64,000 bases of DNA from an uncultured Candidatus Saccharibacteria bacterium (GCA_964496425.1 CAZBZO010000004.1:23118-87117); one strand, 5' to 3'; positions 1-64,000 are shown, counted from the stretch's first letter. Notes: generated by a model not told the origin, from the letters alone. Program-made: numbers and translations.

Positions 1-263
1 GGGTCCCACTGATCAGAAAGCCAGACATCGCGCTCGTAGACCTTTACTGGAGAATCAGTGGAGTACATAGAAAAAATCTCTTTGCCGGAGAAATCACTTA
101 CCCTCTTATAAAGCCCGCGCTCATTGCGAAATGAAAGCCGGCGCTGTACTCGGCACAGCGGGCAAAACGTCGGTGCCGGCACTTTCATCCGCTCGTAAAA
201 ATTGCGATCTTCCTGATCGATAATAAAATCTTGTTTGCAGTTTTGGCAAGTTTTTGTTTCCAT
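1..263 (-). CDS. N-terminal part of a cysteine-rich zinc-ribbon protein that continues past the window start and is a paralog of the 1205..2911 protein. My translation begins METKTCQNCKQDFIIDQEDRNFYERMKVPAPTFCPLCRVQRRLSFRNERGLYKR...SMY...VY...W.SDQWDP.
   Basis: Manual translation of the minus strand from the ATG at 263. It aligns motif by motif with the N-terminus of the 568-aa ORF (FII.., FYE., KV.AP.PTFCP.CR.QRR, NER.LY.R, SMY, W.SD.WDP). It is missing from the ORF track because it has no stop within the window. Confidence 0.6.
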   Translation of the reverse strand, partial: METKTCQNCKQDFIIDQEDRNFYERMKVPAPTFCPLCRVQRRLSFRNERGLYKRVSDFSGKEIFSMYSTDSPVKVYERDVWLSDQWD

Positions 264-265
264 TT

Positions 266-622
266 CTAATTATTATTTGGATCTTCCGATGAAGGCTGAT
301 CAAAAGGATCTATGGTTAACTTCTGTTGATGTATTCCACCTTTATCTGCCATTTCCTTAAAAAAATCTTCTACCGTCTCGTTGAGTTTAGCAACGAGAGC
401 ATCCGAGTGATCACCGCCTTCGTATGCTTGTACAAGAATATCCATCATATTGGCATGTTTTTTATCCATCATAGGATTTTTGCTCAAAGATTGCATGGTC
501 TCAAATGCACTTCTAAAATCTCTCTGATCCACATCCCACTTGATTGATCTGTATGTTATAGATTCTTTATAATTAGTAATCTTTTTTGGGTTAGGGCCTT
601 CGTTGTTACTTTTTGGAGGCAT
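266..622 (-). CDS. hypothetical protein, 118 aa, acidic
   Basis: Complete ORF lying between the hydrolase and the truncated paralog in the same orientation. It has no recognisable motif. Confidence 0.45.
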   Translation of the reverse strand: MPPKSNNEGPNPKKITNYKESITYRSIKWDVDQRDFRSAFETMQSLSKNPMMDKKHANMMDILVQAYEGGDHSDALVAKLNETVEDFFKEMADKGGIHQQKLTIDPFDQPSSEDPNNN

Positions 623-655
623 AATTTTATATTTATCTAATAATTATTCATTATC

Positions 656-1204
656 TCATAATAAATGTATTTTAATGGTAGCGAGAAGCGCTGGGAATTC
701 GCTCATCGGATAAAAATGCCCGGCGTTTGGTAGTTCGTAGTAATCAGTCGAGAGTTTTTCGTGGACAAACCTGGCTTCTTCGATCGGGATGAACGGGTCG
801 TCGAGTGAACTAAACTGCACAATCCATTTTTGATTGCGCTTAATGGCTTCCCAGTTCCACGGCGTATCAAAATAACCACTTGCCTTCTCATCTTCGTGGC
901 CCAAATCTGTATGATACGCAGCGATCAAAACTGATCCGAGGATTTTATGAGTCTCAGCGTAGCGCATCGCTGCTTCAGCGCCCGAAGACCAGCCTAGAAG
1001 AATTGTGTGCTCGTCCGCGCCTAAACTTTCAATAAAGGGCAACCAAAACTCCGCCCGAGCCAAAACCGAGTCAGGATACATGCCGGGCGAAATCACTTCT
1101 ACATCGAGTGTTTCAAGCTCAGACTTAAGCCATGGAAACCATTCGCTATCAGTTGATCCTCCACCATTGCCTGGTATAAAAATGACTTTAATCTCTTGAT
1201 TCAT
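656..1204 (-). CDS. small alpha/beta serine hydrolase (YdeN/RBBP9-like)
   Basis: 182 aa with a GWSSG nucleophile elbow, a downstream Asp and the C-terminal NAGHF His motif. Its start directly abuts the stop of the 568-aa gene, so the two are co-transcribed. Confidence 0.7.
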   Translation of the reverse strand: MNQEIKVIFIPGNGGGSTDSEWFPWLKSELETLDVEVISPGMYPDSVLARAEFWLPFIESLGADEHTILLGWSSGAEAAMRYAETHKILGSVLIAAYHTDLGHEDEKASGYFDTPWNWEAIKRNQKWIVQFSSLDDPFIPIEEARFVHEKLSTDYYELPNAGHFYPMSEFPALLATIKIHLL

Positions 1205-2911
1205 TTAATACACTTCATTTTGATAGCATTCGGGACAATAAATAATCGGTGCATATGCTTCATCATACACTGTCTCTACTTCAACAGCACACTTTGAACA
1301 GTCCCGATTTATAATTTTCAAAAATCGTCTCTTGGCAAGTCTGCGAGTATGACGAACATCGAAACAAACTCTCGGTAAAGGTAGATCCGTTTTGCGGTAG
1401 AAACTTAGTTCATCTTGAGTAATACGATAAACCCCTACTGAATAGGGCTGATCCTTATCTCCACATTCTAATACTTCTTTTAATATAGAATCATCTACTT
1501 CTCCTATCGTCTCAGGCAAATCAGAACTTTTTATAGTTGCCACGTAATTCTTTTTTTCTTTTTCTCGCCATCGATACCCTTTTGAGCCAGCTTCCTCTTT
1601 GGTAATGGGATAAAAATCTATAGCGGCTGTTTCATTGTAAGCAAACGGTGAAAGATCATCCGGGAAATATTCTCCGAAACCATAGGTGATCCCTCGCTTG
1701 TCTACATACGGCATGGCTTTCATATGCTCGATAATTTTAGGTACGAGGGATAAATATTCTTCTTTAGAATATTTCTTGTTTAGAATCGAATACTCGCCTT
1801 TCTTGAGTCCTATGCATCCAAAACAAAAACCTGATCCAGGACAAGAGTCGCTGTAGTAAAGATCATGCGCTCCCATCCAACACTGACTAGAAAAGTAAAT
1901 GTGAGAAATGTTGATCCCACAGTTCTCGGACTCATACACAAGTTCTGCGTGATTCCCCCATTGAAAAAAATCCATAACATCTTGTGCATCAAAAATCCAA
2001 AAAAGATACTTGCCATCTTTCACATTAAGACATCCAAGAGAATTCTTTACATTTTGACAATTGACGAGCCAGTTCCCAGAAACAGTATCAGACTTTAGAG
2101 AATGAATTGAGCGGTGAGGAAATTTTTTCCTGAACTCTTGGAACTGTTGCTTAAACTCCTCCAGGCCAGAAACAGTATTTAGCCCTAGCTCTTTTAGTTT
2201 CGTAAAATACTCTTCCTTTGTATATTTCTTATTGAAAATACAATATGATTGGCTTACCAAATTCACACACCCAATACAGTTGGAGCAATCACGACACGAA
2301 TACAAGAAAAATGATTCTCTACAACCATGGCTTTCTTGTGAAAAAAATGTCTTGTAACAGTTATTACAATCTATACATTCATAACATGACTCACAATCCC
2401 AAACACTAAAACAATCAATGCAATCGGTTATATTTCTTCCGACATAGGAATAGGATGAATCTATACTTCCACTCATACGAAAAACCATATAAGAATTTTT
2501 CATATCATGTGCTCTATGTGTATATTCGCTGTTTACAGATTCCCCTTGTTTAACCAACGCCATACGAGGAACTTTATTTTGAAGCTCAAAAAACTGCTCG
2601 AAGAATGGCCGATTGAAATCATATTCTTGACCATATTGATACGGGTCCCATGCATCGCTGTACCACTCAGATGTACGATAGACTGGAAATGGTGCTTCGG
2701 CAGGATACATACTCAGTATTTTCTGACTAGATAGATCACACTCTCGATAATAGAGGACACGTTCATTCGTTCCCATCATTCTTCGTATCTGCCGACATTC
2801 CGGGCAAAATGTCGGTGGCGCGACTTTGATTTTTTCATAAAACGAAAAATCATCCGGCTCGATGATAAATTCATTTTTACATTTGGCGCAAGCCTTATCT
2901 TGGGATTCCAC
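1205..2911 (-). CDS. cysteine-rich protein with N- and C-terminal zinc ribbons and an internal duplication; function unknown
   Basis: 568-aa ORF. N-terminus has CAKC..x17..CPECRQIRR and the C-terminus has CSKC...CPECYQ. The central region carries dense CxxC/CxC clusters and a repeated NKKY(T/S)KEEY(F/L) segment. Confidence 0.8.
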   Translation of the reverse strand: MESQDKACAKCKNEFIIEPDDFSFYEKIKVAPPTFCPECRQIRRMMGTNERVLYYRECDLSSQKILSMYPAEAPFPVYRTSEWYSDAWDPYQYGQEYDFNRPFFEQFFELQNKVPRMALVKQGESVNSEYTHRAHDMKNSYMVFRMSGSIDSSYSYVGRNITDCIDCFSVWDCESCYECIDCNNCYKTFFSQESHGCRESFFLYSCRDCSNCIGCVNLVSQSYCIFNKKYTKEEYFTKLKELGLNTVSGLEEFKQQFQEFRKKFPHRSIHSLKSDTVSGNWLVNCQNVKNSLGCLNVKDGKYLFWIFDAQDVMDFFQWGNHAELVYESENCGINISHIYFSSQCWMGAHDLYYSDSCPGSGFCFGCIGLKKGEYSILNKKYSKEEYLSLVPKIIEHMKAMPYVDKRGITYGFGEYFPDDLSPFAYNETAAIDFYPITKEEAGSKGYRWREKEKKNYVATIKSSDLPETIGEVDDSILKEVLECGDKDQPYSVGVYRITQDELSFYRKTDLPLPRVCFDVRHTRRLAKRRFLKIINRDCSKCAVEVETVYDEAYAPIIYCPECYQNEVY

Positions 2912-2980
2912 AAGCCAACTCTAGCGCACTCTTTGACTCTATGCAACGAGAGGAGTAGAGTTAAGAAAAACTTCCTTACC

Positions 2981-3901
2981 ATGAAAACAAACATCATAAT
3001 CCTGCTATGGGTGGTGTTTGCTTTCGCAACACTACCACAGAAAACTTGGAGCCAGACTCCATTTTGCGATTACCTTTGCAAGAAACAAGACTCATTGCCT
3101 ATCCGCGAGAAAACGCTATACATAATTTGGCACACAACTGAGGGCCCTTGGCCCGGATGTCGTAATTGGTTGATGCGTGGACCGTGGGGACACTTTGTTA
3201 CCACAAAAACAGGATTTACTGAACGAATCGTAGAAGACGAGCGCTTCGTAGAGCATGCTGGTCATTCTATGTACAATGGAGACACCGCAATATCTAGATT
3301 CTCCGTGAGTATTGAATTCGTACAATATCAGGGTGATACTATTACCCAAGCCCAATACGATAGTGGGATGGTTCTCACTAAATACTTACAGATGAAATAC
3401 TGTATACCTGACAGTTGTGTTTTAATCCATCCAGCAGTGGCATGTTTCTATCCCGGTGACTTCAAATCTAAAAAACGAGTAAGAGGCCGTACAATAATAG
3501 AGACTTATACGACCTACGCTCGAGGACGGAAGCAAGACGCATATGAATTCGCAAATACTGCTTCAAGAGCACGACTGGGAGTCGGACCAGGACCCAGATA
3601 CGATTTGGATGTAGTTATGGGAAGAATGGTTCCTGATGCAGCGCAAGAGAGACTTTTGTATGGAAAAAATTTCTCTATTGCAGAGCTTATAATGTTAAGA
3701 GAAATGATAGAGTATAGGGAAAATCCCATAGCTGTATCAACTTTATCTGTACGGAAATACGAAATATGTAATACCGTCTTGTGGGAAAATGAAATCATTT
3801 TCCAAAAACCCAAAAAGGCATTCTCGATTGATACATATTTCAAAAGAGAAGATGAAATCGGTATTACGGGAAAAGCATTTTTAAAATTTCTTAGCGAGTA
3901 A
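2981..3901 (+). CDS. secreted N-acetylmuramoyl-L-alanine amidase (Amidase_2/PGRP-type domain)
   Basis: The ORF runs from 2900, but the signal peptide MKTNIIILLWVVFAFATLPQKTWSQ begins at 2981. IIWHTTEGPW..., H...IEFV resemble the amidase_2 Zn-binding core. Confidence 0.65.
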   Translation: MKTNIIILLWVVFAFATLPQKTWSQTPFCDYLCKKQDSLPIREKTLYIIWHTTEGPWPGCRNWLMRGPWGHFVTTKTGFTERIVEDERFVEHAGHSMYNGDTAISRFSVSIEFVQYQGDTITQAQYDSGMVLTKYLQMKYCIPDSCVLIHPAVACFYPGDFKSKKRVRGRTIIETYTTYARGRKQDAYEFANTASRARLGVGPGPRYDLDVVMGRMVPDAAQERLLYGKNFSIAELIMLREMIEYRENPIAVSTLSVRKYEICNTVLWENEIIFQKPKKAFSIDTYFKREDEIGITGKAFLKFLSE

Positions 3902-3933
3902 ATCAGGCTTCGGTCAGATTTACTCGCTTTTTC
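3894..3933. terminator. perfect 11-bp hairpin (gcgagtaaatc/gatttactcgc) followed by tttttc, lying between the convergent amidase and trmD genes
   Basis: Inverted repeat read directly from the sequence. The first arm overlaps the amidase stop codon. Confidence 0.6.
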
Positions 3934-4606
3934 TTTGCTTCCACTTCTCTATTTCCTTATGATTCCCGGAAAGCAGTACTTTCGGCACGCGGTACTTTTT
4001 TTTATTATGAACCAGAATTTCTGGTCGAGTATAAAATTCACTTGATGAGATGCGTTCTTCTTCGAGCGATTCGAATTTGCCCAGTACTCCTGGAATCTGG
4101 CGAGATAGTGTATCAATCAGTATCATAGCTGGCAATTCCCCTCCTGTTACAACATAGTCCCCGATGGAAATTTTTTTAGTCTTCAATATTTTGTCCACAC
4201 GCGCATCAATACCTTCATAGCGGCCGCATAAAAGAATAATATCGGTATGTTTTTTTGCCACATTTTTTACATACGCGGTGGTGAGTTTTTCCCCTGAAGG
4301 TACGAAATTAACGATGAGCGTTTTTGATTTTTTATTTTTTTTAATTCTTTTTTCGATATGCTCTACCGCTTTCAAAATCGGCTCGGCGCGCATGATCATC
4401 CCCGGTCCCCCGCCAAACGGCCGATCATCCACGATCGCAGAAATGTTGCCGTCTGGCCAGACCTTTTTGTACTTGCCCACCACAAACTTCCGTGGATTGT
4501 AAAAATCCACCTTGATTTTTTTTTCTCGTATGGCCCGACCAATAATCGATTCTTTCAAATAGGAATCAAAGGATTCCGGGAAAATAGTAACTATATGATA
4601 GTTCAT
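3920..4606 (-). CDS. trmD: tRNA (guanine37-N1)-methyltransferase TrmD
   Basis: MNYHIVTIFPE..., ...GGGPGM..., LLCGRYEGIDARV, GDYVVTGGELPA. The ORF extends to 4669, but the conserved N-terminus starts at the Met at 4606. Confidence 0.9.
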   Translation of the reverse strand: MNYHIVTIFPESFDSYLKESIIGRAIREKKIKVDFYNPRKFVVGKYKKVWPDGNISAIVDDRPFGGGPGMIMRAEPILKAVEHIEKRIKKNKKSKTLIVNFVPSGEKLTTAYVKNVAKKHTDIILLCGRYEGIDARVDKILKTKKISIGDYVVTGGELPAMILIDTLSRQIPGVLGKFESLEEERISSSEFYTRPEILVHNKKKYRVPKVLLSGNHKEIEKWKQRKSE

Positions 4607-4650
4607 AGGCTGTAGGGTATAGGTTTTAGCAAAAAATGCAAATTGGATAG

Positions 4651-4684
4651 TACGACAAAAGCCGCCCATGGGCGGCTTTTGTCT
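4651..4684 (-). terminator. hairpin aaaagccgccc-atg-ggcggctttt between the KH gene and trmD; possibly an attenuator or internal terminator
   Basis: GC stem with T-runs readable on either strand. Confidence 0.45.
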
Positions 4685-4696
4685 TCACTTTAAAAC

Positions 4697-5017
4697 TTAA
4701 ATTCCTTTCAAATCTGCCATTGCTTCGTCCACTGAACTAGATGATGGTGCAGCACTCCCACTCATGTGCGTGCTTCCTTCTGGCTCGTTGATCTTCAGAT
4801 TCACGCGAGCATTGTTTTTCATGCCAATGACGCGAAGAAGCGTGCGGATCGCCTTGGCAGTGTTGCCCATGCGTCCGATGACCTTGCCCATGTCGGCAGG
4901 ATTTACAGAAAGCGTGATAAGTACACCCATTTCATCCACTGTGCGATCAATCTTTACATCAGAAGGGTTATCGACGAGAGATTTGACCACGTACTCAAGA
5001 AATGCTTTATCTTCCAT
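4697..5017 (-). CDS. KH-domain RNA-binding protein (KhpA/YlqC-like)
   Basis: 106 aa with VIGRMGNTAKAIRTL, the KH GXXG-like core. It sits in the canonical position between rpsP and trmD. Confidence 0.8.
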   Translation of the reverse strand: MEDKAFLEYVVKSLVDNPSDVKIDRTVDEMGVLITLSVNPADMGKVIGRMGNTAKAIRTLLRVIGMKNNARVNLKINEPEGSTHMSGSAAPSSSSVDEAMADLKGI

Positions 5018-5079
5018 ATGTTTGCTGTACGGTCTATTTGTATTTTAATGCAGCGTTTCGACTTCGACTGCTTATAGCT

Positions 5080-5108
5080 AGTATAGTATGACCAAAAGCG
5101 AGTGTCAA
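5080..5108 (-). promoter_or_regulatory. sigma70 consensus promoter TTGACA-17-TATACT, reading toward the KH-trmD genes
   Basis: On the minus strand: ttgaca (5108-5103), a 17-nt spacer, tatact (5085-5080). It lies about 55 nt upstream of the KH start codon. Confidence 0.6.
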
Positions 5109-5138
5109 TAAAAAAGAAGCAGTCATATCGACTGCTTC
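5107..5138 (-). terminator. rho-independent terminator after the propeller-repeat gene (gaagcagtc-atatc-gactgcttc, then a U-run on the minus strand)
   Basis: 9-bp stem. The minus-strand downstream sequence is cttttttatt. Confidence 0.6.
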
Positions 5139-5158
5139 TTCCTCTACAAAAGAGGATT

Positions 5159-6712
5159 TTACATTTTCTGAATTTTCTTACTTACATATGTACCATTATT
5201 TTTAATAATACTGATGATATACATACCAGGCAAAAAATTCTTTGTGTTAAAGTTATTACCTTCTATCCCCACCAACCGAACTCGTCCTATCACGTCGGTT
5301 ATTGTTACCATTTGGAAGTTACCTTCAATCACAATATAGTCGGTAAAGGGATTTGGGTAAACCTTATAATCACTATTAGTAGTAGAAATAACACCGGTTG
5401 GAATTGAACGTTCAAGCATGGCAACCCATATATCGTACTCACCATGGTTGCCTGTAACATCACCGTCAATCGACATACTATGTCCTGCGACGATATAGGA
5501 TCCATAGGAAGTTTGTGTAATTACACATATTCCCCCTTCGACTTCTGTGCCACCGAGGCATTTCTGCCATTCTATATCTCCATCGATAGTGAGTTTCAAT
5601 ATCCAAAAATCATACCAGCCGTGATTACCAGACACATCGCCGTCATTGGACATAGTTGCTCCCGCAACAATATATCCGCCATCAATCGTTTGCTTTACCG
5701 AAAACGATTGGTCGTCCGACACACCACCGAGTGATTTTTGCCATTGGATATTTCCCACTGTATCAAGCTTCACAATCCAATAATCATTACCCCCGTGATT
5801 GCCGGTAACATCAAAGTTAAGGGAACTAGCGTTGCCAGATAAAATATATCCTCCGTCAATCGTTTGTTCAATTGAGTATCCTGCAACATCAATGTCGCTC
5901 CCGCCAAGGCACTTCTGCCACTGTATTACTCCAACCGAATCCAATTTCACCACCCAATAATCAGAGCTGCCATGAATTCCGGAAACATCACCGTTTGATG
6001 AATACGTCCAACCACTGGCGATGTATCCACCATCTTTTGTCTGCCGAATACAAAAAGGGAAATCCACAGATGTGCCTCCCAATGATTTTTGCCATTCGAT
6101 GTTCCCTACGGCATCTAACTTGGCTATCCAATAATCCAAATTGCCGTGGTTGCCAGAAACATCACCATCATTCGAAGCTGAAGCTGAAACTACGATGTAA
6201 CCACCGTCATTCGTTTGGCGAACAGAAAAGGACTCTTCGTCTTCGGTGCCACCAAGGCATTTCTGCCATTCAATAATTCCAAGCGTGTTAATTTTAACGA
6301 CCCAGGTATCGGTCATGCCGTGGTTACTTGAGACATCAAAATCATTAGAGTAACTGAAGCCCGATACAATAAATCCTCCATCAGCAGTCTCTGTAATAGA
6401 GCGTGCTTGATCGGAGCCGCTGCCACCCAAAGACACCTGCCAGATCAGATTTCCACTGGTATCAATTTTTACAATCCAGAAATCATGATCTCCATGGTTA
6501 CCGGACACATCACCGTCATCTGAGTTGCTATAGCCGGCAAAAACGAAGTTGCCATCTGAGGTTGGAGTAAGTGCATACACCACCTCGATGCTACTCCCAC
6601 CAAAGGATTTTTCCCATTTGATTTCAGGCGCTTGCGCTTGTGCAAAATAAAAAGAAAAAATCAATGCCGCACAACTCATGGCTGTCAGCAGGAAATTGGA
6701 AAACTGTTTCAT
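5159..6712 (-). CDS. secreted repeat protein with about 9 tandem ~55-aa propeller-like repeats and a C-terminal T9SS type-A (Por) sorting domain
   Basis: Repeats of consensus W(Q/E)KSLGG(S/T)..D...SI.QT.DGGYI..G...S.DGDVSGNHG..D.W(V/I)VKLD..G.I. The C-terminus YKVYPNPFTDYIVIEG...VTITDVIGRVRL...FLPGMYIISI...NGTYVSKKIQK matches the T9SS CTD pattern. A signal peptide follows the Met at 6712. Confidence 0.75.
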   Translation of the reverse strand: MKQFSNFLLTAMSCAALIFSFYFAQAQAPEIKWEKSFGGSSIEVVYALTPTSDGNFVFAGYSNSDDGDVSGNHGDHDFWIVKIDTSGNLIWQVSLGGSGSDQARSITETADGGFIVSGFSYSNDFDVSSNHGMTDTWVVKINTLGIIEWQKCLGGTEDEESFSVRQTNDGGYIVVSASASNDGDVSGNHGNLDYWIAKLDAVGNIEWQKSLGGTSVDFPFCIRQTKDGGYIASGWTYSSNGDVSGIHGSSDYWVVKLDSVGVIQWQKCLGGSDIDVAGYSIEQTIDGGYILSGNASSLNFDVTGNHGGNDYWIVKLDTVGNIQWQKSLGGVSDDQSFSVKQTIDGGYIVAGATMSNDGDVSGNHGWYDFWILKLTIDGDIEWQKCLGGTEVEGGICVITQTSYGSYIVAGHSMSIDGDVTGNHGEYDIWVAMLERSIPTGVISTTNSDYKVYPNPFTDYIVIEGNFQMVTITDVIGRVRLVGIEGNNFNTKNFLPGMYIISIIKNNGTYVSKKIQKM

Positions 6713-6782
6713 ACGAACGTTTTTTGGTTTAATTTTTGAAGAAATAGAATTTGTCTCCCAAACCATACCACTCAAAACACAA

Positions 6783-6822
6783 AAGCGCAAGGCCGAGGGG
6801 CCGTGCGCTTTTGTTAGTATTT
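6783..6822. terminator. hairpin agcgcaaggcc-gagg-ggccgtgcgct flanked by A/T runs; a bidirectional terminator after rpsP
   Basis: Imperfect 10-bp GC stem with one mismatch. There is a T-run on both strands. Confidence 0.5.
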
Positions 6823-6831
6823 TTTTGATTA

Positions 6832-7137
6832 TTACGCTGCTTTCAATTCTTTGCGTTTCTTGGTTGGACTCTTGCGTGGAAGGACATTTTTCTTGCGGCC
6901 TTCAACGAGTTTTTTTGAAATGAGGAAATTCTGCATAGTATCCGAAGTCTGTGCGCCGACACTCATCCAATATTTGATGCGGTCTTCTTTTAAGGTCACT
7001 TCCCCTTTCTTTGGATCGTACGCACCGAGGATTTCCAAAAAGCGCCCACTTTTGGTGCTGTTTTTTGAGTCCGTCAGAACGACTCGAAATGAGGCTTCGT
7101 TCTTACGGCCAATGCGCTGCAATCTGATCATTAACAT
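6832..7137 (-). CDS. rpsP: 30S ribosomal protein S16
   Basis: MLMIRLQRIGRKNEASFRVVLTDSK...ILGAYDP, classic bS16. Confidence 0.95.
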   Translation of the reverse strand: MLMIRLQRIGRKNEASFRVVLTDSKNSTKSGRFLEILGAYDPKKGEVTLKEDRIKYWMSVGAQTSDTMQNFLISKKLVEGRKKNVLPRKSPTKKRKELKAA

Positions 7138-7143
7138 CCCGCT

Positions 7144-7173
7144 ATCTTACCAGAATGGGCTTGAAAGGTCAAC
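7144..7173 (-). promoter_or_regulatory. sigma70-like promoter TTGACC-17-TAAGAT ending 6 nt before the rpsP ATG, which implies a leaderless rpsP mRNA
   Basis: On the minus strand: ttgacc (7173-7168), a 17-nt spacer, taagat (7149-7144), then agcggg-ATG. Confidence 0.45.
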
Positions 7174-7290
7174 AGGCCCTTCTGGGATATAGCTTTAGGA
7201 GGCTACAGAGCTTTTTGCTATACTAGGAAAAGCATTTGTTTTAAGCAATGCTACGACATTATTATTAATACTATAAAAATTTATATAGAA

Positions 7291-8055
7291 ATGAAAACAC
7301 AAAAAATAGTTACATCGTTGATACTGGTAGCTTTCTTGGCAACTGGCATTTCGGTCGCCCAAGCAGAAACACCAGCCTTGGATAAAATGGTAGCGCCACA
7401 AAAGCCTACTCTTATGCCAAAGCCATATGAGAATCCATCTGTGATGGTTCCCAAAGATCGCCCAATGCCGACAAGTGCAAGTGGTGTTATGCCAGTAAAA
7501 GGTGGTATCAGCCATCCGTTTGGGCAATTACCAGAAGTAGCAGAAGCCAATCGAGCTCGCGTACAGGCTATGATCGAAAGTCACAAAACAGAGATCACTG
7601 AACGACAAGACGCACTGAAAGCCAAACTTATTGAACACAGAGACCAATTGGCAGAGCGTTTTGGAGAAAAAAAGGCTGGAGAAATTGTACAGGTACGTGA
7701 AAATGTAGCTGAGCAATTTGGTGAAGTCTTGCTCAAACTCCGAAGTGCGGAAGAAAAGCTCGACAATCTACTCTCAATGCTTGAAGAACGCGGTATGGAT
7801 ACTGCAAGCAACCGTGCAGTATTTGAAACTGCCTCAAGTGATATCGCTGCAGCTGAAACCGCTATCGCCAATCTGCAAAATATCGCGGCAAGCGATACTG
7901 ACGGTGCAGCCACAGTAAAAGAAGCGGGTGCTCGCGCACGTACTGCTGTAGAAAAAGCAAAACAATCAACACTTGCTGCATTCACTGCAATCCGAACTCT
8001 TATTAGCGCCGAAGCTTCCGTGAAAACAAACACTGAAGCGACAGCAAGTAACTAA
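7291..8055 (+). CDS. secreted Ala-rich coiled-coil protein, unknown function
   Basis: Signal peptide MKTQKIVTSLILVAFLATGISVAQA, followed by helical heptad-like A/E/K-rich sequence. Confidence 0.6.
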   Translation: MKTQKIVTSLILVAFLATGISVAQAETPALDKMVAPQKPTLMPKPYENPSVMVPKDRPMPTSASGVMPVKGGISHPFGQLPEVAEANRARVQAMIESHKTEITERQDALKAKLIEHRDQLAERFGEKKAGEIVQVRENVAEQFGEVLLKLRSAEEKLDNLLSMLEERGMDTASNRAVFETASSDIAAAETAIANLQNIAASDTDGAATVKEAGARARTAVEKAKQSTLAAFTAIRTLISAEASVKTNTEATASN

Positions 8056-8070
8056 CACACATACAAATTT

Positions 8071-8343
8071 ATGGAACCAAACACAAACCCAGCCGCAACG
8101 ACGACAAATATCAACACCACAGTGACAGACAAGAGCAGCAATAAAATGGTTGTAGTACTCATCATACTCGTTGCCATCGTTGCTTTAGCCTTCTATGTCA
8201 TGAAGCAAAAGGAAAGCGCGATGATCACACCACAAAATCCATCTCAGCAATCAACTGGCGATGACACACTCGATGAGCTCAATAGTATTGAAGCAGATCT
8301 CAATAGTGTCGACACCGCCACACTCGACGCCGGCCTCGAATAA
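8071..8343 (+). CDS. small single-pass membrane protein
   Basis: 90 aa with a central TM segment VVVLIILVAIVALAFYV. It is followed by a terminator. Confidence 0.5.
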   Translation: MEPNTNPAATTTNINTTVTDKSSNKMVVVLIILVAIVALAFYVMKQKESAMITPQNPSQQSTGDDTLDELNSIEADLNSVDTATLDAGLE

Positions 8344-8360
8344 ACATTTTGTAAGTCTCA

Positions 8361-8390
8361 AAAAAGGCTCGTATGAGCCTTTTTTGTTTG
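8361..8390 (+). terminator. rho-independent terminator (aggctc-gtat-gagcct followed by tttttg)
   Basis: Hairpin plus T-run immediately after the stop at 8343. Confidence 0.6.
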
Positions 8391-8437
8391 CCTTAAAACA
8401 TACAAATACCCTAGAAAAGATATGTTATGATAGAAAA

Positions 8438-10360
8438 ATGAAGAATACTAAAGAGCCAAAAAAGAGCGCTCCGGCTTTGATTGGCACTATTTCTCTTACC
8501 AGTAAAGGCGTCGGCTATGTCCGTCTTTCTGCAAGTCTTGAGGATGATATTGAGATTGAAAATAGATTTTTGCGCACGGCACTTCACGGCGACACCATAG
8601 AACTTCTCCTTCACCCACGGCGACCCAAACAGCGTACGACCGGCGAAGTGGTCAGTATAATTTCTCGAGCCAAGGCAGGCTTTGCAGGTACACTGATCGT
8701 TGAGGGCGACACTCTTGTCCTCGATGCGGACGACCAAAAACTTTACACCTCGATCTTGGTACCAAAAGCAAATCTTCATGGCGCCAAAGCAGGAGAGAAA
8801 GTATTCGTAAAAATTATTTCTTGGCAGGATCCAAAAAAACTACCCTTAGGAGAAGTCGCGCAAATATTGGGCGCGCCGGGCGAACATGAAGCTGAGATTG
8901 CGGCAATTTCGCTAGAAAAAGGATTCAATTCGCTTTTTCCCAAAGATGTCGTCGATGAATCAGAGCGGTTAGATCATAAGATGCCAGATATTTCTAGCCG
9001 CCGAGATTTTCGCACTACGCCGACCTTCACTATCGATCCGTTTGACGCCAAAGATTTTGACGATGCACTTTCAGTTCTCAAACTTCCAGACGGCAAATTT
9101 GAGATTGGTATCCATATTGCTGATGTGTCTCACTACGTGCGCCCAGGCAGTGCAATTGATAAAGAAGCATTTAAACGCGCAACATCGGTGTATCTTGTCG
9201 ATCGCACGATTCCCATGCTCCCAGAAATACTTTCCAACGATCTCGCAAGCCTGAAGCCTGATGTTGATCGCCTCACGATGAGTGCAGTGTTTATCATGGA
9301 TATACATGGCGCCATTCACGGAGAATGGTACGGCAAGAGTATTATCCATTCCGATAAGCGTTTTACCTATGAAGGAGCGCAAGAAATACTTGATGCAAAG
9401 CAAGGTGAATTCTATAGCGAGCTTCATACATTAAACAAACTTGCCAAAATCCTTGAAAAAAACAGACTCGCCGACGGCGCTTTAGTGCTTGAAACAGAGG
9501 AAGTAAAATTCGAACTCGATAAAAAAGGAGTACCGATTGCTGTCTACAAAAAAGTCCGTGGCGATACGCACAAGCTGGTAGAAGAATTCATGCTCCTTGC
9601 GAACCGAAAGGTAGCTGAGTTCATTACAAAAAAATCAAAGAAAAATATTTTTATTTATCGTGTCCATGACCTGCCGGACCCTGACAAACTTGCTGATTTA
9701 AAGAGCTTTTTGAGCCAGCTCGGTCATAAGATTTCGGGAACAGGAAAAGTCTTGCTGGCAAAAGACTTGAGCACCTTTTTAAAACGCATTGCGAGCCATC
9801 CAGAGAAAAGTATGATTGAAATGACGATCGTGCGCTCGATGGCCAAAGCCGTATACTCAACGACCAACATCGGCCACTATGGCTTAGCTTTCAAACACTA
9901 CACGCACTTTACTTCCCCAATCCGCCGGTATCCGGATTTGGCTGTGCATCGGCTCTTGGAAAGTTATCTTTCAGGTCATTCACCCAAACCAGAATCAATC
10001 AAAACCTACGACGAGATCTCACGACATTCATCGGTACAAGAAAAGAAAGCTGCTGAAGCCGAACGTGCCAGCGTGAAATATAAGCAAGTAGAATACATGA
10101 GCAAACGCATCGGCACTACACTTACTGGTACTATTTCTGGGGTGACCGATTGGGGGCTCTATGTGGAAGAAAAAGAAACAAAATCAGAAGGCATGATTCC
10201 TATCCGCAACTTGGGCGCCGAATATTTCACATTCGATAAGACAAAAATGGCTATTATCGGACAAAAAACTCGTACCCGCTATCGCTTGGGTGACACGATC
10301 CGCATTAGTGTTGCCGAAGCGAACCTCGGTACCAAAACGATCACTTATGCGCTTGCTTAA
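8438..10360 (+). CDS. rnr: ribonuclease R (RNase II/R family 3'-5' exoribonuclease)
   Basis: RNB-domain motifs (IDPFDAKDFDDALS, HIADVSHYV, LVEEFMLLANRKVA, GHYGLAFKHYTHFTSPIRRYPDLAVHR) and a C-terminal S1 domain. The start is taken at the ATG at 8438, because the upstream in-frame region overlaps the previous gene. Confidence 0.9.
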   Translation: MKNTKEPKKSAPALIGTISLTSKGVGYVRLSASLEDDIEIENRFLRTALHGDTIELLLHPRRPKQRTTGEVVSIISRAKAGFAGTLIVEGDTLVLDADDQKLYTSILVPKANLHGAKAGEKVFVKIISWQDPKKLPLGEVAQILGAPGEHEAEIAAISLEKGFNSLFPKDVVDESERLDHKMPDISSRRDFRTTPTFTIDPFDAKDFDDALSVLKLPDGKFEIGIHIADVSHYVRPGSAIDKEAFKRATSVYLVDRTIPMLPEILSNDLASLKPDVDRLTMSAVFIMDIHGAIHGEWYGKSIIHSDKRFTYEGAQEILDAKQGEFYSELHTLNKLAKILEKNRLADGALVLETEEVKFELDKKGVPIAVYKKVRGDTHKLVEEFMLLANRKVAEFITKKSKKNIFIYRVHDLPDPDKLADLKSFLSQLGHKISGTGKVLLAKDLSTFLKRIASHPEKSMIEMTIVRSMAKAVYSTTNIGHYGLAFKHYTHFTSPIRRYPDLAVHRLLESYLSGHSPKPESIKTYDEISRHSSVQEKKAAEAERASVKYKQVEYMSKRIGTTLTGTISGVTDWGLYVEEKETKSEGMIPIRNLGAEYFTFDKTKMAIIGQKTRTRYRLGDTIRISVAEANLGTKTITYALA

Positions 10361-11348
10361 AAACATACTTATCGCTTTTTTCTCTTTTAGCGCCGTCGTA
10401 GGTTGGTACGCTCTCGGCCAGATACCACAGACCATCACCTATGCGCCGCAAGCAGCCTCTGCCATCGTTGCTGTTACGCCACCGCCAGTGCAAACAAAAG
10501 AAACGACACTTGTTTTTGTTGGCGACGTCATGCTTGATCGTGGTGTGAAATATTCTGTTGATAAAAATTTCTTTGGTAACTACGCGACACTTTTTGATAA
10601 TGGAGGATACCTCAAAGAGGCTGATATTGCCTTTGGTAACCTCGAAGGTCCTGTATCGGATCTTGGTAAAAATGTCGGAAGTATGTACTCATTTCGCATG
10701 GATCCGCAGATACTCCCTGTGCTAAAAAACACGGGCCTTGATATCGTTTCTTTTGCTAACAACCATGTTGGGGATTGGAGCAGTATTGCGTTTGACGATA
10801 CCCGGACACGGCTCACTGATGTTTCAATACTCTACACAGGCGCCGGTGACACCAAAATAGATGCGGAAACACCTACAGTAATTGTAAAAAACGGAACACG
10901 ATTTGGATTTTTGGGTTTCTCGGATGTGGGTCCCGTCTGGCTTGCCGCATCCGAAACAAAGTCAGGTATCTTACTTGCAAGCGATCCTCGTTTTGAAGAG
11001 ATTATTGCCGCTGCCAAACAGAAAGTGGATGTGCTTATAGTGTCAGTCCATTGGGGCGAAGAGTACCAGAAGGCTACGGATCGGCAAATTCTTCTCGCAC
11101 ACCGCGCTGTTGATGCTGGCGCTTCCCTTGTCGTCGGACACCATCCGCATGTTGCTCAAGCTACAGAGAAGTACAACGGAGGGTATATTGCCTACAGCTT
11201 AGGAAATTATATTTTCGATCAGGATTTTTCAAAAGAAGTTATGGAGGGATTGGTGCTTACGGCAACATTTGAAGGAGATACCATAAAAAACGTTGAGAAG
11301 AAGATAAGTGTGATGAATAAATTTTTCCAACCCCAAGAATTGAAATAA
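10347..11348 (+). CDS. CapA/PgsA-family metallophosphoesterase-like protein
   Basis: N-terminal TM segment, GDVMLDRGV, ANNHVGDWS, SVHWGEEY, VVGHHPHV. The start is taken at MRLLKN, which overlaps the rnr stop. Confidence 0.75.
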   Translation: MRLLKNILIAFFSFSAVVGWYALGQIPQTITYAPQAASAIVAVTPPPVQTKETTLVFVGDVMLDRGVKYSVDKNFFGNYATLFDNGGYLKEADIAFGNLEGPVSDLGKNVGSMYSFRMDPQILPVLKNTGLDIVSFANNHVGDWSSIAFDDTRTRLTDVSILYTGAGDTKIDAETPTVIVKNGTRFGFLGFSDVGPVWLAASETKSGILLASDPRFEEIIAAAKQKVDVLIVSVHWGEEYQKATDRQILLAHRAVDAGASLVVGHHPHVAQATEKYNGGYIAYSLGNYIFDQDFSKEVMEGLVLTATFEGDTIKNVEKKISVMNKFFQPQELK

Positions 11349-11409
11349 AAAATTAAATGCCACCCCAAGAAAAACTTAGGATGGCATTTTACTCAATTTT
11401 ATTTACCTT

Positions 11410-11820
11410 TTAACTTAATTGTGGCTTTTTTCTTAACAATACCACTCCAAGTACTAAAAAATAACCAATCCAGCATATAGCGCCGAAACCGGTCCATACA
11501 AGGATAAGTGTACTATTTTTTACCTCATCATCTGAGAATTGAAAAATTACTGCTCCGGCAACACCAATAAGCCCTATCGTGTAACATGCCATTTCAATCA
11601 TAAATTGGAAAGTTTGTTCCATCATATTTTTTCTTTTCTCTTCTGAGGCAAACTTTCTAAAAAAGAAAGCTATTGCGGGGAAGATAAGTAAGAGAAGAGC
11701 ACAAAGAGTTATTACTCCTTTGATCTCTGTGTTTACACTCGGCTGCGTTTGAAACTCATTGATGGAAAACGCAAACAAGCCACATAATAGAAAAGTGATA
11801 CTTAAGAAAGTTTTTTTCAT
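11410..11820 (-). CDS. hypothetical membrane protein (about 4 TM segments)
   Basis: The hydrophobic ORF ends here. The start is taken at MKKTFLSITFLL to avoid overlapping smc. Confidence 0.45.
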   Translation of the reverse strand: MKKTFLSITFLLCGLFAFSINEFQTQPSVNTEIKGVITLCALLLLIFPAIAFFFRKFASEEKRKNMMEQTFQFMIEMACYTIGLIGVAGAVIFQFSDDEVKNSTLILVWTGFGAICWIGYFLVLGVVLLRKKPQLS

Positions 11821-11995
11821 GACCTTGGGTTTAGAGGTGAGTAAATGAACAATTATTGGATTGGAATATAGCATTAAAAGATCTGGTTGTGAAGCAGAAA
11901 CAAAGAGTACTAATGAAAAGATAATGCAATATTTTTGATTACAATCCGCAAACAAAAAGTCACTGTATTTACTAGAGATGATGGATGATGATGGC

Positions 11996-14263
11996 CTACT
12001 TGGCGATTTGGACTGCTTCGTCGAGTTTGATGGAGAGGAGCTTAGAAGCGCCGTCAGCGCCGACGGTGACGCCATAGAGCACTTGAGCGCGCGACATTGT
12101 TTCGCGATTGTGAGTCACCACAATGAGCTGAGAATATTTGGAAAGATTTTCAAGCATATCACCGTATTTGCGGCTGTTGGCCTCGTCGAGCGCGGCATCT
12201 GTTTCGTCAAGCACCAAAAACGGTGGTGGATTGACCTGTGACATAGCAAAGAGAAGGGCGATCGAGGTCAGTGAACGTTCACCGCCTGAGAGCATATGGA
12301 GATCTTTTACTTTTTTCTGTGGCAGTGACACATTGATATCAATGCCGCGCTCAAACTCAAGCTCATCTTCATCAGGATCGGCAATCTCGTCTTCAAGTTC
12401 CCCTTCCGCACGTGCGCGACGATGCTCCACGACAATAGAGAGAAACGCTGTACCGCCACCGAACATAAGCTTGAAAAATTCTTGGAATTGATGATTTATT
12501 TTTTCAATACCTTCTTTAAACTTTGTATCAAGGGTGTCTTTGAGCTCAGAAATAAGCGAGCGGAGTGATTCGATACTTTTCCGTATATCTTCAAGCTCAC
12601 GGGAAAGAAACTGATCGCGCGCAAGCGTGTCATCATATTCCTTGAGGACATCAGACCCAGAGCCGCCGCCAATATCTTCGAGTTTTATCTTAATGCGTTC
12701 GATTTTTTTGCGATGTATCTCTTGCAGGACTCGTGTTTCAGAAGTCAGGACATGTGGCTCTCGCACTGGAACAATATGATCAAGCGTCATACCAAGTAAG
12801 ACCTCGGCTTCTTTCATCTCTTCCGAAAATCGTGTTTCTTCATCGCCCAGGCGCGCACGCTCGAGAGCTAAAAGATTGCGAACGCCTTCCACTTCAGTCC
12901 GTTTACCAGAGAGCTCGTAAAACATCCGGTCCGTTTCGCGTTTCTCAGTATCCATACTCTGAAGTGCCCGCTCAATCATTTCCACCTCTCTCTTTCCTTC
13001 GTTTTCTTTTTCGATCATGCTGGCAAGCTCCTTTGCAAGCTCGGATTTTGTATTTTCAAGCGAAACGATTTCTTGACGTGGTATCGCTGATGCGGCGTCT
13101 TCACCAGCCGTTTTTGGCAGAGACAAAAGCGATCCAAGTTGTTCTTTGATCCGGCGCAACACTGACTCCATGTTCTCCTGTGTACCTCCTTCCAAGAGAG
13201 CATCAATGTCTGAGATAACACCTTGAGTGACACGCGAGAGTTCCTCGTAAGAAACTGATCGTTTTTCTTCTTGATGCGGCTTATTGTGCAATCCAAGCAA
13301 GGTCTCAAGTGAGCCTTCGATCCGACCGAGCTTTCGAGTCAATTCTTCATACTCTCTTCGAATATGAGCAAGGGTTTCTTGTTTTTCACGCAATGCCTCT
13401 CTTTTTTCACGAACATTGCTATCGTCCGTATCTGTTCTCTCTGTACTAGAGAGTTTGCTTGCGAGTCCAGCCAGCTCTTCGTCATTGGCTTTTTGTTTTT
13501 CGGCGAGCGCTTCATGGGCCTGAACCAAATACCCCCGCTCACTCCCCGCATACGTTTTGTACAACTCCTCAAGTTCGACGCGCATATCACGTGCTTTTTC
13601 TATCTTTTCCACCTGTTTTTTCAAAAAGCCCAAGTGCGGTGCGATTTCACGGCGAAGCGATTCCGCTTCCTTCATGTTCTCAGTCGTCTTTAAAAGCTTG
13701 CGTTCTGATTCGCGGATTTTGTATTGATAAATTTTAAGTCCGAGCGCGTCTTCGATCATCGCGCGGCGCTCTTTGGGACTGGTGGAGAGGATGCGATCAG
13801 CTTCGCCTTGCGAAATAATATGGTGACCGGAGCTACCAATATTGACCGATGCGAGTGCTTCGTTGACGTCTTTGAGTCGCACTTCAGTGCCGTTGATGAA
13901 ATAGCTACTGCCACCGTCACTTGCGACTTCTCGTGCGAAGCTCACATCGTCAAAATCAAGATTGGCAGACTGATTGTCTGATCCGGTAAATGAGAAAACT
14001 TTCTTGCGATTGTCGAAAGTGATGGTCACCCGTGCGCGGCTCTGTGATGCCATGCTTTTTGAACCTTTAAATATCAAATCACTGCTGCCTTTACCGCGCA
14101 TCGATTTCATCGACTGCTCGCCGAGTACAAAGCGAATCGACTCAACAACATTGGACTTACCAGAACCGTTGGGACCAACAATAGCCGTGACTGGTGTTTC
14201 AAATACCAAAGCTGTTTTTTTGCCGAATGATTTAAAACCGTTTAGTTCAAGTGATTTAAGCAT
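11996..14263 (-). CDS. smc: SMC-family chromosome segregation ATPase, short form (755 aa)
   Basis: N-terminal Walker A GPNGSGKSN, C-terminal LSGGERSLTSIALLFA...LVLDETDAALD, and a long coiled-coil middle. It sits in the conserved rnc-smc arrangement. Confidence 0.8.
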   Translation of the reverse strand: MLKSLELNGFKSFGKKTALVFETPVTAIVGPNGSGKSNVVESIRFVLGEQSMKSMRGKGSSDLIFKGSKSMASQSRARVTITFDNRKKVFSFTGSDNQSANLDFDDVSFAREVASDGGSSYFINGTEVRLKDVNEALASVNIGSSGHHIISQGEADRILSTSPKERRAMIEDALGLKIYQYKIRESERKLLKTTENMKEAESLRREIAPHLGFLKKQVEKIEKARDMRVELEELYKTYAGSERGYLVQAHEALAEKQKANDEELAGLASKLSSTERTDTDDSNVREKREALREKQETLAHIRREYEELTRKLGRIEGSLETLLGLHNKPHQEEKRSVSYEELSRVTQGVISDIDALLEGGTQENMESVLRRIKEQLGSLLSLPKTAGEDAASAIPRQEIVSLENTKSELAKELASMIEKENEGKREVEMIERALQSMDTEKRETDRMFYELSGKRTEVEGVRNLLALERARLGDEETRFSEEMKEAEVLLGMTLDHIVPVREPHVLTSETRVLQEIHRKKIERIKIKLEDIGGGSGSDVLKEYDDTLARDQFLSRELEDIRKSIESLRSLISELKDTLDTKFKEGIEKINHQFQEFFKLMFGGGTAFLSIVVEHRRARAEGELEDEIADPDEDELEFERGIDINVSLPQKKVKDLHMLSGGERSLTSIALLFAMSQVNPPPFLVLDETDAALDEANSRKYGDMLENLSKYSQLIVVTHNRETMSRAQVLYGVTVGADGASKLLSIKLDEAVQIAK

Positions 14264-14288
14264 GCTGAGAGTTCGTAAATTTCATAAA

Positions 14289-14984
14289 CTAATCAAGCCA
14301 CCCCTTGGTGATGAGCGCTTCCTGCGCCGCTTTCTGTTCTGCTTCTTGTTTTGATTTGCCCATGCCTCGCGCGATAAGATCAGTACCGAAATAAATACCA
14401 GTCGTAAAATGCTTATCGTGATCAGGTCCACTTTCAGCCAAGACTTTATACGCTGGCGTCACGCTGAAATATTCTTGAGCTTTTTCTTGGACAAGACTTT
14501 TGGCGTCACGCCAGAGCTTTTGGGTAACAATCGCTTCCGTGAGGGGCAAAAGGTAGGTGCCGATAAATTTTTCGGCAGACGCATAGCCTTGATCAAGATA
14601 GAGCGCTCCGACAACCGCTTCAAACGTATTGGCGAGAATATAACTTCGCGCTTTACCCATATCTTTGGCTTCGCCTTTTGAGAGAAGAAGAAAATCATTC
14701 ATCGAAAGCGTGCTGGCGATATCAGCGATCGTGACAGCATTTACCAAGGCTGCCCGATATGATGTCAGCTCCCCTTCAGGACTTTCTGGATATTTTTTAT
14801 AGAGATAGTCTGTCACGACAAGCTCAAGCACAGCATCGCCCAAAAACTCCAAGCGCTCGTTGTGCGAAAGCTTGAGTTTGGGATTTTCATTGATATAAGA
14901 GCGATGGATAAAGGCTTGCATGAGAAGACCTTTGTCTTTGAATGTGGTACCTATTTTCTTTTCGAACGGTTTAAAATCAATCAT
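14289..14984 (-). CDS. rnc: ribonuclease III
   Basis: ERLEFLGDAVLELVVTDYLY signature and a C-terminal dsRBD. Confidence 0.95.
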   Translation of the reverse strand: MIDFKPFEKKIGTTFKDKGLLMQAFIHRSYINENPKLKLSHNERLEFLGDAVLELVVTDYLYKKYPESPEGELTSYRAALVNAVTIADIASTLSMNDFLLLSKGEAKDMGKARSYILANTFEAVVGALYLDQGYASAEKFIGTYLLPLTEAIVTQKLWRDAKSLVQEKAQEYFSVTPAYKVLAESGPDHDKHFTTGIYFGTDLIARGMGKSKQEAEQKAAQEALITKGWLD

Positions 14985-15035
14985 AGAAATTTCTTAATAT
15001 ATAATTCGTACAATCGTGTGAAGTGTCCTTAAATT

Positions 15036-15941
15036 TTATTCTTCTTTTTCGCTCGTTAGTATGGCAATAGATTTTGCCAAGAGCCCCGTCACATCATCAT
15101 AGATCTTGAGCGCTCCGAGCTCTTCCATGGTAAACCACTTGGCCCCATCGAGTCCGCCAGATTTCTCCAGTACCACTTCTATAAACGGCGATTCTGCGAG
15201 GAAAAATGTCACCTGCTTTCGAATCTTACCGTCGGTAGGATGATTGGCGATATATTCGCTGTCGCCAAGTTTTTCCTTGATCGTTATGTCGAGATTGATT
15301 TCTTCTTTTATCTCTCGCACTGCCGCTTGACCAACATCTTCACCTTTTTCAACGCCACCTTTGGAAAGTGTCCAGTATCCAAAAACATCGTGGACAAGTG
15401 CAAAATAAATAGTTCCCTCGTGACGAGCGTAGACGACCGCTCCAGCTTTTTGCTCAATCGGAAGCTTGGTAATGTCTACCGGCTCGTTTGATTTTTTCTT
15501 TTTGCTGGTATCGTTTTTGCCGGGCTCGCCGATTTCTTTATAGACTGCGCCGAGCACACCGTTGATAAACTTGCTAGAGTTTTCTCCACCAAATGTTTTA
15601 GCAAGCTCGATGGCTTCATTGATCGCCACTTTCGGCGGCACTTCTTCACGATCACCAAAAAGAAGCTCAGCGAGGCCCATACGCAAAATGTTGCGATCAA
15701 CAGCGTTGATCTTGTCTATCGGCCATTCTGGTGCGGCTTTTTCTATGATGTCGTCGATGAGTGTGCGTTTCTTTTGGATATTACCAAGAATCGTCATCAT
15801 AAACGGCGTATCATCGAGTCCCGGAGCAAACTCTTCGGTGTCACGCGTAAGAATTTCTTTCAATTCTTCAGGGTGGCCTCTAAAATCCCACTCGAAGAGT
15901 GTTTGGAGGATTATTGATCTTGAGAGGTGGCGGTTTGCCAT
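15036..15941 (-). CDS. nusB: transcription antitermination factor NusB fused to a C-terminal Nudix hydrolase domain
   Basis: N-terminal ~140 aa is NusB-like (ILQTLFEWDF...NAVDRNILRMGLAELLF...NEAIELAKTFGGENSSKFINGVLG). The C-terminus carries the Nudix box GGVEKGEDVGQAAVREIKEEINL. Confidence 0.8.
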   Translation of the reverse strand: MANRHLSRSIILQTLFEWDFRGHPEELKEILTRDTEEFAPGLDDTPFMMTILGNIQKKRTLIDDIIEKAAPEWPIDKINAVDRNILRMGLAELLFGDREEVPPKVAINEAIELAKTFGGENSSKFINGVLGAVYKEIGEPGKNDTSKKKKSNEPVDITKLPIEQKAGAVVYARHEGTIYFALVHDVFGYWTLSKGGVEKGEDVGQAAVREIKEEINLDITIKEKLGDSEYIANHPTDGKIRKQVTFFLAESPFIEVVLEKSGGLDGAKWFTMEELGALKIYDDVTGLLAKSIAILTSEKEE

Positions 15942-16004
15942 AATTGTCTATTGTAAATGAAATGAACGAGATAGTCCTAAATAAAAAGAAACGGCCAAGC
16001 TATA

Positions 16005-16235
16005 TTATTTAGCTGCTTCTTTCTCTTTAGCCTTGTTTTTAGCGGCCTTTTTTTCTACCTTGGCTACAACATTGAGCACTTGACGCGCTCCGTAGTAACC
16101 ACATTTTCCGCAGGCAACATGCGGCATTTTAAGAGCACCACAGTGGCTGCATTTTGAAAAAGACTTCCCCTTCAACGCGTGATGGGAACGTCTATTAGCC
16201 GTGTGGCTCTTGGTGTGTCGCATTCGTATTACCAT
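16005..16235 (-). CDS. rpmF: 50S ribosomal protein L32
   Basis: RHTKSHTANRRSHHAL...CSHCGALKMPHVACGKCGYY, a bL32 with its Zn ribbon. The start may be the internal Met at aa 5. Confidence 0.9.
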   Translation of the reverse strand: MVIRMRHTKSHTANRRSHHALKGKSFSKCSHCGALKMPHVACGKCGYYGARQVLNVVAKVEKKAAKNKAKEKEAAK

Positions 16236-16271
16236 GTCGCCTAGTGTAGCAAATATGGCATAAAATGCAAA

Positions 16272-16883
16272 TTACTGAGGAACACTCACAAAGCGCGAAA
16301 GAAAGCTCTTACGGTGAAGCGCGCAGAGGCCGCTTTTCTTGAGGCATTGATAGTGCTTTTTGGTGCCATAGCCTTTATGGGTGTCAAAGAGATACTCTGG
16401 AAATTGTTTGGCATAGAGAGACATCCGGCGATCTCGAGTGACTTTGGCGCAAATAGATGCAAGCGCTATCACCGGCTCTTTTTCATCGCCTTTGATAATA
16501 GTCTTTTGATTTTTAAAATTCTTTGGCGCGTGAAGCCCACCGTCGAGGAGTATTGGATAGGAATTCTTAGCTGATAGTTTGGACAGGCAGGTATCAAGGG
16601 CTTTTTGAATAGCAGAATTGATACCGATCCGATCAATTTCTTTGGCTGGGATTAGCGTCACCGTAAAATCAAGAATCCCCTCTTTTTGCCACTCTTTAAT
16701 AATCGCAAACCATTTCTCTCGCTGTGCTGCTGTAAGTTTCTTCGAATCCCGAAGTGGAACCCCTACACTACTAATTAGTAATTTGTAATTAGTAATTTTC
16801 AATTGGAGCGCAGCGACAGAGACTGGTCCCGCAATCGGCCCCCGTCCCGCTTCGTCGATACCAATAACCTTATGGTGGACCAT
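16272..16883 (-). CDS. rnhB: ribonuclease HII
   Basis: MVHHKVIGIDEAGRGPIAGPVSVAA...DSKKL...ALASICAKV...GYGT. The ORF track extends it to 17465, but that part is antisense to dnaE, so the start is taken at the ATG at 16883. Confidence 0.9.
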   Translation of the reverse strand: MVHHKVIGIDEAGRGPIAGPVSVAALQLKITNYKLLISSVGVPLRDSKKLTAAQREKWFAIIKEWQKEGILDFTVTLIPAKEIDRIGINSAIQKALDTCLSKLSAKNSYPILLDGGLHAPKNFKNQKTIIKGDEKEPVIALASICAKVTRDRRMSLYAKQFPEYLFDTHKGYGTKKHYQCLKKSGLCALHRKSFLSRFVSVPQ

Positions 16884-16922
16884 ACTCGGCAATTGTAACG
16901 TATTTGCTATACTATCTCCATC

Positions 16923-19900
16923 ATGAGCTCCAAATTCGTTCATCTCCACACCCACTCCCACTATTCCCTCCTCGATGGACTCTCCAAAATTCCTGACATG
17001 GTGAAGATCGCAAAAAAGGCCGGCATGACAGCGATCGCTCTCACTGACCACGGCAACATGTACGGCGCAATTGAATTTTATAAAACATGCAAAGCCGAAG
17101 GCATCAAGCCTATCATCGGGGTTGAAGCCTACATGGCCGAGCGCAGTCTTGAACAAAAAGAATCCGGCATTGATTCCCGCCGCTACCACCTCACTCTGCT
17201 CGCCAAAAATGCCGACGGCTACAAAAATCTCATTCGTCTCGTGACCATCGCCAACCTTGAAGGCTACTACTACAAGCCGCGCATGGACCGCCGAATCCTC
17301 CGCGAATATCACGATGGCATTATCTGCCTCTCCGGCTGTATGGGGAGCGAACTCTCGCAAGCTATTCTCGGTGACAATATAGAAAAAGCTGAAGCCACTA
17401 TTCTCGACTACCAAGATATTTTTGGTAAAGAAAATTATTTTTTGGAGGTGCAATGTCACCCACACGTCGAAGGCGACAAGAAGCTCCGCGACGGCATCGT
17501 TGCCCTCGGCAAAAAATTCGGTATTCCGCTTGTGGCTACGTCTGACTCACATTATCCCTGCGTCGATGATCACAAAGCCCATGAAACACTACTCGCTATT
17601 CAAACAGGCTCCGACGGCACAACAGAAAATAAATTCACCTTCGGTGTTGATGATTATTCTTTGATCGACGAAGCGGAGGCTCTCAAAACATTTGCTGAAC
17701 TCCCCGAGGCGGTAGAAAATACGATGAAGGTCGCCGACATGTGCGATATTGAGCTTGCATTGGGCTCATGGGTCTTCCCTGATCTCAATCTTCCGGACGG
17801 CCTCTCGGCGGATGAAATGCTCCACGGTCTGGCTTTTGCTGGTTTTGAAAAGCGTAATCTTGAAAAGAATCCGGAAGCGCTAGAGCGTTTAGACTATGAG
17901 CTCGGCATCATCAAAATGAAAGGCTATGCGCCATATTTCTTGGTCGTGGGAGATCTTCTGCGCTTTGCACGAGAAAGCGGTATTCTCACCACCATTCGAG
18001 GCTCGGTCGCCGGATCGCTCACCACCTATCTTCTCGGTATTACCAACGTCAATCCATTTGAATACAATTTGCCGTTTGAACGCTTCCTCAATCCCGAGCG
18101 TCCCTCACCACCTGATATCGATATGGACTACGCCGATAACAGACGCGACGAAATGATTGAATACGCCAAGCAGAAGTACGGCGCTGATAAAGTGGCTCAG
18201 ATCGGTACTTTCGGCACCATGATGGCTCGTGGAGCGGTGCGAGACGTGGCGCGAGCACTGGGCTATCCCTATGGTATTGGAGATCGCATCTCCAAACTCA
18301 TCCCGCTTGGTTCGCAAGGTTTTCCGATGACCATCAACCATGCTATGGAACTCGTCGATGAGCTCAAAAAAGCGTACGACAAAGAAAGTGACACTAAGAT
18401 CATTATTGATCTTGCGAAAAAACTCGAAGGCTGCGTGCGCCACATCAGCGTCCATGCCGCAGGCGTCGTGATCGCTCCGCGGCCACTTTCGGAATTCACG
18501 CCGATTCAGCTCGATCCCAAAGGCGGCAAAGTTATCACGCAATACGATATGTATTCGATCGAAGATGCTGGGCTTTTAAAATTTGATTTTCTGGGTATCA
18601 GAAACCTCGCCATCCTAGGAGATGCAGTCACACTCGTAAAAAACAGACGCGAGATTGATATTGATATTGAAAACATTCCGCTTGATGACAAGCGTACCTT
18701 TGCACTTCTTGCCCGCGGCGATACCGTCGGACTCTTCCAGTTGAATGGGTCGGGACTCACACGGTTCTTGAAAGAGCTTAAGCCGACGACGATCCATGAC
18801 ATCAACGCCATGGTGGCGCTCTATCGTCCGGGGCCGATGCAGTTTATTCCAGACTACATCGCCCGCAAACACAATGCTTCGCTCATTCATTATTTTGATC
18901 CAGCGCTTGAAAGTATATTGAAGCGGACCTACGGTATTTTGGTCTACCAGGACGACCTCCTCACCATCGCGCACGACCTGGCCGGGTACACTTGGGGCGA
19001 AGTCGATAAATTCCGCAAAGCAGTCGGTAAAAAAATCCCAGAAGAAATGGAAGCCCAACGTGAAAAATTTATTCACGGCTGCGTGAAGACTTCCGGCTGG
19101 CCGCAGAAAAAAGCTGAGCGTATTTGGACGTGGATTGAACCGTTCGCAGCGTATGGATTCAACAAGGCCCATGCTGCCTCTTACGGGCGCGTAGCGTACC
19201 AGACGGCCTACATGAAAGCCAACTTTCCTGTCGAATATATGTGTGCAATCATGACTGCCGAGAGCGGTGATACGGAAAAAGTCGCCGAAATTATTTCTGA
19301 ATGCGAAAAAATGGGCATCACGGTCTTGCCGCCTGACGTAAACGAAAGCGCTGGCGGATTTACTGTGATATCGAGCAATGACAAAAAAGATGCTGATGGT
19401 AAGCTTGGTGTCATTCGCTTCGGGCTCTATACGATCAAAAATCTCGGGACAGATATCTCCGACGCTATCATAGCCGAGCGGGTGGCTAGCGGAACATTCG
19501 CTTCCCTTGCAAACTTTATTGAGCGCATCAAACACAAAAATCTCAATAAAAAATCCCTCGAGGCCCTCATCAAAAGTGGCACCATGGATTCGTTTGGCGA
19601 ACGCGGTAAGCTTTTCGGCAATGTAGAATTTATGCTTCGCTACAACAAAGAGCTCGGCGGCAATGAAAACCAGACATCACTCTTTGGCGACATGAAGGAT
19701 GCCTCTGCTCCACTGACGCTTGAAGAACATCCTGCCGCGACCCAAGAAGAAAAGCTTGGGTGGGAAAAAGAACTCTTGGGCCTCTATGTCTCTGGCCATC
19801 CGCTTGATAAGTACAAACACATACTCTCCAAAAATCAGGTTTCGATTAAACGAATCAGAGAAGAGCTTTTAAACGGTATGCCGATTCAGATCGGGTGTAT

Positions 19901-20120
19901 TATTGAGGAAGTTAAAATTATTATTACAAAAAAGAACGACCGCATGGCGTTTCTGCGAGTCGCAGACTTCTCCGGTAGTATCGAGGGGGTGATATTCACC
20001 AAGCCGTTCAAAGAACATATGGAAATTCTTGTCGCTGACGTTTGCATCGCTCTCTCCGGCCGAGTATCCGAGCGAAATGGTGAAAAAAGTATTGTAGTAG
20101 AGATGGTGAAGAAGTTATAA
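16923..20120 (+). CDS. dnaE: DNA polymerase III alpha subunit
   Basis: PHP domain HLHTHSHYSLLDG, polymerase core and a C-terminal OB fold; 1065 aa. The ATG lies 10 nt after a tatact -10 element. Confidence 0.95.
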   Translation: MSSKFVHLHTHSHYSLLDGLSKIPDMVKIAKKAGMTAIALTDHGNMYGAIEFYKTCKAEGIKPIIGVEAYMAERSLEQKESGIDSRRYHLTLLAKNADGYKNLIRLVTIANLEGYYYKPRMDRRILREYHDGIICLSGCMGSELSQAILGDNIEKAEATILDYQDIFGKENYFLEVQCHPHVEGDKKLRDGIVALGKKFGIPLVATSDSHYPCVDDHKAHETLLAIQTGSDGTTENKFTFGVDDYSLIDEAEALKTFAELPEAVENTMKVADMCDIELALGSWVFPDLNLPDGLSADEMLHGLAFAGFEKRNLEKNPEALERLDYELGIIKMKGYAPYFLVVGDLLRFARESGILTTIRGSVAGSLTTYLLGITNVNPFEYNLPFERFLNPERPSPPDIDMDYADNRRDEMIEYAKQKYGADKVAQIGTFGTMMARGAVRDVARALGYPYGIGDRISKLIPLGSQGFPMTINHAMELVDELKKAYDKESDTKIIIDLAKKLEGCVRHISVHAAGVVIAPRPLSEFTPIQLDPKGGKVITQYDMYSIEDAGLLKFDFLGIRNLAILGDAVTLVKNRREIDIDIENIPLDDKRTFALLARGDTVGLFQLNGSGLTRFLKELKPTTIHDINAMVALYRPGPMQFIPDYIARKHNASLIHYFDPALESILKRTYGILVYQDDLLTIAHDLAGYTWGEVDKFRKAVGKKIPEEMEAQREKFIHGCVKTSGWPQKKAERIWTWIEPFAAYGFNKAHAASYGRVAYQTAYMKANFPVEYMCAIMTAESGDTEKVAEIISECEKMGITVLPPDVNESAGGFTVISSNDKKDADGKLGVIRFGLYTIKNLGTDISDAIIAERVASGTFASLANFIERIKHKNLNKKSLEALIKSGTMDSFGERGKLFGNVEFMLRYNKELGGNENQTSLFGDMKDASAPLTLEEHPAATQEEKLGWEKELLGLYVSGHPLDKYKHILSKNQVSIKRIREELLNGMPIQIGCIIEEVKIIITKKNDRMAFLRVADFSGSIEGVIFTKPFKEHMEILVADVCIALSGRVSERNGEKSIVVEMVKKL

Positions 20121-20126
20121 AAAATT

Positions 20127-20153
20127 AAGCACCAACCCATGAGGTTGGTGCTT
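20127..20153. terminator. perfect 11-bp hairpin aagcaccaacc-catga-ggttggtgctt between dnaE and the convergent ORF
   Basis: Read directly from the sequence. The A/T run lies on the 5' side, so there is a U-run for the minus-strand transcript. Confidence 0.55.
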
Positions 20154-20173
20154 CTGCGATATTGTGTTTAGTA

Positions 20174-20530
20174 TTAAGGTATCATAAATACCCTCTCTTC
20201 AATCTTCCCCTCTGGATGAACAAGAGCGAAAGCATTCGGGAAAACAGGTGTAGTATCCGATGCGTACCCAAAGTCCTTAGTTGCGACATTGTAATATGGA
20301 TAACCCTCTTTTTCCGGAACCAGGGAATATATTCGTAAAACAGTGGCTCCGTCAATCTCTTTTTCCAAATTCTCTCCATCCATTTTAAGGGGTGTAGTGG
20401 AATGGAATTGGGAGCGTGCAAGAATATATAACTTTAATGCCTCAAAATTTGCTGGGTTTTGAGTGTGCCCGGCCAAATGCGAGGCAGGAAGGTAGTGATG
20501 CGGCCTCCAGATTGCTATCAGTTTCATCAT
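20174..20530 (-). CDS. hypothetical protein
   Basis: 118-aa ORF with no recognisable motif. It is followed by the hairpin at 20127. Confidence 0.4.
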   Translation of the reverse strand: MMKLIAIWRPHHYLPASHLAGHTQNPANFEALKLYILARSQFHSTTPLKMDGENLEKEIDGATVLRIYSLVPEKEGYPYYNVATKDFGYASDTTPVFPNAFALVHPEGKIEERVFMIP

Positions 20531-20941
20531 TGTTCAGTTTTTTCAGGTGAAGAAAAGAAATTTAATATTCGTTCAATTATCTCTAGGTCGCAAAGAAGCC
20601 AGAGTGTTATAAAGCAAATTGCCAAACCCAATAGTGGATATGGTTCAAGAAATTGCTGTAAATATTCCATGAGGATTAGTTTTTAAAAAGCATGAAATTA
20701 TTTAATTTCTGTCATCTTTTGAATGCCTTTTATGAGAAAGTAAATTACCCATAGCCAAAATAAGACAGTCAATGCCCAAGAACCTTCCCATTCGGAAACG
20801 CTCCTGAAAAATTCAAGAAAACGTTCTCCCATAGTGATGATTTTTAGGTTTAAATTTTCTCTACTTTACAATAAAATTCATACAAACACAAGCATGTTCC
20901 TACCTTTAATTCAAAGACCCTTTGTGTTAGCATAAGGCAAT

Positions 20942-22720
20942 ATGGATACTGAAAAACTCTCTCATGTGCGCCATACCCTGGCCCACCTTTTAGCCCAAGC
21001 GGTACAGACTCACTATAAAGACGCCAAGCTGACGCTTGGTCCGGCGATCGACGACGGATTTTATTACGACATCGATTTTGGAGAAGATAAACTCACCGAA
21101 GACACGCTCGCAGAAATCGAAAAGACCATGAGAAAAAATCTCCCGTCTTGGACAGCATTTACTCATCAAGAAGTGAGCAAAGAAGAAGCCGAAAAGATTT
21201 TTGTCGGTAATCCATTCAAGCTCGAACTTATCAAAGAAATTGCCGAACGTGCCGCCTCCGCAGAAGGCTCCGGCGAGCCGAGGGAGAAAATTACGCTCTA
21301 CACATGCGGAGGCTTTACGGACCTCTGCCGCGGTGGGCATGCAGAAAATCCAGCCGAAGAAATTGCCCCTGACTCTTTCAAACTCGATCGTGTTGCTGGC
21401 GCATACTGGCGTGGAGATGAAAAAAATAAAATGCTGACTCGTATTTATGGTTTGGCTTTTGCATCCAAGAGCGACCTCGATGCCTATATCGTCCAACAAG
21501 AAGAAGCCAAGAAGCGTGACCACCGCAAGCTCGGGCGCGAACTTGATCTTTTTGCTTTTTCGGATCTTGTGGGAGTCGGTATGCCACTTTTTACTCCGAA
21601 AGGAAATATTGTTCGCGAAGAGATCATAGGATTTTCACGTGAACTCAACAAAGAACTTGGCTTCGGTGAAGTACATACTCCAAATATAAACAAAGCAGAA
21701 TTGTTTAAGATTTCAGGCCATTATGATAAGTATAAGGAAGATATGCTCTCAGTACGATCACAGTATGTATCAGATGAAATGTTTTTGAAGCCCATGAACT
21801 GTCCGCAACATACCCAAATATACGCATCAGCACCACGGAGTTATCGCGACTTACCGATTCGTTATTCCGATTTTGCAGTACTGTATCGAGATGAACGACC
21901 AGGAGAAATGTCGGGCTTAACACGTTTGCGGTCTTTCTCTCAAGACGATGGACACATTTTCTGCCGAGAAGATCAAATAGAAAGTGAAATTTCAAATATT
22001 CTTGCCGCTATACAAAAAGCACTTACGACGTACGGCATTGGATACTGGATGCGACTTTCCTTGCGCGATCCAAACAAAAAAGAGAAATACTTGGGCACTG
22101 ATGAAATCTGGGAAAAATCAGAAGGTCTCATGCGTACTCTCTTGACCGAAAAACAAATCACCCACAAAGAAGCACTCGGCGAGGCTGCCTTCTATGGTCC
22201 CAAAATTGACATTATGGCAATCGACGCGATAGGACGGGAATGGCAGATTTCAACTGTCCAACTAGACTTCAACCAACCAGCGCGGTTTGAGCTTGAATTC
22301 ACCGACAAAGATGGATTGCGGAAAACACCAGTGATGATTCACCGCGCTCTCATCGGCTCCCCTGATCGCTTCTTAGGTATATTGATTGAGCATTATGCTG
22401 GCGCTTTCCCTACCTGGCTCGCGCCTATCCAAGTCGCACTTGTACCGGTCAAAGAAGAGCATGAGGCTCATGCCAAGATCCTGGAAGGAAAACTTCGCGA
22501 GCATTCTATTCGTACTGAAATAGTAACCGGCAACGAAAGCCTCGGTAAGCGCATTCATGCAGCCAAAAAAATGAATACACCGTATGTGATCGTTCTCGGT
22601 GACAAAGAAGCAAGTGGCAGTCTCACCGTCGAGACGCGCACTGAAAAACTTGAAGGAGTGACGATCGAAGCATTGCTCGAACGTCTCAGTAGCGAAGTGA
22701 AAAATCGAATTTTAAATTAA
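20942..22720 (+). CDS. thrS: threonyl-tRNA synthetase lacking the N-terminal TGS domains
   Basis: Begins at the second additional domain (HVRHTLAHLLAQAV). Class II core and anticodon-binding domain are present; 592 aa. Confidence 0.95.
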   Translation: MDTEKLSHVRHTLAHLLAQAVQTHYKDAKLTLGPAIDDGFYYDIDFGEDKLTEDTLAEIEKTMRKNLPSWTAFTHQEVSKEEAEKIFVGNPFKLELIKEIAERAASAEGSGEPREKITLYTCGGFTDLCRGGHAENPAEEIAPDSFKLDRVAGAYWRGDEKNKMLTRIYGLAFASKSDLDAYIVQQEEAKKRDHRKLGRELDLFAFSDLVGVGMPLFTPKGNIVREEIIGFSRELNKELGFGEVHTPNINKAELFKISGHYDKYKEDMLSVRSQYVSDEMFLKPMNCPQHTQIYASAPRSYRDLPIRYSDFAVLYRDERPGEMSGLTRLRSFSQDDGHIFCREDQIESEISNILAAIQKALTTYGIGYWMRLSLRDPNKKEKYLGTDEIWEKSEGLMRTLLTEKQITHKEALGEAAFYGPKIDIMAIDAIGREWQISTVQLDFNQPARFELEFTDKDGLRKTPVMIHRALIGSPDRFLGILIEHYAGAFPTWLAPIQVALVPVKEEHEAHAKILEGKLREHSIRTEIVTGNESLGKRIHAAKKMNTPYVIVLGDKEASGSLTVETRTEKLEGVTIEALLERLSSEVKNRILN

Positions 22721-22742
22721 ATCCTCAGACTAATTTTTCTAT

Positions 22743-24278
22743 CTACTCGACGGGTTCCTCTTCATCCAAAAGACCGAGTTGATTGGCGCGCTCAGACAAG
22801 GCAGAATAGATATCTTGTTGCATTTTTTGTTGCAAATACGCTGAACGTTCATACCTGAAAAAAAGTACCTTCCAATACGGTATGCGTTGTGAATCTGTAA
22901 GTGTTTTAAACTCAGAAAAAAGCGTGGCAAGTGCGTTGCGCATGTTCTGCGCTATAGTATCGAGTACTTCAAACAACTCCTTATGATGAGAGAAATAAGC
23001 GCCTATCATCCGTCTGTCGCCGCTAAAGAAAATCGAGGTTAGTTTTATCGACAAATCTTCGATCTCGGGTTTGATAGTTATCTCTTTCGTAAAATAATTT
23101 TCATGAATTTGGTTAACAAGCGTTTGATTCAAATCTTCAAACTCTTCTTCCAAATTACCTAAGGAAGTATTGCTTTCTTTACTTGCATCGAAGATAGTTG
23201 CAATTTCTTTATAGTGACTACCAGGATTTCTTTCTTCTTGTTTTAATGCTTCCCGAATAATGTATGTCAGCTCATCATATAAACCATTATTCTGCAAATT
23301 GCTAAAATCAGTAGATGCAAAATTATGCTCGCCAAAAATAGTCTCGAGATTTTTTACCGTTAACCCTGAATCTGACGATGATTCATCATTTGGTGAATGG
23401 CGTAGTAGAGAGTACATATCTATTTTGTCATCAACTTTCATGTGTATTAAGTCTCTTTGGAAAAGAATATGCACCAAAGCATTGACCGTGTGGCGAGCAA
23501 TCGCTACATCACGTCTATCTTCGAAGTCATAGATATCTTTATCGGATCGCATAAATTGTCCAGCGCCTCTTGTAGACCGAGTATTTGCAGAGAGCCAAAT
23601 AGACTTCTCGTATTTACTCTGAAGATCGGCATAGTATTTTGAAATAAAATGCTCCTCGAGAACGTTTTTTGTTGATTCCCGAGTCACACGAAACATGCTG
23701 CGCATATACTCATTGTCGAGGATTTGCTCTTCTGTTTTTTCGTTTCCGCTCCCGCTTCCAACATACGCAAGTACCTCTTTTTTATCCGCAAGTTTCAATC
23801 CGAACCATTCACTCGTCGTTTGAATGCCGCTTTTACGAAGGAGCGCCAGGGCACGAAAAATATTTTCGTTGCCATGCTCTTTGGCAATGCTATTTTGAAG
23901 TATTTCAAAACCTCTCTCGTCCAATGCCGCAAGGTCGGGGTACGGTAACATCATTCTTTGTTTTTGAGATTTATCATTAAGATCATGGTCTTCGAGATCG
24001 TTTGCATGCACCAGCCAGTCATAATAATATGGCTCGCTTAGAGCAAGATTGCTACCATTTCTCCCCTCAGGGACGTGTTCAAGTATATTAACTATGTTTT
24101 TCTTAAACTCATTGGAAACAGGCTTATCACGATAATCAAACACTGATGACATATGCAATCGGTGGAGCTTTCCGACGAGATCTTGTTTTGAAGAACGCAT
24201 ACGCTCCCTAGCTTCTGGCGAAGTAAAATAGGAAGGTGGAAGAGAAAGTGTATGACTGTGGGGAAGCTGTTCGTGCAT
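22743..24278 (-). CDS. hypothetical protein, 511 aa, no recognisable domain
   Basis: Long clean ORF convergent with thrS. Acidic and helical; I see no motif. Confidence 0.65.
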   Translation of the reverse strand: MHEQLPHSHTLSLPPSYFTSPEARERMRSSKQDLVGKLHRLHMSSVFDYRDKPVSNEFKKNIVNILEHVPEGRNGSNLALSEPYYYDWLVHANDLEDHDLNDKSQKQRMMLPYPDLAALDERGFEILQNSIAKEHGNENIFRALALLRKSGIQTTSEWFGLKLADKKEVLAYVGSGSGNEKTEEQILDNEYMRSMFRVTRESTKNVLEEHFISKYYADLQSKYEKSIWLSANTRSTRGAGQFMRSDKDIYDFEDRRDVAIARHTVNALVHILFQRDLIHMKVDDKIDMYSLLRHSPNDESSSDSGLTVKNLETIFGEHNFASTDFSNLQNNGLYDELTYIIREALKQEERNPGSHYKEIATIFDASKESNTSLGNLEEEFEDLNQTLVNQIHENYFTKEITIKPEIEDLSIKLTSIFFSGDRRMIGAYFSHHKELFEVLDTIAQNMRNALATLFSEFKTLTDSQRIPYWKVLFFRYERSAYLQQKMQQDIYSALSERANQLGLLDEEEPVE

Positions 24279-24330
24279 AAAAGTATTATATGCTGTATTT
24301 TTAATTCAACATACACACGTTCGGCCTTTG

Positions 24331-24870
24331 TTACTGGCCGAGTTTTGCGGTAAGATCACGCAGCGCATTGCCACGATGGGAATAGGTGTTTTTTTCTTCA
24401 GGCGTTGACTCTGCCATGACTTTTTCTCTACCTTCTGGTACGAGGAAACAATCAAATTCAAATAGATCGACTGGTGCTGGCACAACCGTGCCATGGACGC
24501 TTCCCTCGCCGACAATAAGCGTGTCTTTGTCTTTCATGAGTGCAAGTCTACATACTGCATGAGCCTTCGTGTCAGCAAAACGACGGGACACCTCCACAGC
24601 CGGCATTGCCTCCCAAAAATCGCGCGAATATGGGCCAGGAAAACCATTGAGCTCAGCGAGATGAAAAGACACATCATCCACCAAAACTGGCTTTTGAAAA
24701 TGCTCATATGCTTGTTTTACTTTATGCGCCAAAATCTTCTCCGGTGTACCTTGGATCTCATAGGCATCAGGCACCATTCCCTGCTCGCAATCAAAAAACT
24801 CCTTGAGGTATGCCTCAAGCTCTTTGTATTTGTAGGCGTTGCCAGTGACTATGATAAGTGAAGGTTTCAT
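24331..24870 (-). CDS. rdgB: non-canonical purine NTP pyrophosphatase (Ham1/RdgB family)
   Basis: LIIVTGNAYKYKE, SHRGNAL. Confidence 0.85.
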   Translation of the reverse strand: MKPSLIIVTGNAYKYKELEAYLKEFFDCEQGMVPDAYEIQGTPEKILAHKVKQAYEHFQKPVLVDDVSFHLAELNGFPGPYSRDFWEAMPAVEVSRRFADTKAHAVCRLALMKDKDTLIVGEGSVHGTVVPAPVDLFEFDCFLVPEGREKVMAESTPEEKNTYSHRGNALRDLTAKLGQ

Positions 24871-24900
24871 AGTTGCAATCTAATAACCTTTACATGAGAA

Positions 24901-25221
24901 CTAAGAATTAAGTAGATTAAATTTTAAGCGATACTTACATGAGTCTTCAACGATGTGAAGATCATCATGTGTTGTACTGCTCTCAGCGGTACACATATTA
25001 ATTCTTTGTATGGGGCATTCTTTTGCTACCGAAAAAATAATAACTGAAAATACAATATTTGAATACTCACAAGTTTCACAAATAGATTCGCCGACTACTC
25101 CTGGACTGCACGCACAATCTGATTTTTGACAAGTAAAAAATTTAGGTTTCCCTGTTACAAGACCAGGGAGAACAAACCCGATACATATTATAACAGCTAG
25201 GACAATAATAAATATTTTCAT
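24901..25221 (-). CDS. small secreted cysteine-rich protein
   Basis: Signal peptide or TM segment, then 9 Cys in 80 aa. Confidence 0.45.
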   Translation of the reverse strand: MKIFIIVLAVIICIGFVLPGLVTGKPKFFTCQKSDCACSPGVVGESICETCEYSNIVFSVIIFSVAKECPIQRINMCTAESSTTHDDLHIVEDSCKYRLKFNLLNS

Positions 25222-25223
25222 AA

Positions 25224-27278
25224 CTAAATATCAAGCTCCGCCATCTTGGCATGGGTTTGGATGAAAGTTTTGCGTGGAGCGACTTCTGAGCCCATCAACA
25301 TATCAAATACTTTGTCAGCATCTACTGCATCAGTGATACCAACTTGCTTGAGAATACGACGAGCTGGATCCATTGTTGTCTCCCAGAGCTCTTCTGCGTT
25401 CATTTCTCCGAGACCTTTATACCGCTGGATATGAATCTTGGTAGATTTTGGTTTTCCACCCTTTGTTTCTGTTGTTTCCTCGCCGTTTTCTTCGGCCTCA
25501 TTTTCCTCACTCGAATCAGTCTCTTCTATTTCTAGATCTGGCGCATCTTTGCCGATAATACCCACTTTTTCTTCATCGCTATAAGCATAGAAAATCTCTT
25601 TGCCTTTTTTGATCTTATAGAGTGGCGGCTGAGCGATGTAAATAAATCCCCCATCGATCAGTGGTCGGAAATAGCGGTACAAAAGTGTAAGAATCAGTGT
25701 GCGAATGTGCGCACCATCCACGTCCGCATCTGTCGCAATGATGATTTTGTGGTATCGAAGACGTGAAATATCAAAAGTGTCCCCGATCGCTGTCCCCATG
25801 GCGACGACGAGATTTTTGATCTGTTCTGAGGCGAGCATCTTATCGAGACGTGCACGCTCAATGTTCAATATTTTTCCTCGAAGCGGGAGTATGGCTTGTG
25901 TACGACGATCACGGCCAGTCTTGGCTGTGCCGCCTGCAGAATCTCCTTCCACGATAAATATTTCTGACTCTGATGCATCTTTGGTCTGACAGTCAGCAAG
26001 CTTACCAGGAAGCGTCATACCTTCAAGTGCGCCCTTTCGAAGGACGGAGTCCTTTGCAGCTTTGGCAGCCTTACGAGCACGGACAGCGAGTATTGCTTTG
26101 CCGATAATAGCTTTGGCTTCTTCGGGATTTTCTTCCAAGAAATTTGAAAAAGCTTCACCGAAAACAGTGTTGGTCGCTCCTTGTGCTTCCACCGAGCCGA
26201 GCTTGCCTTTGGTCTGACCTTCAAATTGGATTTCACGAAGCTTGACCGATATCACTACCGTCAGACCTTCGAGCACGTCTTCACCGGTAAATCCTCCATC
26301 TGCTTCTTTGATATAGCCTTCCTTTTTTCCGTAGGAATTGAGAAGACGTGTGAGCGCAGTTTTGAAACCAGTCACATGCGTACCACCTTCTTGAGTATAA
26401 ATATTGTTTGCAAACGGTACGATCTTGGAAGATATATCGTCAACGTACTGAAGCGCGATCTCGACTTGAGCTCCTTCTGCTTCTTTGTCGACATAAAACA
26501 CGCTGCTGTGGATCGGCTTTTGATGATTGTTGTAAAACTTTACCAAAGACACCAAGCCACCTTCAAAATAAAATGAATGTGATGGCGCTTCAAGACCAAG
26601 CTCACTAAACCAAAACACATCGTCAAGGTCGAGCTTGCCTTCATGCTCTCGTGCATCGATGACTGTAATACGAAGACCTTTTACTAAATAGGCTTGCTGG
26701 CGAAAATGATTCACAATCGTGTTCCAATCGAATTTTACTTCTTTGAAAATTTCTATATCAGGCTTGAAGGTAATGATCGTACCACGAAGCTTTGAGCTGG
26801 CAACTTTTTTGACGGCAGCTTTTTTCTTACCTTGCGAATATTCTTGGAGATACTTGCCCCCGTCACGGTGCACCTCAGCACGGGTAAGAATCGAGAGTGC
26901 ATTCACCACAGATGCGCCGACACCATGAAGTCCTCCGGAGACTTTGTAGCCTTCCCCGCCAAATTTTCCTCCTGCATGGAGCGTGGTCATGACTGTCTCA
27001 AGCGCTGAAACTTTTGTTTTAGAATGAATATCAACAGGGATACCACGGCCATTGTCGGCAACGCGAACTCGCTCGTCTGGAAGCAAGGTGACTTCAATAC
27101 GATTACATTCGCCTGCCATCGCTTCGTCGCGAGAGTTATCAAAAATTTCCCAAATCAAATGATGGAGTCCTTCTACGCCCGTGCCGCCAATATACATACC
27201 CGGACGCTTTCGTACTGGCTCAAGACCTTCCAACACAGAAATGTCTTCTGCTCCATATGATTTCTTTTTTTCAGCCAT
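25224..27278 (-). CDS. gyrB: DNA gyrase subunit B
   Basis: GHKL ATPase, Toprim and C-terminal domain; RPGMYIGGTG..., EGDSAGG. Confidence 0.95.
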   Translation of the reverse strand: MAEKKKSYGAEDISVLEGLEPVRKRPGMYIGGTGVEGLHHLIWEIFDNSRDEAMAGECNRIEVTLLPDERVRVADNGRGIPVDIHSKTKVSALETVMTTLHAGGKFGGEGYKVSGGLHGVGASVVNALSILTRAEVHRDGGKYLQEYSQGKKKAAVKKVASSKLRGTIITFKPDIEIFKEVKFDWNTIVNHFRQQAYLVKGLRITVIDAREHEGKLDLDDVFWFSELGLEAPSHSFYFEGGLVSLVKFYNNHQKPIHSSVFYVDKEAEGAQVEIALQYVDDISSKIVPFANNIYTQEGGTHVTGFKTALTRLLNSYGKKEGYIKEADGGFTGEDVLEGLTVVISVKLREIQFEGQTKGKLGSVEAQGATNTVFGEAFSNFLEENPEEAKAIIGKAILAVRARKAAKAAKDSVLRKGALEGMTLPGKLADCQTKDASESEIFIVEGDSAGGTAKTGRDRRTQAILPLRGKILNIERARLDKMLASEQIKNLVVAMGTAIGDTFDISRLRYHKIIIATDADVDGAHIRTLILTLLYRYFRPLIDGGFIYIAQPPLYKIKKGKEIFYAYSDEEKVGIIGKDAPDLEIEETDSSEENEAEENGEETTETKGGKPKSTKIHIQRYKGLGEMNAEELWETTMDPARRILKQVGITDAVDADKVFDMLMGSEVAPRKTFIQTHAKMAELDI

Positions 27279-27388
27279 AGTTTTGGTAAATAAATGCCGC
27301 CAGAGGCGGATCCGCCTTTGGCGGAAAATAGTGTTTATAAAGGGTTTTTTCTACCCTTAGAGTATAGCATATTTACAACCACAATGGA

Positions 27389-27417
27389 AGTATGAGAAGG
27401 CAGTTTTTACCTTGCAA
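27389..27417 (-). promoter_or_regulatory. candidate gyrB promoter TTGCAA-17-CATACT
   Basis: Minus-strand hexamers with a 17-nt spacer. A second TGnTATACT element lies closer to the gene. Confidence 0.35.
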
Positions 27418-27429
27418 AATAAAGGTATT

Positions 27430-29253
27430 TTAGCGTATTTGCCAATTTTCTTCCTCTTTTATTTTTGCTGCTATTTTATCCATTACGGCATTGACTTCAA
27501 CATCGGTCAGGGTGCGATCGGGGGCTTGAAAAACGAGCCGGAACGCATATGACACTTTGTCCTCTTTTTTATATTCATCCACTAATTTCGGCTCATAAAC
27601 AAGCAACTCTCCTGCATTCTCTTTTATAACTTTATAAACTTTACCACTTTCGACTTCTGTTGGTACCCATATAGAAATATCGCGTGTGATAAATGGGTAG
27701 AGAGACCACATCGAAAATCGTTGAGTGTGGTGGTGTAGCTGTGAAGCAGGTAGCAAATCCCCGTATGTCTCACCACTTGCCACTTCCAGTTCATGCGTTT
27801 TTATAAATTCTTCAAGTGACATTTCAGTAAGATTTTTCTTGTCGCCATACGCCACATGTATCATTTCCCCTTTTTTCGTAAAGACAGTACCAATTTCAAA
27901 AATTTTTGCTTGCGTATTTAAAAGCGGTAAATTGCGCTCGTTGAGAAGGATGGCTTCCTTGATGCCGTCAGAGAGGTTGGTGCGGAGAAACTTTTTGTCT
28001 GACGCACTTGCTAATACCTCCACATCGCCCGTGTTACGAAATCCATAAGTCATGACTTCAGAATATTCATCTTTGAGAAGTTTTTCACGCGCATGGAGTA
28101 TGTGTAAAAATACTGGATTGGCCTTCGGTGCAAAATCAATCTTTGGAAGCACGGGGGTGATTTTGTCGTATCCAAGAATACGGCCGATTTCTTCAGCTAG
28201 GTCGTGAGGTCCCGTAAGATCAAGGCGCATGCACGGCACAGTGAATGTAAATAACTCTCCTTCACGCACAAATGTCCACGAGTAGCGCTTAAAAATATCT
28301 TCAATCATTTCGCCAGTCACCGCACTACCGAGATGATGATTGATATACTCGACAGTAAATTCGATTTTCTTTTCTTCGTAGGGCGCATGATTCACATCAA
28401 CAATTTCTTCAAAAACCGCATCCGGACACATCTCAGCAATCAAGGCCGAGAGTTCCATCATGCCATACGCTGCAGCTTCCGGGCTCAAATCATTTTCAAA
28501 TCGCTTGCGCGCATCGGAAAGTATGCCAAGCCGCGCACCAGTGCGGCGCACTGTGACAGGATCGAAGTTGGCCACTTCAAGCATGAGCTCAGTCGTGTCC
28601 TCTGCAATTCCCGAATCAAGTCCCCCTTTCACCCCCGCCAGAGCCAATGTTTTCCCTTCACCGTCCGTAATAACCATATCTGAATCCTGCAACTTCACTT
28701 TCATTTTTTCCGAACCCAAAAGCTCAAGTTCTTCTCCATCCTTCGCATTCGTAATTCGTAATTCGTAATTCCTAACTTTTCTTGTATCGAACGCATGCGT
28801 TGGCTGTCCGCAGTCAAACATAGTGAGGTTGGTCGCATCGACGATATTGTTGATACTCCGCTGGCCAATCGATTCCAAGTGTTTCACTACCCAATCAGGT
28901 GACGGACCGACTTTTATGTTACGGACGATCCGTCCCATATAGCGGCGACATTTGTCTGTTTGAATATCGATTTTGAGATTGGTTTTTCCAATATCGGTAA
29001 TTGTTTTGTATTTGGGTCTTGGATCTTGATATGCGAGCCCAAGTTGTCCAGCAAGCTCCATACCGATCCCATGATGCGATAGAAGATCATGCGCGCGATG
29101 TGGCAGAATATTGATATCAAAAATAGTGTCTCCGTCTGACAATTTCTCTACCCCCTCCACCTCACATAAATGATAGTTAAAAACATCCACAAGCGATTCT
29201 GCTTCAGGAATTTCGGGTACGTACCATTTAAGCCAGTTGTAAGAGATTTTCAT
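27430..29253 (-). CDS. pheT: phenylalanyl-tRNA synthetase beta subunit, short form lacking the N-terminal tRNA-binding domain
   Basis: B3/B4, B5 and catalytic-like domains; 607 aa. Confidence 0.9.
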   Translation of the reverse strand: MKISYNWLKWYVPEIPEAESLVDVFNYHLCEVEGVEKLSDGDTIFDINILPHRAHDLLSHHGIGMELAGQLGLAYQDPRPKYKTITDIGKTNLKIDIQTDKCRRYMGRIVRNIKVGPSPDWVVKHLESIGQRSINNIVDATNLTMFDCGQPTHAFDTRKVRNYELRITNAKDGEELELLGSEKMKVKLQDSDMVITDGEGKTLALAGVKGGLDSGIAEDTTELMLEVANFDPVTVRRTGARLGILSDARKRFENDLSPEAAAYGMMELSALIAEMCPDAVFEEIVDVNHAPYEEKKIEFTVEYINHHLGSAVTGEMIEDIFKRYSWTFVREGELFTFTVPCMRLDLTGPHDLAEEIGRILGYDKITPVLPKIDFAPKANPVFLHILHAREKLLKDEYSEVMTYGFRNTGDVEVLASASDKKFLRTNLSDGIKEAILLNERNLPLLNTQAKIFEIGTVFTKKGEMIHVAYGDKKNLTEMSLEEFIKTHELEVASGETYGDLLPASQLHHHTQRFSMWSLYPFITRDISIWVPTEVESGKVYKVIKENAGELLVYEPKLVDEYKKEDKVSYAFRLVFQAPDRTLTDVEVNAVMDKIAAKIKEEENWQIR

Positions 29254-29256
29254 AAT

Positions 29257-29967
29257 TTAAAACTGATTAAGTCGCAAATCACCCTGGTAAAAGAGTCGCA
29301 CGTCGGGAATATTCCAGCGGATCATAGCAATACGATCAAGCCCGCCGCCGAAGGCGAATCCCTGGACTTTTTTCGGATCAAGGCCGAGATTTTCCAAAAC
29401 TTTCGGGTGAAGCATACCGCCGCCCATCATTTCAAGCCACTTACCTTTAAACTTAGCATGCACTTCCACTGACGGCTCGGTAAATGGAAAGAAGCTCGGA
29501 CGAAATTCAATTTCCGTGTCCTCGCCGAGCACCGCTTTGTAAAATTTGATCAATACGCCTTTCATATGGGCGAGCGTAATATCACTACCTACCATGCATC
29601 CATCGATCTGATAAAACTGCATTTCGTGTGTCGCATCAGTAGCTTCATTGCGAAACACTTTGCCGATAGAAATATACGCAGCAGGAATTCTTCCATTTTT
29701 CGCAGATTCCTCCAACATCCGCGCACTCACCGATGTCGCATGCGTACGAAGCACACCTGCTGCTCCCTTTTCACTTTTTGCTTCTCCTTTTATCCAAAAC
29801 GTATCTTGCATATCACGGGCTGGGTGATCTTTGGGCACGTTAAGCACATCAAAGTTATACCATTCGGTTTCCAGTTCTGGCCCCATGGCAATTTCAAATC
29901 CCAAATCAGCAAAAACCCGATAGGCTTCGTTTTGGAGGATGGTGAGAGGATGTTGAGTACCGTTCAT
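29257..29967 (-). CDS. pheS: phenylalanyl-tRNA synthetase alpha subunit, minimal catalytic core of 236 aa
   Basis: Class II motifs (PARDMQDTFW, FRPSFFPFTEPSVEV, GGGMLHP). Confidence 0.9.
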   Translation of the reverse strand: MNGTQHPLTILQNEAYRVFADLGFEIAMGPELETEWYNFDVLNVPKDHPARDMQDTFWIKGEAKSEKGAAGVLRTHATSVSARMLEESAKNGRIPAAYISIGKVFRNEATDATHEMQFYQIDGCMVGSDITLAHMKGVLIKFYKAVLGEDTEIEFRPSFFPFTEPSVEVHAKFKGKWLEMMGGGMLHPKVLENLGLDPKKVQGFAFGGGLDRIAMIRWNIPDVRLFYQGDLRLNQF

Positions 29968-29969
29968 AT

Positions 29970-30197
29970 TTAACGTCGTTTTACGGAATATTTTTCCCTA
30001 CTCCGACTATAGTCTATCTTAAATGACCGTCCATCCTTATCCTTAAAATACGCTTTGTGATTTTTGTAAGCCTCTACAAAAAGCGCTCCTACCTCTCCAC
30101 GGTCAAGTTTGTCTAAATACTCAACACCCTTTTTATCGTCATCACTTTCATATGACGCCTCCCATTCTTTTTTTTCATGTATATATTTACTGCTCAT
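29970..30197 (-). CDS. hypothetical small charged protein 2 nt upstream of pheS
   Basis: 75-aa ORF, K/D/E-rich. Confidence 0.4.
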   Translation of the reverse strand: MSSKYIHEKKEWEASYESDDDKKGVEYLDKLDRGEVGALFVEAYKNHKAYFKDKDGRSFKIDYSRSREKYSVKRR

Positions 30198-30361
30198 AGG
30201 TATATCTTAGCTATTTTACGAGAGAGCACAAGGGCAGAGAGTATGCTATCCTTTTTATATGACCCGCACGACCCTTGTCACCCTCATTAGCCTCATCATC
30301 ATTTTTGGCCTTCTTGGCTTGTATATTGGCTGGCGTGACAACGGTCCAAATGACACATCAC

Positions 30362-31459
30362 CTAGCTTAGAACAATAAGATCCCGGAGTTTGCAATACTC
30401 ACATTTTTTTTCATTGCAACGCTCATTCCAAAACGAAAGGGTGATAATTTCCTCGGCAGTTTTTTGGATAAGTGCTGTGAGCTCACGCACTTCTTCGTCG
30501 GTGATTTCAAATTCTTCTTTGCGATACTTTCCGCTATCGTCGGGCTCAATAAAATCAAGTGTACCGGAATGCATCGACAATTTACCGTCATTGTAATGAC
30601 TCAAAAGTAATTTATAGAATGTCATCTGCCGATAATAATTGCCGTCCGCGCTTCGCGTTTTGCCCAAGATTTCGTTTCGTGTTTTTGGTTTGCCGGTTTT
30701 ATAGTCGACAACGTTTACAAGATTGTCATTCACAAACTCCAGCTTGTCGAGTACACCAGTGAGTTTGATGTCGCCTGCGATCAAAACACCGTTGATGCGA
30801 TATTCCGTGACACAATTAAGATTCCATGTACCAGCGTAGGCGTCGTACCAGCCTCCAAGTGAGCGAATACCTTTTTCACGCAGGAGCACGACTTCCCCAG
30901 GTGGAATGGATTGCCGGTTCAAGTATCCCTCAAAACTCTCAAGTAGAAAATCCTTGCCTGTCTCTTCTTCTTTGATGCGTTTGAAAAAGTCCTGGAGCGC
31001 ATGATGGACCGCAATACCGTAGGCTTGCGGGATCTCCGGTGCTTTGGGAATACGGATGAGATTGATATAAAAATATTTCCAGGGGCATTCGAGGTAGTTG
31101 TTTAAGGCAGTCGGTGAAAATCCTTGCGCACGGAAAAGCTCGGTGACAAAAGCACGATGATCTTCAATGCCGGACACTGGTGTGGCATGTCTAAAAAAAA
31201 TGTCACGATTCTTCAGATAGTCCTTTCCAATCGCTTCCGTATCTACTTTTTCAATAAGCTCGGGTTTTATTTCGCCAATAAACGAACTCGGCAATTGCTC
31301 CCTGCCATCATCATTCTCTCTGGCATAACTAATCGTCACGCCTTTCTTCGCCCGTGTCAGCGCCACATAAAATAAGCGCCGCTCTTCGGCGTTGGCGTCA
31401 TTTGAAGTATCAGCAATCTCTTCAGTCTTCTCTTTAATTTTAGCTTTAGTTTTTGGCAT
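30362..31459 (-). CDS. PD-(D/E)xK nuclease with a 4Fe-4S cluster (Cas4/AddB-like), beginning with UvrD helicase motif VI
   Basis: N-terminus EERRLFYVALTRAKKGVTISY is helicase motif VI. The nuclease core has LECPWKY, DYKTGKP and the C-terminal CNEKKCEYC. Confidence 0.75.
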   Translation of the reverse strand: MPKTKAKIKEKTEEIADTSNDANAEERRLFYVALTRAKKGVTISYARENDDGREQLPSSFIGEIKPELIEKVDTEAIGKDYLKNRDIFFRHATPVSGIEDHRAFVTELFRAQGFSPTALNNYLECPWKYFYINLIRIPKAPEIPQAYGIAVHHALQDFFKRIKEEETGKDFLLESFEGYLNRQSIPPGEVVLLREKGIRSLGGWYDAYAGTWNLNCVTEYRINGVLIAGDIKLTGVLDKLEFVNDNLVNVVDYKTGKPKTRNEILGKTRSADGNYYRQMTFYKLLLSHYNDGKLSMHSGTLDFIEPDDSGKYRKEEFEITDEEVRELTALIQKTAEEIITLSFWNERCNEKKCEYCKLRDLIVLS

Positions 31460-31607
31460 TAGTTCTATCGTACAGGAATGAGCTTAGGATTCCAAGTTAG
31501 TAAAAATGAAAAAGACTAACCTTGCTAGTTTAAAATCTTGCCTTGTATTTTTCTCAGAGTGAGCGTACTATTGGGGTATTAATATATATATAAATTCTAA
31601 TACAAAC

Positions 31608-32351
31608 ATGGAAAACAAATTTAAAAACATAATAGAAAATAACCAATTTAATACAAATTTTAAGAGATTAAGAAATTTTCTGGTTGCTTCGTTAGCTGTT
31701 TTTTCACTTAATAAAGCGGAAGGTCAAGCACTCAAAAAAGATTTGATGATAAGCCCAGAACAACAAATTTCAATTATAAATGAGATACGCACCATTGATA
31801 GTTTGGTGCTAGAGCTCACAGATCGTTTTGGTAATAAACAATCATTGACTGAATTGGTAAACGAAAAGGAAAAAAGCCTCGCGGGTCAATATGGAGAAGA
31901 TTATGTGAATAAATATGTATCTGCGACAGACCCTAGATTTGTTGTTTACAGATACGGAACTAATATAGAAGGTCCAGTTGAATTTAAAGATGAAAATTTT
32001 CCCGCTGATTATCCTATAAAACAATATCGATATTACGGTTCGCATGGTAATGATATTTATATAGGTGATAAAAAATGTGAAATCGTTTGTAGTTATGCGT
32101 ATGAATCATCAACCGATTCTACAAAACAAAACATAGTAAATGTTATAGATTATTCGGGAGATATCCCACTTACTGAAAAGTGTAACGATACTTTAAATTT
32201 TGCAAAGTTCGGCTATACTGAATCTGAATCTACAGATGTATCATTAAATAATAAAATGTCTGTTCATAACTATACATATGAGGATTTGATTGAGAATCTT
32301 AACAATGTAAATGCTTTAATAAAATTAGAAATTTCTAAAAAAAGTAAATAG
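31608..32351 (+). CDS. hypothetical secreted protein encoded in an AT-rich insert
   Basis: 247 aa with an N-terminal hydrophobic segment LVASLAVFSLNKAEGQ. The region 31460-32460 is visibly AT-richer than its flanks. Confidence 0.5.
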   Translation: MENKFKNIIENNQFNTNFKRLRNFLVASLAVFSLNKAEGQALKKDLMISPEQQISIINEIRTIDSLVLELTDRFGNKQSLTELVNEKEKSLAGQYGEDYVNKYVSATDPRFVVYRYGTNIEGPVEFKDENFPADYPIKQYRYYGSHGNDIYIGDKKCEIVCSYAYESSTDSTKQNIVNVIDYSGDIPLTEKCNDTLNFAKFGYTESESTDVSLNNKMSVHNYTYEDLIENLNNVNALIKLEISKKSK

Positions 32352-32461
32352 AAAATATTCTATCTCCAGGTTTAACCTGGGAAGTTATGGATTTGGTCAC
32401 CAAAGTGGATAAGTGGAGCGAAAATTTGACAAGCCTCCTACTAACAAGGTTTACTGCAAGA

Positions 32462-34426
32462 TTAGTCCTTACTAGTGGTAAGTTGATACACTCTATCGAT
32501 CAATTTTAACCGCTCCACATTTCTTTTATCACCAAAATGGCCAGCATAGGCGTGAATGATGTAGACGTATTCAAACTCTAGTCCTTTGGCGCGATGTACC
32601 GTCATCAGTCGTACTTTGTTTTTATCGAGTGTTCCCTTTCGTCTCCTGATGAAAAGATTGTGCTCACGGATGGTGTCGATGTAGGTGAAAAAGTCAGCTA
32701 GTGTGGCACCGGATTTGCGTGCAATAATTTTTCGTGCTTCGTCAAAAAGATTGGAAAGCGCATCCATCCGCTCTTCGAGCGCAGGACCTTTGAGGATGCT
32801 ATCGAGGAGTCCGCTTTCGGTCATAACTCGCTCGAGAAACGGCAAGAGTGGTTCGTTGTGGCTTTCACTGACCCAGTCTGACAATCGGGAAAACATGTTC
32901 TCAAGCGCAGTCTTATTTTCTAGCGGGACCCTAGCTAAACTCGCTTTGTCTAAGAGAAAATCATACAGTGTTATTTTGGTCGCTGTTTCATCATTTCCAC
33001 GAACATCATATGCGCTACGAATCACGCGATAGACATCGAGTGGTGCAATGCCCCAGAGATCAACATGGAGTGCCGTAGCAAGTATTTCATTGTTGCCGTA
33101 TTCATGAATAGCACGCAAGACGGCAATAAATTTTGCTACATCGGGCTCGGAGAAAAGATCTTGATCGGACTCGATAGTATACGGAATATTCATTTTGGCT
33201 AAAATATTGGCCATCGGAAACGCATCGGCATTGTTGCGATACAATACGGCAATCTCGCTAGCTGTAACTCCTGATTTTATTTTTTCTTTAATATCTGTGG
33301 CGACAAAATAGAGCTCTTCATCCGTCTTGGCGAATTCTGCAATTTTGATTTTTGACTCAGAGTGATTGCTCTTTGCTGCAAGCGATTTTTGGCTCGCAAT
33401 CAAACTCTCTGCCGAGTCGAGAATGGATTGTGTCGAGCGGTAGTTTTCCGAAAGTGCAATCAATTTCGCGTCAGAATACATATCCCGGAAATAATAAAAG
33501 TTTTCAAGCGATGCACCTTGAAAGCGGAAGATGGCTTGTTTTTCGTCACCCACGACAAAAAGATTTGGGCTCGAGTGGAAGCGTGCCATAAGCTCGAGGA
33601 TTTTATTTTGCGCATTGTTGGTGTCTTGATGCTCGTCGACCAGCATGTACTGGTATTCTTCTTGGAGTATCTGGAGAAGGCCAGCATTATCGGAAAGCGC
33701 TCGTAGTACTTCCATAATCATATCGGTAAAGTCGTAGAGCTTTCCCTCGGCAAGCACTTTTTCATAGGCGCTATACATCACCCCAAGTTCCTTATTTTTA
33801 GCAATCAATTTTTCAAGTTTGAGATACTCCCCTTTCACCTTACCTATGTGTGCACCTTTGGCATGCACTTTATCTGGAATATTTTCATACGCTCGCTCTT
33901 CCGCCGCCACAAGCTCCGCAAAACGCTCGCAGGATATGCCTTCGCGCTTAAGCTCGCCGATCGATGAGACAATATCTCGCACATATAAATATCGATCACC
34001 ATATGGTCGCAAAAGAACGAAGGGAATATTTTTCTCTTCAATCAAATCCTTCACCACCCCGACTTGATCCACTTCGGTGATCGGCCGCGAGCCGATAATG
34101 CGCGGAAAATATTCTGGGTAGGTGTTGATGATATGCTCAGCAAATCCGTGAAATGTATGGATGGCGACCTGATAGGCCTGTGAACCGATCAGGCTAGCCA
34201 GACGCTTCCGCATGTTGGCAACTGCTGCTTCAGTAAAAGTAAGTGCCAATATCTGCTCCGGTGCGGTATCTGTACATTTCAAAATGTTGGCAATGCGAAG
34301 CGTGAGAATCTGGGTCTTCCCGGTGCCGGGACCCGCGATCACCATGACCGGCCCTTCAATCATATCGACAGCTTCTCGTTGGGCACTATTGAGCTTTTTG
34401 TATTCTTCTTCAAACGTCGGTTCCAT
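32462..34426 (-). CDS. UvrD/PcrA-like SF1 helicase, truncated after motif V
   Basis: Motif I AGPGTGKT, II VDEHQDTN, III VVGDEKQAIFRFQGA, IV YRST, V LMTVHRAKGLEFEY. The start is taken at MEPTFEEEYKKLNSAQREAV. Confidence 0.85.
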   Translation of the reverse strand: MEPTFEEEYKKLNSAQREAVDMIEGPVMVIAGPGTGKTQILTLRIANILKCTDTAPEQILALTFTEAAVANMRKRLASLIGSQAYQVAIHTFHGFAEHIINTYPEYFPRIIGSRPITEVDQVGVVKDLIEEKNIPFVLLRPYGDRYLYVRDIVSSIGELKREGISCERFAELVAAEERAYENIPDKVHAKGAHIGKVKGEYLKLEKLIAKNKELGVMYSAYEKVLAEGKLYDFTDMIMEVLRALSDNAGLLQILQEEYQYMLVDEHQDTNNAQNKILELMARFHSSPNLFVVGDEKQAIFRFQGASLENFYYFRDMYSDAKLIALSENYRSTQSILDSAESLIASQKSLAAKSNHSESKIKIAEFAKTDEELYFVATDIKEKIKSGVTASEIAVLYRNNADAFPMANILAKMNIPYTIESDQDLFSEPDVAKFIAVLRAIHEYGNNEILATALHVDLWGIAPLDVYRVIRSAYDVRGNDETATKITLYDFLLDKASLARVPLENKTALENMFSRLSDWVSESHNEPLLPFLERVMTESGLLDSILKGPALEERMDALSNLFDEARKIIARKSGATLADFFTYIDTIREHNLFIRRRKGTLDKNKVRLMTVHRAKGLEFEYVYIIHAYAGHFGDKRNVERLKLIDRVYQLTTSKD

Positions 34427-34517
34427 AGACTCATCATAGGTGATTTCAAAGCCAAAACAAAATGACCTTCCAGATGAGCGGAAGGCCATTAAATTTATTC
34501 GAACGAGAGATACTTTG

Positions 34518-34955
34518 TCATCCTGAGCGCTTGAGATGATAATGAGGCGCAAAAAGACACACAAATAAAATAAACAAGCTTGCGAACATCGATGAGAATA
34601 TTATCATCGGTAAGATAGTAAGCCATGTGGGACTTATTCCCAGCCAATGAAAAATATTAATTACAGCAACAGTTACAACTGCATAATTACAGATATAAAA
34701 TAGTTGCGCGATCTTAATATTTTTAATCAACAAAAATACCTGCAACAGCGCAACGAAAACACCAATACCGGCGCACAACATAAATCCTATGAGGTCCTGG
34801 TTATTCCAAGATTTGTATACATAGTATGCAAATGGGAAAAATCCAAGTAATGTAAAAAAACTGAGTGCTTTTGCCAATAATATTGGTAGCACAGATCCGA
34901 TGATTTTTAGGCGCATGTGAAACAAATTTTGAGGTGAGGAGAAATTCAAATACAC
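34518..34955 (-). CDS. hypothetical membrane protein (4 TM segments)
   Basis: Hydrophobic ORF. Confidence 0.5.
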   Translation of the reverse strand: MYLNFSSPQNLFHMRLKIIGSVLPILLAKALSFFTLLGFFPFAYYVYKSWNNQDLIGFMLCAGIGVFVALLQVFLLIKNIKIAQLFYICNYAVVTVAVINIFHWLGISPTWLTILPMIIFSSMFASLFILFVCLFAPHYHLKRSG

Positions 34956-35004
34956 AAAATCTTTATGATTTCGAGGTCATTTGAACATATTTAGTGAGTC
35001 AAAG

Positions 35005-36306
35005 TCAACCAAGCAACGCATCCCCCACCTTATACGCTTCCCCGGCGCCCATAGTGACCAGCACATCGCCAGAGCCAAGATTTGTATCACGGAGAATTTT
35101 TTCTGCCTCCGAAAAGCTGCACGCTTGGGCTTTTATACCCTTTTTTTGAACCGCATCAGCGAACTTTTCCGACGAAACTTCCGGATCAGGGCTCTCGCGA
35201 GCGAAATATATAGGCAGTACTATCACTTCATCGGCATCAGCAAAAGACGCGACAAAATCATCAAACAAGGCTTTGGTCCGCGAATACAGATGCGGCTGGA
35301 AAACTACCGTGAGGCGTTTCTCATTTTTGGGATAGAGCTCACGCAAAGCTTGTAGGCTGGCTTTGATCTCTGTCGGATGATGCGCATAGTCGTCGTAGAC
35401 GATTGCACCCGCGCTCGTCGTCCCCTTTTTCTCAATTCTTCGCGCAGTGCCAAAAAATGCCGAAAGTGAAGTCTCGTATTCTTTTTCACCGATACCGAGG
35501 TAGTCGAAGGCTGCGGAGGCAATCGTAGCATTCATTTGATTGTGGATACCTGGAAGCGCAAGTGCTCGACGCTTTTCGAATGAGTCCGCGTCAATCACTC
35601 GTGCAGCAATACCTTTCACGACTTCAGGAATATTTGGGAAAGACATGTTTACGATCACGACACCGTCGGCCGGTACTTTTTCTGCCAGAGTACGAAAGGC
35701 GCTTTTGATATCGTCGAGATCTTTATAATAGTCGAGGTGATCGGCGTCGACATTGGTAATGAGGAGCACTTTTGGAGAGAGATTGAGAAAACTACGGCGA
35801 TATTCGTCGGCTTCAACGACAAGATATTTACTGTTGCCCTTCACAAAGTTGGTATCGATGTCCGAGATAAGCGAGCCGACAATCACCGTCGGGTCGTAGC
35901 CCACATCCATAAGCACATGCGCCACCATGCAGGTCGTGGTAGATTTGCCGTGACAGCCGGCAATAGCGATCGTGTATTTATCTCTAGAAATACTTTCAAG
36001 CATTTCAGGATATGAAAATACTTGGGGAAATCGCGCTCGCACAGAAGCTAGGAAATCCTTGGCATAGACTTCAAGTGCCCTCGTGTAGATCACCAAGTCT
36101 GTATCGGGAGGTATCGTTTCCAAACGTTGACCAATATAGACACGTGCACCTTCGCGTTCAAGCGTATCGACAAGCGCCGAGCGTTCATGGTCTTGGCCAC
36201 TTACCTCTTTCCCTTCGCCCAAGAGCATACGAGCTATCGCCGAGACACCGATGCCGCCGATGCCTAAGAAGTGAACTTTTTTTATTTTTGTGAGGTCTAT
36301 ATTCAT
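35005..36306 (-). CDS. murC: UDP-N-acetylmuramate--L-alanine ligase
   Basis: VHFLGIGGIGVSAIA, GCHGKSTTT. Confidence 0.95.
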   Translation of the reverse strand: MNIDLTKIKKVHFLGIGGIGVSAIARMLLGEGKEVSGQDHERSALVDTLEREGARVYIGQRLETIPPDTDLVIYTRALEVYAKDFLASVRARFPQVFSYPEMLESISRDKYTIAIAGCHGKSTTTCMVAHVLMDVGYDPTVIVGSLISDIDTNFVKGNSKYLVVEADEYRRSFLNLSPKVLLITNVDADHLDYYKDLDDIKSAFRTLAEKVPADGVVIVNMSFPNIPEVVKGIAARVIDADSFEKRRALALPGIHNQMNATIASAAFDYLGIGEKEYETSLSAFFGTARRIEKKGTTSAGAIVYDDYAHHPTEIKASLQALRELYPKNEKRLTVVFQPHLYSRTKALFDDFVASFADADEVIVLPIYFARESPDPEVSSEKFADAVQKKGIKAQACSFSEAEKILRDTNLGSGDVLVTMGAGEAYKVGDALLG

Positions 36307-36328
36307 TTTAAGTAGAATTTCCCCATAA

Positions 36329-37660
36329 TTATTTCAACCCCTTCACTATTTCTACAAACTGATCATTGCGGTCGTACACATTTATAAATTGGCCAAAGGA
36401 AGCAAAAGCTGGGCTAAAAAGTATAACGTCTCCCGGCTTAGCTTTTGCCTGAGCGTTTACAATAGCTTCTTTGAGGGTTAGAGCATCTTCAGCTTTCAAT
36501 TTTGATTTCCGGGTCAAAATCTTAAACTTTGTGGTACCTGATCCTGGAAGCAAGATCACTGCTTTACAGAAAATTGAGATCTCTTGCGCTAGTTCCCAGG
36601 CATCAAGCCCTTTATCGGCACCACCCATAATGAGAACAATATTTTTCTTCTCAGGATCACCGACCGCACGGAGCGCTTTGATCGTCGAGTGAGGCGTGGA
36701 AGAGCTATTGTCGTTATAAATTTTTACATCGCCTATTTTCTTTACATATTCGAGCCGACCAGACACGGCCTTAAACGACTCCACTGCTTTTTTGATAGCA
36801 GCCATTGGTATGTGAAGCGTACGTGCAGTTGCTATCGCTTGGGCAACATTGGCATGATTGTGCTCGCCGAGGATTGGAATTTGCCAAAACATTGGCACAT
36901 AGGAACCATGCGCCAAGACTAGAGTCCCAGGATAATTTTCTGGAATACGCTTTGCAATGTCTTCCGAGACTACGAGAATATCGCCCCTTTTCTGATATTT
37001 AAAAATGTTGGCTTTATCGGCAAAATAACTTTTGAGATCATTATCATAATAATTCATATGCTCTGGCGTGAAGTTCGTGAAGAGCGCGATATGAGGAGAA
37101 ATCTTTGCATCACCAAATCCTTGAAGCTGCCAACTCGAAAGCTCAAGGACGACAATGTCGCCGGATTTTATTTTCGGCAACAGATTGAGGGTGGCCACAC
37201 CACGAATGTTGCCAGCAATATGCGCCCGCTTCCCTGCGACTTTCAGTATTTCATATATGAGCGTCGAGGTTGTTGTTTTACCTCTTGTTCCCGTCACCCC
37301 AATGACTGTAATATTTTTCGGGGCGAGTGCAACAAAGAGTTCGTCATCCATACGGATCGGTATGCCTCGCGCGCGAGCATGAGCAATATACATTGAATCA
37401 AGCCGCACGCCTTGAGCTTTGAGTACAAAATCACAATCTTCAAAATCTTTGAAGTCATGGCGGCCAAGCACCAGTCTGACATTTTTGTATTTTTTAAGCG
37501 GAGCCACCGAAGCCGCAAGTTCTTTCTCGGTTTTAAGATCCGTCACCGTCACCTGCGCTCCTGCTTTCGCTAAAAAGACCGTATCTCCTAAGCCCTTTCC
37601 AAGAAGCCCAAGACCCATGACGGTCACTTTTTTACCTTTTAGGAAGGCTTTGTAGGTCAT
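36329..37660 (-). CDS. murD: UDP-N-acetylmuramoylalanine--D-glutamate ligase
   Basis: VTVMGLGLLGKG, GVTGTRGKTTT. Confidence 0.9.
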   Translation of the reverse strand: MTYKAFLKGKKVTVMGLGLLGKGLGDTVFLAKAGAQVTVTDLKTEKELAASVAPLKKYKNVRLVLGRHDFKDFEDCDFVLKAQGVRLDSMYIAHARARGIPIRMDDELFVALAPKNITVIGVTGTRGKTTTSTLIYEILKVAGKRAHIAGNIRGVATLNLLPKIKSGDIVVLELSSWQLQGFGDAKISPHIALFTNFTPEHMNYYDNDLKSYFADKANIFKYQKRGDILVVSEDIAKRIPENYPGTLVLAHGSYVPMFWQIPILGEHNHANVAQAIATARTLHIPMAAIKKAVESFKAVSGRLEYVKKIGDVKIYNDNSSSTPHSTIKALRAVGDPEKKNIVLIMGGADKGLDAWELAQEISIFCKAVILLPGSGTTKFKILTRKSKLKAEDALTLKEAIVNAQAKAKPGDVILFSPAFASFGQFINVYDRNDQFVEIVKGLK

Positions 37661-37679
37661 AGTGCCATAGTACCACGAC

Positions 37680-38369
37680 CTACCTACGAGGGAAAACTAA
37701 CAGTTTTTGCGGAGAATGAGTCAATACAGTGGCACCAGTCTTTGTTACTATATATGTATCTTCTATACGGATACCAAGACGATTTTTGATATAGAGCCCT
37801 GGCTCGATCGTAAAAATCATATTTTGTTTAAATGTCGGCAAAAGGCGTTTCCAGTATATCCGCGGTGCCTCGTGAATACGCGTGCCCACACCATGACCGA
37901 GCGTATGGATAAAATATTTTCCATACACACCAAGCGCATCGCGTACCACAAAGTCAGCCAGCGCACATTTGGCTCCAGCACGCACAACTCTCTCCGCAGT
38001 TTGTTTTGCGGCTAAAACAAGAGCATATATCTCCTTCTCTTTTTTGCTCGGCTGGCCGACGTATACGGTCCGGGTCATGTCAGACATATATTTTTGATAC
38101 ACCACGCCAAAATCAATAATCACAAAACCCTTGAGCTTTGCATCGGTCGATGGTGGATGGATGTCGTTGCCGGCACGCGGGCCAGACGTCACGATTGGTG
38201 GGAAGCTTGGCTTTACTCCGCGCTTTTTCATTTCAGCCAGTATAAAATCCCGGAGCTCGATTTCGGTCCCAAAATAAAAATTACCGACAATCTTTTTAAA
38301 AATAGTGTCAGTGATCTCGCATGCTTTTTCGATTTTTGTGATTTCAGAAGCAGTTTTAACTATTGGCAT
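37680..38369 (-). CDS. M24-family metallopeptidase (pita-bread fold, catalytic domain only)
   Basis: HTLGHGVGTRIHE, IEPGLY, IRIEDT. Confidence 0.8.
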   Translation of the reverse strand: MPIVKTASEITKIEKACEITDTIFKKIVGNFYFGTEIELRDFILAEMKKRGVKPSFPPIVTSGPRAGNDIHPPSTDAKLKGFVIIDFGVVYQKYMSDMTRTVYVGQPSKKEKEIYALVLAAKQTAERVVRAGAKCALADFVVRDALGVYGKYFIHTLGHGVGTRIHEAPRIYWKRLLPTFKQNMIFTIEPGLYIKNRLGIRIEDTYIVTKTGATVLTHSPQKLLVFPRR

Positions 38370-39180
38370 TTTTTTCGAGATACGAAAATAGAATCGGTAA
38401 CCCCGGATAACTTACGTACTTTGGATCATTGTCTTTAATTTTTTGCTTATACTCTTTGAACGGTATCCAGCGAATATCTGATACTTCACTTTTCTGTAGC
38501 TTGACTGTACTACTATCAAAATCTTTTTGTACGCTATAAATATCTACATACTCATTATTTTTAACACCATTTGGAAAAGTATTCTTTCCAAAAATCGATC
38601 CGAGATAGGTAAAACTATCTTCGCTAAAAACAAGCCCGAGTTCTTCTCTGGTTTCTTCAACTGCAGTTTCTATAGAAGATACGCCGCTCGGGATATGCCC
38701 CCCAGAAGATAAAAACCACATTGACGGATATACCCACATATTAGGTGAGCGAAGCTGGAGCAGAATCTCATTTTGAGAATTATAGATATAGACATGTACC
38801 ACGCGGTGCCATAAACCTTGAGCGTGAACTTCCTTGTTAGAAACCACACGCCCTGTCTTTCCCCCGTTTTCATCAAGAACATCAAGCATTTCTTCACTGT
38901 TCGTAACTGATAACTCTTCCTTTGTAACTATTTCTCCCCATCGCCACTTTGGCTTTTCGCCTTTCAGATAACATACAAGAAAGAGGGCAACTGTACTAAT
39001 TACAAATGGTATTACAAATCCGATCAGCGTATCGCTTGCCGAATGCGAAGATTGATCAATATCTTTAAACTGCCAGACAAGCGCGGCAATATAGATGCCC
39101 ATAACCAGCCAGCCTTCCCACGTAGCCGGATACCATCCCCAACCGTATTTTTTAGCTTTAAACCAATAGTTCTTGCTCAC
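38356..39180 (-). CDS. membrane-anchored Nudix hydrolase
   Basis: Two N-terminal TM segments, then a Nudix box GGHIPSGVSSIETAVEETREELGLVF. Confidence 0.7.
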   Translation of the reverse strand: MSKNYWFKAKKYGWGWYPATWEGWLVMGIYIAALVWQFKDIDQSSHSASDTLIGFVIPFVISTVALFLVCYLKGEKPKWRWGEIVTKEELSVTNSEEMLDVLDENGGKTGRVVSNKEVHAQGLWHRVVHVYIYNSQNEILLQLRSPNMWVYPSMWFLSSGGHIPSGVSSIETAVEETREELGLVFSEDSFTYLGSIFGKNTFPNGVKNNEYVDIYSVQKDFDSSTVKLQKSEVSDIRWIPFKEYKQKIKDNDPKYVSYPGLPILFSYLEKNANS

Positions 39181-39193
39181 TCAGCTAGTATAC

Positions 39194-39466
39194 CTAATCC
39201 TTAAATTTCCACCACAATACTTTTTTGTCTTTGTATCCCGGATGCTTTGCCATATAGACCAGAGACCTACAGACATAGAGCATGCAACGATCTACGTGCG
39301 TTCCTGCGAGCTTTTCAAGCTTGGCATACATTTTCTCGGGATCTGCACTCTTCATATCAGCAAGCGACCGGTAACCAAGCGAATAGATATCCTCTGCTGT
39401 CGCGGGACCGACATTGGGAAGTTTCTGTAGTGCCTTGAGAATCTGTTTTTTATTTTCTATCGCCAT
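39194..39466 (-). CDS. helix-hairpin-helix DNA-binding protein (Cdd1-like)
   Basis: LPNVGPATAEDIYSLGYRSLADM HhH motif; 90 aa. Confidence 0.5.
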   Translation of the reverse strand: MAIENKKQILKALQKLPNVGPATAEDIYSLGYRSLADMKSADPEKMYAKLEKLAGTHVDRCMLYVCRSLVYMAKHPGYKDKKVLWWKFKD

Positions 39467-39725
39467 ATTTTTCGATCCACCACTTTTTAATCATAGGCAA
39501 AGACTGCGTCGAAAGATAAAATCCGAGGGCGGGCACTAATGCATTTACGAACGGATTTTCATTTTTAATAATTATCAAGAAAACTACTGCCACTACATAG
39601 GTCAGTAGGCAAATCGAAAACACGCGAAAGTGGCTTCGTTCCCAGGCTTTATCAAGCTCCACGCGCTGATTGCGCACTTTCACATGCTCGATTTCCGTTT
39701 CGAGTTTTTGCAATCTCTCTTCCAT
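39450..39725 (-). CDS. small membrane protein with an N-terminal coiled coil
   Basis: 91 aa with one or two TM segments. Confidence 0.45.
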   Translation of the reverse strand: MEERLQKLETEIEHVKVRNQRVELDKAWERSHFRVFSICLLTYVVAVVFLIIIKNENPFVNALVPALGFYLSTQSLPMIKKWWIEKYGDRK

Positions 39726-39784
39726 TGATTATTCCAATCTTTTTTATTAACTATTTACTACTAACTACTTTCTATTTACTGCCT

Positions 39785-40231
39785 CTACATCCACGCTCCT
39801 AAAATCGCACCGAATACAAGGAGGGATACAAGTTGGAATCCTGCAGTGATAAAGAAAAGATGCCACGCGTAAACTCGAGGCCGAGCGCTCCACATGGCGT
39901 TACCGGCATTGATTGGCATTGCAAACCCAAGCCAGGTCCAAAACGCAGCTGAGAGTCCTGCTGTGGCGCCTGCAGTACCCAAATAGCTCATGGCCATAAC
40001 AATAATATGAGATAAGACAAAGAGTTGAATCAAAAGAAGCACAAATTGGGTCAGATAGAGCTTCCACATACCTTTTTGTATTTCTGCCATTTTTTCTGGT
40101 GACATGTTCATGTCCATACCAGTTGCTTTTATAAAAGCAGGTCCAAAAAGCATTTTGGAATGCCAGAGCATTCCGATCACCATACCAACAATGCCACAAA
40201 CAAGAATCGCGAGATAATTTACTTCAATCAT
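39785..40231 (-). CDS. hypothetical integral membrane protein
   Basis: 148 aa with 4 TM segments. Confidence 0.55.
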   Translation of the reverse strand: MIEVNYLAILVCGIVGMVIGMLWHSKMLFGPAFIKATGMDMNMSPEKMAEIQKGMWKLYLTQFVLLLIQLFVLSHIIVMAMSYLGTAGATAGLSAAFWTWLGFAMPINAGNAMWSARPRVYAWHLFFITAGFQLVSLLVFGAILGAWM

Positions 40232-40311
40232 GAAATAGTAAGTAGTAAATAAGTTAGTAGTAAGTAAAAACTTACACGAACTACACTACAAAAATTAATT
40301 AATAAATTCGA

Positions 40312-40848
40312 CTATTGATTTTTAATAACGAAATCCGAAAATATTTTCAAATCTTCACTTGATACTGCGTTTCGAGCGCTCGTATGTGCAACCCATGTGC
40401 GGTAACCTTTAAGACATGTAAATGCAGAGACTCCTGGAACGAATGGCCCAAATTGATCCGGTGTACACGCTGACCAAGCTGGCGGGTTGCCCCAATGATC
40501 CCCCCAGCTAATTACCATATCATGATCTGGCGGCATAGTTCCTCGAAAAGTAGGAATTGCATCTGCAGTAAGCGCCTGCGGATCCATAGGAACAGCACTT
40601 GTATCTGAATAATATTCAATAATATTCATCTCTTGCGGATAATAGAAACCAAATGTAGGGGACTTGAGCCATCCGTCAGGAATCGACTCAATAATAGGAT
40701 CAGCTGTGTTGTTTGTTTCAATTTGTCCAGGCAATATCAAATTTTTATCTACATATCCTTCTTCTTTTTTCTCTACAATGAGCCAAATAATGATCGCCAC
40801 TAGAACTAGTATTACTACAATGAGCACCTTATTTGTTTTCGGGGACAT
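40312..40848 (-). CDS. N-terminally anchored exported protein
   Basis: MSPKTNKVLIVVILVLVAIIIWLIV anchor. The N-terminus is paralogous to the next gene. Confidence 0.55.
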   Translation of the reverse strand: MSPKTNKVLIVVILVLVAIIIWLIVEKKEEGYVDKNLILPGQIETNNTADPIIESIPDGWLKSPTFGFYYPQEMNIIEYYSDTSAVPMDPQALTADAIPTFRGTMPPDHDMVISWGDHWGNPPAWSACTPDQFGPFVPGVSAFTCLKGYRTWVAHTSARNAVSSEDLKIFSDFVIKNQ

Positions 40849-40876
40849 AGTTAAAAAATTATTTTAATAATTTCGA

Positions 40877-41404
40877 CTAATTTAAGTTATAAATATCAAC
40901 TCCTGGCTGTAAGCCATTTTCTGGATAGTAAATCGTTTGTGTACAGGTTTTACTAATCGCACTGCATGCCATTTCTTCAGAAGTAGCAACGTGGTCGGAA
41001 GGATAAAAAGCACCACATGAGCCAACTTTTATTCCTGTTTCATCATACGCCGTGACCCCACCATCCGCCATACCTACGTACGGATTACTCACAAAGAAGG
41101 TATTGCCTTGGTATAAACATTCCTTCACGCTGCCAGTTGGATATTGCGCTACGAGCCCTTTCAAAAAGGTAATCTTTGGATCTGGGGCAGGCGGTTGTGG
41201 TGTTGGAGTAGGAGTTGGTGTCGGAGTTACAACCGGCTGCTGATCCTCCTCGGTTGGATTTGTGGTTGGTTGTATTTGGTCAGATGAAGTATTGTATGGA
41301 TTTATATCTTGAACATTGATTTTCGGCTTAAATGCAATATAGGCTAAAAGTGCGATAGCAATGAGGAGAAGTATAATAACGATCGGATTTGTTTTTGATG
41401 ACAT
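40877..41404 (-). CDS. N-terminally anchored exported protein with a TPTPTPTPQPP linker
   Basis: MSSKTNPIVIILLLIAIALLAYIAF anchor, a Pro/Thr linker and 4 Cys. Confidence 0.55.
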   Translation of the reverse strand: MSSKTNPIVIILLLIAIALLAYIAFKPKINVQDINPYNTSSDQIQPTTNPTEEDQQPVVTPTPTPTPTPQPPAPDPKITFLKGLVAQYPTGSVKECLYQGNTFFVSNPYVGMADGGVTAYDETGIKVGSCGAFYPSDHVATSEEMACSAISKTCTQTIYYPENGLQPGVDIYNLN

Positions 41405-41426
41405 AAATATTTTATTATTTTAAAAT

Positions 41427-41696
41427 TTATTCAAGAGGAAATTTATCTTCAGCCTTGAGATATGTATTGAGTTCCTGCAAGGCTTCGGTATCAAAATGCG
41501 CACCATGCCAATCCTCCCATTCGTCGTCTGAATTAAATTTTTTTGCAACTTCTGTGAGAATTGAACTTGAAATTTTCCCTTGCTCGACTAAGTCATTAAG
41601 CTTATCTAATACATTCAAATTTCCATCAACAAATTCTTTGACTTCTTTCGGAGTCGAGTTTTCTATTTCTTCAAACCGATCAAAATTTCCAATCAT
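41427..41696 (-). CDS. hypothetical acidic protein
   Basis: 89-aa ORF. Confidence 0.4.
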   Translation of the reverse strand: MIGNFDRFEEIENSTPKEVKEFVDGNLNVLDKLNDLVEQGKISSSILTEVAKKFNSDDEWEDWHGAHFDTEALQELNTYLKAEDKFPLE

Positions 41697-41735
41697 AATT
41701 TTCTACTATTAGTTAATAAAATTCACGTACCATAA

Positions 41736-42068
41736 TTATACCTCGTGATGGGTATTTTGGCTGTGGAGAGTGGGGGCGTGGATTTGTTTGGAATGTTTAC
41801 TGAAAACTACGTAAAAATCTTTATATTGGAGCCCTTGGAGTATGACGCCGAAAATAAGGGCAAACAAAAAGCCAGAATACATACCTGAGCCCACCAGTAT
41901 GAAAAAGAGGAGGAGGGCGCATATCCACGCTCGGATATAGATGGTTACGCCATATCCTTCATTGTTGATAGTCGTGAGCACGCCTCGTTTGGCAGTACCT
42001 TTACCCAAGAGATGTTCAGCGACGAGAAACCCACAGGCGACAAAAAGTAGGAAAAGTATGATGCTCAT
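41736..42068 (-). CDS. hypothetical membrane protein
   Basis: 110 aa with 3 TM segments. Confidence 0.5.
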   Translation of the reverse strand: MSIILFLLFVACGFLVAEHLLGKGTAKRGVLTTINNEGYGVTIYIRAWICALLLFFILVGSGMYSGFLFALIFGVILQGLQYKDFYVVFSKHSKQIHAPTLHSQNTHHEV

Positions 42069-42093
42069 AGACTTAGGATAGCGCGTTGAGACT

Positions 42094-42131
42094 AAAAAGC
42101 AAAGAGCCCGCTTGCGGGCTCTTTGCTTTTT
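42094..42131 (-). terminator. rho-independent terminator (gcaaagagccc-gcttgc-gggctctttgc flanked by A5 and T5); bidirectional
   Basis: Perfect 11-13 bp stem with T-runs on both strands, downstream of the DoxX gene. Confidence 0.7.
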
Positions 42132-42143
42132 GAGTCATTGAGA

Positions 42144-42701
42144 TTATTTCATTCCTTCAGTCTTTTCGTGTCCGGTGCACATACCACCTTTACAGGTATC
42201 GCATCCATCACAAGCACTTTTGCAGTCTGATCCGCACATCATATGACATACGCATCCCTTACCTTTACATGTGCCTTTCTTGCAGCATCCACATACGCAT
42301 GGACCGAGTGCCCATCTGCCAGGACCTGAAAGCGCAATTGTGAGCGCAGACGCGAGAAGCATAAGCTCATATTCAAAGCCTTGCATGCCAGCATTGCCCA
42401 TAAGGCCGCCAGCCCATTTCAATTTGAATATCACCACCGCCATAATAATAACGAGAAGGAATCCAGCAAGACGCGTGAAGATACCAAGCACCATACCGAT
42501 ACCGCTTAAAAATTCAGTCCAGGCGACAATGCCAGCCCAAAATGTAGCAAATCCGAGAGAGCCGAAAAACGCTTCAGTACCATCCATATTGTGGATTTTC
42601 ATCCAACCGTGAGCAATAAAAATAACACCGAGCACGACGCGCAAGATAAGAAGTCCGCATTTTTTCCCTCCCCAGCTCTTCATCATTTTGTGTTCCATCA
42701 T
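42144..42701 (-). CDS. DoxX-family membrane protein with a C-terminal metallothionein-like Cys-rich tail
   Basis: DoxX-like 4-TM N-terminus (LLILRVVLGVIFIAHGWMK...), then CVCGCCKKGTCKGKGCVCHMMCGSDCKSACDGCDTCKGGMC. Confidence 0.75.
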   Translation of the reverse strand: MMEHKMMKSWGGKKCGLLILRVVLGVIFIAHGWMKIHNMDGTEAFFGSLGFATFWAGIVAWTEFLSGIGMVLGIFTRLAGFLLVIIMAVVIFKLKWAGGLMGNAGMQGFEYELMLLASALTIALSGPGRWALGPCVCGCCKKGTCKGKGCVCHMMCGSDCKSACDGCDTCKGGMCTGHEKTEGMK

Positions 42702-42832
42702 ATTTTATAATTGCCTACCATTTCGGTAAGCGGTTATGGTTTTAATCTCTTTAGTATACTTCAAAGATACTTTTGCTGCTACTCTTTTTTGCTTCAAAGA
42801 AACACCTCGCAATTCCTATAAAAATGCTCGAC

Positions 42833-43648
42833 TTAGATAGGCAGAAAACAACCATCTTCTTTTCTAAAAGAATCTCCGTTCACTAAATTTAGTACTACAG
42901 TTATATCCTTGCATTCATCATCACCCGGTCTACCTTCTTTGTAAGTGCCGAACAAGACAGGCGTGCCTGGATCAAAACCGTAAAAGGGTTCCCCAAAATA
43001 TAAAAAGTCAGTTTGAATACCGTAACTTTTAATTAGTTCGCCTCCTATCTTAGATTTAAGATTTTCCAACGCACTAGCAAAATCAGAGAAATAAAGATGC
43101 TCTATGGGAATAATGTTTAATGGTGGGTCACTTTTTACTATTTTATCTCTCATCATTAGCAAAAAAGAATCGTAGGAAATTGGTTGATTTTTAATATTAT
43201 TGAAGTTTGGGTCCGTATCTTTTTGGTAATAATGGAAATAATAATTTGAGATTAATTCATCTCTTCTTTTTATCGTCATCCAGTCAATATTCAAAAAATA
43301 ATTTATTTCTACAAAATCAGTACTATTAGGCTGATCCACGAAAACTTTTTCTATTTTAATATGATCTTTAATATAGTTTTCTGTTACGCCGTAATTTTCC
43401 TGTAAATACCTCTTCCAATACGATATGTAGGTTTCACAATGGATGTCGGGGCAGGTAAAATCAAGCAAATTAAGGTACGTTTCATTGTTCTCTGCCACGA
43501 AAGCAGTGATTTTATCTTCTAAAGAACCGGATTTGACTTGTATAGGGAATGGAGATAGTCCAACCTTCTCCAATAGAAATACTTGAAAACCTATTATCAC
43601 AATAGCAATAATTGTAATTACTAAAAATATTTTTGTTGATTTTTTCAT
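42833..43648 (-). CDS. N-terminally anchored hypothetical protein, AT-rich gene
   Basis: 271 aa with an N-terminal TM segment. The sequence is N/K/Y/F-rich. Confidence 0.5.
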
Positions 43649-44097
43649 TCTTTTTTCTTAAAACACAAGCTTGCCGAATTGGTACAAAACCGCTTGCCAG
43701 TTGTTTCTTTGGGCCCATCGTCGAAGATATGCCCGAGATGGGCGCCGCAATTGCCGCACACAACTTCGCTTCGTACCATGCCATGGGAAGTATCAGTGAT
43801 AGTCTTCACGGCTTCCGGTGACAGCGCTTGATCAAACGACGGCCAGCCAGTGCCCGAATCAAACTTCGCATCACTTTTGAAAAGCGGCGCATCACATACT
43901 TTGCAGGTATACATCCCTGAATCATGATTGTTGAGTAGTTCTCCCGAAAACGGCGCTTCGGTCCCCTTTTCTTGCGTAATTCGATACTCTTCTTCCGTCA
44001 ATTTCTTTTTTGTCCCGTTAGAAGTAGACACTTTGTTCGTGTCGTCGGTTCTAATGGGATTGAGTTCATCTTTATCCATATGTGTATATTTTATCAC
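43645..44097 (-). CDS. msrB: peptide-methionine (R)-S-oxide reductase MsrB
   Basis: [35 protein letters not shown]. Confidence 0.9.
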
Positions 44098-44144
44098 ACT
44101 ATTTTCGGATAACGTACCTTACCCATGGTATACTATTTTTATAA

Positions 44145-45377
44145 ATGAAATTATTTACTCCTACACTTTTAGGCATTGCCGGCATTCTGCCAGCTATTTT
44201 CTGCTTCGTATTTTTTTTGTATCGCGAACCATCTTCAGCAATCAAAAGCGATCTTGCTGCTTCAGTGTTTCAAACGACGATTGATCCGGCAGCGCTTCGC
44301 CAAAGCTATCAGGAAAGTGAACGAAAAATAAAAATTCTCATCATGCCTGGACATGAGCCAGACTTTGGTGGCACTGAATATAAAACATTTAAGGAGCGAG
44401 AGTGGACCGTAGCTCTCGGCCAAGATATTGCCAATGAATTTTTGGACAATGATCAATATGAGGTACTCGTTGCTCGTGGCACAAGCGACTGGCATCCGCT
44501 CCTCAAAGAGTATTTCGTTCGCGAAGAAGCCAATATAGAGGCGTACCGTGAAGAAAAACGGCAAGCATTATCTGGCTTTCTGGAAAGTGGGGAGCTCAAA
44601 CGAAATGAAGAAAATGTAGTACATAATGTCGCGTCGCCGACTGCTGCACTGCATCTTTTCGGTATTAATAAATGGGCAAACGAAAACAATATTGATATTA
44701 TTCTTCACATTCATTTCAATGACAATGCTCGCAAGAAAACAAGCGTGCCTGGTACTTACTCTGGATTTACTATTTATGCCCCTGAGCGCCAGTACGGTAA
44801 TGCAAGTGCTTCGCTTGCTGTTGCTCAAAATATTCATGATCGTCTCTCGACACTCTTTGCAGTCAGCGACTTACCGAAAGAATCCGATGGTGTCGTGGAA
44901 GACCAAGACCTGATTGCTATTGGTCAAGGTGATAGCGTCAAAGCAGCGGCCTTGCTTATTGAATACGGGTATATTTATGAATCACGTTTTGCTGAGCCAG
45001 AGCTGCGTGAAAAAATATTCAAAGAGCTCGCACTCCAAACATATCTTGGCGTGGAAGATTTTTTTGCAGGTGAGGGAACGAAAAGCTCGCCTTCGACGAC
45101 GCTCATAGACGCAAACTGGAATCCCCAAAATCTCAAAGAAACATCGGAAGATCCGAACGTGCTCGGCCTACAAGCGCTGCTGACAAAAAAAGGCTTTTAC
45201 CCGCCGGCGGGCGAAACCAAAAATGATTGTCCACTCTCAGGCTACTATGGTGAATGTACCGTCGAAGCAATAAAAGATTTTCAATCCGCCATTGGTCTTG
45301 AGACCACGGGCGCTGTTGGACCAAAAACCCTCCAAGCATTCGAATCTGCACGAGATACGCTTTTACTGTTTCAGTAA
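44145..45377 (+). CDS. N-acetylmuramoyl-L-alanine amidase (Amidase_3) with a C-terminal peptidoglycan-binding domain
   Basis: N-terminal TM segment, IMPGHEPDFGG, HIHFND. The C-terminus LQALLTKKGFY...GYYGECTVEAIKDFQSAIGLETTGAVGPKTL is PG_binding_1-like. Confidence 0.8.
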   Translation: MKLFTPTLLGIAGILPAIFCFVFFLYREPSSAIKSDLAASVFQTTIDPAALRQSYQESERKIKILIMPGHEPDFGGTEYKTFKEREWTVALGQDIANEFLDNDQYEVLVARGTSDWHPLLKEYFVREEANIEAYREEKRQALSGFLESGELKRNEENVVHNVASPTAALHLFGINKWANENNIDIILHIHFNDNARKKTSVPGTYSGFTIYAPERQYGNASASLAVAQNIHDRLSTLFAVSDLPKESDGVVEDQDLIAIGQGDSVKAAALLIEYGYIYESRFAEPELREKIFKELALQTYLGVEDFFAGEGTKSSPSTTLIDANWNPQNLKETSEDPNVLGLQALLTKKGFYPPAGETKNDCPLSGYYGECTVEAIKDFQSAIGLETTGAVGPKTLQAFESARDTLLLFQ

Positions 45378-45379
45378 AA

Positions 45380-46633
45380 TTACGCTCGGGTAATATCTCG
45401 GGGGAAAAAAATATGGAGCGTCCAATCAACGACGATTTTGATTTTCTTTGAGCGTGAAATGAATTTGAAGAGATAGACTGTCCGCCAGATAAACCAGGCC
45501 AGTTTGCCATAGAGTTTGAGGCGTCCAATATTGCCGACCGCATCCCATTGCCCAAGCGATACCAGCTCCCCCGAAGATGCGAAATGAAACGGCAGAAGTG
45601 AATCGCCTCGGAGAAGTCTCGAGAAATTTTTGCCAAAATGCTTACCCTCTGCCACTGCAATCTGCGCAAGCATCGGCAAGACGGTACCATCATCATTCTC
45701 GAAATGAGCAACGTCACCCAAAGCGAAAATATTTTGATGCTGTGGGAGACGAAAATTGTGGTCGACAATAATACGTCCTTGTTTATCCAGTGGAACTATT
45801 TCCGAAAATGTCGGTGTATTGGGCGATACCCCTGCCGTCCAGACGACAGTACCAGCGGGTATCGTAGCTCCGTCAGAGAGTAGCACCTCCCCTTTGCGGA
45901 CTTCCTTGACCTTGGCATTCAAATGGAGTTCCACTTTCTTGCGCGCCAAGGTTCTCGCTGCACGAGCACGGGCATGCGGAGCAAATGGTGACAAGAGTTC
46001 ACTTCCTGCATGGACGAGATGAATACGTATGGCTTCTTTGGGAATTTCTTTATGATAAAATTTCTCAAACGTGTCGTAAAACAGCTCAGCGGCCTCAGCC
46101 GCAAGCTCCACTCCGGTCGGACCGCCGCCGACAATAACAGTCGAGAGAAGCGCTCGTTTGGCTTCAGTATCAGAAAGCAAGCTCGCTGTTTCAAACATTT
46201 CAATAAAGTTGTTACGCAACCGAATAGCATCCATAAGCGATTTCAAAACATATGAGTGTTCCTCCGCGCCAGGCGTATTAAAAAAGTTGGTACTCGCTCC
46301 TGTCGCTATTACCAAATAGTCATACGACAGCACTTCTGCAGATGTGTGTACTGTCTGTGCTTGTGGGTCGACAGATATCACATCAGCCACCACCAAGCGC
46401 GCCTGGTGACGGTAGATGATTTCCCGGATTGATTCCACAACTTGATGATGTGCGAGCCCCCCGGTCGCAGCTTCATGAAGGAGCGGGGTAAAAAGAAAAT
46501 AATTGGTCTTGTTCACAATCGTGATTTCAAGATCCTCTGCTACTTGTTTACATACAGACAAATGTGCATACAAGCCGGCAAATCCAGCTCCTAAAATAAC
46601 TAATTTTTTCTTTTGTGTGGTTATAGTATTCAT
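45380..46633 (-). CDS. ndh: type II NADH dehydrogenase (NDH-2 family flavoprotein)
   Basis: LVILGAGFAGL and VVGGGPTGVELAAE dinucleotide folds, ALGDVA. Confidence 0.85.
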   Translation of the reverse strand: MNTITTQKKKLVILGAGFAGLYAHLSVCKQVAEDLEITIVNKTNYFLFTPLLHEAATGGLAHHQVVESIREIIYRHQARLVVADVISVDPQAQTVHTSAEVLSYDYLVIATGASTNFFNTPGAEEHSYVLKSLMDAIRLRNNFIEMFETASLLSDTEAKRALLSTVIVGGGPTGVELAAEAAELFYDTFEKFYHKEIPKEAIRIHLVHAGSELLSPFAPHARARAARTLARKKVELHLNAKVKEVRKGEVLLSDGATIPAGTVVWTAGVSPNTPTFSEIVPLDKQGRIIVDHNFRLPQHQNIFALGDVAHFENDDGTVLPMLAQIAVAEGKHFGKNFSRLLRGDSLLPFHFASSGELVSLGQWDAVGNIGRLKLYGKLAWFIWRTVYLFKFISRSKKIKIVVDWTLHIFFPRDITRA

Positions 46634-46712
46634 TAAAGCAAAGATAAAAACCTGTATTTTGATTATACACTACACGGGTCTGCTATAAATAAAATCTCAA
46701 ATCGCCCTGCTA

Positions 46713-48005
46713 CTATGGGTTTTTGATCACTCCCATAAATATTATTTCTTGAGTTTGAGTATCTCGGATCGAGACAAAAAACGGCCGATTAACTTCCATG
46801 TAAAATGTTTTTTCAGTATTAACTCCAGCCGAAGTGAGACCCACGCCAATACTGGTCACCGCAGCAGCTTCAGTACCTTCTTCATTTACATCAATGTATG
46901 TCTTGTGTTTAACTTCACTTATGACGAGTCCTTCACCAATACCAGAAAAATCAGCGCCGCTAAAAGCGACCCCCATACCAAGTTGTGTCAAAAGTGGAAT
47001 GAGGCTTTTTTCGTACTCCATTTTAAATTTTGGAAGCAAAATCGTTCCCTCAGTCGTTTGATATTTATTTATCCAGCTATTCCAGGTGGTTGCCGTGAGG
47101 TTTTGAACAAATGAATCGAGATTTTTGGGTAAGAATACGTCCATGACAATGCGCTTACTTTTCCCATACGGCATACTAATACTTTGGAAATCCACCGTTT
47201 CCAAATATGAAAAATCACCTCGTTGCTGCATGAGTGGATGCTTCTTTGCAACACCAGAAGAAAGAGTAAAGTCTCGCTCTTGAGTCATAGACGTACTAAA
47301 TTCACTTGTCCATGTGCCTTTAAAATAAATAGCATTGATTAAATACATGACCATTGTGGAAGGAATCGGCGGAGTGACAATCGTCTGTATCTTACCTTTG
47401 GTATTTTTACTTACCCAAGCATTTATCGTGTCAGCAGCCGTAGGAGCTTCAAAATTAAGTGTTGAGATTTCGGCATTGAAATAATTCGCAACGATAGTAA
47501 GAAAATCTTTTTTAAAATCCATACCCTTTCTCGCCCACAGAGAGTTGGCGACCGATAGTTCTACGTCGGGATCAGGATTTTTCAAGATATTGATAAGCCC
47601 CAGACTTTCTTGATTGACCGTCGCGAGGTCGAGATTCTGAAACTGCAAAGTGTTTTGTATGGCAGTCTTAGTCTCTCCTGCCGCACCGTTATAGACCATT
47701 GACAATGCAAGAGCAATACTTGATGGCGAAATGAAAATATTATTTTCATTTGCATCTTCTACAAGGATTTTCAAGCTATTAAATCCGAATGTAGTGTGGG
47801 CAAGTGAAATATTTTTCGGAGCTTGAGATTGGACAGATGGATTCGGGGTCGGAATTGGTACAACGCTATCATCGACATCACCAATTGGTACCACTTCAGG
47901 TATTTTTTCTATAGAACTTTTCCGTAAAACAAGGTAGCCGCCGGCGCCCGCAATAAGAAGAATAACAATAAGGATACCAAGAGGAGCAAAACCTTTTTTA
48001 TTCAT
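46713..48005 (-). CDS. serpin (serine protease inhibitor) with an N-terminal anchor or signal
   Basis: NAIYFKGTW and the C-terminal FYMEVNRPFFVSIRD serpin signatures. A reactive-centre loop region is present. Confidence 0.85.
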   Translation of the reverse strand: MNKKGFAPLGILIVILLIAGAGGYLVLRKSSIEKIPEVVPIGDVDDSVVPIPTPNPSVQSQAPKNISLAHTTFGFNSLKILVEDANENNIFISPSSIALALSMVYNGAAGETKTAIQNTLQFQNLDLATVNQESLGLINILKNPDPDVELSVANSLWARKGMDFKKDFLTIVANYFNAEISTLNFEAPTAADTINAWVSKNTKGKIQTIVTPPIPSTMVMYLINAIYFKGTWTSEFSTSMTQERDFTLSSGVAKKHPLMQQRGDFSYLETVDFQSISMPYGKSKRIVMDVFLPKNLDSFVQNLTATTWNSWINKYQTTEGTILLPKFKMEYEKSLIPLLTQLGMGVAFSGADFSGIGEGLVISEVKHKTYIDVNEEGTEAAAVTSIGVGLTSAGVNTEKTFYMEVNRPFFVSIRDTQTQEIIFMGVIKNP

Positions 48006-48077
48006 ATGATAATAGTATCACCATAGATTCAGTCCAGCAAATTTAACTATACACCATAAACTATTACCTACTATTTG

Positions 48078-48159
48078 TGGGCGCGGAGAGATTTGAACTC
48101 TCAAGAGTTTCCCCATACGCTCCTGAAGCGTACGCGTATACCAGTTCCGCCACGCGCCC
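48078..48159 (-). tRNA. tRNA-Leu (anticodon CAG)
   Basis: Manual fold: acceptor GGGCGCG/CGCGCCC, 3-bp D stem with an 11-nt loop, anticodon stem TACGC/GCGTA with loop TTCAGGA, 13-nt variable arm, T arm GAGAG-TTCAAAT-CTCTC, discriminator A. The CCA is not encoded. Confidence 0.85.
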
Positions 48160-48192
48160 AAATGATTGCCGTCGATTGTAAGTCCTCCACTA

Positions 48193-48990
48193 TTAATTCC
48201 CAAAATATTTTGGGTTGAGGAGATCAGCAATATCGGAAAGCGCAATATCAATGGTCACGATACCACTCGCATACGAAGCAACTTGATATGAATTGAACAC
48301 TATAGTGAGCTCATTTTCTCCAACATAGAAATTTTGATAATTGTCCGCTACCGGCTCGACTCCTTCTTTAAACCAATTAGCGCCAAAACGCCCCTCAAGC
48401 TTTTCTGTCGCAATCTGTGCGAGTGCTGGCAAATATGCTGCGCCTGACTTAAAAATAGTAGAAAGACCAATCGAGGCCCCTGTTCCAACATCATAACTTT
48501 GCGTCAAGGCAAAATTGTTGGGGTGCGCGGCGCCGCTTGAATACTGCGAGATATCAAGCTCAATGCCCAAAATCCCGTGCGCCGGACCAAAGACTTCATA
48601 GACTGTTGCAAAGGTGCTTTTGTCGTCCGCGTAAAGACTCGGATCTTGTTCGGGAAAGCTCGCGAGGTTGTCTTTGAATGCTTCAATCGAGGCTACCACT
48701 TTTTTGGCAATATCAGCATTGATTGCGTCGTTTACAGACTCTGAGAGTCCGGCAACCTTAGGATAGGTCGCATCGATAGTATATGCAGCAGTGTTTTCAG
48801 AAATCTCTCCCTCTTTCGTAGTGACCGATACGGTTTCCTCTGCGGGGGTGATACTCTCTGGTACTCCAAGCTCAACAGCAGACGGAGAAGGGCTCAGGGG
48901 CGATTTATAGATCGCTAAGTACGCCAATCCGCCGACAATAGCAATGATTACCACAATTTTCACAATTTTGCCTTTTTTCTTTCGAGCCAT
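48193..48990 (-). CDS. N-terminally anchored protein, possibly DUF3298/RsiV-like
   Basis: 265 aa with an N-terminal TM segment. The DUF assignment is from memory only and is weak. Confidence 0.5.
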   Translation of the reverse strand: MARKKKGKIVKIVVIIAIVGGLAYLAIYKSPLSPSPSAVELGVPESITPAEETVSVTTKEGEISENTAAYTIDATYPKVAGLSESVNDAINADIAKKVVASIEAFKDNLASFPEQDPSLYADDKSTFATVYEVFGPAHGILGIELDISQYSSGAAHPNNFALTQSYDVGTGASIGLSTIFKSGAAYLPALAQIATEKLEGRFGANWFKEGVEPVADNYQNFYVGENELTIVFNSYQVASYASGIVTIDIALSDIADLLNPKYFGN

Positions 48991-49030
48991 ACCTTTATTC
49001 TAGCAAATCCCGCCCACTAACCGAAATACA

Positions 49031-49058
49031 AAAAGCCCCGCTCGGCGGGGCTTTTTTG
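49031..49058. terminator. bidirectional terminator aaaa-gccccgc-tcg-gcggggc-tttttt
   Basis: Perfect 7-bp GC stem flanked by A4 and T6. Confidence 0.65.
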
Positions 49059-49065
49059 TAAAACT

Positions 49066-49128
49066 TTATTTCTTAGCTTTTTTCTTTTTCTTTACTTCTT
49101 TCTTTTGTGATGCGTTTCCTTTTGCCAT
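49066..49128 (-). CDS. candidate 20-aa lysine-rich peptide MAKGNASQKKEVKKKKKAKK
   Basis: Small ORF found by hand; it ends just upstream of the terminator at 49031. It shares the MAK.ASQ N-terminus with the 41-aa ORF at 53104. It is below the ORF-track cutoff and could be a chance ORF. Confidence 0.25.
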   Translation of the reverse strand: MAKGNASQKKEVKKKKKAKK

Positions 49129-49201
49129 AGTAAATTTATTTTATATTAATAATATCTAAATTGTACCACAGAGCACCGTGGCGCCAATCGTCGAGATGAA
49201 G

Positions 49202-49561
49202 TTAGCCGAGCACATCATGATTTTTCTTAGGGACATCGTATGCTACTTCGTGAATAACCTTGTCGGTCGTCTTCTTTGTGAGACGCATCGCGAAGAGAAT
49301 AATTTTTCGAATAATCATAAAGATCGCCACGCTTATAAAAAGACTGATCCAAAAGAGCACTCGGAAAAATCCCATGGCATGACCGAAAAGATCTGTACAA
49401 CCCAAAATAAAAAAGAGTATGAGCCCGATCCCTGCTACAATCACGGGCCCGAGGATAAGACCAATCAACATATCGCGGACTTCGCCCGCGCCAAAGGCTC
49501 CGGGATTGGCCCGGAGCTCTTGTATCATCTTTTTGGTTTTAAACAATTGGAATATCAACAT
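49202..49561 (-). CDS. hypothetical membrane protein
   Basis: 119 aa with 3 TM segments. It is preferred over the overlapping plus-strand ORF 49178..49618. Confidence 0.45.
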   Translation of the reverse strand: MLIFQLFKTKKMIQELRANPGAFGAGEVRDMLIGLILGPVIVAGIGLILFFILGCTDLFGHAMGFFRVLFWISLFISVAIFMIIRKIILFAMRLTKKTTDKVIHEVAYDVPKKNHDVLG

Positions 49562-49575
49562 GATTTCCCCTACAC

Positions 49576-49917
49576 CTACTGTACAGTAGGATCTTTTTCG
49601 ACAACCACAGTCTTTTGAAGCACGACTGGTGCTTCGGCTTGCTCAAGCTTACCTTCTGTTTCAGAAAGCTTTTGCTTATGCACTGCCAAATCTTTTTCAA
49701 GTCGCTTAGCATGAGCGCGCAAATCGTTCAGCCTGAGCATTTCCGGAATAGAAAGGAGCCAGCTCACAAGCATACCAGCGACAACAGCGAGGAGCAGAAG
49801 GAGCGCCAAGCTTCCGTCGGCCTGCCAAGTGAAAAAACTCACCGTGACTGGCGTCATGTTTTGGAGAATAAAAATAATAATCGCCCCGCCAAATATAATA
49901 CCAATAATAAATAACAT
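49576..49917 (-). CDS. LapA-domain (DUF1049-like) membrane protein
   Basis: Two TM segments, the FFTWQ motif, then a coiled-coil tail. Confidence 0.55.
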   Translation of the reverse strand: MLFIIGIIFGGAIIIFILQNMTPVTVSFFTWQADGSLALLLLLAVVAGMLVSWLLSIPEMLRLNDLRAHAKRLEKDLAVHKQKLSETEGKLEQAEAPVVLQKTVVVEKDPTVQ

Positions 49918-49978
49918 AGAATTTTCTCTTTACGCTTATAATCGTTCGGCCTATGTTAGTAGTATAGCAAAATGTACG

Positions 49979-50701
49979 CTACTGTCCGAGGCAGGAAAGA
50001 AGCTCAGGTGATGACGTCCAGCCGCACTCCCCGCTTACCTGTCGTTCACAAGTCGCCGTTTTGTAACAGGCATAAGTTTCGTTATATTCGCAGGTCGAGG
50101 CCATATCTTTTTGGTCTGAGCAGATCTGACTGCTGCAGCCGCCGACATAACATCCAGAAACAGGAACTGGCGATGGTGCAATAGGCGCAGGCGCGAGACT
50201 TTCAACCAAGAGTCCGTTTACAACCTTGAAATATTTTTTCATGGGTACATTTGGTATGGAAGTCATTGGCTCACTTGGCATACGATCCAGGTAGGTTATA
50301 ACGATTTGATCAGAGGTACTGTTGATAGAAACTGGAACAATGCGATCTCCCACAAAAAGAGTATTCTTCCCGACAAAACCCGCATCAGAGCCTTCTGCGA
50401 AAGCAATATAATAAAACGTTCCACTACCACTACTTGCAGATGTAAGCACAAATGTCACGTCAGGAATACCCTCCCCAGTGAAATCTGCCACTTTTTCGTA
50501 CCCCACATACTTGGTCTGCTCTGCTTCTGATGTAGATACTCCACCCGTAAGGGTTACTGACTGGCCTTCTATGGTGTACGTTGTATTTTTATACCCCACG
50601 AGAGTATCTGGGGAAATAACACGTTGATCGGACCGGTACGCTATAAACGCTGCAAAAATAAGAACAACTGCAACAACAAGTATGACCATGAATGTTTTCA
50701 T
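49979..50701 (-). CDS. exported protein with a C-terminal 10-Cys module
   Basis: N-terminal TM segment or signal. The C-terminus is GCYVGGCSSQICSDQ...CEYNETYACYKTATCERQVSGECGW...LSC. Confidence 0.55.
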   Translation of the reverse strand: MKTFMVILVVAVVLIFAAFIAYRSDQRVISPDTLVGYKNTTYTIEGQSVTLTGGVSTSEAEQTKYVGYEKVADFTGEGIPDVTFVLTSASSGSGTFYYIAFAEGSDAGFVGKNTLFVGDRIVPVSINSTSDQIVITYLDRMPSEPMTSIPNVPMKKYFKVVNGLLVESLAPAPIAPSPVPVSGCYVGGCSSQICSDQKDMASTCEYNETYACYKTATCERQVSGECGWTSSPELLSCLGQ

Positions 50702-50713
50702 ATTTCAATTCTA

Positions 50714-51130
50714 TCATTTGAGCGTATGGAGTCCAAGACGCTTGAGTTCTCTCCGGCGTACCTGCCAATCCGGTATTGTTTTCGCGACCAAATCCCAAAA
50801 ATCTTTTGAATGGTTGAACTGCCCGATGTGGCAGAGCTCATGGACCACGATGTAGTCGGCAAGATGGGGCGGCAATAGTACGATGCGATAATTGAAATTG
50901 AGATTGCCGCGCTTAGAACAGCTGCCCCAGCGAGTCTTCTGATTGCGAATGGCAATGCGATGATAGGAAAAGCCGTAAAATTGATTGAAGTGCGAGAGAC
51001 GCGCATGAGCCAGCGATCGGGCCGCCTCGCGGTATGTTTCATATGTTTTCCGAGAGGAGCGCCGACGACGTGGCAGCGATACTGTCGTCCGCACAAAAAA
51101 CGGAGAGAAGAGAAAAGATGATCGCATCAA
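50714..51130 (-). CDS. YgjP/DUF45-family (M48-like) metal-dependent hydrolase
   Basis: WGSCS...NLNFN...VVHELCHI..NHS..FW. Confidence 0.8.
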   Translation of the reverse strand: MMRSSFLFSPFFVRTTVSLPRRRRSSRKTYETYREAARSLAHARLSHFNQFYGFSYHRIAIRNQKTRWGSCSKRGNLNFNYRIVLLPPHLADYIVVHELCHIGQFNHSKDFWDLVAKTIPDWQVRRRELKRLGLHTLK

Positions 51131-51720
51131 AGTGGCATATGGCCTGCTGATTGCCAGAAGCGAATCGCATCAATCGGATGAACAAGCATAATAATATTAA
51201 GTGTTAGATTGTCACGAACAAACCAGAGTGTGCCAAGCTCCATCAAAATAATAAGTACTATAATAATCCAGAGCTTACTACGAGCCGCAACGACAAATCC
51301 GAGTCCCACAAAGAAAATATCAGAAAGTGAGTTGAAAATACTATCACCGATATACCCAAGGGAGATCGTCACCTCGCGATAGCGGTTGATAATGATAGGA
51401 GAATTTTCCAACATTTCCCAAAGCGCTTCAAGTAAAATCGCGAGCACAAAACGATACCGCAGAGGCATCTTCCGAGCAACCAGCCATAAAAGACCATAAA
51501 AAAGCAATCCGTGGATGAAGTGAGAGAATGAGTATGGATCAGCAAAACGCTGGGATTGTTCTGCACTCCAAATATCTCCTTCCCACAGTCCGATTGATCC
51601 ATCCGGACCAAACGGTAGTCGGCCGAGAGCGTATTCATACAAAGCGACCGCCGCAAATATCACGATCGTCAGAGCCAACACCCATTTATATCGTTTGAAG
51701 AAAATCGTGATGGTGGTCAT
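51127..51720 (-). CDS. hypothetical integral membrane protein
   Basis: 197 aa with 5-6 TM segments. It overlaps the downstream gene by 4 nt (ATGA). Confidence 0.55.
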   Translation of the reverse strand: MTTITIFFKRYKWVLALTIVIFAAVALYEYALGRLPFGPDGSIGLWEGDIWSAEQSQRFADPYSFSHFIHGLLFYGLLWLVARKMPLRYRFVLAILLEALWEMLENSPIIINRYREVTISLGYIGDSIFNSLSDIFFVGLGFVVAARSKLWIIIVLIILMELGTLWFVRDNLTLNIIMLVHPIDAIRFWQSAGHMPL

Positions 51721-51751
51721 ACATTTTTAAAATTGTAAAAATGCATATTGC

Positions 51752-52669
51752 TTACCCGCCAATGGCTACGCCTTCTTCGCTTTCTTGTTGTTTGAGAGTA
51801 GAGAGCACATTATTTAATAGTGGCGCTTCATAGTAGAGTGATCGAAAAGCCAACGTGTAGTTGAGACGATGGAGAAGTGTCGCGTTTTCTACTCCGACGT
51901 AGCGAAGATGCCAGGGCTCATACATATAGCCGGTCTTATCTTCCGAACCGTCAGGATAGCTAATGATAAATCCATACAGATGAGCATTATCTTTGATCCA
52001 TGTGCTTTCGGGACTATTAGCAAATCCTTTTCCAAGAGACACTTCACTTGAAACATCAAGCGTCGTGCCGAGCTGGTGCTCGCTATGACCCGACGGCGCC
52101 ACTCGATGATGGAGACCGGTGTTTAAGGTCGGCGCGTAGAGATCATACAGATAGCTCTGCATCGAGTATGATCGATAGCCTGATACTGCCACAAGCGACA
52201 GATCTTCTTTCGCCATATCGGCGGCCATACGGGCTACATTGGCGGCAGTGGATGACTCCAAACAAATCGTCTGGTTGTTGGTGAGAATAACCGTCGAAAC
52301 ATCTACCAAGCCAGGCGGCACATAGGAAGCCGGCAAACCAGCCGTAGCATTGATGGTTTTGAGAAAATATTCTTTGGCTTCTGGGCGGCCAGTCGCGGTA
52401 AACGTCGGCGCAGCTTGCGGACAGGTGCCTTTTGGCAAAAGAATCGGGGTCGGCGCGACGTCACTTAAAAGCGTATCAATCGAAGTAATAGATTCGAGAG
52501 TGCGAAGCTTCTCGCTGACTGGATCTATGACCGTAGGCGTGGCATTTGGAGCAAATGAAACAGCGTGTGCGCGTGAAATGGAGAAAAAAATACACGCAAC
52601 AAAAATAAAACTTGTGAAAAAAATTAATTTTGTGATGCGCATATAACTATAGACTTTATTGTACATCAA
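51752..52669 (-). CDS. D-alanyl-D-alanine carboxypeptidase, M15B/VanY family
   Basis: SGYRSYSMQ, SEHQLGTTLD, EPWHLRY. Signal peptide present. Confidence 0.8.
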   Translation of the reverse strand: MMYNKVYSYMRITKLIFFTSFIFVACIFFSISRAHAVSFAPNATPTVIDPVSEKLRTLESITSIDTLLSDVAPTPILLPKGTCPQAAPTFTATGRPEAKEYFLKTINATAGLPASYVPPGLVDVSTVILTNNQTICLESSTAANVARMAADMAKEDLSLVAVSGYRSYSMQSYLYDLYAPTLNTGLHHRVAPSGHSEHQLGTTLDVSSEVSLGKGFANSPESTWIKDNAHLYGFIISYPDGSEDKTGYMYEPWHLRYVGVENATLLHRLNYTLAFRSLYYEAPLLNNVLSTLKQQESEEGVAIGG

Positions 52670-52730
52670 AATTTCCTACAATGAGTATAAAAGTGTGGAT
52701 TACTGCCTCTGTATTTTTGAAACGTTAGGA

Positions 52731-52765
52731 AAATAAAAAACCGGACAAGTCCGGTTTTTTATTTT
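52731..52765. terminator. bidirectional terminator aaaaaa-ccggac-aa-gtccgg-tttttt
   Basis: Perfect hairpin with A/T runs on both sides, downstream of the SWIB gene. Confidence 0.65.
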
Positions 52766-52777
52766 CCCTTATATACC

Positions 52778-53050
52778 TTAGGAGAGGTGCTTGGAAACGA
52801 GTTTGGTCATTTCAAACATATTCACTACGGCTTTTCCGCCAAACACCTTTTTCAAGGCTTCGTCGGCGACGATATTGCGCTTATTCTTTGGATCTTGAAG
52901 ATCGTGCTTCTTGATGTAGACCCAGAGTGCTTTCACGACCTCAGAGCGAGGCATAGGACCTTTTCCGACGACAGCCGCGAGCTCTTCGCTCACTGTCATT
53001 GGCTTCATAAATGCAGAGTTTGCTTTTGCTGGCATATGTGTAGCAGGCAA
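52778..53050 (-). CDS. SWIB/MDM2-domain protein
   Basis: PMPRSEVVKALWVYIKKHDLQDPKNKRNIVADEALKKVFGGKAVVNMFEMTKLVSKHL, the canonical bacterial SWIB. Confidence 0.8.
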   Translation of the reverse strand: MPATHMPAKANSAFMKPMTVSEELAAVVGKGPMPRSEVVKALWVYIKKHDLQDPKNKRNIVADEALKKVFGGKAVVNMFEMTKLVSKHLS

Positions 53051-53103
53051 TACCCTCTCGGGTATGCAGCTTAAATTAACTTTTTAATAATACCTCCAAA
53101 GTT

Positions 53104-53229
53104 CTACGCTCTCTTCTTGCGACGAGCCGCTTTTGCAGCTAGCATCTCTTTTTTCACTCCGAGACGCTTTTTCGTTTTTCGAGAACGCGATGTCTTATTT
53201 TTAATATCCTGACTTGCTCGTTTTGCCAT
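53104..53229 (-). CDS. candidate 41-aa highly basic peptide MAKRASQDIKNKTSRSRKTKKRLGVKKEMLAAKAARRKKRA
   Basis: Found by hand. It lies in the gap between the SWIB and SGNH genes and is a paralog of the 49066 peptide. Confidence 0.35.
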   Translation of the reverse strand: MAKRASQDIKNKTSRSRKTKKRLGVKKEMLAAKAARRKKRA

Positions 53230-53312
53230 ATGGATGAGTATACCGTACTTAGAGGCATTTGTCTTCCCCTAGGGAAAGTTATACACAGGTGGCACAATCC
53301 GAGGCCCTAAGC

Positions 53313-53927
53313 TTATTTTTTGATAAGAGGCAAGATTGCATCTTCGAGCCGCTCGGCAATCTTGGCATAGCCGGCATCATTGGGATGAATAGCGTCAGAC
53401 ATATATGCACTGTTTCCAAGGAGACCACTTAAAATGTTAGGTATATACGACAAATCATAGTCTTTGGCAATCGAGGCATACATTGGCGCAAATGGGTCCG
53501 AAAGGACTCCGCCTCGCACACCCACCAAGACCACCACCGTACCATTGGCCTCAAGCTGACTGACAATGTTCCTGATATTTTCTTCCGTCGCCTCGATCGG
53601 TACTTTTTTGAGAAAGTCATTACCACCAACCAACAAAATGACAAGCCCTGGATCACGATCGAGCACCGCACTGATCCGGGCCAATGCATCAGCGGACGTG
53701 TCGCCGTTTTTCCCAAAATTTTCAATCGGTACGCCAAGACTCGCCCCGAGCACTGACACAAAGTCATGCCCCGGTGTCGCTCCGTAGCCCACCACCAAAC
53801 TATCGCCAAATGCCACGATCGTATTATTTTTTATTTCCGGCACCGGCTCTCCACCACACAAAAAGAAATATCCAGCCACTACGGCCAGTATCACCACCGC
53901 CCCAATTCCAATCCCCCACTTTTTCAT
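53313..53927 (-). CDS. SGNH/GDSL hydrolase (arylesterase-like)
   Basis: AFGDSL, GGNDF, DAIHPN. N-terminal TM segment. Confidence 0.85.
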   Translation of the reverse strand: MKKWGIGIGAVVILAVVAGYFFLCGGEPVPEIKNNTIVAFGDSLVVGYGATPGHDFVSVLGASLGVPIENFGKNGDTSADALARISAVLDRDPGLVILLVGGNDFLKKVPIEATEENIRNIVSQLEANGTVVVLVGVRGGVLSDPFAPMYASIAKDYDLSYIPNILSGLLGNSAYMSDAIHPNDAGYAKIAERLEDAILPLIKK

Positions 53928-54073
53928 GTTTATAGTATAACGCTAATCAATCACATAATCTTTACACCATTTCCCCACGAAACGCCTCGTTGACGTAGGC
54001 ACCTCCAAAAGATTAGATGATGAATGGTGGCTGACCCAATTCCTCAATCCTCCAACACTTTTTTAAAATAATT

Positions 54074-54523
54074 TTAGTGACTCGTAATATAGAGCGCCAA
54101 TAGCACTAGTCCACCCCACCAGCCAATATCGGAAAACACCAAACTTACCATAATCTTTCTCTGTAACGAATCCGGTAAAAGTTCCGTCTGTCGTCCTTCG
54201 CGTTCTCGCGCTAATAAAAAAGGACTTACATACAAAGACAAAAACAATCCGTTCAAAATCAAAATGCCTGCAATAATCGCGTGATAAAAAGGAATTCCGG
54301 AAAATGGTTCATTGCGATACAAAATAATTCCTCCGATGATGGCCAAGAAAATACCGATCCAGATCAGAGGTTTGGTAACTTTGTGTGTCCGTATTGTCGC
54401 TTCAGTCCAGTACGATGACTTTCTGCCAAGAAATCCGTGAATATCAATTACCGTCACGGCTCCGAGACCGATAATAAATCCAGCAATGAGGACAAATAAC
54501 CCAATGAAATCTAAAGTAATCAT
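54074..54523 (-). CDS. hypothetical membrane protein
   Basis: 149 aa with 4 TM segments. Confidence 0.5.
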   Translation of the reverse strand: MITLDFIGLFVLIAGFIIGLGAVTVIDIHGFLGRKSSYWTEATIRTHKVTKPLIWIGIFLAIIGGIILYRNEPFSGIPFYHAIIAGILILNGLFLSLYVSPFLLAREREGRQTELLPDSLQRKIMVSLVFSDIGWWGGLVLLALYITSH

Positions 54524-54927
54524 TATCTATTTAAATACGTAATAGTTAACTGCAAGCACGTAGCAAATGTTCCCCAGAGTAAATACGGGATGTTGGCGTA
54601 GACAACCCAGCGCAGTGTTGGTACAGCGTGCCAGAGACTATAGAGTGCCCAGATGAGTGTACCGAGGACGAGTAGTATATCGATGGATGCCAGAAGATTA
54701 TTTTTGAGCCCAAATTGTATCGGTGTGAAAGCGAAATTGAAAAGGAGGTTGAGCGCAAATGGTAGAGCCACGATCCAGGGAATCTGCTTGGTGAACGCTT
54801 GATAGAAGACGGTACCGAAAGAAATGGCGATAATCACATAGAGCACCGTCCACACCGGCCCAAAGAGCCAGCTTGGAGGCGCCCATGATGGTTTAATAAG
54901 TTGTGAGTACCAGTTGTATGTGGTCAT
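54523..54927 (-). CDS. tspO: TspO/MBR tryptophan-rich sensory protein
   Basis: KPSWAPPSWLFGPVWTVLY... Confidence 0.85.
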   Translation of the reverse strand: MTTYNWYSQLIKPSWAPPSWLFGPVWTVLYVIIAISFGTVFYQAFTKQIPWIVALPFALNLLFNFAFTPIQFGLKNNLLASIDILLVLGTLIWALYSLWHAVPTLRWVVYANIPYLLWGTFATCLQLTITYLNR

Positions 54928-54931
54928 GGGA

Positions 54932-55792
54932 TTATTCTAAGATTTTATAATTTGGTATTTTATAGTTTTCTTTTAACCAAAGAAAGTAATCATCGTTAGC
55001 TTTAGGATTTAAGTGTTTTAACAACTGCTTACCAACAGGAGAAAGTCCAAAGAATCCAGGCATACTAATTTTTAGTGTATTTACATCCTCTGGTGTAGTC
55101 GGTGAAAATAAAATGACTTTATCAAAGTAAACAGTCTTAAAATTTTTCTTCTCAGGATTTTCCATTGATTCGGTCATATCATTTGGCAAAAATAGTGCAA
55201 GACTTTGCAATAACTGAAGACTCCCAAAGTCCACTGCAAGTTCATTCATAAATCCTTTAGCATTTTCGGGTAAAGAAAATAAGTCTTGTGGTACCTGATA
55301 ACCATTTACTAATAAACTGCATATTTTTTCAAATAACTCCAGCTCACTTTTGCCAAGCATTTTAATAATTTGGAGCATGCTCATTGAGTAAGTGCCGGGC
55401 GCGTTATATTCTCCTGCAAGAATCTTTGCTATCAATTCTTGCATTTCGTCATTTGAAATTCCTTTGGCATGATCAAGAAACCCCCAAAAAACATCGTTAT
55501 CCATGCCGACCTCGCTAGGTTTTGAAGAATCAATATACTTTGTTGCTCTTGCTCCAATGTTTATTAGGTTTGTGTTTGACCTAAAAGCAGAAACATATTG
55601 AATAGCCAGACCTTTTTCTTTTGCATCGTCGTACCCATCAAGAATATGTTTTTTGATTACCCCACCCTGTGCATTCCATTCGCTTATTTTAAAACCAAGC
55701 AACTTATCAATCACTGTCGAAAATAATGGTGTGTTGGCTACTTTAGTGGAGTTTTCAATTGCAGTAGTAAGTGCTGTTGTTGGATCAATCAT
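54932..55792 (-). CDS. hypothetical protein co-transcribed with the Type IIG RM gene (4-nt gap)
   Basis: 286 aa with no motif recognised. The gene is AT-rich. Confidence 0.6.
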   Translation of the reverse strand: MIDPTTALTTAIENSTKVANTPLFSTVIDKLLGFKISEWNAQGGVIKKHILDGYDDAKEKGLAIQYVSAFRSNTNLINIGARATKYIDSSKPSEVGMDNDVFWGFLDHAKGISNDEMQELIAKILAGEYNAPGTYSMSMLQIIKMLGKSELELFEKICSLLVNGYQVPQDLFSLPENAKGFMNELAVDFGSLQLLQSLALFLPNDMTESMENPEKKNFKTVYFDKVILFSPTTPEDVNTLKISMPGFFGLSPVGKQLLKHLNPKANDDYFLWLKENYKIPNYKILE

Positions 55793-55796
55793 ATAT

Positions 55797-58211
55797 TTAT
55801 TTTTTCAAAAACCCTAATTCATATACTTGCGGTTCTAGTTTTTCAGAAAGTTTTTTATATACATTTTCAAAATCAACAAAGCTAACTTTTGTAAAATCAC
55901 CACTGTCATTTCTTTTCTTGAGTGCATTCCTTATTTGATACCATCCCACATCTGGTCGATTTAATTTTAATTCATCTCTCACGCTACGTTCATCAGTATG
56001 TGCGAAATATGATTGCCACAACTTCTTACCTTCTTCGAGTGCAGCACGAGCTTCTGCGGAAAATTCTTTTCCCTGCATATACTCAACCATAAAGTTGGAC
56101 TCGAAACGGTCAGGAGCTCCAACTTCTTCTTCAGTAAATGGTATAAAATGATTTACAATTGACCACTTCTTATCATTCCACTCCAAATCATTAGCACTCG
56201 CTGTTAGATTGCTTCCATTAAATAGCATCCAAATCAAACAATCATTTTTGAATTCGTCAGTAAGTTCGCCAGTTGGTTGTAAAAATTGATCACGATCATT
56301 TTGCCATGTAGGTTTAACAATACGGCGCACGGTTAGAATGATTGCAGTTTTTAATAAGTTGTCTGCATTTACGTAAAAACCATCGCCCTGGCTGTATACA
56401 GACGAAAACAGCACTGTCTGGTTTACATTTTGCATGTCACTTGCTTTAACCCAAAAGTAGCCTATCGCACCGTCGGACCATTTTGACAACCGCACTTTAC
56501 TTGTAGTGGGAGTAACCGCTGATTTTAGGGGGACAACTTCAGTGTCATTAGGTTTTGGTCGTTGCACCCAAAGATTTAAGTAAGTTGATGACGGTAAATT
56601 ATAGAATACTTTCTCTCCAATTGGACGCGCCTCTTTATCAAGAACATCAACTGTTATTTTTGAGATTTGACTGAGATGTCCATCACCATGGCTTGTTCGC
56701 CATACAAGAAAACCAATTGGGAAGTTACCCTTCAGGCCTTCAAAAGATTTACTGTGAACAATGAAACCGCCAAGATAGTCAGCATCCCATTGCTTACGAA
56801 ATTCCTCAAAATTAGGAGCATTTACATATTTCAGCTTACTAAACATTGCAAGAGTTGCCTGTGGTATTTCTTTTGCAATTCGAGTAGCAAACTGAGTAAA
56901 CAATTCTTGGCTTGCTTTACCATACCCAGTCATACCAACCTCTCCATACTTAGTTTTTGCAACATTATCTTTACCTTCTTTACCAAGCGTACTTCCTGCT
57001 TCCGCATAAGGTGGATTAATCAGCACCAAAATTTTCTTTCCACTCTTTATTACCTGCTGTAGTGCTTCTGGGATTTTATTCGTTATGCTGTAGTCAATTT
57101 TTCCGTCATCAGTGATGTCATCGTTGAGATAGTCGTATTGAAATTTTGTAGCTGCAACACATGTCTTGGTAGCACGCATAACATTAATATCTGGAGCATC
57201 AAGCGTGCTCATATAAATATTGCGCGGATTCGAATGCTTTACTTCAAGGTTTCCTACACCACAGCACATATCCCAAACTATGTATTCTTGTTGCCAATTG
57301 TCTCCCAATACTTCAGTGAGTTTGTCATATGCCTTATCTACCACATGAAGAGGTGTATAGTATGCCCCCTTAAAACTTCGTTCATCAACTGGAATCAAAC
57401 TATCACGTCGTTCAAGTAGATAGTCACGATATTCCTGTTTTGGTGGCTTGTCATAGATTGCCCAAAACTTCCGATACCCCTCTTTGTTTCCTAATTCATA
57501 AATAACCCCTCCAAGAGCAAATACGGCTGCCCCATTTTTATGCAACAACTCAGCGGGAAGATTTTGATGAGTAGACACCGTACCGTCATGCATAATATCA
57601 GCAAAGAAAAGGAGGGCATAATCTTCAGGATTTACACCCTTTATTTCTTGTCCGATCATTGCAACCCACTTATCAAAAACTTGCTTCAGATTATCTGGAG
57701 TAATTTGTGTACGAACTATATCTCCTGTTTTGATAGCACTTTTTATGGCCGCTAGAAATTCTTTTTCGTGTGTAGAAATCTTATAAGAGACGAAATGCGC
57801 ACCAATGTATGCGGAAACAATATCAAGAGCTTCTTGGGTATAGCTACTCGCAGATTTACCCCATTTTATAATTTTCTTTTCAAGCAATGGAAGAGCATCT
57901 TCAGTCTTCATAATTGCAGCTTTTTCAGTATCAATGACACACAGAAAAGGTGGAATTTTTTCTCCTCGATCAAGGGCAGCTTGAATGTAATGCAAAAGCT
58001 GTGTGAACATTTCATATGTTGTGGTATTGCTTTTATCTTTTGCTTCAAACCATACTTCATCCGTTTGGATGTCAATCAGGTTTTTATGAAAACCTTTAAG
58101 ACCAATGGCTTTAATATAAGCGTCTTTGACGTCTTCCTCACTTTTTGCTTTCTTTAATGTTTCGTAGAGAGTCATACATTTATAATTTGATGGCTGAATA
58201 AGTTTTTCCAA
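55797..58211 (-). CDS. Type IIG restriction-modification enzyme, MmeI-like (N-terminal PD-ExK nuclease, gamma-class N6-adenine MTase, C-terminal specificity domain)
   Basis: N-terminus LID(47)...E(56)AK(58) fits a D-x8/9-E-x-K nuclease motif. MTase motif X GAYYTPLHVV (aa 282), motif I WDMCCGVGNL, motif IV LINPPYAEAG, then about 350 aa of C-terminal domain. The gene is visibly AT-rich. Confidence 0.7.
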   Translation of the reverse strand: MEKLIQPSNYKCMTLYETLKKAKSEEDVKDAYIKAIGLKGFHKNLIDIQTDEVWFEAKDKSNTTTYEMFTQLLHYIQAALDRGEKIPPFLCVIDTEKAAIMKTEDALPLLEKKIIKWGKSASSYTQEALDIVSAYIGAHFVSYKISTHEKEFLAAIKSAIKTGDIVRTQITPDNLKQVFDKWVAMIGQEIKGVNPEDYALLFFADIMHDGTVSTHQNLPAELLHKNGAAVFALGGVIYELGNKEGYRKFWAIYDKPPKQEYRDYLLERRDSLIPVDERSFKGAYYTPLHVVDKAYDKLTEVLGDNWQQEYIVWDMCCGVGNLEVKHSNPRNIYMSTLDAPDINVMRATKTCVAATKFQYDYLNDDITDDGKIDYSITNKIPEALQQVIKSGKKILVLINPPYAEAGSTLGKEGKDNVAKTKYGEVGMTGYGKASQELFTQFATRIAKEIPQATLAMFSKLKYVNAPNFEEFRKQWDADYLGGFIVHSKSFEGLKGNFPIGFLVWRTSHGDGHLSQISKITVDVLDKEARPIGEKVFYNLPSSTYLNLWVQRPKPNDTEVVPLKSAVTPTTSKVRLSKWSDGAIGYFWVKASDMQNVNQTVLFSSVYSQGDGFYVNADNLLKTAIILTVRRIVKPTWQNDRDQFLQPTGELTDEFKNDCLIWMLFNGSNLTASANDLEWNDKKWSIVNHFIPFTEEEVGAPDRFESNFMVEYMQGKEFSAEARAALEEGKKLWQSYFAHTDERSVRDELKLNRPDVGWYQIRNALKKRNDSGDFTKVSFVDFENVYKKLSEKLEPQVYELGFLKK

Positions 58212-58284
58212 AATCGTGCGACAATATTAGTCGAAAAATACCACATTTTAAAGGTTTTTTCAAGACAACAGACTATTACTTTAC

Positions 58285-58313
58285 TTGACTTTTGGGCATA
58301 TTTGTGCTATTAT
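58285..58313 (+). promoter_or_regulatory. sigma70 promoter TTGACT-17-TATTAT
   Basis: ttgact (58285-58290), a 17-nt spacer, tattat (58308-58313), upstream of the ORF at 58386. Confidence 0.55.
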
Positions 58314-58323
58314 ATAAGAGAAA

Positions 58324-58369
58324 GGTTAGAAAACGCCTGGGCTTTAAGGAGCCTACACGTTTTCTAACC
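58324..58369 (+). promoter_or_regulatory. perfect 12-bp inverted repeat ggttagaaaacg/cgttttctaacc with a 22-nt spacer, in the leader of the 58386 ORF; an operator or leader hairpin
   Basis: Read directly from the sequence. It lies between the promoter and the start codon, and no T-run follows it. Confidence 0.5.
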
Positions 58370-58385
58370 TAAACCCTTTCTTTTC

Positions 58386-58625
58386 ATGAGACCATTCTTT
58401 CACCTTTTCATGACGAATCACAGGTGGTTCGTAGGAACATTATTTGTCTTGTTTATTTTATTTTTGTTTTTCTGGGTAGCATTCTTCCCTTCTTCCTTAC
58501 AGGAATCATGGAACCGATTTATGCTCCTTTTGCAAAATATTTTATATGCGACATTAGCAGCAGGAGTGATAGTTGGTATTTGGAGATGGATTCTATTTCC
58601 TAAGGGAAAGAAAAATCCGCATTAG
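58386..58625 (+). CDS. small membrane protein (2 TM segments)
   Basis: 79 aa. It has its own promoter, and the terminator hairpin at 58647-58681 follows. Confidence 0.45.
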   Translation: MRPFFHLFMTNHRWFVGTLFVLFILFLFFWVAFFPSSLQESWNRFMLLLQNILYATLAAGVIVGIWRWILFPKGKKNPH

Positions 58626-58646
58626 CACAAAAAAAATTGTGCTCAA

Positions 58647-58681
58647 AGGATTCTGTTAATTAATAACGGAATCCTTTTTCT
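58647..58681 (+). terminator. hairpin aggattc...gaatcct followed by ttttt
   Basis: 7-bp stem with an AT-rich loop. A second hairpin gcacaa-a8-ttgtgc lies just upstream. Confidence 0.5.
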
Positions 58682-58702
58682 TTTTACTTTACTTCAAAAA
58701 TA

Positions 58703-59638
58703 TTAGAGCGAAGGGCACACTGTTGCACCTTCAGCAAGGGCACTTTGCACTTCCCCTTTGAACTCTGTACTATCCACGCAGTAATACGTGCCGGTACTGA
58801 GCGCCGCTTGTGCTGCATAACTTTCTTTTGCGTCAAAGCAGACTGGTTCAATACCATTTGTATTTTTCACCTCAGCAAGCAAGGTCAAAGCATTTACATC
58901 ACTGCAGAAACCTTCATAGTTCGCCGTATCATCTTGGCTTGTAGTCATAGAATATATTTCCGCTTGAGCACGCATACTCATAAGTGTCGCTTCGGCGCGA
59001 GCATCTCCGGCCTTCGTGCGAGCACTAGAAAGCGAAGCCAGTACAATCGCCGAGAGAATACCGATAAAAACCATCACAAAGAAGACGATGATTATGATGA
59101 CCACTAGATTCTTTGCCTTCACTTTTTTCACTTCTGCCATATTAATGTTTTGCACATCTGCCGCAGAATATTCGCGCGGAACCACGATAGTGCCAGAGAG
59201 TGAGTCATGCCAGCCCATGGGATAGGCTCCGAATAAATACGAAAATGGTTCAAATGGAATGAGCCGAGCGAATGAACGACCAAGTATCTGACTGAAAGTA
59301 GGCTTCCCACCGTCGAGTCGGACCACCTTTGTCTTGCTGGCAAGCTTGCCAGGAGTTTTCTGCCATATCAATTCACAAAAGACATAAAAGGCGGTTGAGA
59401 AAAGCATACTGATTATTACTTGCGGACCCTTGGAAATGACTGGCTGTATTAGGGCCATCACGATCAGAAGGAGTACAAAAATTACGATCCGATCGAGAAT
59501 ATAGTTCACCAATCGCTGACTGGTTGTAGCAGGCGCCTTGCTGATGGCTGCATCAAACGGCTTCGCCATCACTGCGCCACATTTACCACAACTCGCCGCT
59601 CCTTCCGACAGTTCAGTTCCACATTTTTGACAATACAT
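58703..59638 (-). CDS. zinc-ribbon / RDD-family membrane protein with a C-terminal pilin-like exported domain
   Basis: MYCQKCGTEL...CGKCG Zn ribbon. RDD region QRLVNYILDRIV...TKVVRLDGG. A late TM segment is followed by SLSSARTKAGDARAEATLMSMRAQAEIY and 4 Cys. Confidence 0.65.
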   Translation of the reverse strand: MYCQKCGTELSEGAASCGKCGAVMAKPFDAAISKAPATTSQRLVNYILDRIVIFVLLLIVMALIQPVISKGPQVIISMLFSTAFYVFCELIWQKTPGKLASKTKVVRLDGGKPTFSQILGRSFARLIPFEPFSYLFGAYPMGWHDSLSGTIVVPREYSAADVQNINMAEVKKVKAKNLVVIIIIVFFVMVFIGILSAIVLASLSSARTKAGDARAEATLMSMRAQAEIYSMTTSQDDTANYEGFCSDVNALTLLAEVKNTNGIEPVCFDAKESYAAQAALSTGTYYCVDSTEFKGEVQSALAEGATVCPSL

Positions 59639-59784
59639 ATATATAGTTAGTTTTACCTATCGGATTTCGATACTCCGATTTAATAATCTCTACGATAAGG
59701 ATCCCATACTTTTATGGTTTTTTCAAGCCGTAGAAACGACAAAAAACTCCCGGAGGAGTTTTTTGTGCGGAGGGTTGTGGTGGT

Positions 59785-60705
59785 TTATAAGGTCGTTGTA
59801 AACGTGCCATCAACACCCATACCAATGTCACCTTCAGCATCTGTTGAGCTGACGACGAAGTGGTAAAGCGTTTCAGCTGAGAGCCCACTTACGGCTACTG
59901 AGTGCTCAGTCACCAGAGCGGCATCTGAGGCAGTGCTACCGTAAGATTCATCAAGGCCAAAGGAAACCATAGAGTCGGAGGCAACGTCTGTACTCCATGT
60001 AATCGTAGCGCTTGTATTAGCAATATCTATTACTTGTACATTGGAAACGATTGGAAGAACAGCTGCTGTTTCGCCGAAACTATAGTCCTCTGACATAGCT
60101 TCATTGCCACCAAGATCTTTGGCAATGATTTGGTAATGATACTCGGTATCAGCACTCAAACCTGAAAGCGTAACATGGTGGTATGTGCTGTAGACTACCT
60201 TACCTTTGGTAGTGCCGTATGATTCGTCTGTACCATACATGAGCTTTGTCCAAGTAAGCTCATCGGTGTACCAGCTAATCATCACTGTGCCATCTTCGTT
60301 TTCTGTTACCATGACATCAGAAATAACTGGCAAAGTAGTGTCATTAGCGGCATCTGCCATATACGCATCAAGCTCTTCTTGGGTAAGATCTACACAATCA
60401 GCAGCCTTGTTTGGAAGGGCGCGCTTGAAGAAGATATAGACGCTACCATCGGGATCAGTACAGCCGACGAGTGTTTGATTGTCGTTGAGGAGATTTTGCT
60501 CATCGAGCGAAATTCCTTCTTGATTGTTAGTGTTAGCGAGAAATGCTGCACCACTCGTGCCAAGCGTAGTAGAGAGTGAAGCATTTTTTTGTGATTGACG
60601 CGCTGCCTCTGGTGCTCGCTCCCGCGCATCAGCTTGTCGGACGACAGCAAATGTTGGTGCGATCAAAAGTGCTAAAGCTAAAAATAATGATGTAAATTTT
60701 TTCAT
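59785..60705 (-). CDS. secreted protein with two fibronectin type III-like domains
   Basis: Signal peptide, then two repeats: ISWYTDELTWTKLMYGTDESYG...HHVTLSGLSADTEYHYQI and ITWSTDVASDSMVSFGLDESYG...HSVAVSGLSAETLYHFVV. Confidence 0.65.
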   Translation of the reverse strand: MKKFTSLFLALALLIAPTFAVVRQADARERAPEAARQSQKNASLSTTLGTSGAAFLANTNNQEGISLDEQNLLNDNQTLVGCTDPDGSVYIFFKRALPNKAADCVDLTQEELDAYMADAANDTTLPVISDVMVTENEDGTVMISWYTDELTWTKLMYGTDESYGTTKGKVVYSTYHHVTLSGLSADTEYHYQIIAKDLGGNEAMSEDYSFGETAAVLPIVSNVQVIDIANTSATITWSTDVASDSMVSFGLDESYGSTASDAALVTEHSVAVSGLSAETLYHFVVSSTDAEGDIGMGVDGTFTTTL

Positions 60706-60992
60706 ATATAATTGTGTAAATACAGTCTGCGCTTACGAAATCCTTTTATAGTCTTTATAATAATGAAATTTCATATGCGTATACTGCATATAGATAAATT
60801 AATAATACCAACCCTCACACTAGTCGTAACGCATCACGATGGAATTCGTTACACACTTATCGACATTGGAGGACAGAATTCGGCTCGGGGCAAGGGAAAG
60901 CTGTCACACTCCATACTCTTCATACGGTATACCTCTATAGCGAAAGACCGCTACGACACTTTTGATTGTTCGAGCGGTCTTTGCCGTTTATA

Positions 60993-62078
60993 CTACGTAT
61001 TCAAATCTGTCTCATCTTCTATTTCCCCCACCAATTGCTCCAAAATATCTTCCAAGGTCACCAATCCGATCACAGTGTGAGTATCATCTTTGGCATGCAC
61101 CAAATACATATGTGCTTGTCGGCGATTCATGGCTCGAAACGCTCGTTCCAAAGAAACACTTTCATCAATACGCGCGATTGGTCGTACAAATCCGACTACC
61201 GGCTCGCCACGCTGATCGGAATTTAAAATTTTCATAATCGTATTGGCGTGAATGTAGCCAATAATATTGTCTTCACTGCCCTGATAGACCGGATAGCGGG
61301 AATGTTCTGTCTCGCCGATATAGTGAGCGATTTGATCGACGGGTACGGCGCCGTCGACAAAGTAGACTCGCGGCAAGGGCGTCATGATTGAGCCGACAGT
61401 AATATCATCAAATTTAAAAATATTTTCGATCAACGTATGCTCGTCGTAGCCGATGCCGCCGAACTCCGCACTCATACGCGACATGATTCGTACTTCTTCT
61501 TCGCTGATATGCCCTGAGTGAACGACGCCAAACATTTTATTGACTTGCGTATTGAAGGCCACGAGCGCCCAGGTGATGGGCCAGGACACAATACTAAAAA
61601 TATAAAGCGGCCAAGCAAAAACTTGCGCCACGGCGATATTTTTGGCAAAGGCAATAGACTTGGGGATAATTTCACCGAGGATAAGGATGACAACAGTGGT
61701 GATACCAGTCACCACGCCGAGACTAATCGAGGAAGTAGCCCTGACCGCTACCGCGGCAGCATATGAGCCAGCTGAAAGCACAACAATGTTGCTGCCTAAA
61801 AGAATAGTGATAAGGAGGCGCTCCGGATCGCTTCGTAAGCGATCGATCAGCTTGGCATTCCAAGCATTTTCCTGCTTGAGAAGCCTGATCCGTGAGGCAT
61901 GGAGACTCATAAAGGCTGTTTCAGAAGCCGAGAAAAAGGCAGTGAGGGCAATGAGTATGATAAAAATAATTATTTCCACAGATTGATTATACGGTATTTG
62001 AGATTTAAACGCATAGCACTTTAGAATACCCTCTATGACAATACTAGAGTGGTATAATAAAATTATGAGTGAATTCAA
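60993..62078 (-). CDS. HlyC/CorC (CNNM) family transporter: DUF21 membrane domain plus a CBS pair
   Basis: FFSASETAF, the CBS pair and the C-terminal CorC domain. The true start may be the GTG at 61979 (VEIIIFI...). Confidence 0.8.
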   Translation of the reverse strand: MNSLIILLYHSSIVIEGILKCYAFKSQIPYNQSVEIIIFIILIALTAFFSASETAFMSLHASRIRLLKQENAWNAKLIDRLRSDPERLLITILLGSNIVVLSAGSYAAAVAVRATSSISLGVVTGITTVVILILGEIIPKSIAFAKNIAVAQVFAWPLYIFSIVSWPITWALVAFNTQVNKMFGVVHSGHISEEEVRIMSRMSAEFGGIGYDEHTLIENIFKFDDITVGSIMTPLPRVYFVDGAVPVDQIAHYIGETEHSRYPVYQGSEDNIIGYIHANTIMKILNSDQRGEPVVGFVRPIARIDESVSLERAFRAMNRRQAHMYLVHAKDDTHTVIGLVTLEDILEQLVGEIEDETDLNT

Positions 62079-62139
62079 ACCGCCGCAACCAAATAATCAA
62101 GATAATTTCAAGTCTCAGCAAGAACAATCAGACATAAAA

Positions 62140-62619
62140 ATGGAAGTTGCTAAACCAGAAAATTGGGAAGCATATAAGGAACTCCGCCTTTTGGCAATTG
62201 GAAAAACAAAATCTGGACCCGATGATGAACAAATTATAGAGGAAGAAGCAAGGAGTAAGGAAGAATGGCAAAAGGATTTATCTGGTGAAAATAAATTTCT
62301 TATGCTGTCTTGGAATGGCACCGAGGCAATTGGAATGGGCCTTGCAGAAGAAAAAGATGAGAAAGGGGTTTGGAAGATGTGGTCTGGTTATGTAAAGCCA
62401 GAATTTCGTGGAGGTGTTGGAAAAAGAATGTTTGAAGCCCGTTTGAATGAGATACGACGGCGAGGCGGTAAAAAAGTAACGCTCTATGTAAAAAGCGAAA
62501 ATAAAAGATCTATCCATATCGCCGAATCATTTGGTTTTAAAAAAATGGGTACAGGAGCATCCAAGGACTTATATCTCTTGCAACTAGATTTAACTACTCC
62601 TCGGGAGGCCATTAAATAA
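62140..62619 (+). CDS. GNAT-family N-acetyltransferase
   Basis: Motif A RGGVGKRM. The ORF opens at 62035, but that would overlap the divergent CNNM gene, so the start is taken at MEVAKP. Confidence 0.65.
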   Translation: MEVAKPENWEAYKELRLLAIGKTKSGPDDEQIIEEEARSKEEWQKDLSGENKFLMLSWNGTEAIGMGLAEEKDEKGVWKMWSGYVKPEFRGGVGKRMFEARLNEIRRRGGKKVTLYVKSENKRSIHIAESFGFKKMGTGASKDLYLLQLDLTTPREAIK

Positions 62620-62914
62620 CTGATTAACCGAATCCTGCCTTCACTTGGCAAGGCGGATTTTATCACGCCGTAGCCTTGCTCCAGCATGGCGGGCCGTGTG
62701 AGTTAAGTACTCAAGCTCTCAACCCTTATAAGGCGCTATTCTAGTACTTTTATCGGTGTCTCGCTAAAGCATATGACCACTATATCCTTTATTAAAATAA
62801 GGGCCATCTACCAAGAACGAGACAAATGAGACACTTATTGACCAAGATTAAAAGAGAAGTTTTTAAGGCTAACTGACATTGACTTTTCTTATTTTTTATG
62901 GTAGTTTATGGGTA

Positions 62915-62988
62915 ACTTATTATGTTTTAGTGACCTAATTTCCTTTTGTGAATTAAAGGGTGATTTGGTAACTAAAACATAATAACTA
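62915..62988 (+). promoter_or_regulatory. inverted repeat acttattatgttttag ... ctaaaacataataa (about 42-nt spacer) spanning the promoter and start codon of the SF2 helicase gene
   Basis: Arms at 62915-62930 and 62973-62988. A ggtaact direct repeat lies on both arms. The region is AT-rich. Confidence 0.5.
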
Positions 62989-64000
62989 TGCGAACTTTAA
63001 AAACAAAAGGTGGCAGGGTTATTAGACCCTACTCCTACCAAAAAACATCTTTTAAGTTGCTCGTTAATGCACTTCAAAAGTATCACCGTGCCCTTATGGT
63101 AATGGCCACAGGATTGGGTAAGACAATTACTTCAATTCTCGTGCTATTGCATTTCCTCAAACCCAAAAGTCGAGTACTCTTTTTATGTCATGACACTGGT
63201 ATCTTAGACCAGGCATTTAAAGACTACAGGGATTTTTTGGGTGACGCATATTCATGCACCAAGTTCTACGGACAGAAAAAAGATTGGAATGCTGACACGC
63301 ACAACATCGTGTTTGCCACATTTCAATCCATGGCTTCACATTTGGCCGACAATGGAAAGAAGAATATTTTTTCTAAAACTCACTTTGATTACATCATCGT
63401 GGATGAAGGCCACCATGCAAAAGCCGAAACTTATGAATCAGTTCTGGACTATTTCATTGCAAAATGGAAGATGGCCATGACTGCGACACCTGATCGTGAA
63501 GACGAAGAGGACATTACAGAAATTTTCGGTAAACCAGTCGTGAACATTGAGCTTCCTGAAGCAATTGCCAAAGGATGGCTTACACCAGTGGACTACCGTG
63601 TACTCTCTGATGGCCTCAATGAAGAAATGATTCAAAAGCTTGTTGCTGATGTATTAGACAATAATGTTCGTATCACTGAAAAACAAATCAATGAGCGGAT
63701 ATTCGTTAAAATACGTACTCAGGAGCAAGTAAAGGAAATCCTTAAGGAAAGCAAAGATAAGCAGGCGATCATTTTTTGTCAGAATATTACCCACTTACGA
63801 CATGTAGCAGAGTTTCTGCCTCAATCCGTATGGGTACATTCAAATCAAACAGATGATGAAAACGATGAAGCTATGAAAGCTTTCAAACAAAAGAAAGCTC
63901 GTCATATCTTGGTTGTTGATAAGTTTAATGAAGGGATTGATATCCCTAGCGTTGAACTCATTGTGTTTTTGCGTGGTACTGATTCAAGAAGGATATTCCT
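62988..64000 (+). CDS. SF2 DEAH-box helicase (Type III restriction Res-subunit-like), N-terminal 337 aa; continues past the window end
   Basis: Manual translation gives MRTLKTKGG... Motif I MVMATGLGKT, Ia/Ib, motif II IIVDEGHHA, motif III MTATP, and a later block HILVVDKFNEGIDIP. It is missing from the ORF track because it has no stop in the window. Confidence 0.8.
   Translation, partial: MRTLKTKGGRVIRPYSYQKTSFKLLVNALQKYHRALMVMATGLGKTITSILVLLHFLKPKSRVLFLCHDTGILDQAFKDYRDFLGDAYSCTKFYGQKKDWNADTHNIVFATFQSMASHLADNGKKNIFSKTHFDYIIVDEGHHAKAETYESVLDYFIAKWKMAMTATPDREDEEDITEIFGKPVVNIELPEAIAKGWLTPVDYRVLSDGLNEEMIQKLVADVLDNNVRITEKQINERIFVKIRTQEQVKEILKESKDKQAIIFCQNITHLRHVAEFLPQSVWVHSNQTDDENDEAMKAFKQKKARHILVVDKFNEGIDIPSVELIVFLRGTDSRRIF

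Follow-up and report, generated by a model that had tools for sequence, protein, structure and literature searches.

A putative Type IIG/IIL-like restriction-modification enzyme with an exchangeable cassette in a strain-variable locus of an uncultured Saccharibacteria bacterium

Genes of a strain-variable slot

The window analyzed here, a stretch of 64,000 nucleotides from an uncultured Candidatus Saccharibacteria bacterium (GCA_964496425.1, CAZBZO010000004.1:23118-87117; positions are counted from its first letter), carries on its minus strand a gene for a 792-aa protein in which a putative nuclease is fused to a methyltransferase (MTase) (55797..58175, with an ATG start at 58175, a TAA stop at 55797-55799, and verified codons). 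It is followed 4 nt downstream by a 286-aa ORF of the DUF2806 family (54932..55792, minus strand). This layout agrees with the initial annotation of the DNA, except that the first ORF had been counted from the TTG at 58211 (55797..58211, minus strand, 804 aa). We place the start at the ATG instead, because homologues are ~792 aa long and the DNA similarity of 82 other loci to the window begins exactly at 58175, from where it runs to the stop of the gene. Residues are numbered in the 792-aa frame, i.e., the earlier positions minus 12. Both genes are AT-rich, as had been claimed, but modestly rather than markedly so, with a GC content of 0.380 for the 792-aa gene and 0.347 for DUF2806 (z -1.3 and -2.0, respectively; mean over genes 0.436 +/- 0.045), and a GC3 of 0.29 versus 0.42.

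The TspO gene (54523-54927, minus strand) lies 4 nt after DUF2806, has a GC3 of 0.545 (z +1.6), and overlaps the gene of a 149-aa membrane protein (54074-54523, minus strand). No terminator-like sites were found on the minus strand. The TspO and membrane protein genes are probably native and co-transcribed with the two acquired genes.

These four genes fill the variable segment of a strain-level hotspot (53934..58223, unstranded), delimited by the break in collinearity with a locus from a sister strain of the same metagenome. The sister locus, which was located by scanning with the RDD gene, is collinear up to window position 58224 and again from 53933, and the hotspot is bordered by the RDD-protein/promoter region on one side and a GDSL-lipase gene on the other. 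In the sister strain, the slot contains an EcoRI_methylase gene (E 3e-123) and a Type II restriction endonuclease with GmrSD_N and HNH domains (PADLOC REase_II, 2e-144). A classical Type II restriction-modification (R-M) pair thus replaces the 792-aa gene behind the same promoter, and allelic substitution of R-M systems at one locus has been documented (PMC2853133). A consensus scan identified the promoter-like element as TTGAAA-17 nt-TATTTT with a TG extension (58235..58263, minus strand). The sister strain retains this element together with the sequence around it, although its downstream cargo is different, and the element may be a resident promoter of the host from which any cargo in the slot is transcribed. 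No integration signals (tRNA, att-like or flanking repeats, integrase) were found at the hotspot, and when the exact TspO protein was used to look for an empty site, all contigs recovered carried the island.

The 286-aa ORF, previously described as devoid of a recognisable domain, matches PF10987 (DUF2806) with an E value of 2.6e-21 and 76.9 bits (gathering cut-off 24.5) over model positions 14-218 of 221. Against the Vibrio/Shewanella-type equivalog TIGR03899, it scores 67.8 bits, under the cut-off of 155.65. A PDB sequence search with this protein gave no matches. Its homologues form 297 clusters and occur in CPR and Bacteroidota. One reading of the locus is that of a two-gene system, in which DUF2806 would serve the 792-aa enzyme as a controller, an antitoxin-like partner, or an obligate second component. 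The two genes share a strand, lie 4 nt apart with no intervening terminator, and are richer in AT than the genome, and each of the 7 contigs recovered from this organism that extend upstream of TspO contains the pair. Moreover, in a related CPR locus (L006) a toxin-type gene, Zeta toxin, lies 13 nt downstream of the family gene, with a 74%-identical TspO gene ~2.2 kb downstream. On the other hand, the pair was observed in this organism only: a survey of +/-6 kb around the family gene in 81 other loci gave no DUF2806 homologue (0/81), these loci have no recurring neighbour either, and no family member was present beside DUF2806 homologues in 7 other contexts (0/7), several of which are defence islands and in all of which the homologue was solitary. 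The 4-nt gap is unspecific, since identical spacing joins DUF2806 to the native TspO gene, and MmeI-type enzymes work without a partner. The neighbourhood survey, in which the 286-aa gene proved unlinked to the family in most genomes, therefore largely refutes a two-gene system, which we regard as very unlikely. It also overturns the proposals of a dedicated partner, controller, or antitoxin and of one acquired unit, pointing to a separate and independently mobile DUF2806 gene.

The suggestion of a second defence component stays plausible through Belisama, an anti-phage system reported from the chromosomal integron of Vibrio cholerae that consists of a single DUF2806 gene and whose protein is the one tested member with an anti-phage phenotype (bioRxiv 10.1101/2024.07.02.601686). 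The 286-aa protein resembles Belisama in that PF10987 spans nearly its whole domain and in that its family is stand-alone, horizontally moving, and often found among defence genes. It differs in scoring below the TIGR03899 cut-off, which makes it a distant relative at best, in its distribution (CPR and Bacteroidota instead of Pseudomonadota), and in lying outside any integron cassette. By analogy, DUF2806 is probably a Belisama-like, Abi-type single-gene defence that was acquired independently and is no partner of the R-M gene.

Domain architecture and likeness to known enzymes

The 792-aa protein begins with a putative PD-(D/E)xK-type nuclease core (aa 1-100; 57876..58175, minus strand), recognized by its invariant residues and its AF2 topology. 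We compared it with 83 relatives that are merely 25-35% identical to the window protein (alignment A2). E13 (58137-58139) and the three residues of the D35-x8-E44-x-K46 motif (58038-58073; DIQTDEVWFEAK) are invariant among them, and Q59 (57999-58001) is retained in 82/83 (all minus strand). In the AF2 model of the domain (pLDDT 91.5), the E...D-x8-E-x-K...Q motif sits on an alpha-beta-beta-beta-alpha-beta topology (helix 13-24; strands ~30-32/35-37/41-45; helix 53-69; strands 77-81/85-90), and the predicted catalytic residues are placed where a PD-(D/E)xK core expects them. The next domain (aa 101-255; 57411..57875, minus strand) consists of helices and beta-hairpins in the AF2 models and shows the strongest constraint of all domains (median pN/pS 0.16). 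It is a candidate spacer or connector whose position matches that of the helical spacer of MmeI (PMC4833311).

The N-terminal half of a gamma-class N6-adenine MTase follows (aa 256-392; 57000..57410, minus strand), delineated by invariant motifs and fold matches. Motifs X (GAYYTP, 57351-57368), I (DMCCGVGNL, 57246-57272), and IV (NPPY, 57006-57017), all on the minus strand, retain an invariant G/T, D/G, and N-P-P, respectively, in the 83 relatives. They occur in the gamma-class order of X (GxF/YF/YTP), I (DxxxGxG), and IV (NPPY/F), followed by a target recognition domain (TRD). All four motifs named by the initial annotation are therefore present and in the order given. Judging from the alignment, they are far beyond chance, because the D, E, and K of the nuclease and the listed MTase residues are invariant at 25-35% identity. 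Sequence matches to known MTases were weak and fell exactly on these motifs (PADLOC MTase_II, E 3e-4; Pfam N6_Mtase, 17/58 members), as was the PDB profile match to HsdM over motifs X-I (E 0.03).

Downstream of motif IV, the protein divides into two parts. The first (aa 393-620; 56316..56999, minus strand), which emerged as an exchange block between near-identical genes, runs from the post-motif-IV loop through the C-terminal half of the MTase fold into a TRD-like region rich in beta structure, and is a candidate exchangeable specificity cassette. The second (aa 621-792; 55800..56315, minus strand) is a conserved domain, mainly helical in the AF2 model, that varies little in the close subfamily and contains the motifs TWxNDRDQFLxP, NHFIPF, and DxGWYQIR. 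Residues W624, D629, P634, F652, and N675 are invariant or nearly so in alignments A2/A7, and the position of the domain matches the C-terminal helical bundle of MmeI (PMC4833311). The C-terminal TRD of ~350 aa proposed previously thus holds as to the presence of a variable recognition region, but not as to its extent, which is confined to aa 393-620.

The best full-length Foldseek match was DrdV (E 3e-6, prob 1.0, ~770 aligned columns), followed by LlaBIII, CamA, BrxX/PglX, M.BseCI, M.TaqI, and BsaXI. The isolated N-terminal domain also had DrdV as its top match, at an E value of 0.04 that is not significant. The latter result, the fact that the MTase part alone has sequence-level support, and the presence of CamA, an orphan MTase, among the good fold matches would fit an orphan or regulatory adenine MTase that methylates without restriction and whose N-terminal domain is an inactive remnant with a structural or DNA-binding role. 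We consider this unlikely: the E13, D35, E44, K46, and Q59 pattern persists across the family even at 25% identity, with its residues on the secondary-structure elements expected for them, and the nuclease domain is under purifying selection equal to that on the MTase (pN/pS 0.20 vs 0.19). Furthermore, shuffling of specificity cassettes and replacement of R-M pairs in a hotspot are not normal behaviour for orphan MTases, and in the MmeI literature the homologues without PD-ExK constitute a distinct group that has conserved helicase genes as neighbours, none of which was seen here.

MmeI has five domains in the order nuclease, spacer, MTase, TRD, and C-terminal helical domain (PMC4833311). The same order was found in the 792-aa protein from AF2 secondary structure, domain confidence, the Foldseek match to DrdV, and the variation map. 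Like the MmeI family or Type IIL enzymes (MmeI, NmeAIII, DrdV; PDB 5HR4, 7LO5), it is a single polypeptide, has DrdV as its best structural match, and has its domains in the same succession, from an N-terminal PD-(D/E)xK through a spacer, a gamma-class N6-adenine MTase, and a variable recognition region to a C-terminal helical domain. Also shared are a D-x8/9-E-x-K motif close to the N-terminus, a solitary gene without an extra MTase or a conserved neighbour, and high overall similarity combined with a rapidly changing specificity region. However, it is shorter (792 aa vs 919-1030 aa), its D...ExK spacing is one residue shorter and 35 residues nearer the N-terminus (D35/E44/K46 vs D70/E80/K82 in the MmeI reference), its exchanged block starts right after motif IV and so takes in half of the MTase fold, and its strongly conserved C-terminal domain has 172 aa vs about 94 aa.

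Membership by sequence was not recovered. The MmeI family was reportedly drawn by Morgan and colleagues in 2009 by BLAST at E < 1e-20 over the whole length. The Pfam models MmeI_N/hel/Mtase/TRD/C and Eco57I matched neither the window protein at E <= 1 nor any of 10 distant members, they were absent among the 25 most-matched Pfam families for 58 diverse members, and neither the single sequence nor the 83-sequence profile reached MmeI or DrdV when searched against all PDB chains. A search for MmeI-family sequences baited with the MmeI_Mtase/Eco57I genes of another locus (L091) returned only split MTase and helicase systems (Type ISP-like). Among these is plasmid pDrdVI of the DrdV source strain.

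The protein further resembles Type IIG enzymes (BpuSI, Eco57I family), in which a fused nuclease and MTase share one recognition domain, and by sequence both catalytic motif sets appear in one chain together with a single variable block. As in the allelic substitution of Type IIG TRDs, alleles differ in the recognition region alone and R-M systems swap at one locus (Furuta et al. 2010, PMC2853133). In contrast to known Type IIG enzymes, the Eco57I Pfam and PADLOC Type IIG models were silent, and BpuSI was outside the top 50 fold matches.

The MTase-TRD body is also shared by fold, with the X-I-IV order and NPPY, by M.TaqI, M.BseCI, CamA, PglX/BrxX, and LlaGI/LlaBIII, of which M.TaqI, CamA, and PglX have no N-terminal nuclease. 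The BrxX/PglX and Type ISP enzymes among these matches, together with the fact that motifs X-I are closest in sequence to Type I HsdM, could indicate a component of a PglX/BREX, Type ISP, or Type I kind of system that relies on a helicase, ATPase, or specificity partner from another locus. We find this highly improbable. The 792-aa protein has no helicase or ATPase domain, unlike Type ISP enzymes with their helicase motor, and possesses its own N-terminal nuclease motif, absent from PglX, which requires BREX partners. In addition, no conserved partner (brx, helicase/ATPase, HsdS/HsdR) was found in 81 loci and no conserved neighbour in distant branches, and the family gene occurs alone on 10-kb plasmids.

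Cassette exchange and spread of the family

The contiguous block at aa 393-620 moves between genes that are nearly identical in all other parts. Specifically, relatives P0014 and P0028 are identical at aa 1-392 and 621-792, with 101 of their 102 differences inside 393-620, and identical backbones can carry modules of only 38% identity. The window gene shares 94% of its backbone and 34% of its module with one locus (L005), and 76% of its backbone and 91% of its module with another relative (P0006). Backbone and module identity are little correlated (Spearman 0.14), and 189 sequences contain 48 module clusters. In L011/L070, dS leaps from 0.08 to 2.0, and in L005, L009, and L015 the DNA similarity to the window is lost at ~aa 528-620. 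The 70-85% identity seen across phyla is thus borne by the scaffold, while the cassette is hypervariable. Shuffling of Type IIG TRDs has been documented (PMC2853133; PMC4833311).

The family comprises about 5,000 clusters at 90% identity, named 'hypothetical' everywhere, and occurs in at least 575 species of at least 6 phyla and on small plasmids. Its carriers include Paludibacter propionicigenes WB4, Kaistella gelatinilytica, Limnohabitans Rim47, and Fluviibacter. Searches of Pfam, NCBIfam, PADLOC, PHROGs, and PDB with the single sequence and with profiles gave nothing past weak MTase motif matches. Across 81 loci from at least 6 phyla no neighbour family recurs, and no second MTase was found near the gene there or in distant branches, which are also solitary. 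Same-strand neighbours within 30 nt were present downstream in 13/67 and upstream in 8/69 cases. Neighbours of the relatives include Fic, AbiU2, PIN, and AbiEi, and some relatives are fused to TIR or LPD3. The gene is intact in 78 of 81 copies, two of which look disrupted through TGA=Gly recoding, and a real nonsense codon occurs in only three. A phage origin was rejected, as 50,697 phage records gave zero matches.

The carriage of the gene as cargo on small, non-mobilizable plasmids of 10-16 kb and the extreme breadth of its horizontal spread as an ORF on its own might suggest a selfish addiction module, which would mainly stabilise plasmids or genomic islets by post-segregational killing instead of defending against phage. 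Such a role has little probability as a competing explanation, being compatible with restriction-modification and identical to it in biochemistry, and frequent specificity shuffling is more easily explained by selection from changing invaders.

The claim of a Type IIG/IIL-like enzyme was borne out by motif invariance, fold matches, cassette shuffling, and the replacement in the sister strain. From the initial proposal of an MmeI-like Type IIG enzyme, the conserved nuclease motif, gamma-class MTase, variable region, and horizontal gain are retained, but MmeI membership by sequence is not. Most likely, the family is new at the sequence level but of a known kind (Type IIG/IIL-like), and unnamed in current databases.

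Proposed mechanism and significance

Taken together, we think it likely that 55797..58175 encodes a self-contained, bifunctional R-M enzyme of the Type IIG/IIL kind with a swappable cassette, and that DUF2806 is separate. MmeI-family enzymes methylate one strand, cut about 20/18 nt from their site, and need two sites. In the mechanism we infer, modelled on MmeI and DrdV, the cassette at aa 393-620 and the MTase core would read an asymmetric DNA site, in which the gamma-class MTase (X, I, NPPY) would flip and N6-methylate an adenine, marking host DNA on one strand. On unmethylated incoming DNA, such as that of phages, the N-terminal nuclease (E13, D35, E44, K46) would cut outside the site, from which the spacer at aa 101-255 would hold it at a distance. 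Two enzyme molecules would probably be needed for cutting, because there is one catalytic centre per chain. Since one cassette would serve both activities, its exchange by recombination would shift restriction and protection together, which would explain the mosaic genes. In this genome, the enzyme would occupy a strain-variable slot behind a resident promoter, next to a DUF2806 protein with a putative defence function of its own.

A broader reading, which we offer tentatively and hold to be rather doubtful, takes the family for a very large, so far overlooked lineage of compact Type IIL-like enzymes. They would have reached an MmeI-style architecture by independent evolution or by divergence beyond sequence recognition, would change specificity by exchange of a 228-aa cassette with the C-terminal half of the MTase fold in it, and the 3' end of their gene may be a docking site for small toxin or Abi genes (a 'restrict first, abort second' operon). 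Three observations hint at docking: the DUF2806 gene of the window, the Zeta toxin gene of L006, and, in L068 and L072, inserted ORFs flanked by duplicated remnants of the family gene's 3' end. These ORFs had no matches in a PDB sequence search. If this broader reading is true, a major R-M family escapes the current tools for defence annotation, above all in CPR/Patescibacteria.

If the enzyme is active, inventories of defence systems and methylomes would undercount R-M systems, especially in CPR/Patescibacteria and freshwater Bacteroidota, because the family is invisible to Pfam, NCBIfam, and PADLOC. It would likewise represent an untapped source of restriction enzymes, in which 189 close relatives combine a nearly constant scaffold with at least 48 types of cassette, resembling the natural framework used for engineering MmeI specificities. 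Mosaic pairs with the same backbone and different cassettes would then, given methylomes, offer a clean natural test of which residues recognise which bases. Finally, the DUF2806 result adds examples from CPR and Bacteroidota to a family with one tested member.

Open reading frames and family of the 792-aa protein

An ORF scan confirmed two minus-strand ORFs where the initial annotation had placed them, at 55797..58211 (804 aa from a TTG) and 54932..55792 (286 aa), with a gap of 4 nt. The true start of the first is the ATG at 58175 and not the TTG, since homologues are about 792 aa long and DNA similarity with 82 other loci starts exactly at this ATG and stops at the stop codon. Residues are therefore numbered on the 792-aa protein (12 less than in the initial annotation). 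The motifs reported earlier, DIQTDEVWFEAK (D-x8-E-x-K), GAYYTP, DMCCGVGNL and NPPY, were all found in the order described. The AT-richness of both genes is real yet modest, with GC values of 0.380 (792-aa gene) and 0.347 (286-aa ORF) versus 0.436 +/- 0.045, i.e., z scores of -1.3 and -2.0 against 56 window ORFs, among which they rank 7th and 4th lowest. GC3 is about 0.29 in both, versus 0.42 in the window ORFs. Three window ORFs are AT-richer still, at 31608-32351 (+), 42833-43648 (-), and 24901-25221 (-), with GC of 0.30, 0.32, and 0.34 and z scores of -3.1, -2.6, and -2.2; none has a Pfam match, and they may be further acquired genes.

No curated model recognises the 792-aa protein. It had no match in Pfam, NCBIfam, or the PDB sequences, only weak MTase_II matches in PADLOC (E 3e-4), and a DNA methyltransferase (MTase) match in PHROGs at E 0.09. 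Relatives are nevertheless numerous. A word-indexed search returned at least 4,919 clusters of them, of which the best 120 were 70-85% identical over the full length, came from CPR/Patescibacteria and Bacteroidota, and were all named 'hypothetical'. Scanning one genome per species revealed carriers in at least 575 species; the best 80 were 66-82% identical and belonged to Patescibacteria, Bacteroidota, Alpha-, Beta-, and Gammaproteobacteria, Campylobacterota, and Ignavibacteria. Cultured carriers include Paludibacter propionicigenes WB4, Kaistella gelatinilytica G5-32, Limnohabitans sp. Rim47, Fluviibacter phosphoraccumulans, and Acinetobacter SH20PTE14, and WP_233945584.1 and WP_187405719.1 are examples of their accessions. 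An exhaustive profile search yielded 2,307 representatives at 50% identity, and ten sampled branches were unnamed or 'hypothetical' in all sources.

Conserved motifs, predicted fold and the variable block

Conserved positions were identified in an alignment of 83 family members, each only 25-35% identical to the query. Among the nuclease-type columns, E13, D35, E44, and K46 were invariant and Q59 was kept in 82 of 83 sequences. G270 and T274 of motif X, D302 and G306 of motif I, and N387 and P389 of motif IV (N-P-P-Y/F) were also invariant, with P388 present in 82/83. An AlphaFold model of aa 1-252, built with a diverse alignment as input, was confident (pLDDT 91.5, pTM 0.78). In it, a helix begins at E13, two successive strands carry D35 and E44-x-K46, and the helix after them carries Q59, which corresponds to the canonical PD-(D/E)xK arrangement. 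The full-length model was of moderate quality (pLDDT 73). Its top Foldseek match was the MmeI-like Type IIL enzyme DrdV, at E 3e-6 and probability 1.0 over about 770 aligned columns. After it came LlaBIII and LlaGI (both Type ISP), CamA, BrxX/PglX, M.BseCI, M.TaqI, and BsaXI.

High identity across phyla seemed surprising at first in an enzyme that contains a recognition domain, and mapping the variation along the protein resolved this. Variable zones in the close subfamily were limited to aa 391-420, 491-510, and 527-616, while the remainder showed 80-96% pairwise identity. Median pN/pS was 0.16-0.20 in the nuclease, spacer, MTase, and C-terminal domains versus 0.41 in aa 481-620. The closest gene pairs were mosaics: between two family loci (L011 and L070), dS was 0.08-0.09 and dN 0 in nuclease and spacer, versus a dS of about 2.0 and a dN of 0.34 in aa 481-620. 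Identities of the backbone and of the variable module were essentially uncorrelated (Spearman 0.14), as illustrated by the window protein, which shares 94% of its backbone and 34% of its module with the copy at locus L005, and 76% and 91%, respectively, with family protein P0006. The loop after motif IV covaried with the module (rho 0.36 versus 0.07 with the backbone), and 48 module clusters were present in 189 sequences. In the proteins P0014 and P0028, aa 1-392 and 621-792 were identical and 101 of the 102 differences fell inside aa 393-620.

These mosaic and covariation patterns point to a single contiguous exchanged block of about 228 aa (aa 393-620; 56316..56999, minus strand), which sequence comparison delimits from just past NPPYAE to a conserved RRxIKPTWxNDRDQ motif. 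The C-terminal 350 aa or so, previously proposed as one recognition domain, thus do not behave as a unit: aa 621-792 are conserved and mostly helical. Two distant relatives carry additional domains. P0176 (1068 aa) has an N-terminal TIR domain (PF13676, E 2.6e-11) ahead of the complete architecture, and in P0170 (1054 aa) an LPD3 'polyvalent protein' domain, at about aa 585-682, interrupts the region matching the specificity cassette.

Genomic setting of the two genes

The family gene is solitary. No recurring neighbour gene family was found across 81 loci, and same-strand neighbours within 30 nt were present downstream in 13/67 and upstream in 8/69 cases. Neighbours were housekeeping genes mixed with Fic/SoFic, HEPN_AbiU2, PIN, HNH, AbiEi, Bro-N, and PADLOC candidate systems, and distant branches were likewise solitary. 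The gene is carried by 10-16 kb plasmids of Acinetobacter and Fluviibacter, and more distant relatives by plasmids of Helicobacter and Lactobacillaceae; none was found in 50,697 phage records. Among individual loci, L004 (Paludibacter propionicigenes) has a Peptidase_M78 (ImmA/IrrE-type) and DUF4411 pair at 6075-7756, directly upstream of the family copy. A few kb downstream lie a SocA_Panacea/HTH gene and an anti-Pycsar-like Lactamase_B gene, and the whole hints at a small defence/TA islet. In synteny, the CPR locus nearest to the window is L006, where a Zeta toxin gene (L006:3956-4672, PF06414, E 3e-40) lies 13 nt after the family gene, and a D12-class Dam-type adenine methyltransferase (L006:8345-9142) lies 4.4 kb beyond it.

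Intact copies were found at 78 of the 81 loci. A single TAA nonsense codon interrupts each of L022, L027, and L031, in genes otherwise full-length and about 70% identical, reflecting either recent inactivation, as in some MmeI homologues, or assembly error. In-frame TGA codons (17 in L080:6001-8382 and 8 in L083:6001-8436, with no other stops) are mostly aligned to glycine. This indicates that both genes are intact and that their hosts use genetic code 25 (TGA=Gly), where the family gene has thus resided long enough to take up reassigned codons. Both MAGs are labelled 'Candidatus Peribacteria', a label that may be wrong. At L068 and L072, the last ~35 codons (aa ~754-791) are duplicated (L068:8959-9069, L072:7898-7999) 0.6-1.1 kb downstream of the intact gene, with an unrelated ORF in between (L068:8468-8830 (-), 120 aa; L072:6984-7658, 225 aa) that has no PDB sequence match in either case. 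This looks like the trace left by an insertion or a replacement at the gene's 3' end.

L097, a contig of a sister strain in the same metagenome, aligns collinearly with the window as far as 58224 (78% identity) and again from 53933 (84-96%). Homology is lost about 25 nt ahead of the gene and restored about 5 nt ahead of the lipase ATG. In L097 the stretch between these flanks encodes an adenine methylase of the EcoRI family (PF13651, E 3e-123) together with a GmrSD_N+HNH protein, to which a PADLOC Type II REase model matched from end to end (E 2e-144). The homologous upstream flank contains a TG-extended promoter-like element, TTGAAA-17-TATTTT (58263..58235, minus strand). Collinear flanks that include this element, together with differing R-M cargo, argue for a strain-variable R-M hotspot whose alternative cargo would be expressed from the resident promoter-like element. 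Unrelated R-M systems have been described as allelic substitutes for each other at a single locus (PMC2853133). We found no tRNA, integrase, or flanking repeat at the hotspot, so cargo exchange is most simply explained by homologous recombination in the flanks. The variable segment of the window also holds TspO and a 149-aa membrane protein. These are probably core genes absent from L097 at this site, because TspO composition is native (GC3 z +1.6) and L006 has a 74% identical TspO about 2.2 kb downstream of its family gene. At 58285-58677 on the plus strand, a 79-aa hydrophobic ORF (58386-58625), unmatched in Pfam, lies behind a divergent promoter-like site (TTGACT-17-TATTAT, TG-extended, 10/12) and ahead of a strong terminator-like hairpin (58645-58677). 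A 21-nt inverted repeat (58323-58370) upstream of the ORF start is kept in L097.

The 286-aa ORF was said to lack a recognisable domain and proposed as a probable partner of the R-M gene. It matched DUF2806 (PF10987, E 2.6e-21), and TIGR03899 under the equivalog cut-off, with homologues in 297 clusters (56-94% identity) of CPR and Bacteroidota. The gene-neighbourhood survey contradicted the partnership, as DUF2806 stood alone in seven other contexts and never adjoined the 792-aa family (0/7). One context is a defence island (L091) that also holds MmeI_Mtase/Eco57I, a T5orf172-ResIII helicase, Shedu SduA_C, and AAA_15/RloB. In L135 the DUF2806 gene lies 25 nt past an HTH and Mrr_cat/NA-iREase1 pair, with an IS1595 fragment alongside; in L094 its neighbours are ArdC and Type I HsdMS; and in L134 and L136 the surrounding genes are unrelated. 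In the other two contexts (L092/L093 and L133) it lies directly downstream of dnaX (DNA polymerase III gamma/tau), at three CPR loci from two genomes (L092:3731-5867, L093:375-2511, L133:4064-6861), a recurrent placement unrelated to defence islands. Nor does the 4-nt spacing signal linkage, as TspO also lies 4 nt after DUF2806 and overlaps the next gene. Belisama, a DUF2806 protein, is reported to be a single-gene, toxic, lysis-inducing anti-phage system similar to Abi-alpha (bioRxiv 10.1101/2024.07.02.601686). The 286-aa gene is best read as an independently acquired Abi-type gene that landed beside the R-M gene, co-transcribed with it, and equally with TspO, solely from the tight packing of a compact genome.

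Relation to MmeI and proposed mode of action

The MmeI family is defined by similarity to MmeI over the whole length, an N-terminal D...ExK (D70, E80, K82), the absence of a second MTase and of a conserved neighbour, methylation of one strand with a cut about 20 nt away, and fast change of specificity (PMC4833311 among sources). A further criterion is a five-domain build, in MmeI a nuclease (1-155), helical spacer (156-300), gamma-class MTase (301-620), TRD (621-825), and C-terminal helices (826-919) (PMC4833311 among sources). Allelic substitution of the recognition region is documented in Type IIG genes (PMC2853133) and underlies the diversification of specificity in the MmeI family (PMC4833311 among sources). 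On the one hand, the 792-aa family shares the architecture, context, and evolution of MmeI enzymes. On the other hand, it lacks their sequence similarity: none of 58 diverse members matched MmeI_* or Eco57I Pfam models, 17 of the 58 weakly matched N6_Mtase, and an 83-sequence profile matched only HsdM motifs X-I in the PDB (E ~0.03). The protein thus very probably works like a Type IIL/IIG enzyme, and on its sequence should not be classed with the MmeI family; the original MmeI-like Type IIG proposal holds for the kind of enzyme and fails, by sequence, for family membership. A three-gene arrangement of a short MmeI_Mtase-type gene, an Eco57I-domain methylase, and a large helicase (T5orf172/ResIII or DEAD/DEAH), which looks like a split Type ISP-like system, is common to L091:221-4889, a CPR-like metagenome contig, and L137:2175-6989, plasmid pDrdVI of Deinococcus wulumuqiensis NEB 479, the DrdV source strain.

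We infer that the cassette and the MTase core would together bind an asymmetric DNA site, where the MTase would methylate adenine and so protect host DNA, while the nuclease, tethered by the aa 101-255 spacer, would cut unmodified DNA outside the site. Because each chain has one catalytic centre, two molecules would probably be needed for cutting, as in MmeI (PMC4833311). Cassette exchange would alter both activities at once. Judged by its sequences, the 792-aa family is new, very large, and unannotated, and belongs to a kind of system already known; it holds no conceptual surprise but is of value for finding new enzymes and for a more complete annotation of defence systems and methylomes.
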